Shown here one piece after another: positions 1 through 64,000 of a stretch of 64,000 bases of DNA. The notes under the pieces were generated by a model, which made no database searches, had not been told where the DNA came from, and was given only the letters and a program-made list of their open reading frames with translations. Each line of letters begins with the position of its first letter. The first letter of the stretch is position 1. Position numbers and translations under genes: made by a program. Origin of the DNA: Eledone cirrhosa (lineage: Eukaryota); contig OZ024741.1 in the NCBI GenBank assembly GCA_964016885.1, positions 389,298,001 through 389,362,000 of the forward strand, read 5' to 3'.

Positions 1-1120
1 CACTAAAGAAAGCCAACAAATGGAAATTTCCTGGCATTGATAAAGTGCCAAACTTCTGGTTATCTTCTCTAACTTCTACTCATGATATATTGGTAAAATG
101 TTATAATGAAATTATACACAACAGTGAGAAAAGTCATAATTGGTTTGCACAAAGTATACCATATTTCTTGCCCAAATGAACCGAAGCAAATGTCCTCCAA
201 AATGATGGCCCAATCACTTGCCACCCACTTCAACCTTGACTGAGACAACCTACAAATTTATGGATGAAAATCATCTATTCTCTATTGAGCAGAAAGAATG
301 TCGCCGTGGGTCTTACGGATGCAAAGACCAACTTCTCAACCGTATGATTCAGAAAAACTGTCATAAAAAGTATAGAAACCTGAGTACTGCTTGGATTGAC
401 TATAAGAAAACATTTGACAGTGTTCCAAACTCATCGACTTTGCAAACTTTGGATGTTCTGAGAATTTCCCCAGTAATATCAAACTTCCTGAAATACAACA
501 TGTCTATATGGATTACAAATCTATCACAAAACATAGGGAAAATAGTACAACCATCACACGGATACAGTAACAGAAGGCGAGAACGCAACAATCCTATGGG
601 ATTTCCCTGTGAATACTGACAGAACAATCAAGGCCAACAGACCTGATAAAATTGTGAAAGACCATAAAAAGAAAACATGTATTTTAATTGACATGAGCAT
701 TCCATCAGATCGTAACATCTCCTTCAAAGAGTTCGGAAATCTCAGGAAGTATAAATATCTATCAATTGAAATTGAGAAAATATGGCATCCTAAGGCCTGT
801 ATAAAACCAATGATAGTTGATGTACTTGGAATGATAAAAAAGGGAACTGAAATATATTTGGACCAGATACCTGCAAAGTTATCTCTGCAAGAGATACAGA
901 AAATAGTGCAGACTGGCTCTATCCATGTCCTGAGAAGGGTATTATCAATTTTAAAACTTTACAAAGACATTTACTGATGTTTGTACCCTTGTGACATCAT
1001 CTGTTTGACAATTGACTATAAAATGTGCGTATTATCAAATTTTACCCTAGGTGTCAGGTTGACACTCAGCATGGTTAAGTAAAGAAGTAGAGTTAAAAGG
1101 AAGTTTCAAATAATAATAAT
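1..1120 (+). mobile_element. R4/Dong-clade non-LTR retrotransposon remnant (RT start joined to RLE C-terminus by internal deletion), ending in (TAA)n
   Basis: ORF 218-619 has EQKECRRGSYGCKDQLL...AWIDYKKTFDSVP. ORF 609-977 has NRPDKIVKD...LIDMSIP...KY (restriction-like endonuclease). The element ends in taataataat at ~1111-1120. Confidence 0.85.
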
Positions 1121-1535
1121 GGTTTCTGGTTTAGGCATAAGGCCAGCAGTTTGGGAGGAATGGGAAAGTCGATTATATCGATCCCAAAGCATTACTGGTA
1201 CTTTATTTTATCGACCCTGTAAGGGTGAAAGGCAAAGCTAACCTCAGCGGGATTTTAACTTTATGCTGCTAAGCATATTGTCCGACGCTCTACCGATTCT
1301 GCCAATCCACAGTTAGAAGAAGAAGAGCCCCTAGTCAGCCTTATGAATAATTGTTTCTACTTTTGGCAGAAGGCCAGCAATTACACCAGTACATTACTGG
1401 TGCTTTATTTTATCGACTCCGTAAGGATGAAATGCAAAGTTAACCTCGGCGGTATTTGAACTCAGACCGTAAAAGGGCGTAACTCCATGCTGCAAAGCAT
1501 GGCGTCGGACCCTCTACCGATAGTGCCAGCCAACC
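1121..1535 (-). mobile_element. Two tRNA-derived Nin-domain SINE copies (~1121-1310, ~1345-1535)
   Basis: Reverse complement contains gagttcaaat..cgccgaggttaactttgc.tttcatcctt.cgg.gtcgataaaataaag.accag and the ggcctt.tgcc.aaa.tagaaac end shared with other copies in the window. Confidence 0.85.
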
Positions 1536-2491
1536 GAATAATACAAACTTGTCCGGGACCACGTGGTTTCTGAATGCCAGCCTGGTAAAATACTCTTCAA
1601 CTACCCTGTCAAAAATGATTCGACGATTATATATTATGCCCATGTGTACATTCTATTAAGAGTACTTTTTGTACATTAAAAACAATAAAAATGACCATTA
1701 GATTTAACGGACTTTTTACATTAACAGACACACTTTATCTATTAGTCTCTTAAATCTAGGATTTACTGCCTTGTGTATGTATGTGTGTGTCTTTTTATTT
1801 AATTGAAAAGATGTGTTCGTTTATCAGTAGAGATGGAAAAAAGTTTAAAATAAAGTTTTAAGTGGTATTATCACGAGTTCAAATCAAATATTTACATTTA
1901 CAGCCAGCGAGAAGAAAAGTTTGTAAGAAATAATTTGAACTGCAACCACATTGAGTCTTTCTCTCTCTGTCAGAGCATAACAGTTCAGTCTCTATTGAAC
2001 CATATCAGGGCCGGACTTTCACCTGCCAAGGCCCTAAGCTATATGACATTTGAGGCTCTTTTCTGAAAAAATTCGTGTGAAAAAAAGTAAATGAACTGGG
2101 TAATTGCTGGCCTTGTGCCTAAAGTAGAAACAATTATTATTTATTAATGATTACAAAATAAATTATATATATTTTTTTGTCTCCTTTGGCTAAGACTTCG
2201 CGCACCATTCTCTCCCCACTTTGTCAGTTGACAGACTTGGGATACTTTTTCATCTATATTTTGTAATTCACCTAAAGGCATAACTTGTCTGTACTTGTTT
2301 TGTAATGTCCCAAAAGTGCACTGGAATGAATGGTGTCAGTCTTAGTGAATCGAAACCGTATTGATTTCCAGAGGTTGACCGAGAAGATGGGACAGACCAT
2401 CTTTCCGTTGTTTCTGCCATTGTCTTAGTCCTGTGTGCCCCTATTTTGAATATATATATATATATATTCAAAATAGAGGCATATATGCCCC

Positions 2492-2992
2492 ATATATATA
2501 TATGGTCAGTCCCATATATATATATATATGGTCAGTCCCATATATATATGATGATCAGTCCCATATATATATGATGGTCAGTCCCATATATATATGATGG
2601 TCAGTCCCATAGATGATCAGTCCCATATATATATGATGGTCAGTCCCATAGATGGTCAGTCCCATAGATGGTCAGTCCCATAGATGGTCAGTCCCATAGA
2701 TGGTCAGTCCCATATATATATGATGGTCAGTCCCATATATATATGATGGTCAGTCCCATAGATGGTCAGTCCCATATATATATATGATGGTCAGTCCCAT
2801 AGATGGTCAGTCCCATAGATGGTCAGTCCCATAGATGGTCAGTCCCATATATATATGATGGTCAGTCCCATAGATGGTCAGTCCCATATATATATGATGG
2901 TCAGTCCCATAGATGGTCAGTCCCATAGATGGTCAGTCCCATAGATGGTCAGTCCCATATATATATGATGGTCAGTCCCATAGATGGTCAGT

Positions 2993-2993
<1 letters not shown>
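2492..2993. repeat. Minisatellite, core GATGGTCAGTCCCATA with variable (TA)n inserts
   Basis: About 25 direct tandem copies are visible. Confidence 0.95.
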
Positions 2994-3064
<71 letters not shown>

Positions 3065-3067
<3 letters not shown>

Positions 3068-3480
3068 CGTTTCTGAATTTTTTTAGCAAGATTCTTTATC
3101 TGAAAACATGTGTTGAAACCGATATTGTTATACTTTGGGAGGGTCATGTTGCCAATAAGAAACACACGCACCAGTTGCTTTCACTCCAATTTATTATAAA
3201 TTAAATTTATAAATTTCCGGTTGGTTGGTTCCACAACCGGACGGTTGTTCATATATAGTCAAAGTTCTTTCGTCACACATTCAGAACAAAGGAGAGGCAC
3301 AAAACAAAGAAAAGAATCCCAGTCACTGAAGAGGTCACAGAATGTGTGACGAAAGAACTTTGACAATATATGAACAACCGTCCGGTTGTGGAACCAACCA
3401 ACCGGAAATTTATAAATTCTTAAATTTATAAATTTAATTTATAATAAATTGGAGTGAAAGCAACTGGTGCGTGTGTTTCT

Positions 3481-3482
<2 letters not shown>
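3065..3482. mobile_element. Fold-back pair of Penelope-like pseudo-LTR fragments between (TA)n tracts
   Basis: 3155-3280 is the inverted copy of 3340-3480. The same sequence forms both ends of 3709-4768. Confidence 0.8.
3322..3364 (+). ncRNA. Type I minimal hammerhead ribozyme (PLE-associated)
   Basis: GTCA-CTGAAGA-G-GTCAC-agaatgt-GTGAC-GAAA-G-aa-C-TT^TGAC: intact core, stem I GTCA/TGAC, stem II 5 bp, minimal stem III. Confidence 0.8.
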
Positions 3483-3534
<52 letters not shown>

Positions 3535-3678
3535 CGTGTGGGATGCTTAAAACGTCCGTATGCGGTAGGCCGTTTGAGCACTCGATGTTCTTACAGAGCA
3601 GAGTATAATATCAGAGAAACGATTGTAATATGTCTAATAAATTTTAATTCGTCGCACCACTGATTTTCCGTTTCCTAT

Positions 3679-3713
<35 letters not shown>

Positions 3714-3865
3714 ATACTTTGGGAGGGTCATGTTGCCAATAAGAAACACACGCACCAGTTGCTTTCACTTCAATTTATTATAAATTAAATTTATAAATTT
3801 AAGAATTTATAAATTTCCGGTTGGTTGGTTGGTTGGTTCCACAACCGGGCGGTTGTTCATATATT

Positions 3866-3908
3866 GTCAAAGTTCTTTCGTCACATATTCTGTGACCTCT
3901 TCAGTGAC
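3866..3908 (-). ncRNA. Type I hammerhead ribozyme in the PLE 3' pLTR
   Basis: Reverse complement is the same motif as 3322-3364, on the same strand as the GIY-YIG ORF. Confidence 0.8.
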
Positions 3909-4515
3909 TGGGGATTCTTCTCTTTGTTTTGTGCCTCTCCTTTGTTCTGTCCTACACCATCTTGTTTTTGTGTGTGTTGTGTGCTTAGTTTGCGCATGTG
4001 TTACATCCGGTTGTCTGTGTGTGTTTTTATTTGTTTATTTATTTGTTTATTTACATGTTACTGGGTGGTTGTTTGTTCTATGTGTGTTTTCATTTTATCC
4101 TTAATTGTAAGTTGTCATGTTGCTCTTCCATTCATGTTTTCTATTTAATTTTGGTTGGAGTTCATTTATGTTTATTGCCTCTGTGATTTGTCTAAACATT
4201 GCGTCTTTTCTGTGTGTAGATTTGATTTTTATTTCTATGTTCTCTAATTTGCCCTTATGTTCTATTTTAGCATGTTGGTAGAGTACTGATGAATTCTTTT
4301 CTATCTTGAAGCTCTCGCCAGTGTTCATTTAATCGTTCTCCTATACTACGAGCTGTCTCACCTATGTACACTATATTCTTATCTTTACATTGTCCTTCAG
4401 TACATCTTATGCTATATACTATGTTTCTAGTTTTACAGTTAATATGGGGGCTTAGTTTACAGATTATGCATTTCTTATCTATACAGGGAGGTCTTTGAAA
4501 AGAGAAGAATCCCCA

Positions 4516-4558
4516 GTCACTGAAGAGGTCACAGAATGTGTGACGAAAGAACTTTGAC
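4516..4558 (+). ncRNA. Type I hammerhead ribozyme in the inverted pLTR
   Basis: gtcaCTGAAGAggtcacagaatgtgtgacGAAAgaacTTtgac. Confidence 0.8.
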
Positions 4559-4765
4559 AAATAACCGCTCGGTTGTGGAACCAACCAACCAACCAACCGG
4601 AAATTTATAAATTCTTAAATTTATGAATTTAATTTATAATAAACTGGAGTGAAAGCAACTGGTGCGTGTGTTTCTTATTGGTAACATGACCCTCCCAAAG
4701 TATAACAATATCGGTTTCAACACATGTTTTCAGATAAAGAATCTTGCTAAACAAATTCAGAAACG

Positions 4766-4899
<134 letters not shown>

Positions 4900-4900
4900 A

Positions 4901-4939
<39 letters not shown>

Positions 4940-5567
4940 CAATTTGTTGAAGTTTGCTTGAAGTATTGTGGAATAGGAAATACAAATTTAATCAGGAATA
5001 AGTTTAAATATTTGAAAGCCCGACAATGCGTGTGAGATAAATACCAAGGTAATATGAATTAGAGAAAATAGGATAAAAGGACTGAGAAAAGAGTGAGAAC
5101 AGTAGAATTTTATCTTAGCAATTTTATTGATCCCAAATACTTTCGGATTTACCATCCATTACCAAAGGAATCAAACCGATAACATTATGATCGTATGCCA
5201 AGCATCCTAACCATTAGGCCATGCGGTTTTAATAATTTCTTAAAGAATCGATTGAGTGTTTTCTGCCAGCTTTCTCCAGCCTACATTCTATCAACTGTTT
5301 TGTACCTCGCGATACGGTTATGTTTCCAAAACTCTTACTTACATACCCCAATCTACTTCAGCAGAGGATTTGTGCTAAAAAAGGGGTACATAAGAGATGT
5401 TATTAAAACAAAGACTGGATTGACCCACTAGAAAGTTTAGGGGTTTAAAATTCGATGCAGTTAATAGTAAGAAGAGTATTAATCTTATCCTTTCAGTATA
5501 TATACCTTTATCTTTAAGACGATTATAACACAAAGACAGATTTTACAGTTCACAAAAATTATATGTG

Positions 5568-5607
<40 letters not shown>

Positions 5608-5904
5608 CGGTGCTCAGGATTGAAAAGATTTCGTTAACATGGGTGTTCTGTTTTTTAATAAGTTTGATTCGAGGGATTAAAACAATAGGCTATGCTTCAA
5701 CAATGATTTGATAAATTTTTATCCACTTCTTGTTTAGGAGGGATATATTGAAAGTGAAATATTTGTCTTTTATAATTTCATAACATTATGACTTACTAAC
5801 GTTGTCTGCATGGATCGAACCAATTAGGTCGATTTACATGCTTAAAATAGCAGTCAAATCTTCCTCAAATTACATTCTATCTACCAACTTTAATAACCGC
5901 AGGT

Positions 5905-6345
5905 AGATAATCTTAGTGATTAGAATGGTGGGTTCACAATCGCAAGGTGAGGATTTCGATCCCAGAGCCAGGTGACATGTTTTGTCCTTTAACAACACAC
6001 TTTATTTCATGTTGTTCCAGTTCACTCAGCTGGGGAAAATGAGTTTCGACGTCACTCGTGACAAACTGTATCGCCCTTTGGCTTGGACAACATCATAGTG
6101 AATATAGAGCGTATATAATGTATGTATATAGTTTATATAGTGTGTATATAATGTGTATATATGCGTTGCGATGTCACTGATGCCATGCCTTTTCCTTTCC
6201 CTTGGACAACATGGGTGGCATGGAGAGAAGTGGGACTGGTATATGGGTAACTGCTGGTCTTTCACAATAACATCTTGCCCAGGCTTCTGCCTCAGAGGGG
6301 AATTTTCTATTTGCAAACCCATAGTCAACCATGACCGAAGGAGTC
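5905..6345 (+). mobile_element. Second tRNA-derived SINE family copy
   Basis: Degenerate B-box (ttcgatccc) followed by cactttatttcatgttgttccagttcactcagctg. Related copies lie at ~35885-36290 (+) and ~38325-38445 (-). Confidence 0.65.
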
Positions 6346-6959
6346 TATGACGATGATGAGATACGCTTAAAGAGCTTGGTGGTGCAGATGTTTTTTGGAA
6401 CAGTATGTATGCATCTTTTAAGCAGAATTTAGGGTAACTGCAGGAGAATGCACAATTTGTGAAGTGGCTACGGTGGTATTTGTGATTGTATGTGGCTTTT
6501 CAAGTCTGGCCTTATTAGTTACCAATGAATTCATAAGACCAAACAGGTGATTGTAGTATGTTCACAACAATAGATTAAGTAACATGCAGCAGTACATGTG
6601 GGAAGGTCTGCAAATCTATTGGTGGAGTAAAATGAACCAGACCTGGAGAGGGATAGGTTCCGTCAGGCTTGAAATGCCCAAGAAACGCTATACGGCGCTG
6701 CTACGAGGCCCTCGGGAGTTACGGGACCATACCTACATACGTCAGAACACACCTATACACATGCAGCTTTGCTTGTAATGTATGCTAAAACATGTAGAAA
6801 TTTGACAGACTTAAAGCGCCACAGTCGAAAATGAGATACGTTTAATAGTCTGCTATAGTCCGCTTCAAAGTTTTCTGTTCTTTCATTATCCGTTATGATA
6901 ATGTGAAAGGAAGAGCAATAAATGGGATTATGCTCGAGGAAGTTGATCATTTTATATCA

Positions 6960-7570
6960 TCTTGGAGTTAGAATCTAGAGGGATGGTCACAATAAGAAAG
7001 AAATCGGAAGTTGTTTTGTTATGACAAGAAAAGAACAATATGGCAAGGATAAAAAAAAGTTGAGAGTCTTTATAGCGTGCATCTTCCCAATAGCTACGTA
7101 TGTGTATTACAATATTGGATATTACAAAAAGAAGATTAACAACAAAAACATCATTGTTTTCGAAGACATATTATCAAAGAATATTCGGAGTCTCCTGGGT
7201 GAGATGACATGAATCAGAGAGGAGCTGAACATTCCAAGTAACTATTGCAGTATTTAAAGAAACAGAAGCTAGGATGTTTTGGTTATATGATAAGGCATGA
7301 TAGAATGGAAAATAAAGTCCGGTGGAAAGGGGCGACCAGAATATATGTAGGGAAGGGTAGTGGGTTTTTTTTTTTACATTGGTTATTTTAGTCATGTGAT
7401 AAGGCATGATGGAATGGGAAAGAGAGAGCTTGAGGTGCACATTTCCTGTGGAAATGGGAAGAGAGAGTCCAAGATGCCGAGGTTTGGGATTCAATGGGGG
7501 AAAACTAAAAATATTGCACAAAACAGAAAATGATATCAAGCTGCTGTGAGAGAAGATATATTCGGAAGAG
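6960..7570 (+). pseudogene. Degenerate RTE-like RT C-terminal fragment
   Basis: IFPIATY...IIVFED and RKLGCFGY-like motifs resemble the RTE thumb region; many stops. Confidence 0.45.
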
Positions 7571-8779
7571 AGTATGCCATGAGTAAAAAAAGAAAATCAA
7601 TTATCTCTGAGCTCCCGACAAGTTGACATTACGATGGAAAGTTTTAACTTATGGAAATATTGTAGCTCTTAGTAAATAGATAGTTACACGTAAATATTGC
7701 ACTACTCACAAACTTCTGTGCCTTTTTACTAAAACTGCAATAATATATCATCTAAAACTTGTATTTAAACAATGTATGGACAAATCTATGAAAGAAGATC
7801 CCATAATTGAGGTTGAATTTTGTTGGAGATAAACAAGTCGATAATATATGTCTTTTGGAAGGCAATTAGTTGTTATAGACTATTCAAATGATAACTCGTT
7901 GAGAGTCATAAGTCAATCTGGTTTAAAAGCATTTAAAATGTGGATGTCTTCCAAGTTGTGATTTAATTGCAGCAGAATTATGTTTTAGTATTGAGAAGTG
8001 AGTTAAAAATCGTTAAAAGAGATGAAATAGGTGAAATATGAATATACATACATACATACAGTCAACGTGATCAGTCAGACATTTTGGCGAGGGAGACTAT
8101 TCATTAAATTTAAGATGAATATTATCTCCGACAGTAATGCCACAACTACCAGCCGTGTAGAATAACTGGATATTCTTCAAACTATATCCACTGAAGACAC
8201 CTTTTATTCGAATTCGTAGAGATATCCGACTAAATACATAATTCACTTTACAAGGATTTGCTACAAACAGCAAGACTGGACACAACATCAACAATAACAA
8301 TTTACCGAACACGAGGAACGAAATCAATTTACCGATGAAAACTAGTGAGACAATCAATGAGAAAGGTAAACAAAATTTATTCACTTGTAGTTACAGAAGA
8401 AAAACAGAAAGAACACGACTAGTTAGGAAATTACAAGTACAATCCATTAATCGAACAGTAAAAATATGTAAAACATTCCCCAAATTCTGCATCTAATAAT
8501 TGCATATACACTTGTACAGATACAAAGCATATGCACATGCACACATATAACTCAAAACATCCACATCCACACACAATAACATCCATACCTGCACACACAT
8601 GCATGCAGACATATCTACCTAGTTGATGTTGTATAAATTTCAATGAAAGGGTCTTGTATCTATGCTAGAAACCCACTCTCTCTATTGGCAAACATTTGTG
8701 AAATTATAAAACCAGAAGAACATACATACATACATATACACACACATAAATATATACAAATATATATATATATATATAT

Positions 8780-10191
8780 AACGAAGGAAATGTGGTAAGG
8801 AACCAGGTGGACCATAACGCACCAAAGTACTCAATACTTGAGGTAGTAGAGTGGGTAATAGGAACCAGTAAGACCCCGACAGCTGAGCTCAAGCCGTTTC
8901 AACGGCTAATTCTGGACTAAATGAAAATTTATCCTGGTATTTAAATAGCCGATCTTCTCAATATATATATATAGGAACAAGTATGACCCCGACGGCAGAG
9001 CTCAAGCCGTTTCGACGGCTAATTCTGGACTAAATAAGAATTTTTAGCCTGGTAAATAAATAGCCGAACTTCTCAGAGGGTAATTCCTTATATGGGAAGA
9101 TAGTAATTGTCAAAAGGATTGGTCAAAAATTTGTTGTAAAGACAGATGATTCTATCATGGCATTTGGTGGGAGGTAGGGGTAGCTGAACTTGCCGGCATG
9201 TTCGTCGAATATCTGCTCATTAGCGGACAAACGAGATATGCGGAGGGAGATGTTTTTAACCAGGTTATTGGTGATGTTTCTAGGATGGTTCGACCGGCGG
9301 TGGATGTAATGCAGGTTGTCGTTTGGTTTCCTGTATGGGTAGTACAGATCATTATCGAGGTTAAGGGTAACGTCCAGGAAGTTTACTCGGGTTAGGGACG
9401 TTTGTAGGGTTATTTAAAATCGCCAGTCGCAGGAGAAGCTGATTAATTGTTTACGGACCCGGTCTGTACTACTGGGGTTGTACCCTTTGAGGGTAAGGAG
9501 CCCATCATCACGGTACAATCCACCGCCGAACGCAGGAAACATTTCGGTGAGTTTAAATAGTAGGAATAATCCTATAAGGTCTGTGACCTCGGCCGAATCC
9601 GTCGCGCCCATACTGACGTCGAAGGGGGAGTCAGGAGCTCTCTTTATCCATTTGGAGTTGTTGAAAAGTAGGACTGTCTTCCTGGCGTGGAGGATAATAT
9701 TTCTTTCCTGGTCGGTGATGGGCGTGATTGTTTCGGCAAAGTACAAGGCGGCCGTAAGGAGCGGTAAGGTAATTGATGCATCGTAACTCTCTATGTCAAA
9801 CTGGATGAATTTTGTGCCTCGTTTGTCCTCCATATTGCTGAACCATGAGATTACTTCCTGGGTGTTGACCCATAGGCTAATTCTCGCGTTTTGCTTAACT
9901 TTTGGTATAACGTGGTCTAGGATTTTTTTTACTGATTCTCCCTAGGTCGGACTTCGTTGGGTTTATAAGCCTGACAATTACTATCTTTCCATATAAGGAA
10001 TTACCCCCTGAGAAGTTCGGCTATTTATTTACCAGGCTAAAAATTCTTATTTAGTCCAGAATTAGCCGTCGAAACGGCTTGAGCTCTGCCTTCAGGGTCA
10101 TACTTGTTCCTATTACCCACTCTACTACCCTAAGTATTGAGTACTTTGGTGCGTTATGGTCCATCTGGTTCCTTACCACATTTCCTTCGTT
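8780..10191 (-). mobile_element. Penelope-like element RT fragment flanked by direct and inverted pLTR pieces
   Basis: 9414-9833 reads FIQFDIESYDASIT...FDVSMGATDSAEVTDLIG...GGLYRDDGL. 8780-8960 and 8970-9110 are partial repeats, inverted at 9976-10191. Both ends abut (TA)n. Confidence 0.85.
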
Positions 10192-10208
10192 ATATATATA
10201 TATATATG

Positions 10209-10280
<72 letters not shown>

Positions 10281-10284
10281 AAAT

Positions 10285-12430
10285 ATGCAATTTTTCTGTT
10301 AGTGTGTGTTTCGGCGGAATAACTGATCTGGGATCAAACTGGAGGTCCTGCTGCACATAAAAGCGGAAAACTTGTCCTGCTAAATGGAATCGAGCTGGGT
10401 GTCGCATCTGAGAGTAAAAAAACCTCGCTTTCATTATTGTGGTGATACCAACAACTTGAGAACTTTCTGCCCTCAACAAAAAACAAGGAACTGCAGTTAC
10501 AGTCCCCTGCTGCCAACAACACGACCGCAACATTGACCTACAACAGCAGCAGCAGCTGCTGCAACGACAGCGGCACCATCTCCACATACACCAACAACAC
10601 AACCAGCAGCAGCACTAACATCACCACCACCACCAACACCATCACCAACACCATCACCACTAACAACATCATCACCAATATCATCATCACCAACACCATC
10701 ATCACCAACATCATAATCACCAACACCATCATTACCATCATCATCACCAACACCATCACCACCAACATCATCACCAACACCATCACCACCAACATCATCA
10801 CCAACACCATCACCACCAACAACACCATTACCAACACCATCACCAACACCACCACCATCAACAACACCATCATCACCAACACCATCATCACCAACACCAC
10901 CACCAACACCATCATCACCAACACCACCACCAACACCATCATCACCAACACCAACACTACCATCATCACCAACACCATCCACACCACCACCAACACCAAC
11001 ATCACCAACACCACTACCGTCGAAAGTACTACCCACAATAAAAAAGAAATACACACAAGATTAACATAACCACACAAACACAAACACTATAATAAGAAAT
11101 CACACATACTGCGTGTTAGTGAGGACTAACAAAGGACTTGTGTTCCTCATAGCCCAAAGGAAAGGCATCCACACAGAGGGGTAGGTTTCGACGCCAGTAC
11201 CTTCATACTACCACATAAAACTATGAGGGAGAGCTTTCCACAAGACATTGGGCCCTCAAGTATAAAGGCCACCAATCAGTTTCTAAAGGGTTTCCCAAAA
11301 GAACTCCAAATGAACAATGGTGATCAAATCACCCAATCTCCAACAACCCCATGAGAGTAAATAGCCTCCAAAAAAATTTGTTCTACCCCCCCCCCCCCCC
11401 CCCCAACACCACCATCACCACCGACACTCATGACTATAAAGGTAGGGTGCATAAATACACGTGGTCTAAAGTCATCCTAGAATTAAGGTCGCTTGCTCAA
11501 CGACTTCAGATCACTATCTATAGATGTGAGAGCTGTCAGTGAGGCTAGAAATTCTGATAAACGCGCATTAGCACTCATTTCTGATAACTTACATCTCTTA
11601 GATGGCTTGGAATTGAAGGCAGACTGACAATACTGTTTCGGAAAGGGTTGGACCTCAAGGAATGGACGATAAGTTGGTAGTCCTGAACGTAACGGTAATG
11701 AAGGTGGTGCTTTCAGACGTATGGTCGTCTGTGATCCGACTGTGGCAGGATGGCCGGATTTCTTCAGGTGCATGGAAGCCTTTCTTGGAACGTCTCGTCC
11801 TTTACTGTTAGCAGGGAACTGGAATGACATCTTAGACGCATAGAAGAGAGGTAGTGCAAAAGCCTCCAAAACCTGATCAGTCGGTTCCAACTATCTGACT
11901 GGTACTGACTAAATTTCCCAAATGCGCCAGTGTGGACATAGAACAATCGCATACAGTCATCTAGATAGCTTTTTTAAAATTAAGATAGAAGATAGGGATA
12001 TCATATGGTACTTTCAATTACAAACGGTCACATATTCAGGTCACAAATTTGTGATCTGCACAGTCAACCTCGATAGAGCACCTAGACAGGGAACAGTTAC
12101 TGGTAACATAACGTATGAGGTTTACGGGGACCGTAATAGCATATTAGTCAAGCGCCAGTTGTCAGGAGCAATTGTCAACAATAGATGGTGGTGTGCTCTC
12201 AAGAGAGCGATTAGATTACAATCAATAGCATTTAGCAAAGAAGTATCAATAGAAACAAATAGAGTAGTTAAACCAGAAGAGACGATTAGACGTAGCATCG
12301 CAACTGACATGCTAGCTGCGATAATGACCCCAGACCATTTCAAGCAAAGACTAAGACTGGTCGTCTGACACCTGGAATGTTGTCAGAAGCTCACATCCCT
12401 CTATCAGTTGAGCAATGCGATCAGTGGAAA
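10285..12430 (+). mobile_element. L1/Tx1-like non-LTR element 5' part (ORF1 zinc knuckle, Thr-rich repeat, APE endonuclease), degenerate
   Basis: ~10425-10475 reads PRFHYCGDTNNLRTFCP (decayed CCHC). From ~11430: MTIKVGCINTRGLKS...DVRAVSE, LLLAGNWNDILD, YSHLDSFF, YSGHKFV (APE motifs). Confidence 0.7.
10560..11030. repeat. (ACC/ATC/AAC) trinucleotide-type repeat inside the L1/Tx1 ORF1 region
   Basis: Direct inspection; it accounts for the Thr/Ile/Asn, Gly/Asp/Val and Val/Met ORFs. Confidence 0.9.
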
Positions 12431-13906
12431 TTCCAAGATAGCGTTCTATAGAGAACTAGTGGTGGGAAAATATGTTAATGTAGGTGTATACGTCGTTTTA
12501 TTTTTTGTTGTTTATCTACTTTTTTTTTATTGCTCCATATCTTAGGCTATTAAATACTTGTGTTGTTAATTGCTAAATAACAAAGACGTTTTTAGTATCC
12601 AATTAAAAATCACGAAATTTTGATTAACAACTGAAAAGCATTAAATATTTATTACAAGCTGAAAAAATTTAGCTGTTGCCGTGTGTCTCTTTGTGAATAA
12701 CAAAAAAATAATGCGTAGTAATTGTTTTAGTATCTAAATCAATGTCAGATACCATATTTTGTCTCCTTTTCATTCTACGTTCTGAGTTCGAATCCTCCCG
12801 AGGTCAATCTTGTCTTTAATCCTTCCGGGGTCAATACAATAAAGTACCAGTCAAGTATTTGTGCAAATTTAATCATCTGTTCCCTCTATCCAAAACATGT
12901 TTCCTTAAAAATCATTATTTTAATTTTACCAGTTCACTAATTTCTTACTTAAACATAAGACCAACCGGATATAAAACATTGAGGGACTAAATTCATACCT
13001 GCTAGATACAAGGCGGGGAACTGGCAGAGTCGTTAGAGCTTTAAAATAAATGTCTCGGTATTTGTTCCGGTTTTCTTCGCCGATCACACTTTTGCCTTTT
13101 ATCCTTTCAAAAAACATGCAAAAAGATCAGTGGAAATGAAAATTGCTCAATTTCTTCGAGAAGTTGCTGAATATTTGTATTTTTCTAAATTACTTTTGAC
13201 AGGGCATCAGTTGGTTAATACAATTCTAGAAGCCCTTAAAGGCCACATTGTAAATATAGATACCCCTAAAGGCCACAGTGGGTAACATCGTCCTAGATAC
13301 CCCTAAAAGGCACACATTGGATAGTATAGTCCTTTTTCTTGAGTCACCCCTCCATCGAAAGTGAATCATTCATTTTGTTTGTTTGTTTTTTCTAATGGCT
13401 AGAATATATGCAACTCACCGCACCTGCATAGTCATGAATTTCCCCACTAACTGGAGCAGTTGTGCCAACCCATTGTTGAATTAATAGTCGATCATCTGTG
13501 AAGCCACTAGTGTTCACGACACCTAGATCATCTAATTAAACTGATGATCGTCGCATGAACTACTGCTTATTATGAGACATACAGGTTTTTTTTTTATCGA
13601 GGTTTACTGCTCTAGATCTGACCTATTCTGCTATGATAGCCATATCAGAGGCACCGCATGTAGTATGTGACTTTTCACCACGCAGGTTGGTCTCCGAACT
13701 GAGAGAGACTAGGTGCTCAGCTTGAATGAGCATATATTAAGTGTCATCCATTCACAGAATGGCATGTTGAACAGACACTGGACACACGGGAACGCCAGAA
13801 AAGACCATCCAATGCCAACCAGTGAAATATACTACAGCTTTGCACACTCTTAAATTAACATATACATATTTACACACCCACACAATATATACATGTGTAC
13901 ACGCTA

Positions 13907-14094
13907 TTAGATGGCCGTTGACTCACGTGAGTTCATCGCCCTTTGTCAGATGTTGTTTTTCATCCTGCAGGATGTCCAAAATCACACCACTCTCTAAGCA
14001 AACTTGGGGTTGCCTGTTTACTCACCGACGATCCGACCATGCGACAGGTTGTATTGGGTTACATGTTACTAGTGACACTCAAGAGTGACCTGAC
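13907..14094 (-). mobile_element. Diverged dispersed relative of the 5' end of the array unit (RTE-type 5'UTR)
   Basis: Reverse complement reads gtcaggtcactcttgagtgtcactagtaacatgtaacccaatacaacctgtcgcatggtcgg...ggacatcctgcagga...gagtcaacggccatc and aligns with 40887-41075. Confidence 0.85.
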
Positions 14095-14189
14095 TAATAA
14101 TATTGTCCTAGATACCCCTAAAGGGCACATTGAATAATATAGTCCTAGATACTCATAGAAAGAATTTCTAACACAGACAATGGACAAAT

Positions 14190-14392
14190 TTGATGTATAT
14201 GTAGGAGTGTGGGGGAGAGAGGGTGTCAGGGATTGGTGGTCTGTTGAATTAGGGGCCACCTGTATATGTAGGAGTGTGGGAGAGAGAGGGTGTCAGGGAT
14301 TGGTGGTCTGTTGAATTAGGGATCACCTGTATATGTAGGAGTAGGGTAAAGGATGTCAGGGATTGGTGGTCTGTTGAATTAGGGATCACCTG
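14190..14392. repeat. ~59-bp tandem repeat, ~3 copies
   Basis: tgtatatgtaggagtgtggg.gagagagggtgtcagggattggtggtctgttgaattaggg repeated. Confidence 0.9.
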
Positions 14393-14404
14393 AGACAGTG
14401 ATAA

Positions 14405-14625
14405 TAACGGTTTCTAATTTAGGCACAAATCCAACAAATTTTGGTGTTAACGGGAAAGTCGGTTATATCGACCCCACTAATTTGACAGGTACGTTATTCT
14501 GTCGACCCCAGAAGGATGAAATTCAAAGTTACCCTCGGCGGAATTTGAACTCTGAACGTCAAGAGTCGTAACTAAACGACACAAAGCATTTTGACCGACG
14601 CACTACCGATTTTGCTGCCAATTCA
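14405..14625 (-). mobile_element. Nin-domain SINE
   Basis: Same family as 25877-26064. Confidence 0.8.
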
Positions 14626-15247
14626 CCGTTCTCTATTGGAGAGTGACAGCAACAACTACTACTTCATCAAAGTATAGTGCCGAGCTAACTAAAAAAAAAA
14701 CATCTACACCCCATATATAAGTACTCGATATACCAGAAATTTCAGCCAAATCTTTCTCGATTTATATTTTACTATCTTTAAAAAATGAGCGGGACGGGGG
14801 ACAGTTTGATTTGAATTCACGGTGGAATCACCAGTATCAATATGGATTGAATTCAGATCATTGATTGATATGTTCGATCTAGGGTCATCCCAGATTATTG
14901 ATAGATGTGTTCGATCTGAGTTGACCCTAGATCATTGGTAGATGTGTTCGATCTGGGCTGATCTGAGATCATAGATAGGTTTGTTCGATTTCAGCTGACC
15001 TCAAACTAAACAACAATAACAACATATAGAGCTGTGATGTATTCGGGTAATTGTAACAATCGATCGAAGATGGGATTAACCTTCACCTTTACTGCAATCT
15101 ACTTAACTTGGAATATTGTGTGAGAGAGAGTAAGAGCGGATATCTAAGTCTGTCTGTATGTCTATGTCTATGTCTCTGTATGTAACACATATATATACAC
15201 ATGCGCGAGCACACACACGCACACACACACATATATATATATATATG

Positions 15248-16960
<1,713 letters not shown>

Positions 16961-17123
16961 TAATATTCGTATTAAGGATACTATTTATGGTTATGTATAT
17001 ACTAAAACCTTTTATAGTTATATATATTTTAAACCCTAAATAGTGAAAGATAGTAATTTATTACTACCTTATTACTAGTAAGATAAATAGCTCAATGTAA
17101 CATCAGTTGTTCTACAGAGCAGT

Positions 17124-17650
17124 TATATAGAAATTACATGAATCAAAGTTCTGTTTAAACCATTTATTCGCTTACAATTGTTTCTTCCAAACCGAGGTTT
17201 GGAATCTTCGGAGCAATTTTTATTTATATAAGATTATAGTGCGGCAGGGTGTTATATGTAATACAAGCAGTATATAACACCCTGCCGCACTATAATCTTA
17301 TATAAATAAGACACACGTGCATGCCCCACGTGTAACTATTGCATACACTAACTACTTCAAACTATCCTCTTGCTTTATCTTCGTAAACTGCCAATGTTGT
17401 ATTTTAACTTTAATTTTGTCCTTTAATATGACTTTAATCTTTGTATGTAAATTGCCATGCTATATTATTATAATGGATGTCAACCCACTGTGCATCAATA
17501 TATACATATGTTTCTATATGTCTCTTGTGTTGGAAAGGAGGTCAAGTATGTAAAAAATCATTGAAAAATTGCTCCGAAGACTTCAAACCTCGGTTTGGAA
17601 GAAACAATTGTAAGCGAATAAATGGTTTAAACAGAACTTTGATTCATGTA

Positions 17651-17660
<10 letters not shown>
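17124..17660. mobile_element. Nested fold-back PLE terminal fragment
   Basis: 17124-17220 is inverted at 17565-17660. A perfect ~37-bp inverted repeat sits at 17221-17257 / 17272-17308. The right end abuts (TA)n. Confidence 0.8.
17569..17617 (+). ncRNA. Type I hammerhead ribozyme with palindromic loop III (inverted copy at 17168-17216)
   Basis: TTGCT-CCGAAGA-C-TTCAAAC-ctcg-GTTTGGA-A-GAAA-CAATTG-TA^AGCGA; U4C core variant. Confidence 0.7.
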
Positions 17661-17686
<26 letters not shown>

Positions 17687-17814
17687 TAAAATAACAGATT
17701 AAAGTTTAAGCAAAGAATCGCTGCTTTCACCCTTAACGGGATCTTCTGAAACTAACAAAGTCAATCTGTAAACGCAGATGTGGATATTTAAAAAAACGTA
17801 TATATATATATATA

Positions 17815-19545
17815 TTTCTAGTGGTGTAGTTGAGCTTAACTTTATTTGGGAGTTGTCTTCTCCTACAGATGTCGAACCAGATGGAGTTGGTCTGTTTTTC
17901 GATCTGGGTTGCAGTCATATATACAGAGATCCCGGACATGACTGCAGCCCAGATCGAAAAACAGACCAACTCCATCTGGTTCGACATCTGTAAGAGAAGA
18001 CAACTCCCAAATAAAGTTAGGCTCAACTACACCACTAGAAATAGCAGACTGCCCCCTTTCTACCACCTCATCAAGACCCACAAGAATAGTACTAAGACAC
18101 AAATAAGACCCATCGTCTCTAGCATAGAAGGACCCCTATACAAAATTTCCTGGCTCCTCTCCCAGGTCCTCAAGCCTCTACTCTCCACCTTTCCCGGGCA
18201 TGTCAGTCGCTCCGACGAAGTCATACGTAGACTACACCAACTCCAGCCAGAACAACTTAAACTAAATAGATACGCCTTTAGCCTCGACGTTGTCTCCCTC
18301 TACACTACAGTCCCCGCTCATCCAGCTGTCGATTTATTGACGGACTGCGTGGTCGCAGAGGACATCCACTGCTACGGCTTCCTTCCGACGGACATACACC
18401 AGCTTTTGTCCTTCACAGTGGACAACACGTACTTCACCTTCCACCACCACACATACAGACAGACAACAGGATTACCCATGGGATCCAGCCTATCGGGCCT
18501 GCTGGCCATCACCTATATGAACCAGCTAGAATACCGAGCCCTCAACACCTGCCATTCCCATACCTTCTTCACCCGATATGTAGATGACATACTCATCCTT
18601 ACATCATCCCGTGAGGAGGCGGATAAAATATACACAACATTCTCCAGCATGGACGCCAGTATAAAGTTCAGCATGGAACACCCCGATGACCGCGGATCCC
18701 TATCCCTACTGGACTTCCAACTCAGGGTAACAGAGGAAGGCAACATCCACACTTGCTTCTATAAAAAAGCCGCCAGCAGGGACCTGTTCGTACATTTCAG
18801 ATCGGCCCTCCCAGCCAGCGCTAAGTTCGGATACATAAGGAACGAACTAACACGTATCCGGAACAAATGCACCGACGCTAGAGACCGAGACACACACACC
18901 ACACATTTCCTGGAAGTACTCAAACTGAACGGATACACGACATCCACCACAAACCGTGCCAGAAAGAACAGAGGACACCACACCCGAGGCACTAACACTT
19001 GCTTCCTGAAGCTTTCACACTTCAGTGACGAAACAACAACAGCCATCCGCAGAGCTATCAGACGAGAGGGACTAGATATCCAACTGACCCACTCAGGTCC
19101 TTCTCTACGCGGACAGCTAACCAAAAGACACTCCACCAGACATGACAACCGCTGCAGGCTAGCCAACTGCCTCATCAACGACACAGACCTATACCACCAG
19201 GCTTGCGTCGTATACAGACTAGAGTGCGACAAATGCAGCATCTTCTACGTATGTAGCACCACCAGACCACTCCACATAAGAATAAAAGAACACCTCAATA
19301 CTAACGCTTCCTCATTTAAGAAACACCTAGTTAAATGTAAAAACACCGACAAAACCATAACAGTTAGGATAGAAACTAAGGAAAGAAACCTCGGCAATCT
19401 TAGAATTAAGGAATCACTAATTATAGACAAAACACAACCACCAATCAATAATAGACTAGAACTCAACACCCAATTTATAACTTGATAGAGCATCTAGCCC
19501 CATATTTACACCACCACGCCCTCCCACACACACACGCACACACAC

Positions 19546-19627
<82 letters not shown>

Positions 19628-20135
19628 ACACATCCACTTATTCTCTCTCACACACACACATACACACACAAAGACCAGTTCTAACACGAGATAACATCTA
19701 TCTCCCACATTTACGTATAGACATATCTTCTCACACTCACACACACACATACTTACACCTCACACATTCTTCCACACACTTAAACAGGCATGTACAAAAA
19801 AAACTTTTAAAGGGAGACTACTCTTTATCCACCTAACCTTAACTCTTTGGCATTAGAGATATAACAGATACTCTATACCATTTCCTGTCAGCATGACTTG
19901 GCAAGCTATTTAGAACACTGGTTTAACCGCTTTACTTCCCTCCGAAGAAGAGATATTATCTCAAAAATTAAGGACATTTAAATAAATCTAAGGTAAAAGA
20001 CTAATTGTCAACAATATCTTTTGCATTTGCATTTTTAATTCTATGTCCATACCTGCATTGTTTTGGCTTTATTATGCATACACAAACGTTTATACCTCAT
20101 TACACAATGCTTCAAGTGAACTATAACTTCCTCCA
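17815..20135 (+). mobile_element. Penelope-like element with 5' fold-back inversion, inserted in (TA)n
   Basis: 17815-17918 is the inverted copy of 17938-18041. The 3'UTR carries a decayed hammerhead at ~19937-19974. Confidence 0.85.
17938..19485 (+). CDS. Penelope-like element polyprotein (RT + C-terminal GIY-YIG), 5'-truncated
   Basis: [48 protein letters not shown]...[17 protein letters not shown] in one open frame. The YxG glycine is replaced by C. Confidence 0.92.
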
Positions 20136-20718
20136 TATATATATATATATGTATTATGTATGTATGTGTAGGATATCCGTAGATGAAAGGTCAAGGGAAA
20201 CAGTGCTCTATTTATTGAAAGAAGCCTTAATTAATTAGTATAGAGTTTCATACACTTAACATATATGTGTGACCTTGGGTTTCGGGGTCCAGTTACGGCC
20301 ATCACTGTATAGAGGAGAACCTTTTCAAAACTGGTCTCTCATCGGGCGCTCAGACAAAAATTAGAAAAGAAACCCCTTTAACCGACTATATTTGGTTTTA
20401 AACAGTGGAGAATCGTATTTCGGGAACAAAGGACGTAATTCCGGAGTGCTTGACCGCCTAGCTTCAATTTATGTGTGTAAATTGCATGTCGTATGAGTTG
20501 CGTTCTAATTATGTAAAAACTTTCAATGATATCGTTGCCAATGGAGATCGTAGAATATTTACTTCTGGGGAATCAAGGGAGGCAACTTTTGTGGATGTAG
20601 ATGTCCGTTTATAATCTGGCTTGTCATCTATATTGCAAATATTTTAAAAGTCTCCACTAATAACTTCCCAAGGCCTAAAATCTGAATATACAAAAATAAT
20701 TTTTTTTTAAATTGTTGA

Positions 20719-21665
20719 TTGTGTGTGTATGTTTATGGATGGAAGTTGAGTCCATTACTAGAACAGAAGTCTAATAAGGCCTCCCCATTCGTATTTAGAG
20801 CGGGGTTGCTATTCCTTACAATTACTCCTTTCCATGTCATGTGGTCAGTGCCAACATGTGCATTGAAGTCTCCCATCAGGATATATGACTCAGTCTTAAC
20901 AACATCTAACGCTGCAATGAGTTCGGACTCCTTGTTTGGTGCATAAACTTGCACCACCCACAGAGACTTATCTTTCAGTGTAAGCTTCCCGCCCGTACAG
21001 TCATTTCTGGTGCAACACCTGAATAATGGAGTTTCTATCCATCATCCAAATCTACAGTATCAGAGCCAAGGAACTTTGTTGAGGAAACCCCGATTGTATC
21101 TAGCTGGTAGCATCTAGTCTCCTCCCCTAGTTAATGTTCCTTACCTGTAAGGGTTGTGATGTTCCAGGTTCCAGCCGGACCCTCTTTGGAGTCTCGGGAT
21201 ACGCAACCTTTGTGCGACAATCCAACGCCTTCCTCACAGGTCGCAAGCCCATCGATAGTTTTTGCGGCAATATATTTTTCGAACAGGCCCCTCTACCTAA
21301 GGCATGAACGCGTCCCTTGTTAACCCGTACGAAAGACGATGCGGTATGGTTCTTTTTTGTTCCTTTAACCATATTGCAATTGCTGTTTCGGTGGTCTTAT
21401 TCGTGCCAGTCACCAATCTGGTACTTTCTCACACCCGCAAAGACTAAGATTATTTAGAGGCGGCCTTTACTCGCCTCGTCATAGCTACGTCACTGGGTTG
21501 TGAGAGTTTTCTTGGGAACTACAGGCGTCACCCATTGCTCCATCTACCCTAGTAGTTTACCCCTGTTGGTCTGGGGTTGCTTATTCGTCCAGTAGTTACC
21601 CACTTATATTGCAACTAACCATTATACCTGGTGGCCATATCGCTATCCGCCACCTGCAACCCGTT
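20719..21665 (-). mobile_element. RTE-clade element 5'UTR + APE fragment
   Basis: VQVYAPN...ILMGDFNAHVG...WKGVI...NGEALLDFCSSNGL. Confidence 0.85.
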
Positions 21666-21689
21666 TAGAGTTCCATAATTCATTTTATT

Positions 21690-22335
21690 CTTGTCTCTAA
21701 CCTTTTCGATTCTGTGCTAGATGTTCATGTTAAGATAGGGACTGAACTGTCAACTTATCTGCAACTTGAGACTACGTAAAGCCAAAGAAGCCCATAAAAC
21801 TACAGGATAAAATTGGAAGTGTTGGTGGATAAGGATGCCATGACCAGATAGGCAGATACTATTGCATTCTATGGCTGACCCGTGTTTGCCGAGTAGCCTG
21901 GATCTCTGGAAGGACACTTGAATAATGTCAATCGGGAGTGAGAATCCCTAATTTCTAATAGGGAGACAAGAGAGATTGTTCCAATTACAGAGGGATCTCT
22001 TTGTTAAGCCTCCCCAGTAAAGTCTATGCTAAGTGCTTGGCAAAAAGATGCAAGGAGATTGTCGAGTCTAAGCAAACTGATGAACAGTGGGGTTTTCACC
22101 CTCGATGCAGCACAGCTGACCAAATATTCACAATGTAGCAGGTCTTCGAGATATAGTGGGAGTATTGCCAAGAGATATATTCGTGTTTTATCGACCTTGA
22201 AAAGGCATATGACTGCGTTCCTTGGGACCTGCTGTGGAAGGTTCTGCAGGAGTATGGGATCGATGGTCAGCTTCTTGCTACCTTGTTATCTCCAATGTTT
22301 CGGATAAATGGTGCTAAATCAAAACCATTCAATTG
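21690..22335 (+). mobile_element. RTE-clade RT fragment, opposite orientation to the adjacent 5' part
   Basis: DCSNYRGISLLSLPSKVYAK, DEQWGF, CFIDLEKAYDCVP...LWKVLQEYGI in broken frames. Confidence 0.85.
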
Positions 22336-22364
22336 CGCACATTACAACTAATTTTACGAAGATA

Positions 22365-22458
22365 AAAGATGCTCGCGCTGTAAAAACCGTTGTGCGGGCC
22401 GCAAGTGTGCTTGTAAAGGGCCGCATGTGACCCGCGGGCCACCTGTTTGACATGCCTG
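22365..22458. mobile_element. hAT-type MITE terminus
   Basis: gggccgca...gggccgcatgtgacccgcgggccacctgtttgacatgcctg is a typical hAT/Charlie-like subterminal pattern ending in CCTG. Confidence 0.6.
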
Positions 22459-23100
22459 GCTTAGACTCTCAGCAAGTGAAAGTCCGGCCCCTAGAAGCGG
22501 ACCTCTTAACCATTCTGCCCTGCTATGTCCACAACAAATTTCTTAACTATTCTGCCATGCTGCATCCAAGAAGCACATGTTCATAATCTTAATCCCAAAA
22601 GTTTAAAAGTAATTAGGCAAATGAACTTTTAATATGCCCCCACCCATATAAAGGTGCATAATCACAATTATGATTATATCTGACTATTACCTGTGCATAC
22701 ATGCAGAATCTCACAACTACATATATAAGAAGAGAGAGGTGAGGAAAGGTAGGAGAGATGAGAGAGAAGGAAAGAGGGCAGAAGGAGTGTGGGAGTGGAG
22801 GGAGAAGAGAGGGGGTAGGAATGGAGAGAGAGAGAGGGAGAGAGAGAAAGAGAGCAGACAAATAAACAATAATTTGTTTTCATATTAAAATCGTAAATTG
22901 TTCCATTGCAATATATTGTATCAGCGTGGTGATGCGCTTTTGTAAAAATGTGGCCATGTGTGGTGTGCAAACATGAATGTGTGTAAATATGTGAGAGAGA
23001 AAGAGAAAGAAAAAGAGGGAGGGAGGGAGAGAGTGTGTGTGTCGTTTTCATCTGAATATATCGAGATAAAAGTGGAGGTGGAGTCTGGTTTGTGTCCTAT

Positions 23101-23320
23101 GTCACTTGCCTATTAAAACTTCGGAATTTGTCATGTGCTTACAAACATCAGTCACGAGGACAAACTGAAAAAAAAAGTGTGGGTTAAAAAAAAGACAAAT
23201 AGGGAAAAGAAAGCGTATTACAGAGGTGGATCACGTGATTAATTATTACCAGGTAATCTAGCGGCCTCTAACCCAACGCCAGCTTAGTATATAGTACATT
23301 TCGTACGCTCATTCACAGTG
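23101..23320 (+). promoter_or_regulatory. Putative promoter with M-box and E-boxes (MITF/TFE-type), Otx-like site and TATA-like box
   Basis: GTCATGTGCT at 23130-23139 (vertebrate M-box is AGTCATGTGCT); ATCACGTGAT 23230-23239; GTCACTTG 23101; GTCACGAG 23151; TAATCT 23254-23259; TATATAG 23288-23294. Confidence 0.6.
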
Positions 23321-23489
23321 AAGCACTTGTAAGTTTCGGAACTCTGAGGGATCTTAATGGCTTGTTAACCCTAACACCATACGCAGAAGGGCGAAATAAT
23401 AACCTTGCAACAACAACAAAAATTTGTGTTTGTTGAGGATTTTTTTACACTTTCACTTTAAAAGAAATATTTAAATATATTTACAAAAT

Positions 23490-23637
23490 ATGCATCACCG
23501 TTTAGCTATGGATGTTCCTCAAGCATTTGTGTGTATCCTTTTCGTCTTATTACTGCCCTCAGTTTCTGCACAATTTCCCCGAATATGCACACAAAATGCT
23601 ACCACAGTTGATGGAATTTGTTGCCCAATAAGGCCAG
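23490..23637 (+). CDS. First coding exon of a tyrosinase-family (TYR/TYRP1/DCT-like) gene
   Basis: MHHRLAMDVPQAFVCILFVLLLPSVSA|QFPRICTQNATTVDGICCPIRP: signal peptide, then the QFPRxC-x11-CCP N-terminus characteristic of TYRP1/DCT/TYR. Donor CAG|GTAAAT at 23638, phase 1. Alternative ATG at 23508. Confidence 0.85.
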
Positions 23638-24164
23638 GTAAATTCTCCTCTTCTTCCTCTATTCTTTCTCTATCTGGTATAAACTTGTTTTCCCTGCATC
23701 TCTTTTTTACATTTTCCATGAAATGTTTCGCCCATTCCCGTTTGAAAGATCTGCATGTTATTTAACTTCACTTTGCCTGCCAAAAACAATTTTTTTTAGA
23801 TACTTAACACTTTGCTCTACTGTTTTTGTTCCCTGTATGTCTTGGAGTATTTACCTTCGTCTCTTGCTACCAGTTCAAATCCTATTAACGTTATCTTTTT
23901 ATCCATCGTTCGGGGGTTGATAAAGTAAGTAAAGTACTGATATTGTAGCGGAGCCCAGAGAACAGTGGCCACGCTCACCCCCTTGCGATCCCAAGTTTCC
24001 TCAATTCCTTCCCATGTTGAATTGTCTTCTAGTAATTTTCTCATTATTACACCTTTACAGTATTAATTAAATAAGTTTTTTTTGTGAACTGTTAATGCGT
24101 GATTGTTCTATAGTTGGGTATATTGGTATTTCATTTGATATATACACAATATACACTATAGTTC

Positions 24165-24211
<47 letters not shown>

Positions 24212-24515
24212 TACACCTACGGTAGTAGGTGTATAATATTCTTAAGGTCCCATTTCGGTCACTCGCGACACCTTCAAAGCTTTGTCACTAATTCAATTTT
24301 TGATAGAATTGGATGCGGTTTTTTGCACTTTATAGGACCATAGATAAGCTACTTTTTGACATAAAAATATTGAAATTTGGTTCAGTAGAAAAAAAGTTAC
24401 ATAAAAATAAGTGAGGACTAAAAGAGTGTAAGGAACTACATACATAAGTAACGCTTAGTTTGTTTCTAATTTCTAATACATTAAAATAGTGATAGATTGT
24501 GCGATAGTGAATTGT

Positions 24516-24588
24516 GGTCCGGTAGCTCAGTCGGTAGAGCAGCGGACCCGTAATCCGAAGGTTGTGGGTTCGATTCCCACCCTGATTA
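24516..24588 (+). tRNA. tRNA-like gene/pseudogene, anticodon position CGT (Thr-like)
   Basis: 73-nt cloverleaf: D arm GCTC/GAGC, anticodon stem CGGA/TCCG, T arm GTGGG-TTCGATT-CCCAC, followed by TTTT. The acceptor stem is imperfect and position 33 is C. Confidence 0.6.
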
Positions 24589-25479
24589 CTTTTCCTATCT
24601 GCATTTCTTCCTATTTATTATTATTATTTAACTTATTTGTTGATAAATATTTTTATTAATATTAATATAATATCCTTGCATTGCCTGGAAAAAAGTGGAT
24701 TACAGGGAAAAATGCGGGCGCATGTAAAGAAATATTCTTAAATTAATAAACCTAGAAAAGTAAAGGACAAGTTATTACACCTGGAAAAGTAAAGGACAAG
24801 AAAACTTCTTAAAATATTGCAGCTAAAGTCTAAACTTGAAAAAAATATTTAGATTATAAAACTAAAAATAAATAATTATAAGTTAATTGTTAAAAAAAAT
24901 ATCACTGGAAAAATGACTGTCTTATAGGGAGAGTTGACTACTGTATACTTAATTTTTTTCTTGGTGTATACAAATTAATCTTTTTAAAATAAAATTTGTA
25001 CAATAATTTGTACAATAATTTGTACAATAATTTGTATAATAATTAATTAATAATAATAATAATTAATATGTACAATTTATTAATTTATGTTATAAGATAT
25101 TTAAAAATTTTCACTCTTAATCAAATTATATTTTTAAAAATTTAGTTATAAAATAATGCAGTAAAATAAATCAAAAACAGTGCATCATATAATTGCACTT
25201 TTTATGAGTATTACAGATTTTTTTTATAATATAGTAAAATTCAACATCTCAAGGGGCAAAATTAGGTAAAAGTCAATTCATCAATTATTCATTTATAGTG
25301 AATCAATCAATTATAGTGAATTCATCAATTCATTAGATGAACTGTTGAATTAGACAATGTTTAATTTTTAATTGTAGTCTAATTTTACTCTACCTAAAAA
25401 TGTAGATTGGTTATTTTGATCTCTGACAGGTCTTAAATTTCATTATTAAACAATTATAATCTGTTATTATTTATCATTA

Positions 25480-25703
25480 CAGTTGGCTCCCTAATTAATT
25501 ATTTATTAATTGTTAGTGTCATTTACACGCCAAAATTTTGTTTTATTTGATGTTTATAATTGTCACTCATTTTTTCAGTCCCATTTAGTAAAGTAAAATA
25601 AAGTATATTTATTTAATGACCCAACCACTATGGTGTAAATTAGGATCACAAAATTAAATAAATGATCATAAATTAGTATTATTATCAATTAGAGAGTCAA
25701 CTG
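25480..25703. mobile_element. Nested Tc1/pogo-like MITE
   Basis: TA-CAGTTGGCTCCCTAATT ... AATTAGAGAGTCAACTG-TA. Confidence 0.6.
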
Positions 25704-25876
25704 TATTATTAGAATTTATCACTTTCTATGTATATTTAAATCAAATATTTTTTATTATTCAAATTTATACTATAACTGCAATATTTTAAGAAGTTTTAAG
25801 AAGTTTTCTTGTCCTTTACTTTTCCAGGTGTAATAACTTGTCCTTTACTTTTCTAGGTTTATTAATTTAAGAATAT

Positions 25877-26064
25877 AAGGGCGGTGGATTGGCAGTATCG
25901 GTAGAGCGTCGGACGCCGTGCTTTACAGCACAGTTACGTCCCTTTACGGACTGAGTTCAAATCCCGCCGAGGTTAACTTTGCCTTTCATCCTTACGGGGT
26001 CGATAAAATAAAGTACCAGTAATACACTGGGATAATTGCTGACCTTGTGCCAAATGTAGAAACA
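25877..26064 (+). mobile_element. Nin-domain SINE with 16-bp target-site duplication
   Basis: ATTAATTTAAGAATAT at 25861-25876 and 26065-26080; tRNA-like head (tggcagtatcggtagagc, gagttcaaatcc). Confidence 0.92.
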
Positions 26065-26534
26065 ATTAATTTAAGAATATTTCTTTACATGCGCCCGCAT
26101 TTTTCCCTGTAATATATATATATAATGTAAACCATTCTTTCCCAGTTTGGGTTCCTCCCTTGACTAACATTTTTCTAAAATTCTTTCCCTGAGAGCCAAG
26201 AACCTCCCGTTAATCGCTGCCATAGACGGGAGTGGATCCAGTATTTACTTATAACTCCACCTCAATAAATATTGTCTCGTCATTATAAATCAATAGGTAT
26301 TATACATTTGGTTGCTTCTCTAGCAATAATGATAGTATTTCTATTTATAGTTCATTAATAATTACTAAGAAAAAAGAAAAGAACAAACAGAAAAACACAT
26401 GAAATACCCACCAGTTTTCCTTGAAATATACGTCATATTAAGAAAATTGTAGTAAAATTGTTTATTTTCGATGTCACTTTCGTTGGAGTTTTACCTGCCA
26501 AAACCTAAGACAAGTTTCTAAATGTGGCTTGATA

Positions 26535-26830
26535 ATGATTTCTAATCTAGGCACAAAATCTAGGGAAAGTTGATTATATCGATCACAGTACTTTACTGGT
26601 ACTTTATTTTATTGACTCCGGAAGGATGAAAGACAGAGTTGTCCTCGACGGGATTTGAACTCAGAACGTTAAGAGAACCGAAACAAATACTGCAAAGTTT
26701 TGTGTCCGGCACACTAACAACAAAAACGGGGTCGATAAAATAAAAGTACCAGTAATGCATTGGAATAGATTTAATCGACTCCCGCCACCCTCAAATCGTT
26801 GGCCTTGCGCTTAAATCAGAAAGCATTATT
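26535..26830. mobile_element. Two SINE fragments in opposite orientation
   Basis: Nin core on minus (26535-26720) and on plus (26728-26830). Confidence 0.7.
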
Positions 26831-26989
26831 TCTTTATTGGCTGAGAAAACACACCATAATAAGTCGGATAAACAATCAGAAGTGTTGGCCCTAAAGAGGG
26901 CCTTGTAACGTTCACTATTGCAAAGTGTCAATAATGGGGGAAAAGTTACATCTTCTTAATTCGTGTTAATCTTCCCACGATCCGACACC

Positions 26990-27189
26990 NNNNNNNNNNN
27001 NNNNNNNNNNNNNNNNNNNNNNNNNNNNNNNNNNNNNNNNNNNNNNNNNNNNNNNNNNNNNNNNNNNNNNNNNNNNNNNNNNNNNNNNNNNNNNNNNNNN
27101 NNNNNNNNNNNNNNNNNNNNNNNNNNNNNNNNNNNNNNNNNNNNNNNNNNNNNNNNNNNNNNNNNNNNNNNNNNNNNNNNNNNNNNNNN
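26990..27189. other. Assembly gap (200 N)
   Basis: Run of N. Confidence 1.
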
Positions 27190-27645
27190 ATGCTTTCTTA
27201 AAGTCAATCCCGGCCATAGATATGTTGGTATGGTTTTTACAAAGCCTGAACACTGTATTATCAATCGTCAGGTGATCCTTGGTACCCTGAGATCTCCCCC
27301 AACATCCTTTTTGTTCCCTTGGTAATATTCCTTCATGTAAAAGAAAATTATATGCCTTCTCCGCAAATATTCCAGTAAGTACCTTCCATGTTCAGGAATG
27401 CTATAGGAAGGTAGTTTCCCACAGTATTCCCATTACTTCTATCTGATATTACAAGCATTGTCCTTCCCGTTACCATCCAAGAAGGAACTGCACCTTTCTG
27501 GACACATTCATTCAATTGAGTTGCTGGTCTTTCATTGCATTTCTTAAACCAAATCAATGGATCCCATCTGGACCGGGAGTTTTCCTGTTTGGTTCCTTAA
27601 CCACTTGATCCTTCACATCGACTGTGCTTAGGGTAATATTTCTAT
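27190..27645 (-). mobile_element. R4/Dong-like RT fragment
   Basis: VPSWMVTGRTMLV...GNYLPIAFLN; EQKGC...GTKDHL...ISMAGIDFKKA. Confidence 0.75.
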
Positions 27646-27649
27646 GTCT

Positions 27650-28435
27650 GCAGTATCGGTAGAGCATCAGACAACATGATTTGTGGTAGAGAGTTATGTC
27701 CCTTTACGTCCTAAGTTCAAATCCCGTCGAGGTTAACTTTACCTTTCATCCTTACAGGGTTGATAAAATAAAGTAGCAGTAATGCACTGGGGTCGATTTA
27801 ATCGACTTTTCCCTTTCCCTTCAAATAGTTTCTGCCTAAAGTAGAAATCATTATTATTACTATTATTGAATATCGGTAGAGGGTCGGACGCCATGCTTTC
27901 CAGCATAGTTACGTCCCTTTACGATCTGAGTTCAAATCCCGCCGAGGTTGACTTTGCCTTTCATCCTTACGGGGTCGATAAAATAAAGTACCAGTAATGC
28001 ACTGGGTAATTGCTGGCCTTGTGCCTAAAAGTAGAAACAATTATTGAATGACAAAACAATGTTGTCTCTGACTGAGACAAAGCGAGTCTGTATTTCAATA
28101 TAAAACTGATAAAACTGATCGCTAGAACAGCCGTTACAACTGTTACATGCTGTCAAAGACAGCAATGGTAAAAAATGCCTGAGGACAAATACCAGCGGCC
28201 AGTGGTTAAATTATTATTATTAGGGCAGTGGGTTGGCATTATCGGTTGAGCCTTTGGACAACAAGTTTTGTGACATAGATTTACGGCCCTTTACATTCCG
28301 AGTTCAAATCCCGCTTTACCTTTCATCCTTATGGGGTCGTTAAAATGAAGCACTAGTAACGCACTGGGGTCGATGTAATCGACTTTCCCCATCTCTTCGG
28401 ATTGCTGGCCTTGTGACAAAAGTAGAAACAATTAG
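27650..28435 (+). mobile_element. Cluster of three Nin-domain SINEs (~27650-27855, ~27870-28043, ~28223-28435)
   Basis: Each carries agttcaaatcccg followed by tttcatcctt..ggggt.g..aaaat.aag.a..agtaa. Confidence 0.85.
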
Positions 28436-29404
28436 TATTATTGTTTTTTTTTTTGTTTTTTTTTATAATTCATATTTATAGAAATGACATTACTTTGATG
28501 CAAAACATCTATGACATTATCCTGGTTCTTCATTATCTATTTAAGGCTAAACAATAACAATAACAAACTCCGTTTAACTTTTAACACCCGCTAATAATTT
28601 AAGAACGGGTTTGTTAATTTAAACATTTATAGTGTCTTTATTAGTGGAAAGACTGTTGTGAAAATTTTCAGTATTATAGTAATTACTTTAATGGTTGATG
28701 CAGTCAAGAATGTTTGTCAATGAGGTTTCATGTGGTACAGAACGTTAAAAGTTAAACTCATGCATCCTTGTAATGGTAACTAGCAGTACATATTCAACAG
28801 CAGCAACTGAATAGCAAATGTCCAGCATGAGCCTGCAGCACTTTCCATGACTTCTAATCTGATTATTAATTGTATAAATAGAGGGGAACTAAATAATGGG
28901 ACCAGATTAAGTTAATAAACAAGCCATTTGTTACCATTTCTGTATCATTCTGTTGTATTTAAAAAGGATATTTCTGATCACAGTCACACAGCTGTTGAGT
29001 TTATTCTTATCGTGTTTAGCTTCTGGTGAAAAAAAACATTGATTCAGAAATTAATTTAAAATATAGATTGAGCTATCCTAAAGTTCTAATATAAATCCTT
29101 TTGATCAAGATTATAAAAAAAAAATGTTTTGTTCTCGCAACAAAAGAAAATGACTAGTTTATATACTGTTCTACTTTCATTGACTGAAAAGGTTTGTGAA
29201 TGTATTTCATTCAACATCTACGACATGGCTTTATCACCTTCTGCACTTCAAAAGTCGTTGTCCCCAAACCCAGAGACTTGGTCCGAATGATTGCAGCAGA
29301 GAAGACTCGATTAAAATTAATCAAGAATAAGGTGATAATGTTTTAAGAGGGTTTAGTCTATTTGTTGTGGAAGAAAAGACGAGTACAAAAATTCTGGTTT
29401 ATGG

Positions 29405-29600
29405 TGACACGTCTCCACCTCCAACTTAGTCACTTCGGCCACGAATCCTGGTACGGCGGCCCGCAATGCAGAGGAAATGAAGATAAACAAATACCGGGGA
29501 TTGTCCGACCGTTTCCTCTCCGCACCGGTCGCCGTCAAAACGTCAGGCGTACTTGGACTACATACTGTCGAGCTCCTCGGCAAGATCGGATCGTCGGAGG
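29405..29600 (+). mobile_element. CRE-like non-LTR element, RLE C-terminal fragment
   Basis: GC-rich island; an unlisted frame reads STSNLVTSATNPGTAARNAEEMKINKYRGLSDRFLSAPVAVKTSGVLG, matching the AA..AE..K..KY...F.P.AVET.G pattern. Confidence 0.7.
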
Positions 29601-29632
29601 CCCGATTGTCAAACAGCTAACGTGCAAGAGAC

Positions 29633-29801
29633 TGTATCGGTAGAGGGTCGGACGCCATGCTTTCTAGCATAGTTATGTCCCTTTGCGATCTGAGTTCAAA
29701 TCCCGCCGAGGTTAACTTTGCCTTTCATCCTTACGGGGTCGATAAAATAAAGTACCAGTAATACAGTGGGTATTTGCTGGCCTTGTGCCAAAAGTAGAAA
29801 C

Positions 29802-29805
<4 letters not shown>
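29633..29805 (+). mobile_element. Nin-domain SINE
   Basis: Nearly identical to 27870-28043. Confidence 0.88.
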
Positions 29806-29866
<61 letters not shown>

Positions 29867-29909
29867 TACACACACACATATATATATATACACACATTCA
29901 CACATATAC

Positions 29910-29951
<42 letters not shown>

Positions 29952-30002
29952 GTGTATGTATTTATAGTTATCGACGATATAATGAGAGAGAGTGATATAG
30001 TG

Positions 30003-30068
<66 letters not shown>

Positions 30069-32451
30069 TGTGCTTAGTTTTACCAAAACAGATTGTGAAG
30101 TGGTACGACTGATGAAATCTCCTCCGAAATGTCAAAAACTCGAGTCAAAAGTTTCTAAATTCTACTTCAATGACATGAAAGATCTTCTAACCATGCATTC
30201 TTGAAAACCAAAAACCATTTTAAAAAAGCAACAACAACAACAGCAGCAACACCAAAATTACAAAAACAAAAAAAATAATTATTCTCCCCCCCCCCCCCCC
30301 CCCCCAGATGGCCTTAGAATATGTCCCCCTTTCGTACAATTGGCTCCACGAGTCTTTCGACGGGGGAAATCTATCTATAGAAATCTCTCCGAAGTCGTAG
30401 GTCAATCCTTTGGTGGTCATGACCATCAGAGGAAATATCGTGGGAAAACATCTCTTTCGCTACATGCTTAAATAATACACTCGCTATGTCTTGGTCGCTT
30501 AAATAATACACTCGCTATGTCTTGGTCAAATCTATAACAGAGAATACTTACCCAAGTTACTGTTCAGTCAGATTGAAGTCGAAAACACACAGTTACGAAG
30601 TGATCTTCTTTCGAGCAGTCAGACTTGTTCAAAGCAGACATATTAAAAAAAAATTGTTAGAAGCAGACTTGTTAAAATGCTTCTTAGTGACCTTTTTAAA
30701 AACAAGTTTGCTAAATACTTCTTTAAATACTTATTGAAAGCAGATTTGTTTAAAATAGACTAGAGGTAATCTTTCCTCTAGTAATAAGCCGAGTTTGCAA
30801 CACAGTTTCGATTTTTGGCTGTACCTTGGGAAAAGTATGCATGTCACATAAGCACGAGGTAAGCTCTTAGTGAATTAAATCTCATTCACGAACTGGTGCC
30901 ACTTCCTGGTTCCGATAATTTTGCTTCACTTATCTTGTTCATCTAAAACCCTTATAACAATGTCTGACATCCAGTTATTTTAGGCATCACATTTATTTAT
31001 TCCGAGTCTTTCTTTTCTATTGAAATACCTTTACATATTTGTTTCCCGTTAACAATTAACAAAGCTGCTTTGTATTTAATTGTATTTTAAGCCAACCTAC
31101 GGTTGTGTGGGATGTGCTCTCCACATGATAACAAGATAAAAAGCTGACTCCATTCATTGGATTCAAGCCATGTGAGGAATTTTGATTGTGAGCGGAAACA
31201 GAATACATAATAATTGTCAATAATGAAAAGGGTTCTGTTGTCTCTTGTTGTATTGGGTAACCTTTGTCCATAAGCGGCACAACGAAGAGAGAGAGAGAGA
31301 GAGGGGGGCAATAATATTCGTGATTTTTCTTTTTAAAAAATCATTTTAAGACAAATTGATAGTTTTTCATAGAAAAATATTTTTTATAAGCTATAAAATG
31401 TTCAGAGCTGCAATGAAGTATGTAAACAAATTTGTTGCTTTAAACAGATCAAGTTTTCCTTTCATCCTTTCGAGGTCGATAAATAAAGTACGAATACAGG
31501 GTCGGTGGATGGGTGGAATTATTAAAGAGTTGGTATCTGTGCCGGCTTTGTGCATTCTTTGATATTCTGCTATTGGTAAATTGATTTTATGTCTCCTTTA
31601 ATGATGTTGGCCTTGTGTTAACGTTAGAAATCTATCAGACTTAATGGCCAGAAGGTCTACAATATTGTTTGTATTCCTCCACAAGTGATGCATAAACAAG
31701 ACACTAACTTTTAAATGGCCTAGTCTACTTTCCAGAAGGTCCTAATTTTTTTTCTCCGTGTCTTCAATCTCCTTTCAGCAGCGAGACCGGCAAATAAAAG
31801 GTCTTCCATAAAAGGCTGATGTTGGTCATCTTCAATGTGGTCTTCACTTGGTCTTTAAAATGCTTTTTTTATCCCCATCCAGGCGCTGAAAATCGTGTAG
31901 CTATCCTTAAAGTCTTACGAGAAGATATGAACCAGACATGCTCATTATATATCTGAGACATCCATGTGGTGTATATTCAATACTCAGAGGAATTCTGTAG
32001 AGAATGAGTAACTATATTTTAATAACTAGAAGGCTATATGTACAAGGCAGTGGAAACACAGACAGCACGTTACACGAGGACACACAGATGGTGATTTAGT
32101 AAGACTTTCTTTCTGGACCATGCAAATGATACAGAGGTTTGTCTAATGCAGTTCATCCAAAGTGCTTTCAGTAAGGGGAGGTAACCTCGGTATCTACAGT
32201 TAGTCGTTCTTGTTGTATTGATTAAATGGGTAGAATGAGGTGGAATTGTGTTCTACTGACATATCCCTTCAGTCTTCTGCAATAAGCTGTAATAGTAGTT
32301 GGAGACTTCTAGAACTTCTATAAGAGCAAAACTGAGCTTAGTAATCGATTGTAGCTTGCACAGCAAAGTCGATACCACTGTAGAATAGACTCACCCTGTA
32401 TTATCCCTTGAGTTTTTCCTAATTTAGTTATTCAATAACTATTCATTAAAT

Positions 32452-32655
32452 AATGGTTTCTAATTTAGGCACAAGACCAGTAGTTTGTGGGAAGAGGAAA
32501 ATCGATTATATCAACTCCAGTATTTGATTGGTACTTTATTTCATCGACCCTGGAAAGATGAAACGTGAAGTTGACCTCGGCCCCATTGAAACTCAGAACT
32601 TAATGAGTTGGAACGAATAACTTACGACATTTTCCCCGACACTCTATCGATTCTG
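32452..32655 (-). mobile_element. Nin-domain SINE
   Basis: Reverse complement carries the family core. Confidence 0.8.
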
Positions 32656-32659
32656 TATT

Positions 32660-34862
32660 ATAAAATGAAAATAGTTTCTATAGCAAGAGATATTTAGGGT
32701 GATTTTAACTAATTGTAGGGTGCTCTTTCTGAATATGAAGTCATTCTTGCTCCATCACGTCTAGATTTTGATCTACAATATAACCTCTATATACCAGATT
32801 TACAGAAATGTAATGTAGCATGCAGTACGTTAAATGTTTCTATTTGTCTTTTAAGAATGTCTTTGATTGTTCTTTTTGTGACAACCTTAAATGAGAGAGC
32901 TGTAAAAGTAAATATAACACATATTAGGTCATGTCTAGTTTTTAGAACACTTTGAGTTAAATCTGAGTTTTGGATGTTATTGTGACTTGTATCAAAATGG
33001 TAATTGCACTGTTCTTCTTGGAGTGCTGTTTTTTTTTTTTTTTATTATTTCTCCACTTGAATTTTAATTACTTCAAGACGTCTATCTCGCAATGACCCAG
33101 GTCACTTTTGCTATATATGTAGGAAATATGCATTCTAGGAGAAGCAACATGACATTCATACAACCAAGATACAAGGATTACTTCAAAATAAAACTTGGAG
33201 ACCAAGATCAATATTTTGTTTCAGATATTGTATGCAAAGTGATCGATTTCCTTGTGGTCCAGTGGCAAGCTGAAGCAAATGCCATTTGCCACTCCAAGGA
33301 CATGATAAGAACAAAGCAACCATTCTACTGATTGCTACTTTAGCATTACTAACATGGATTGGTTCAATAAGAAAACTGTGAAGTATATCAAGTACCCTAA
33401 TTTCCCATCAGCCATACGACCACAGCCATATAAAGATGAAATTCTTCCTCTGACAAGCAATCAACCATTGAATGAGTCAGATGATGGTTCCGATGATGAA
33501 ACTGGATGTGAAGACCAAACGAATGACAATGCCCTAAAATAAGTCTAGAACAACTGGATCCTTTTGCTTAAAAGCTGGAATGATGCTTACCTGGCTGGAA
33601 CAATGCCAAAGAAACTAAAACAATAACGTACAGGCACCGAATGAAGAAATCTCTTAAATGGTTCGACACACTTGATGAACAGGGTTTAGTTTATTACAAG
33701 AACATTACTGGTTTGATGATGGCACTTGGAATTTCCTTTCATGTCAAGACAGAGAGGTGGTTATTCATTGATGCTAGTGTTTCCAGCTATAAGACTGTTC
33801 TTTTAAATGTTGGAAATAAGTACCCAGGGGTTCCAGTGGGTTGTTCGTGGAAGGTAAGAGTCATATGTTAATTTCCTTGATCAGATATGATGTTTTCATG
33901 TGGAAACTGGAGGTAGCTGGAATTCAAAAAGGCTACATAAAGTTTTGCTGCTTCTTGTGCCTGAGAGACGGGTTGAAATGAGAACTACATACGACAGGAT
34001 TGGCAAGGACGTCATAAATTAAATGGAGACCAGAGAATAAAAGCGTTCATTACATGCCACTAGTTTCACCTGAACTAATTGTGTTACCACCACTACATAT
34101 TAAACTTGGAATCTTCAAACATTTCGTGAAGTCACTGGAGCCTGAGGGGCAACTAATCAAGTTGCTGAAAGATATATTTCTCCGATTAAGTAAAGCAGAG
34201 CTTAAAGAAGACGTATTCGTTGGACCAGACACTCACAAATTGATGAAAAATCAGATGGTCAGAAATACATGGAATGAAGTTGAATGATGAGCTTATGATG
34301 TTGGGTTAAAGACAGTTGAAAACTTTCTAGGAAAGAACCGAAGCCCGAATTACAAGACAATCATAGCTGGCCTTCTGGATTCATTCGATGCACAAGTGTT
34401 GAAATGTCTTTGACGATTCACTTTTTAAAGAGTCACTTGGATTGCTTTCCTCTGGACATGGGAAGATCAGTGATGAGCACGGTGATATATTTCATCAAAT
34501 GATAGCTATTGCTGAAACAAGGTACCAAGAGCAAGCCAATCCGTGCATGATGGCAGACTTTTGCTGGCTTCATTCTTCTTGAACTCCATGCTACTGAGCT
34601 TGGCAGTGAAATCAATGCTGTAATTTTTTTGTGGTAGTTTTATTTTAAGTGTATACTATTATTTTAACAGCGGTTAATTGTAGTTTAGTACATTAATAAA
34701 TTACATGCAATGTTCACAACATTAGACACTTTTTCTGTGAATGTAATATTTGTGGGATATCTTGTAGATCAAAATGTAGGCGCGATGCACCAAAACAGAT
34801 TTCATATTCATATTTAAAAATTAACTAATATCATCTAAAGTAGTAATTGCTGTCATGCAGTG
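32660..34862 (+). mobile_element. Chapaev3-like (CMC) DNA transposon with decayed transposase
   Basis: KLGDQD, DCYF, YPNFPSAIRP, WLFIDAS, GYIKFCCFLC, LPPLHIKLGIFKHFVKSL, VFVGPD, IHFLKSHLD, SDEHG..FHQ, MMADFCW in broken frames. Inverted subterminal repeats at ~32730-32780 / ~34760-34810; right end GCAGTG. The superfamily name is from recall. Confidence 0.8.
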
Positions 34863-34907
34863 TTATTATTTACTTAAGGACGTTCTGTTACACTTCATTT
34901 ATACATT

Positions 34908-35805
34908 AACTAGCAGAATGGCCCGGCGTTGCTCGGGATTCTAAACATAGATTGGCATGTTTATCCCTCCTTTCTGAAACAGTACAGAGAAGTACGGAAT
35001 ACCTCGGCCTTGCGACCGTCGAATAGCAGATTCCACTGACGATTCGTTTGCCCGCCTTGTTCTTTTTCTTGCCGCTTTTGCAGTATTTCGGCCAATGGAG
35101 TATCTCTTCCTTCGAGGCATGACCTAAAAGCAGGACGAAGTACACTAAGACTAACTGGTAGAGTAAGGAGCAAACTCGTCAGTGATGCATGTGATTTCCG
35201 AACCGTTGACTATGTAATTGCTGGCCTTGTGCCAAAAGTAGTGGGACTTTTGGGATGGCATATCGGCAGTAACAATGACGATAAACCGTCTGTGCTTTCG
35301 TGAAATAAATACGTTTGTTTATATTTTGTTTTTGTGTATGCAAAAATATCTGTACACGAATATATAATTATATATATATATATTAAAATAACAGATTAAA
35401 GTTTAAGCAAAGATCCCTTAACGGGATCTTCTGAAACTAAAAAAATCAATCTGTGAATGCAGGAGTAAATATTTCGAAAAACGTTGCAACCGAAGAAAAA
35501 CAGGAAGACGATACTTTGGTTTGTGAAGATGTTTTCATAATGTCGTAATGCAGACAGCCAGACACACAGACAGATATTATAAGGGCGCGGCGTTATAGCT
35601 ATGTATCTATCTAAAAAGACAGACTAAGAAAGAGAGAGAGAGGTCGCTAACCGGCGCCTAGTGCAGTCTCTAGGGCATTGAAAATTTGAAATATTTTTTG
35701 CTCAAAAAACTCACACGACCATAAGTATTACATGTGTAAAGTTTGAAAAAATTCGGTCTCGAGTTTTAGGAAGACAGACAGACAGACAGACATTCTCTAC
35801 AGATT
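34908..35805 (+). mobile_element. Probable non-autonomous Helitron/Helentron-associated element
   Basis: 5' ACTAGcagaatggCCCGGcgttgCTCGGG hairpin; 3' aaagtttgaaaaaattcgg...(GACA)n end. Confidence 0.5.
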
Positions 35806-36744
35806 TAATTGTTTGATTGTTTATTTGTTCAATAATCATTGACTTAAGGAAATTATCCCTGATTAAAATGTTTAGTGAAGGCACATGGCTTAGTAGTTAT
35901 AGCAATGGGCTTGCAATCGAAAGGTTGTGAGTTCGATTCTCGGACCGGGTGATGTGTTGTGTCCTTGAGCAAGACACTTTATTTCACGTTGATCCAGTTT
36001 ACTCAGCTGTAGAAATGAGTTGCGATCCTGCCAAATCAATGGGTGGCAGTAGTTCCAACTGCACGGATCGAAAGACTGGTGTAGTGGTTCTGAGAACAAT
36101 GTGGCTTTGCAGATGATCAATGCAAATTGAGAATGGAAAGGCGCTCCCGCTCGAGTTAGAAGAGAACTATTGACCTTCAGGAGAAGCAGCGACCCTTGAT
36201 TGTATTCACCAACCGAAACAAATATGAAGTATACTAAATCCAATGCTCTTAGGGGCGGCCCTGGTTCTTCTTATTCGCGACTGCAAACTCGGCCAGATTG
36301 GATTAGATAAATGTATAAAAAGGTTTTTTTATTCATTTACTTTAAAATCAATTTCTTCCTGATTGGTTGGTCAGTAATAACTCACTTAACATTGAAAAGT
36401 ACAAAACATCACTATGGCTGCGTCACATTGAAAATTAATGTCTTTACTCAAATACTTCAACATTTCGTAGTGACTTGTTTTCAATTAAATGTACCATAAA
36501 CATTTAAATTAACAAACAAATTTTTCAATATTTTCTACTAAATCATTACAAAATGTTAAAGGTTAAAAGGATATTAACTAATAATTATCTACTAACAATA
36601 GAAATACTTGTATATATATGTATGTCTGTATGTATGTGTGTATGTGTATGTGTGTGTGTATGTGTATGTGTGTGTGTATGTATGTATGTATGTATGTATA
36701 CATGTATGTGTGTATACATGTATGTATGTATGTATGTATGCATC

Positions 36745-37968
36745 AAGTGATGCCGAGTGCTGACTGATACAATGACTACCGGCTTGTATGATCAACTCTC
36801 AGATTGACAATCAAGCCCACAGTGTAGAAAAGAGCCCCACAATTCAGCTTGATGCACCACCCTCCCTAGAGGAGGTAAAGACTGCAGTCAACCACCCGAA
36901 AACCTCCAGAAAGCCATGATAGTGTCCCTGTACAAGAACAAAGCTAAATAATCAAACTGCTCATACTACCGTGGCATCACGTTACTCACAATTGCAGGCG
37001 CATTTCACGTTTCCTGCTCAATAGACTCATCCCAGCCATTGCAGAGGATGCCCTTCCAGAAAGCCAATGTGAATTCCGAGCCAACCACAGCACCACAGAC
37101 ATGATTTTTGTCCTTCTCCAGATCCAAGAAAAATGTAGGGAACAAAATATGGCCCTGTACGCTGCCTTCATTGACCTGACAAAGGTATTTGATAAAGTTA
37201 GTAAGGATGGACTGTGGAAGATCCTCAGCAGACTTGGATATCCGCCAATATTCCTGGCCATGCTCCAGAAACTCCACACAGGACAGCAGGGATAAGTAAA
37301 GCACAATGGTGGTCTCTCTGATCAATTACCTTTTGAGAATGGCGTTAAACAAGGCTGTGTCTTGCACCAACCCTATTTGCAATCTACTTCAGTATGATGC
37401 TCCGCAAAGCAAAGAAAGATATGTACGAGTGCATTTGCATCAGGTTCTGTACTAATGGGAGTGATGGGAGGAATTGATCCTGGACCTGCTGTCCGCAGAC
37501 GACTGTGCCCTTCTGGTGCACACGGAGGAAGATCTCAATGTAGCCGTCAGCAGCTTTACAGGGGCAGCCTCAAGAAAACTGAAATCATGTCCCAGAAACC
37601 AGTAAGTGAAGAGTACCACCCTCCGCAGTTTAATATCGATGGGCACCCCACCCCAGTGCAGTGGAGTATTTCACATACTTGGGAAGCATCATTACCAACA
37701 GCGCTACCTCAGCAAAGGACATTGACAACCGCATTGCCAAGGCCTGAGTCAGCTTTGAGGAGGGTAGGAAGGCGGTGACTGAAGACAAACATCAAAGAAG
37801 AAAGTTGTTCAACACCCAACCACCAACTAACCAAGTACACACTTGTCCCAACTGTACCAGAGCCTGTAGGTCCAGGATTGGCCTCTGCAGCTACCTCAGG
37901 TCTTGTCACCGCACAGAACAAGACAACAATTCTTCCCACTGATCTTCGCAAGCGAAGAATTCGCCATT
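36745..37968 (+). mobile_element. RTE (BovB-like) element with internal deletions: RT + terminal zinc finger + 3' hairpin, flanked by (TATG)n
   Basis: LPESQCEFR...DMIFVLLQIQEKCREQN...AFIDLTKVFDKV, GVKQGCVL, LLSADDCAL, YTCPNCTRACRSRIGL; ends cttcgcaagcgaagaattcgccat. Confidence 0.9.
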
Positions 37969-38029
37969 CGTGTATGCATGCATGTATGTATGTATGGATG
38001 GATGGATGGATGGATGGATGGATGGATGT

Positions 38030-38220
38030 CAAAGGACATTCTTCTAGGAGAAGGCAACTCAGGAAACTGGGATAACTCCGACATAAAACCTGCGGCTCAG
38101 TAGATGATGTTGATCTTTTCTTCTTTTCAGGTTGTAGCTACTGTCGCCCAGAGAGTGGGATTGACTCAGTGCACAGTCTTTCCTCACTTTAAAAAAATCT
38201 TCACACACAGGCATTGCACG
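38030..38220 (+). mobile_element. RTE 5'UTR fragment homologous to the middle of the array unit
   Basis: ctaggagaagg...gatgttgatc.tttcttc...gagagtggga...ctcactttaaaa...cttcac...acaggcattgc. Confidence 0.65.
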
Positions 38221-40342
38221 ATAGCATTAATTGAAAATTATTAATAATGTTATATCGTTCAATGGTCATACTCGATAACGAGGGGGCAGCCATCATGTAT
38301 GTATGTATTTATGTACAACTCCTTTTTGACAGCTGAGTGAACTGAAGCAACGGGAAATAAAGTGTCTTGCTCAAGGACACGACGCGTTCCCGGGAATCGA
38401 ACTAACGACCTCACGACCGTGAGGTGAATACCCTAACCACTCAGCTAGCAAAAATGTAATTCGAAGGTACTCGTATCTGTGGAATGCTCAGCCACTTACG
38501 CGTTAATTTCCCGAACAGGCTGTTCCGCTGATCGTATCAACTGGAACACTTGTCTTGGTAACCGACGTTGTACCAGTAAAACCAATGTACGTATGTATGG
38601 TGAGAGAGGGTAACAGCACGACACAACCAATTAAAGGTTGTCACTTTCGTTTGTTCACTTGTTGTCTTATTGAAGTGCAACACCTCAAGTGGATGTTACA
38701 AAGGCGCTACCCCGAAGGATAGCGAGGGTGATGCGCTATGCATTAATTTTAAAGTTCTATCTGTTATCTCCAAAAATATCATACCTTTCCTGGCTTTACT
38801 AGGTCATGATGTTTCTACCCCTCGGACTTTTATGTCCTCTTTCTCTTTCCATAGGCGCTGAAATCTCATTATCTCCCCGTCAGCTATCTATTCATTTAAT
38901 CAATTTAAACGTCTGTATAGAGCTAGTAAGCCATAGTAGACTAAGGAAAGTATCTAATACTTCTTAGAGTTCAGAAACTAAAAACAAGATATACGGAGAT
39001 AAGTGAATATTAAATTCTAAATTTACATAAAAAAAAAAAAAATTAAAATAATATAAAAGATTTAATAGGAAAGGCCAATGAGGGGCAAAATAAGCATAAA
39101 GAATCTATCAGTTATATTCTATCACCTTTTTAGTTCCCTTCCCTTTCCAAACCATTCCTGCACTTGAACCCATACCTACCGACTAATTGGTAGACGATAC
39201 TCCTCTTCTCCAAACCCTACCCTACCAGATATATTACTTCATTTTATCGACCCTAGAAAGAAGAAAGGCAAAGTTGATCTCGATAGAATGTGTATTCAGA
39301 AATTAAAGTATCAAAGCACCGGAGTAAATATCGCAAAACATTCCGACGCTCTAAGAATCTTCTAATCTATTGCCCTTTCTTTATTAAAGATCATAAAAAA
39401 TGACATTACTTTACGCTATGTTAATGAAAATAATTCTTCTTTTGATATTTCCCAAACAATTATTTCAATGAACTTAAAGCTAGATAATATAATTATTCAA
39501 GGTATAAATTAATCAGCATTCCAGCTTCTATAAAGAAAATTAATCCAGACAATACGATTAAAATAGCTATCATTTTTACATCATGAGTGTAGGTGTGAAC
39601 AGAGCTTTTCTTACGTTATGTCTACCATGCACAAATTCTATTTGAAGCCCACGTTAATATTTTCAGAGAATTACGTATTATGTATTACGTAAACGTCTTG
39701 TTGCTCACCCCAGAGTTTGTTAAAAGTCTAAAAGTCTGTCTCGAGCCAGGAAGCTCACCAGGCCGGTGCTTATCCCAGTTTTCGTGCCGTTAAGCGACTG
39801 GGAGTTCAAGAATCTCCCCTGGAAAAGACACCAGTCAATCTCAGGGTTAAATCCCCAGTTATTTATGGTACTCATTTTTAGCTGTGTATAAGAATGCAAC
39901 ACACAACTCAGTCTAGATACCAAATCCACGACATTATGATCGTAAGTCCAACACCCTTACCACAAGGCCACGCGCTTCCACCAGATTTTGTTAAAATATA
40001 TTTGTGAAATCCTGGTTTCAAACACACTCTTGTCTGCAGTGGTATGGCTGAAAGGTTAAGAGGTTCGCTTCACAATTATGAGATACCAGATCTGATCCCA
40101 ATTCGTGGTTTCAGGGGTAAGCGTTCTTACCATAACCTCAAGGTGATTCAAGCCTTCTCAGTAATATGGCATAAATGGAAAATGTATCGAAGTCTGTCCG
40201 ATTGATTGTACCTGTAATTCAGAAGTCTTGTCGCGTATTGTGTCAAGTTGATTCGGCTTGAGAATTAGTTGCGTATACACATGGCTGGGAAATGTTTAAG
40301 CACTTACACTTTAATTCACATATTGGATGTTCTCTCTCTCTC

Positions 40343-40468
<126 letters not shown>

Positions 40469-41493
40469 GTGTGTGTGTATGTATATATATATACATATAT
40501 ATAGGGATAGATAAATATACACGGGTGTATATGATTGTGTATAGAAGATTATATTAATAAAAGGAATTCCAACTTTGTCTGATTTACTCGTTTTATTTAC
40601 AATCCTTTAACATTTATAATGGTATTAGAATGAAATAGTATGGTGGAATATTAAATGTTAAGTGTTAATTGAACAAGTACTTTCATGCTTTCGCAATCTT
40701 CCGGTTCATAATGTGTGGTGACAGTCAATTTGCAATTTTCAACTGTGTGTATATATATATATATATATGTAAGTATGTATGTATGTATGTATGTATGTAC
40801 GTACGTATATATATGTATGTATATATATGTATATATGTATGTATATATATGTATATATGTATGTATATATATATATATATATTGTTGTCAGGTCACCAGT
40901 TGGTGCTACTGGTAACATGTATCCCAGTACAACCTGTCTCATGGTCGGGTCGTTGGCGACTAAACTGGCAACCCACCAAGGTTTCTTGGTGAGGAGGGTG
41001 ACTTTGGACATCCTGCAGGACTAAAAACAAAACCTGTCAAAGGGCAAAGGAGCTCTTAAGAGTCAATGGCCATCCAAAATCACCGGGAGAGATGACCCCT
41101 TAGCCTTTGTCAAGGCAGAATTCTAGGAGAAGGAAAACTCTGATATAACAACTGCAACTCTGATGGTATCCAATGATGTTGACTTGTTCTTCTTTTTGGT
41201 AAATATCATCTTGGTTAAGAGAGTGGGACTGGCTTTGTGCAGTGCCTTTGCTCACTATAAAAGCTTCACGGCACAGGCATTGCTTTGTATCTGGAGATCT
41301 CTCTGCACTTGTCGTCACATGGTACCATGGGCCCAGCACTATGTGTCAATAATTGTCACAAGTGTAATGTTTGTACCAGAGTTTTCAGGTGGCTGGCTGG
41401 ACTAAAAAGTCACACTCGTTCAGCGCATTGGTAGGGGTTCTCCTACATGGATATAAAGTAGTGGCCGTACTCGAAAGCGAGTTGGCAGCCACC

Positions 41494-44477
<2,984 letters not shown>

Positions 44478-44887
44478 AGAGATGACCCCTTAGCCTTTGT
44501 CAAGGCAGAATTCTAGGAGAAGGAAAACTCTGATATAACACCTGCAACCCTGATGGTATCCAATGATGTTGAATTGTTCTTCTTTTTGGTAAATATCATC
44601 TTGGTTAAGAGAGTGGGACTGGCTTTGTGCAGTGCCTTTGCTCACTATAAAAGCTTCACAGCACAGGCATTGCTTTATATCTGGAGATCTCTCTGCACTT
44701 GTCGTCACATGGTACCATGTGCCCAGCACTATGTGTCAATAATTGTCACAAGTGTAGTGTTTGTACCAGAGTTTTCAAGTCGCTGGCTGGACTAAAAAGT
44801 CACATTCGTTCAGCGCATTGGTAGAGGTTCTCCTACATGGATATAAAGTAGTGGCCGTACTCGAAAACGAGTTGGCAGCCACCATGT

Positions 44888-44940
<53 letters not shown>

Positions 44941-45056
44941 TGTATGTATGTATGTATGTATGTATGTATGTATGTATGTATGTATGTATGTATGTATGTA
45001 TGTATGTATGTATGTATGTATATGTATGTATGTATATATATGTATGTGTATGTATG

Positions 45057-45092
<36 letters not shown>

Positions 45093-45168
45093 TGTATGTA
45101 TGTATGTATGTATATATATATGTATGTATGTATGTATATGTATGTATATATATATATATGTATGTATG

Positions 45169-45199
<31 letters not shown>

Positions 45200-45202
45200 A
45201 TA

Positions 45203-45238
<36 letters not shown>

Positions 45239-45284
45239 TGTATGTATATATATATATATGTATGTATATATGTATGTATATATG

Positions 45285-45315
<31 letters not shown>

Positions 45316-45352
45316 GTATGTATATATGTATGTATATATGTATGTATATATG

Positions 45353-45428
<76 letters not shown>

Positions 45429-45985
45429 TCATGGTCGGGTCGTTGGCGACTAAACTGGCAACCCCACCAAGGTTTCTTGGTGAGGAGGGTGACTTTGGAC
45501 ATCCTGCAGGACGAAAAACAAAACCTGTCAAAGGGCAAAGGAGCTCTTAAGAATCAATGGCCATCCAAAATCACCGGGAGAGATGACCCCTTAGCCTTTG
45601 TCAAGGCAGAATTCTAGGAGAAGGAAAACTCTGATATAACACCTGCAACTCTGATGGTATCCAATGATGTTGACATGTTCTTCTTTTTGGTAAATATCAT
45701 CTTGGTTAAGAGAGTGGGACTGGCTTTGTGCAGTGCCTTTGCTCACTATAAAAGCTTCACGGCACAGGCATTGCTTTATATCTGGAGATCTCTCTGCACT
45801 TGTCGTCACATGGTACCATGGGCCCAGCACTATGAGTCAATAATTGTCACAAGTGTAGTGTTTGTACCAGAGTTTTCAAGTCGCTGGCTGGACTAAAAAG
45901 TCACACTCGTTCAGCGCATCGGTAGGGGTTCTCCTACATTGATATAAAGTAGTGGCCGTACTCGAAAACGAGTTGGCAGCCACCA

Positions 45986-46092
<107 letters not shown>

Positions 46093-46105
46093 GTATATAT
46101 ATATG

Positions 46106-46170
<65 letters not shown>

Positions 46171-46882
46171 GTATATATATATATGTATATATATATGTAT
46201 ATATGTATATATATATATGTATATATATATATGTATATATATATATGTATATATATATATGTATATATATGTATATATATATATGTATATATATGTATAT
46301 ATATATATGTATATATATATATGTATATATATATATGTATATATATATATGTATATATATATATGTATGTATATATATATATATATATATGTATGTAGAT
46401 AAATATGTATGTATATATATGTATGTATATGTATGTATATATATGTATGTATGTATATGTATGTATATATACATATGTATGTATATATATATGTATGTAT
46501 GTATATATATATATGTATATATATATGTATGTATATATATATATGTATATATATATGTATGTATATATATATATGTATGTATATATATCTATGTATATAT
46601 ATATGTATGTATATATATATGTATGTATATATATATATGTATGTATATATATATGTATGTATATATATATTATGTCAGGTCACCAGTTGGTGCTACTGGT
46701 AACATGTATCCCAGTACAACCTGTCTCATGGTCGGGTCGTTGGCGACTAAACTGGCAACCCCACCAAGGTTTCTTGGTGAGGAGGGTGACTTTGGACATC
46801 CTGCAGGACTAAAAACAAAACCTGGATATATATATATATACGATATTAATAAATGGAAACTATATTTACAAAACCATATTTA

Positions 46883-46942
46883 TTTCATTATACATATTTC
46901 AGGGATACCACATTAAATTATGGTATGCCTTCATCAGACAAA
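46883..46942 (-). ncRNA. Hammerhead ribozyme in the 3' pLTR
   Basis: Reverse complement: TTTGT-CTGATGA-AGGcATACCA-taatttaatg-TGGTATcCCT-GAAA-TATGTA-TA^ATGAA. Confidence 0.7.
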
Positions 46943-48553
46943 GTACAATATATAACAGTTTTACAAATAGGTTTGACGTACCCTTTTAAAATACAACCAT
47001 TACTTTTGGAGGCTGTCTGGATAGTCATTTGTTTATATAATAAGTCATAGTGTTAAGCACAATTAGAAAAAGACGGAGAGAAAGAAAAAAACGGAGAGAA
47101 AGAAAAAAGACGGAGAGAGAGAAAAGTACAAAGACGGAGAGAGAGAAAGAAAAGAGAAAGAAAACCTGGAGAAATATCGGAGAGAGAGAGTAAAATGTAT
47201 GGAGAAAAGAAAGAGATAGATAAAGATAGGAGGAAATAAAAAGAAAGAAAAGGAAGGAATGAGAAAAACAAAGGAAAGCAACAGAGAGATATCATGTCAT
47301 CATACAGAAAGAAAAACTCAAGAGAGAGAAATACTATATAGAGAGAGGGGGGACAGTGACAACTTTACGTCATGTCATATTAAGTTGAGTTAACAATTTA
47401 TATGAAATGAATAATAAAAATATAAATATAAGTATCAATATTCATGAATGGGACATAGATATATAATATGACAAATTAAACATTGTTCAATAATGACCAC
47501 ATGTTTAGTTTAGAAACTTGAGATCAATATACCAAAATCTGAGTTCAAAATGTACCCTTGCTATAGAGATTAGTATTTTATGAAAAGACATACAAATATA
47601 TATGTATATATACATACATATAGATACGCACGTTCTGAAAATAGAAATTATGTTTACTCAAGCCAACAATATAGCCATACAAAACGTAAATGATTTCTCT
47701 TAATCACTGCTATACATTCCTTGTGTTATAAAAATTTCACAGTATATATATACAAATATATACGATTTACAATCATGTCCTCATATATACGCTTACCATT
47801 CATGTGTTTAATATTATGCACATCTGCAACATACCTCTCAACCACATAGATATATACACATATATATATACACATACATATGTATAAATAAATATTTGCG
47901 TACGTCCTCATGCATCACTCATGTATATATACAGACACATATACAAACACAAAAAATCTATAACACTTTCTATGCATGTTAATACACACATATGGATTTG
48001 TATAGAGATAATCCAATATCAATAAATTACCAAAGGATTATAATTTGTAAATATAACCTTAACAATATAAATTTAAAACACCAAAGGAATATATTTTGGA
48101 AATGCAACTATATAGTCAAAAGAAATCTAGAAATATCAAAGCATTAAATATCATTAAAACACTATAGAGTATCTTAAGTTAAAATAATATGTTTTATATA
48201 TTTAGTATAGAAATTTATCCTACGTATATCTCAATCAAGATATTGAGAGGGTAGACTTGTGAAAGTTATGAGAAGCTATCATAATCAAAACAAATAAATA
48301 AAAATAATTTAAAAGATTTAAAAAATTAAAAAAAATTTAAAAAACCCAATGATTCTACAGATAACCTTATATTTAGTATAGAAATTTACCTTACGTATAT
48401 TTTATTTAATACATTGGAAGTATAGACATTTTAGAGTAGTTTATTATATCCATGTTTATATTTAGGAAGAAAGTTTAAAAAGAAAAAGGTGAAGGAATCT
48501 AATGGATTATCGACAGGTTCCATATATTAACTAAAATTACTTAATTAATTATA

Positions 48554-50761
48554 CTACATTTTAAATTTATATTTATATTTAAACGTTGAGTTCAATCTAT
48601 GTCTGCAGCAACTGAATAAATTGTTCCTTAGATTAAGGGAATTTTTGGACTTTAATATAAAGAATATTTCTTCAATACAAAGATCACAATTCTCTGAAGA
48701 GGAATTAAAAGGAGTAGCTTTTGAAATAATATTCCAATTCATCGAATATTTAATATTATCTCGTTTTAGGTCCCATAGTAGGCTAGATAGCGAAGTTGAA
48801 GAGTTTTTGTTTGGATGTGTGAAAGAATTCTTATGATTATTGAAGCGAAATTTAAATTCTGTAGAGGTGGAACCAACATAGTTAAATGAATTTAAATTAG
48901 TTTTAACACTACAATTGTACACTACATTTTTAGCTAAGCAGTTGTTACTTAACGGACAGTTAGATTTATTTCTACAGTTACAGTTATTTAATTGAATATT
49001 GTTTGGGTTATTATTGGTATTTTGGTTAGGTTTTAAATTCCTATTATTAATTCTATTAATATTTTGTGCTAAATTTTTGGTGGACGAGTAAGTTAATTTT
49101 ATAGTGTGTCTATTAAAAATTGAGTGATATTTATATGTTCTAGGGAAGCGTGTGTCAAGAGCTTTAAAGAATAGTTTAGCAATAGGGGTTTTAATATTTA
49201 GTGAGAAAGGGGGAGCAAACCATAATATATTTCTAGTTCTATTTCTTTTTCGGCTTTTGGAATTATTGTAATGTTTTCTATTATAGTTGTTAAAGTTGTT
49301 ACCGTAATTGAAATTGTTATTATTTTGGTTAGTTTGCTTATTATTATTATTATCGATGTATTTAATTTTATTTCTATATCCAGCTCTAGCTAATGCTTCG
49401 TTGTAATACTGCGCTTTTTCATCAAATATATTTTTATTAGATGCAATTCTTGAAATTCGTTCTTGAACAGAGTTCACTATAGTATTTTTAACAGATCTGG
49501 GGTGATTAGAGTTAAAGTTGACATAATTCAAGTTCTCATTTAGTTTGTGAAATGGATAATGAAGACATGTGTTGAGATTTAGTGTTACATCAAGGAAATT
49601 GACTATTCTATGGTTATTCTCTATTTCTATTTTTAGATTAAGGTAATTAAAAAATTGTATAATTTGTTTTCTTTTTCTATTTAGTTCACAGCTATTATCT
49701 TCTATAAGTAAAAGCATGTCATCACGATATAATCCTCCGGTTACACCTGGTATTTTTCTATGTAGCGAATTAATTATAAATAGGCCCACAAGGTCCGTTA
49801 CCTGAGCTGAGTCTGATGATCCCATAGTTATGTCGAAATTATTATTTCTATCTGCCCTAGTCCAGAGTTGGTTATTAAATTCTATCAATGTTTTCCTTGC
49901 CGATAATATAATGTGCATTTCATTGCTAGTTAAGTCAGTATGTTTAAATGCGTGATCTAATGCCTTATTCAGTAGATTAGGAGTGATATCCAGCTGAATA
50001 AACTTATTATTACAGTTATATTTAATTTCTTTAAACCAATCAATAACCTCACTAGTCCCTTTCCATAATTTTAAGTAAGATAAATTAGGTAAGTTTATAA
50101 TTTGTTGTATTACCCTGTCTAGAATATTTTTGCTAAGTTTTCCCAGGTCAGATTTGGATGGTGCAATTAATCTGACTGGTAAATCATTTTCAAAGTTTCT
50201 TTTGTGATCCTTCATATTGATCTTGGGTTTCCTAGGCATGAAGGGTTGTGTTTTATTCTCAATGTCTAATTCATGCATTATACAAGATGCATCTGTATTC
50301 AGTTTTTCAAGTTCATCCTTACTTGCTACCTTGTACTTTTTCCTTAGTTCTTTCAATATAAGGTCGTTATACATGTCCTTTTGTACTCCATAAAGGTTGT
50401 TAGTTTTGTCCGACTTCGGTAAAATGTTCTCTGTTTTCTCCAGGTTTTCAATAATATCCTTAATACATCTTAAGTAGTCCTGGCCTTTGAAGTTTCTCTT
50501 GAATTTGATGCCTTGGATGATAGATACTATATCGTTTTCAAAATACATTAGTAGTTTGTTGGGGGGTGGATTTTTTTTAGATTTGAAAATTTTATCCAGA
50601 TTTGAAACATTTTCATTTAGATTAGATTTATCAAAGTGGAAAGCACGCCACCTGATTCTTCTTATAAAAGAGTCTGATTTTTCTATTAATTGTTTAATAA
50701 AACCTTTGTTCCTAGGTAGAGGTATGTCTTTTAGAGAAGAAGAGATGTTAAAGAATTCCAA
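48554..50761 (-). CDS. PLE polyprotein, 735 aa (RT with YRDD + C-terminal GIY-YIG; Nematis-like by recall)
   Basis: SLKDIPLP...RRIRWRAF, VRLIAPSKSDLG, FDITMGSSDSAQVTDLVG, GGLYRDDML, VNFLDV, CNC...CPLSNNCL..NVVY...YVGST..FKFRFNNH. Confidence 0.93.
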   Translation of the reverse strand: MEFFNISSSLKDIPLPRNKGFIKQLIEKSDSFIRRIRWRAFHFDKSNLNENVSNLDKIFKSKKNPPPNKLLMYFENDIVSIIQGIKFKRNFKGQDYLRCIKDIIENLEKTENILPKSDKTNNLYGVQKDMYNDLILKELRKKYKVASKDELEKLNTDASCIMHELDIENKTQPFMPRKPKINMKDHKRNFENDLPVRLIAPSKSDLGKLSKNILDRVIQQIINLPNLSYLKLWKGTSEVIDWFKEIKYNCNNKFIQLDITPNLLNKALDHAFKHTDLTSNEMHIILSARKTLIEFNNQLWTRADRNNNFDITMGSSDSAQVTDLVGLFIINSLHRKIPGVTGGLYRDDMLLLIEDNSCELNRKRKQIIQFFNYLNLKIEIENNHRIVNFLDVTLNLNTCLHYPFHKLNENLNYVNFNSNHPRSVKNTIVNSVQERISRIASNKNIFDEKAQYYNEALARAGYRNKIKYIDNNNNKQTNQNNNNFNYGNNFNNYNRKHYNNSKSRKRNRTRNILWFAPPFSLNIKTPIAKLFFKALDTRFPRTYKYHSIFNRHTIKLTYSSTKNLAQNINRINNRNLKPNQNTNNNPNNIQLNNCNCRNKSNCPLSNNCLAKNVVYNCSVKTNLNSFNYVGSTSTEFKFRFNNHKNSFTHPNKNSSTSLSSLLWDLKRDNIKYSMNWNIISKATPFNSSSENCDLCIEEIFFILKSKNSLNLRNNLFSCCRHRLNSTFKYKYKFKM

Positions 50762-50944
50762 TTTTTTCAGTTATAATGTAAAGCGCTCAACAATATAGGA
50801 GCAGAATATATGCAAAAGTTCTATTTAAAGTTGTTGGGATAAAACAAGTAAATATTTTTATAACTGATATAAAGCACTCGACAAATTTTTGGAGTAGATA
50901 TACGATATTAATAAATGGAAACTATATTTATAAAACCATATTTA

Positions 50945-51004
50945 TTTCATTATACATATTTCAGGGATACCACATTAAATTATGGTATGCCTTCATCAGA
51001 AAAA
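50945..51004 (-). ncRNA. Hammerhead ribozyme in the 5' pLTR
   Basis: Same motif as 46883-46942, with a weaker stem I. Confidence 0.6.
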
Positions 51005-52232
51005 ATACAATATATAACAGTTTTACAAATAGGTTTGACGTATCCTTTTAAAATACAACCATTACTTTTGGAGGCTGTCTGGATAGTGATTTGTTTATAT
51101 AATAAGTCATAGTGTTAAGCACAATTAGAAAAATACGGAGAGAAAGAAAAAAACGGAGAGAAAGAAAAAAGACGGAGAGAGAGAAAAGAACAAAGACGGA
51201 GAGAGAGAAGGAAAAGAGAAAGAAAACCTGGAGAAATATCGGAGAGAGAAAAATGTATGGAGAAAAGAAAGAAATAGATAAAGATAGGAGGAAATAAAAA
51301 AGAAAGAAAAGGAAGGAATGAGAAAAACAAAGGAAAGCAACAGAGAGATATCAAGTCATCATACAGAAAGAAAAACTCAAGAGAGAGAAATACTATATAG
51401 AGAGAGGGGGGACAGTGACAACTTTACGTCATGTCATATTAAGTTGAGTTAACAATTTATATGAAATGAATAATAAAAATATAAATATAAGTATCAATAT
51501 TCAAACTTTAAATAGAACTTTTGCATATATATATATGTATTTATATATATATGTGTATATATGTATGTATATATATATGTATATATGTATGTATATATAT
51601 GTATGTATGTATATATATGTATATATGTATGTATATATGTATATATGTATGTATATATATGTATGAGAGATGACCCCTTAGCCTTTGTCAAGGCAGAATT
51701 CTAGGAGAAGGAAAACTCTGATATAACACCTGCAACCCTGATGGTATCCAATGATGTTGACTTGTTCTTCTTTTTGGTAAATATCATCTTGGTTAAGAGA
51801 GTGGGACTGGCTTTGTGCAGTGCCTTTGCTCACTATAAAAGCTTCACGGCACAGGCATTGCTTTATATCTGGAGATCTCTCTGCACTTGTCGTCACATGG
51901 TACCATGGGCCCAGCACTGTGTCAATAATTGTCACAAGTGTAGTGTTTGTACCAGTTTTCAAGTCGTTGGCTGGACTAAAAAGTCACACTTGTTCAGCGT
52001 ATCGGTAGGGGTTCTCTTACATGGATATAAAGTAGTGGCCGTACTCGAAAACGAGTTGGCAGCCACCATATATATATATATATATGTATTTATATGTATA
52101 TATGTATATATGTATGTATATATATATATGTATATATGTATATATATATATGTATTTATATATATATATGTATTTATATATATATATATGTTTATATGTA
52201 TGTATATATATATATATATGTTTATATGTATG

Positions 52233-52313
<81 letters not shown>

Positions 52314-52447
52314 GTATATATATATATGTATGTATATATATATATGTATGTATATATATATATGTATATATGTATGTATGTATATATATATATATGTATA
52401 TATGTATGTATGTATATATGTATGTATATATATATATGTGTATATAT

Positions 52448-52499
<52 letters not shown>

Positions 52500-52528
52500 G
52501 TATATATATATATATATGTATATATATG

Positions 52529-52596
<68 letters not shown>

Positions 52597-52597
52597 A

Positions 52598-52631
<34 letters not shown>

Positions 52632-52656
52632 GTATATATATATATATATATGTATG

Positions 52657-52756
<100 letters not shown>

Positions 52757-52816
52757 TGTGTATATATATATATATGTATGTATATATATATATGTATATA
52801 TATATATATGTGTATG

Positions 52817-52950
<134 letters not shown>

Positions 52951-52976
52951 TATGTATGTATATATATATATGTATG

Positions 52977-53008
<32 letters not shown>

Positions 53009-53014
53009 TGTATG

Positions 53015-53097
<83 letters not shown>

Positions 53098-53110
53098 GTA
53101 TGTATGTATG

Positions 53111-53145
<35 letters not shown>

Positions 53146-53154
53146 GTATGTATG

Positions 53155-53207
<53 letters not shown>

Positions 53208-53950
53208 GTATGTATATATATATATGTATGTATATATATATGTATGTATACATATATGTATGTATATATATGTCAGGTCACCAGTTGGCGCTACTGGTAA
53301 CATGTATCCCAGTACAACCTGTCTCATGGTCGGGTCGTTGGCGACTAAACTGGCAACCCCACCAAGGTTTCTTTGTGAGGAGGGTGACTTTGGACATCCT
53401 GCAGGACTAAAAACAAAACCTGTCAAAGGGCAAAGGAGCTCTTAAGAGTCAATGGCCATCCAAAATCACCGGGAGAGATGACCCCTTAGCCTTTGTCAAG
53501 GCAGAATTCTAGGAGAAGGAAAACTCTGATATAACACCTGCAACCTTGATGGTATCCAATGATGTTGACTTGTTCTTCTTTTTGGTAAATATCATCTTGG
53601 TTAAGAGAGTGGGACTGGCTTTGTGCAGTGCCTTTGCTCACTATAAAAGCTTCACGGCACAGGCATTGCTTTATATCTGGAGATCTCTCTGCACTTGTCC
53701 TCACATGGTACCATGGGCCCAGCACTATGTGTCAATAATTGTCACAAGTGTAGTGTTTGTACCAGAGTTTTCAAGTCGCTGGCTGGACTAAAAAGTCACA
53801 CTCATGCAGCGCTTCGGTAGGGGTTCTCCTACATGGATATAAAGTAGTGGCCGTACTCGAAAACGAGTTGGCAGCCACCATGTATATATATATATGTATG
53901 TATATATATATATGTATGTATATATATATGTATGTATATATATATGTATG

Positions 53951-54041
<91 letters not shown>

Positions 54042-54125
54042 GTATGTATATATATATATATGTATGTATATATATATATGTATGTATATATATATATGTA
54101 TGTATATATATATGTATGTATATAT

Positions 54126-54196
<71 letters not shown>

Positions 54197-54220
54197 TGTA
54201 TGTATATATATATATGTATG

Positions 54221-54251
<31 letters not shown>

Positions 54252-54435
54252 GTATATATATATGTATATATATATATATGTATATATATATGTATATATG
54301 TATGTATATATATATATATGTATATATGTATGTATGTATATATGTATGTATATATATATATGTATGTATATATATATATATGTATATATGTATGTATGTA
54401 TATATGTATGTATATATATATATATGTGTATATAT

Positions 54436-54515
<80 letters not shown>

Positions 54516-54520
54516 GTATC

Positions 54521-54551
<31 letters not shown>

Positions 54552-54566
54552 GTATGTATATATGTA

Positions 54567-54607
<41 letters not shown>

Positions 54608-54622
54608 GTATGTATATATGTA

Positions 54623-54861
<239 letters not shown>

Positions 54862-56301
54862 GTATATATATATATGTATGTATATATATATATGTATGTA
54901 TATATATGTATATATATATATATATATGTGTATGTATATATATATATATCATCTTGGTTAAGAGAGTGGGACTGGCTTTGTGCATTGCCTTTGCTCACTA
55001 TAAAAGCTTCACGGCACAGGCATTGCTTTGTATCTGGAGATCTCTCTGCACTTGTCGTCACATGGTACCATGGGGCCTGCACTGTGACAATAATTGTCAT
55101 AAGTGTAGTGTTTGTACTAGAGTTTTCAAGTCGCTGGCTGGACTTAAAAGTCACACTCGTTCAGCGCATCAGTAGGGGTTTTCCTACATGGATATAAAGT
55201 AGTGGCCGTACTCGAAAACGAGTTGGCAGCCACCATGTATGTATGTATATATATATATATGTATGTATGTATGTATGTATATATATATGTCAGGTCAACA
55301 GTTGGTGCTACTGGTAACATGTATCCCAGTACAACCTGTCCCATGGTCGGGTCGTTGGCGACTAAACTGGCAACCCCACCAAGGTTTCTTGGTGAGGAGG
55401 GTGACTTTGGACATCCTGCATGACTAAAAACAAAACCTGTCAAAGGGCAAAGGAGCTCTTAAGAGTCAATGGCCATCCAAAATCACCGGGATAGATGACC
55501 CCTTAGCCTTTGTCAGGGCAGAATTCTAGGAGAGGGAAAACTCTGATATAACACCTGCAACTCTGATGGTATCCAATGATGTTGACTTGTTCTTCTTTTT
55601 GGTAAATATCATCTTGGTTAAGAGAGTGGGACTGGCTTTGTGCAGTGCCTTTGCTCACTATAAAAGCTTCACGGCACAGGCATTGCTTTATGTCTGGAGA
55701 TCTCTCTCCACTTGTCGTCACATGGTACCATGGGCCCAGCACTATGTGTCAATAATTGTCACAGGTGTAGTGTTTGTACCAGTCGCTGGCTGGACTGTAA
55801 AGTCACACTTGTTTAGCGCATCGGTAGGGGTTCTCCTACATGGATATAAAGTAGTGGCCGTACTCGAAAACGAGTTGGCAGCCACCATATATGTATATAT
55901 ATGTATGTATATATGTATATATATATATGTATGTATATATGTATATATATGTATATGTATGTATATATCTATATATATATATATATATGTATGTATATAT
56001 GTATATATATGTATGTATATATATATATATATATGTATGTATATATGTATATATATATATGTATGTATATATGTATATATATATATGTATGTATATATGT
56101 ATATATATATATATATGTATATATGTATATATATATGTATGTATATACGTATATATATATATATGTATATATGTATATATATATGTATGTATATACGTAT
56201 ATATATATATGTATGTATATACGTATATATATATATGTATGTATATACGTATATATATATATGTATGTATATATGTATATATATATATGTATATATATAT
56301 G

Positions 56302-56357
<56 letters not shown>

Positions 56358-56383
56358 TATATGTATGTATATATATATGTATG

Positions 56384-56442
<59 letters not shown>

Positions 56443-57376
56443 GTATATATATACATATATATATATTATGTCAGGTCACCAGTTGGTGCTACTGGTAACA
56501 TGTATCCCAGTACAACCTGTCCCATGGTCGGGTCGTTGGCGACTAAACTGGCAACCCCACCAAGGTTTCTTGGTGGGGAGGGTGACTTTGGACATCCTGC
56601 AGGACTAAAAACAAAACCTGTCAAAGGGCAAAGGACCTCTTAAGAGTCAATGGCCATCCAAAATCATAGGGAGAGATGACCCCTTAGCCTTTGTCAAGGC
56701 AGAATTCTAGGAGAAGGAAAACTCTGATATAACACCTGCAACCCTGATGGTATCCAATGATGTTGACTTGTTCTTCTTTTTGGTAAATATCATCTTGGTT
56801 AAGAGAGTGGGACTGGCTTTGTGCATTACCTTTGCTCACTATAAAAGCTTCACGGCACAGACATTGCTTTGTATCTGGAGATCTCTCTGCACTTGTCGTC
56901 ACATGGTACCATGGGCCCAGCACTATGTGTCAATGATTGTCACAAGTGTAGTGTTTGTACCAGAGTTTTCAAGTCACTGGCTGGACTAAAAAGTCACACT
57001 CGTTCAGCGCATCGGAAGGGGTTCTCCTACATGGATATAAAGTAGTGGCCGTACTCGAAAACGAGTTGGCAGCCACCATATATATATATATATATGTATG
57101 TATATATATATATATATATATGTATATTTATATATATATATATATATATGTATGTATATATGTATGTATATATATGTGTGTATATATGTATGTATTTATA
57201 TATATACATGTATGTATATATGTATATATATGTGTGTATATATGTATATATATATATATATGTATGTATATATATATATGTATATATATATGTATATATG
57301 TATATATATGTGTGTATATATGTATGTATATATGTGTGTATATATGTATGTATATATATATATATATATGTATGTA

Positions 57377-57407
<31 letters not shown>

Positions 57408-57448
57408 GGATGTATATATATATATAAGTATGTATATATATATGGATG

Positions 57449-57483
<35 letters not shown>

Positions 57484-57494
57484 ATATATATGGA

Positions 57495-57527
<33 letters not shown>

Positions 57528-57652
57528 ATATATATGTATGTGTATATATGTATATATATATGTATGTATATATATATATATATATATGTATGTATATATG
57601 TATATATATATATGTATGTATATATATATATATATATATGTATGTATATATG

Positions 57653-57685
<33 letters not shown>

Positions 57686-57690
57686 GTATG

Positions 57691-57733
<43 letters not shown>

Positions 57734-58364
57734 ATATGTATATATATATATATGTATGTATATATGTATATATATATGTATGTATATATGTATATATATA
57801 TACATATATATATATGTATATATATATGTATATATATATATATGTATGTATATATGTATATATATATATATGTATGTATATATGTATATATATATATATG
57901 TATGTATATATCTATGTATATATGTATATATATATATATATGTATGTATATATCTACATATATATGTATATATATATATATATGTATGTATATATCTACA
58001 TATATATGTATATATATATATATATGTATGTATATATCTACATATATATATACATGTATATGTATATATATATATATGTATGTATATGTATATATATATA
58101 TGTATGTATATATATATATATGTATATGTATATATATATCTGTATATGTATATATATATATATATGTATGTATATATATGTATATATGTATATGTGTATA
58201 TATATATATATATATGTATGTGTATATATATGTATATATGTATATGTGTATATATATATATATATATGTATGTATATATATATATATATATGTATGTATA
58301 TATCCACATATATATATATATATGTATGTATGTATGTATGTATATATATATATATGTATGTATG

Positions 58365-58426
<62 letters not shown>

Positions 58427-58428
58427 TG

Positions 58429-58475
<47 letters not shown>

Positions 58476-58533
58476 ATATGTATATATATATATGTGTATG
58501 TATATATGTATATATATGTATGTATATATGTAT

Positions 58534-61500
58534 GTTTTCTCTTTCTCTTAATTTCGAGTATATTTTTTTGACCGGCCACCTTCCTGGTGGCAAGGTTGTA
58601 AAAGAAAAGAAATTGTCATCCCTTGAATCGCAAGAATGTTTTGCAAATTTTGAAGGTGCCAGCTATCGCAGCCATTTGTAGACTATGAATTAGGGAGCTG
58701 CGCTTTTTGTCCGCAAATCCAAGTTCAGTCATACTTTGGTCCAAGCGGGTTGGTATATAACCCGTAGCACCAATAATGATGGGTATGAAGCTAAAGGTGT
58801 ATCTTGGATACTGGATATGTAAACTCCTCATCAATGGTCCGTAGATGTCCTCCTTCTCCTGTATTTTTCTGACAACGTTTACATCAAGTGGGCAGCTGAT
58901 CTCCACAACAGAACACGTTTTCAATGTGTGGTCCCAAACTACAATATCAGGCCGGTTGTGCTTTAATTTGGTGGCAGTTTTTATTTTCAGGTTCCACCAG
59001 TATTCCTTAGTGCCATCTGTCTCAATATATTCTTCCTCGTTTGTTGTTAATTTTGTTTTCCGAAGTGCGTTCCAGATGGTTCTAGCTATCCCATCGTGTC
59101 TCATGGGGAGGTAGTAACGAGATGACATTCTTTCGCAGCTGGCAACAATGTGGCTTACATCCTCGATCTTTGTTTTACATAGCCTACATTTATTGTCAGC
59201 TGCTGGCCCTCCTCTTTTGTGCAGCAGATATTTGGTAGGGAGTTCTTGTTCCTGTATTGCATAGAGATATCCCTCAAGGTGTGATGTCATAAACTTGTCG
59301 GAACTCCATGCCAGGCTTTTTGAGTGGTTTATCCCCTCTATGGTCTGTGTTTTACGCCTCAAGTATCCATGCACAACTTTTTCTGTAAATTGGTCAATTT
59401 TTTTATCTTGTTTGAACATTGAATAGGATCTTCCGATTTCTCTGGGTGAGAGATTTATATCAGGCTTTATTCCATATCTCTCCTCCAGATCAGTCGCTAT
59501 TCTAATGATATTTCTTTTTTCATGCTCATAAACCTGGGAAAGATGGTTGCCAACCTTTTTCCTCTGTTGAAGGTGTTGCTTCAGTGTTACTATCCGGGTC
59601 TCATATGTTGTTAATATTGATTTTAGACCCCGGCCACCTTCCTTGCGTGAGAAGTATAGCCTATCCACATCACCATTGATGTTAAAGTTCCCAGTAACAC
59701 TGAGAAGTTTTCGAGTTCTAACATCCATCTCACTTAGTTCTTGCAATGACCAGTTCAGTAGGCCAAATGTTGGCGTTAGAATTGGCACAGCATAAGTATT
59801 GTGGGCAATGTATTTGTTGTATGCTGACAGTTCTGATGACCATATTTTCTTTACTCTTCTGAGGTATTCAGTTCTGGTTCTCTCCTTATTTATGGGTCCA
59901 TCATATCTGACATTCTCATCCTGTCCAAGATATCTGTAGTCGTCACCTGACTGTAGAGGTTGTATTGTCAGGCCGTTCATCTCTAGATTTCTAGAGGAGG
60001 GCACAGCTCTTCCACGTTTTACTGCCAAATATGCACACTTGGACTCACCAAATTTCATTTTGATGTCGGTTGAAAATTGTGTAATGAGGTCCAATTGTTT
60101 CTTGATGTCATTGATATTTGGCCCATACAACTTCAGGTCATCAACAAAGAAAAGATGGGAGATACTTCTGGGCCCACTTCTTTGTCCACCTTGTTTCCTG
60201 AGTAGGTAAGATAGTGGATTCAGTGAGAGAACGAAGAGTAGCACTGACAAGCTATCACCCTGAAAGATGCCCTTCTGGTAATGTATCTTATCAGTCTTAA
60301 CCTGCTCCTTCTCACCTCTAAGGATCAAACTGGTGTACCAGTTCTTGGTCAGGCGTTCAACAGCAGCTACCAATGGTTGTGGGACTTTAGCTAATTGTAA
60401 AGCCTTAACAATCCACCCATGAGGTACACTATCAAATGCTTTTTGATAGTCCAGCCACACGACAGTCATGTTTCTGCGATTCTTTGTTGTTTTTTCCTGA
60501 ATCATTTTGTTAGTTAGTAGGTGATCTATGCAACCCCACACCTCCCTCTTTCCACCAGCTTGCTCAGGTGTTATGATGTTGTTGGTAGCACAGTGATCCT
60601 GAGGTTAAGGCACCCAGTATATAATTTATACATGATGTTTTGGCAGGCAATTGGGCGGTAATTTTTAGCAAGGGTGGTTTGGCTATTTTGGGGAATGAGG
60701 AGAGTAGAGGCAGTTGATAACCATCTGGGCAGTTCTTGTGTGCCCTTAATGGTTTCTGTAAACAGCCGTATGAGATCTTGCCGATAGAAAGTGAAATTCT
60801 TCAACCAGTATCCTGTAATGAGGTCTGGGCCTGGCAATTTCCTATTCGACATTTTCTGTAGAGCTGTTTCCAGTATTGACCCATCTATGTCATATTGTTT
60901 TGTCTGGACATGTTGGCAGTAGTCCTGTTCCAGTTCTTTTAGCCAATTAGCTTGTCTGTTGAATCCGTCATCCGTTTCCCATACAGATCTCCAGTAGCTC
61001 TCAACCTGTTCTTTTGAAGGGGTGTCATTTACAGAGATTGAGCTTTTGCCACCGAAGCTGCGATAAACTGATTTAGGATCTCTGGCAAACAATCTATTTA
61101 GCACTTGTCGTTTATGTGCTGTTGACTTATATTTCAGTCTTTCTGTTGTAGCTGTGAGTTGTTGTTTCAACTGGTGTAATTTGGAGTTCAAAGTTTTAAA
61201 TTTTGTATCTCCAAATCGTCTCTCTAACTTTTTCTTTAGGTCTTCCTGGTGTCGTGTGAAGTTGCTCTCTATGTTGCATTTCATAACGACTGCGATGTGT
61301 GAGATACTTCGTCTCAGGGACAAAATTTTGGATTTTAAATTTCGCATCCACGCTGGTTCAGGCTTTCTGCTTGTATCTTGATTGCGTAGTTTTAGATGTG
61401 TGTTATATGATAGCAATGTGACAGCTGAAACATATAACAAAACATTAAGCGTTTCAAATGTCGTTTCTACACCTTTAGATCGTATAGCCTTCAGATAACT

Positions 61501-61915
61501 GCCAGCTATTTCGTTCACCGCTTCCAATTCCAATTTAGTGGGTTCTTTACTGACTCTAGTGTTGTATGGTCTGTCACTCACATTAAGGCTGTGTATCTCT
61601 TGAAACATATCGTTCCATATCACTTGTAGGGAGCCCACAAGTTTTTGGTGCTCTGTTTGTTCAGTAGAGTCATGAATTTCAGCCTCGTTGTTGATATGGT
61701 GACAATTACTACTAGAGTCAGCTGACCTTTCTCGCTGTTCTTCAGTGGAAGTGGGATGGATTTCAGCAAAATTGTTGGTGAGCTGTTCACTGTTAGATTT
61801 AGCTGGCCATTCTCTCTGTCTGTCAGTGGAGGTGGGGTGGTTGTCTACAAGGGCTGTATTTGTAGTATCACTCAATTCCGTTAGATGTATCAATTTACAT
61901 CTAATGATACGTTTT
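58534..61915 (-). mobile_element. Near-intact R4/Dong-like RLE non-LTR retrotransposon inserted in microsatellite
   Basis: 61915-60571 has [12 protein letters not shown]...NYRPIACQN. After one frameshift, 60541-58616 has [31 protein letters not shown]...HIVASC, RHD, NRPDIVV...VEISCP. A short 3'UTR runs into (CATA/TA)n. Confidence 0.93.
58616..60541 (-). CDS. RT + CCHC + restriction-like endonuclease portion of the R4-like ORF
   Basis: 641-aa open frame with the motifs listed for 58534-61915. Confidence 0.9.
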
Positions 61916-62057
61916 GATATGTATGTATATATATATATATGCATGTATATATGTATATATATGTATATGTATGTATATATGTATATATATATATATATGC
62001 ATGTATATATGTATATATATGTATGTGTATATGTATATATACGTTTTGATATGTATG

Positions 62058-62088
<31 letters not shown>

Positions 62089-62305
62089 ATATGTATATAT
62101 ATGTATATGTATGTATATATGTATATATATATATATGTATGTATATATGTATATATATGTATGTGTATATGTATATATATGTATGTGTATATATATATAT
62201 ATATATCTATGTATATATGTATATATATGTATGTATATATGTATATATATATATGTATGTATATATGTATATATATGTATGTATATATATATATGTATGT
62301 ATATA

Positions 62306-62338
<33 letters not shown>

Positions 62339-62351
62339 ATATATATGTATG

Positions 62352-62386
<35 letters not shown>

Positions 62387-62397
62387 ATATATGTATG

Positions 62398-62430
<33 letters not shown>

Positions 62431-62483
62431 GTATGTATATATGTATATATATGTATGTATATATGTATATATATATATGTATG

Positions 62484-62558
<75 letters not shown>

Positions 62559-62596
62559 GTATGTATATATGTATGTATATATGTATGTATATATAT

Positions 62597-62597
<1 letters not shown>

Positions 62598-62627
<30 letters not shown>

Positions 62628-63205
62628 ACGTTTAACGTCCGTGTTCCACGCTTGCATGGGTTTGGACGGGGGTAGTCCCACTTGAGGCAAGAGTGATTGT
62701 CTTGCTCGCATAGGACTGTCTGGCAAGTTTTCTACAGTTGGATGCCCTTCCTAACACCAACCACATTTACAGTGTGGGTCTGGGAGGTTTTTACCGTGTT
62801 GCCTACACGGCCACATTACAGCGTGGACTGTGTGTTTTTTTGTCGTGACACCTACACGATCTCATTTGTTTCGGCCTGGATGGTGTGGCACCAACATAAC
62901 TTTACATAGAACGGGGTGGTGTGGATGGGGGGGGGGGTATTTTGTTAGAGATGCCTACTGGCTGTAGTAGGTTTTACTATGTATTTAGGTAAGGCGGGTC
63001 TTCTCTGTTACTGAGTACCGCCAAAGGTTTTGGTCCAGTGACATTGTCTTGGAGAGGTGTAAGTGTGTGAGGTCGGAGTTTATCAGCTCGTCCCAGGTTT
63101 TTCTAGGTCTGCCTATTCCGTGGCTACCGTCTATCTTTATTGCCCTGCACTTTGTTATACAGCTATCGACTTTCATGCGCATCACGTGTCCATACCTACG
63201 TAGCC
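62598..63205 (-). mobile_element. RTE 3' fragment with (GAT)n tail
   Basis: [10 protein letters not shown]...[15 protein letters not shown]...W; 3'UTR ends in (CAT)n on the + strand. Confidence 0.8.
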
Positions 63206-63232
63206 TTATATATATATATGTATATATGTATG

Positions 63233-63283
<51 letters not shown>

Positions 63284-63342
63284 GTATGTGTATGTATGTA
63301 TGTATGTATGTATATGTATGTATATATGTATATATATGTATG

Positions 63343-63401
<59 letters not shown>

Positions 63402-64000
63402 GTATGTATATATATATGTCAGGTCACCAGTTGGTGCTACTGGTAACATGTATCCCAGTACAACCTGTCCCATGGTCGTTGGCGACTAAACTGGCAACCC
63501 CACCAAGGTTTCTTGGTGAGGAGGGTGACTATGGACATCCTGCAGGACTAAAAACAAAACCTGTCAAAGGACAAAGGAGCTCTTAAGAGTCAATGGCCAT
63601 CCAAAATCACCAGGAGAGATGACCTCTTAGCCTTTGTCAAGGCAGAATTCTAGGAGAAGGAAAACTCTGATATAACACCTGCAACCCTGATGGTATCCAA
63701 TGATGTTGACTTGTTCTTCTTTTTGGTAAATATCATCTTGGTTAAGAGAGTGGGACTGACTTTGTGCATTACCTTTGCTCACTATAAAAGCTTCACGGCA
63801 CAGGAATTGCTTTATATCTTGAGATCTCTCTGCACTTGTCGTCACATGGAACCATGGGCCCAGCACTATGTGTCAATAATTGTCACAAGTGTAGTGTTTG
63901 TACCAGAGTTTTCAAGTCGCTGGCTGGACTAAAAAGTCACACTCGTTCAGCGCATCGGTAGGGGTTCTCCTACATGGATATAAAGTAGTGGCCGTACTCG

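Follow-up and report, generated by a model that had tools for sequence, protein, structure and literature searches.

The window analyzed here, a 64-kb stretch of octopod DNA, sits on contig C2 of a 3.0 Gb genome with molluscan hemocyanin-like clusters, and it holds the 5' end of a five-exon gene of approximately 120 kb whose coding sequence starts at the ATG at 23490. The first coding exon (23490..23637, plus strand), delimited by its reading frame and a GT-AG donor, encodes a signal peptide and the start of a Cys-rich domain, and coding exons 2–5 follow past the window end at G000:C2:389370534-389441507. The joined coding frame runs for 1,626 nt (541 aa) without an internal stop and has GT-AG borders at 4/4 introns. 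The protein is 82% identical to its Octopus orthologs, 80% to that of Argonauta and 65–66% to two cephalopod-like proteins, one of which clusters with Sepia pharaonis TYR. A preliminary description of this DNA had taken the downstream gene to be a tyrosinase of a probable cephalopod, and the intact frame and the identity to Octopus bear this out, the animal being an octopod.

To judge from its sequence, the enzyme is a gamma-class (TYR/TYRP1/DCT-like), membrane-bound tyrosinase. Among proteins of solved structure, TYRP1 is its closest match (E 6e-52), it aligns with vertebrate TYR, TYRP1 and DCT at 33–35% identity, and the signal peptide, Cys-rich region and transmembrane segment that characterize the gamma subclass of type-3 copper proteins (PMC3658974) can all be read from the alignment; in the tabulation drawn on from that source, molluscan tyrosinases stand under the alpha subclass only. 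The six metal-binding histidines are present (FHYY, FAHGG, WHR, THNQVH and LHHAF), and the HH at CuB is TYR-like, being common to fish TYR and absent from TYRP1 and DCT. Exon 2 has its own locus as its sole genome match (1/39 candidates), and the gamma-class tyrosinase is a single gene in this genome. Acidic di-leucine words are sorting signals to melanosomes; the C-terminal tail EEQPIF (L017:7272-7507, exon 5) resembles such a signal, falls close to the acidic di-leucine word in an alignment with fish TYR and is kept in 4/4 full-length cephalopod orthologs aligned, and a nemertean protein carries a similar word.

Outside the cephalopods, the best matches include nemertean (41%), priapulid, flatworm, annelid and chiton proteins. 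In a quick tree built from 48 proteins 400–830 aa long (shorter and longer matches being excluded), the cephalopod sequences form a loose group with those of nemerteans and flatworms (SH-aLRT 87), outside the deuterostome group (92), and no one-to-one orthology with vertebrate TYR, as against TYRP/DCT, appears among these 48 proteins. The relationships point to vertical descent, with the octopod gene as a probable co-ortholog of TYR, TYRP1 and DCT jointly; an orthogroup joining Tyro-1 with these three is already found in the supplement of PMC12240821. Horizontal transfer from chordates is ruled out by the nemertean, priapulid, flatworm, annelid and chiton relatives and by the five exons spread over 120 kb.

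Upstream of the coding frame, one 2,035-nt contig of run X4 begins at 23296, follows the genome with zero differences to the exon-1 donor and then departs from it. Its length equals a leader of 194 nt, the 1,626 nt of coding sequence and a further 215 nt ending in a GT microsatellite 3' of the stop codon. Judged from this length and from its exit at the exon-1 donor, the contig behaves as a spliced mRNA, and its 5' end is a bound on the transcript start rather than a mapped start. The 5' untranslated region under this transcript-like contig covers 23296..23489 on the plus strand, subject to the same bound, and contains an upstream ATG with a 3-codon ORF at 23357–23368. The results support the region upstream of 23296 as the real promoter of the octopod tyrosinase, under constraint. 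This proximal promoter (23088..23295) shows lower divergence than its flanks, and a repeat origin is ruled out, since it is single copy except for a GA/GT microsatellite.

The constraint is measured against a second species (organism B), for which run X5 returned one contig over 23056–24018 with 85 differing letters, as well as upstream pieces. Of the other runs, X1–X3, which may come from the source sample, added no independent support, and X6 (RAD-seq) covered very little of the region. A metagenome scan for more distant cephalopods gave one spurious match of 18 residues. The difference tables for organism B list 40/100 and 40/46 places; as less-supported rows are among those shown, the listing should be complete for single-contig differences within the promoter core. 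The promoter (208 bp) shows 10 listed substitutions, a divergence of 4.8%, and the flanks (633 bp) show 75, or 11.8% (Fisher p=0.003), the flank total including an intron count of 48 obtained by subtraction. In the worst case, with all six unlisted differences of 23056–23500 placed in the promoter, the value becomes p=0.025.

The promoter signal rests on two sites, not on five or six. The first is an M-box, GTCATGTGCT at 23130..23139 (plus strand, 166 bp upstream of the contig 5' end), which with the T before it matches the vertebrate M-box at 10/11 positions and has its flanked CATGTG core (23131–23137) proximal to the contig 5' end, as expected of an M-box target. The second, ATCACGTGAT at 23230..23239, is a palindromic T-CACGTG-A E-box of the CLEAR type, 66 bp upstream of the contig 5' end. 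Both are predicted MiT/TFE sites, and each 10-mer is the sole copy in the 64-kb window (for GTCATGTGCT, on either strand). Against a chance background of 300,732 unmasked bases, drawn from the window together with 26 further loci of the same genome, at least two T-flanked CAYGTG words within 300 bp have P=0.001 (1/1,177 background 250-bp windows; 15/20,000 dinucleotide shuffles). The same value, P=0.001 (23/20,000 shuffles), is obtained for an M-box that matches at 10/11 positions and has its core intact; gene class and motif were set beforehand. The M-box match and the palindrome of the preliminary description are thus both in the sequence and, as a pair, above chance, and the motif span it put at about 160 bp measures 159 bp (23101–23259).

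In organism B the M-box is the same, within a 37-bp run without substitution, and G23235A turns the palindrome into T-CATGTG-A on the minus strand, which is still MITF-type. Core substitutions that keep a MITF site number 2/18, G23235A among them; it is also a CpG transition, a kind seen in 6/41 listed substitutions checked, so mutation bias can account for the E-box change. At the divergence of about 12% of this one relative, chance alone leaves a 10-bp word intact with P=0.28 (P=0.28–0.41 per motif), so motif-level conservation is not significant. Alignment with a relative, along the lines of the check proposed earlier, upholds a constrained promoter in which both sites stay MITF-type.

The other words that had been read as regulatory inputs are present, but most do not hold in that role. 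Two GTCAC words described as E-box variants (23101..23108 and 23151..23158, both on the plus strand and the same in organism B) are not MITF-type sites: the first is a CACTTG E-box whose core is not MITF-type and the second, CACGAG, is no CANNTG E-box; two GTCAC within 300 bp are not above chance (P=0.06). TAATCT at 23254, the same in organism B, had been linked to OTX2, yet TAATCY is at chance level (P=0.27, 5,622/20,000 shuffles), and Otx2 is listed for photoreceptor or neuronal clusters in 4/4 of the rows listed from the squid retina (PMC12240821) and is no listed marker of the Tyro1+ cells. This TAATCT belongs to a 45-bp substitution-free block (23236..23280) with several TAAT/ATTA homeodomain-like cores, which is the longest invariant run, lies beside the boxes and has P=0.07 at the flank divergence rate. 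The TATA-like TATATA at 23288..23293 (plus strand) is doubtful as a TATA box: at 8 bp upstream of the contig 5' end it is too near to be that of the X4 transcript, TATAWA has P=0.84 by chance, and its first T is changed in organism B (T23288A). Initiation is probably not set by TATATA, although the main start may lie near 23311–23320, which would restore the TATA reading.

A factor suited to the two sites appears to be encoded in the same genome. The one MiT/TFE locus found lies on C1 at 147.88–147.94 Mb, and its basic region and helix 1 equal MITF at 23/25 positions; the residue that opens the query results from reading into the intron, and the real codon there, which the intron splits, specifies Ile, the equivalent of I212. 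Helix 2 and the zipper match MITF/TFE3, and as predicted from the locus the genome's MiT/TFE retains the MITF basic region. MITF recognizes both CACGTG and CATGTG when flanked by 5'T/3'A, and such flanks are unfavourable to MYC/MAX; differentiation targets are typified by CATGTG M-boxes (PMC6672050). It binds CLEAR, E-box and M-box sequences with similar affinity (0.9–2.6 nM) through I212, the CLEAR oligo co-crystallized with MITF holds the identical ATCACGTGAT 10-mer, and MYC/MAX read CATGTG poorly (PMC6355916).

In the fly, the V-ATPase is the main target of Mitf (PMC6355916). Four V-ATPase genes served as a positive control, with start codons located for three (G, F and c, but not c''). In V-ATPase G, GTCATGTGAC stands 79 bp before the start codon in a CpG-rich patch (L062:3036, G000:C10:3636036), V-ATPase F has a palindrome at −744, and V-ATPase c has no MITF-type site within 1.5 kb of its start codon, which makes 1/3 of the located starts with a site within 300 bp and 2/3 within 1.5 kb. 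This control lends modest backing to a putative Mitf/CLEAR regulon in the octopod. First exons of the alpha-class tyrosinase genes, meant as a promoter contrast, were not located in 11 loci.

Orthologs of the octopod gene mark pigment cells of the pupil ring and of the skin in squids. Tyro-1 of Euprymna berryi (EB00850), an ortholog as judged by eye from the probe sequence, marks a ring of pigmented cells round the pupil together with Rab32 and Hps1 (PMC12240821), and in Loligo vulgaris cluster 8, which contains chromatophores, is marked by a tyrosinase transcript (PMC9839350) whose top match is XP_014779110.1, an octopod-gene ortholog. Expression is restricted, with 27.9% vs. 2.0% of cells in Euprymna (PMC12240821) and 34.6% vs. 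2.3% in Loligo (PMC9839350). Of the proposal of a pigment or ink gene, the pigment part agrees with these markers; for an ink role no evidence was found, and the published Sepia ink-sac 'tyr' qPCR primers (PMC13739555) translate to words of an alpha-class paralog and not of the gamma-class gene, and the primer spacing is 159 vs. 160 bp in the alpha-class paralog L046 (G000:C5:76.70 Mb). The account of the Octopus ink proteome in PMC10142993 names peroxidase and hemocyanin as recovered. As to the suggested co-expression check, Mitf in the Euprymna retina table is a marker of Photoreceptor_r2 and Endothelial (2/2 among the matches listed) and not of Pigmented_Tyro1+ (PMC12240821), although marker tables do not show absence of expression.

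The closest parallels to this promoter are vertebrate and molluscan. MITF activates the vertebrate TYR, TYRP1 and DCT promoters through M-boxes (PMC6672050), and the octopod resembles these in enzyme subclass, in the T-flanked CATGTG of the proximal promoter and in the conserved MiT/TFE basic region. Unlike vertebrates, it has one enzyme gene rather than three, an extra CLEAR-type palindrome and one MiT/TFE locus found, and neither OTX2 input nor a TATA box is supported at its promoter. In the abalone Haliotis iris, MITF activates the tyr promoter in luciferase, yeast one-hybrid and RNAi experiments (PMC13544226), and in Pteria penguin the same was shown by E-box deletion (PMC8173187). The likeness to these two lies in the molluscan Mitf-tyrosinase link; the Pteria boxes are CATGTG words at −1.6 to −1.8 kb with a weak effect, whereas the octopod has two flanked sites within 170 bp. 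The Euprymna and Loligo genes are compared as orthologs that mark pigment cells; the accounts of them drawn on here deal neither with the promoter nor with control by Mitf. With the Mitf/TFEB CLEAR regulon (PMC6355916) the octopod shares the identical ATCACGTGAT 10-mer and the like sites at V-ATPase G and F; unlike CLEAR targets, its gene encodes a pigment enzyme restricted to certain cell types and has an M-box as well. Chiton eye pigment cells contain Mitf (PMC4689004), and in ascidians and a cubozoan Mitf has been connected with pigmentation (PMC3626940). Among the titles and opening lines of abstracts listed in the literature search, which covered papers outside subscription, none tells of an M-box in a cephalopod tyrosinase promoter. 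Since the link was already shown in abalone and pearl oyster, the surprise attached earlier to MITF-tyrosinase wiring was overstated, and the octopod promoter, with its predicted sites, would be a further instance of a known link.

The explanation we favour, and consider probable, is that this is the conserved promoter of a single gamma-class tyrosinase whose M-box and E-box would be bound by an MITF/TFE factor that activates the gene in pigment cells. The proposed wiring gains from two non-random MITF-compatible sites, kept as such in organism B, and from a MiT/TFE factor with the MITF basic region, while its TATA, OTX2, GTCAC and ink components find no support. In such a mechanism, MiT/TFE dimers would occupy both boxes and activate the tyrosinase. 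Because Mitf is broadly expressed, cell-type restriction needs partners, and these factors, probably on the TAAT-rich block adjoining the E-box, would restrict the tyrosinase to pigment cells. The EEQPIF tail, as an acidic di-hydrophobic word, may then sort the enzyme to a melanosome-like lysosome-related organelle. It seems more likely that the MITF-tyrosinase link was inherited than reinvented; the letter-level likeness to the vertebrate M-box reflects binding preference and not aligned ancestral sequence.

CACGTG-class boxes are also bound by USF, SREBP and others, and the sites could instead be read chiefly by such ubiquitous bHLH-ZIP proteins (USF foremost, SREBP and MYC/MAX less likely), with homeodomain factors giving pigment specificity. 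The genome has about 57 HLH matches, Mitf is no listed marker of the squid Tyro1+ cells, for which Id4 is the only HLH-domain marker among 7 retina rows (PMC12240821), and it is next to the boxes, not on them, that the longest run without change (45 bp) is found. We nevertheless regard this reading as unlikely, as the 5'T flank on both sites favours MITF and disfavours MYC/MAX, one site is CATGTG and the other tolerates a change from CACGTG to CATGTG, a word that MYC/MAX read poorly, and SREBP is listed under photoreceptors and not Tyro1+ cells in the same table (PMC12240821).

A different emphasis keeps the MiT/TFE factor and makes its binding part of a general lysosome/organelle (CLEAR) programme of many tissues, with no pigment-cell master switch; it overlaps the favoured explanation and departs from it in emphasis alone. 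The symmetric CLEAR-type proximal box, the like sites at V-ATPase G and F, the standing of the V-ATPase under Mitf in the fly (PMC6355916) and the detection of Mitf, according to the squid retina table, in about 10% of the cells that lie outside its marker clusters (the meaning of the table column being inferred from Seurat convention) would all fit. The tight restriction of the ortholog in Euprymna and Loligo, and the CATGTG M-box that typifies differentiation targets, make it quite improbable. Slimmer still is the chance that the E-boxes are random words in a promoter constrained for other reasons. Motif-level conservation short of significance (P=0.28–0.41 per motif), the mutation of one box in organism B and the fact that familiar motifs were sought across many windows would suit such an account, whereas the low chance probabilities of the pair of sites (about 1e-3) and of the 10/11 M-box (1e-3), obtained at the single gene predicted, and the retention of the site class by the sole core change argue against it.

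If binding by MITF is correct, direct MITF control reaches a protostome co-ortholog of TYR/TYRP1/DCT, which favours an ancestral MITF-melanosome module over convergence. A larger idea, tentative and in our estimate rather doubtful, is that cephalopods keep a bilaterian-inherited melanosome module in which a membrane tyrosinase under direct MITF/M-box control would be sorted, by a di-hydrophobic tail and Rab32/BLOC-3, to iris and skin pigment granules usually thought to be ommochrome-based, and in which this enzyme may even be the true ink-gland melanogenic enzyme in place of the secreted alpha-class tyrosinases. Nothing is overturned, as vertebrates and two other molluscs were already known to have tyrosinase under the control of MITF. 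The practical yield is a candidate promoter of 200 bp for pigment cells, with two targets for point mutation, in a group amenable to CRISPR, along with the realization that work on cephalopod 'tyrosinase' combines enzymes of two subclasses.

Several minor features accompany the locus. Upstream of the tyrosinase, a Penelope-like element carries a reverse transcriptase ORF of 551 aa at 17830–19485 (plus strand), a GIY-YIG fragment, also Penelope-like, lies at 16119–16709 (minus strand), and further Penelope-like copies occur in the tyrosinase introns. Intron 1 contains a tRNA-Thr(CGT) or tRNA-derived SINE at 24516–24589 and, over 41100–64000, many copies of a unit of about 400 bp with very long AT-rich microsatellites between them. 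Elsewhere in the genome, more than 10 alpha-class tyrosinase-like genes, several with PTTTTT-repeat tails, stand in tandem at G000:C4:94.3–94.8 Mb, and a hemocyanin-like gene is present as three tandem copies at G000:C1:173.7–173.9 Mb and as an inverted pair at C26:21.9–22.0 Mb.
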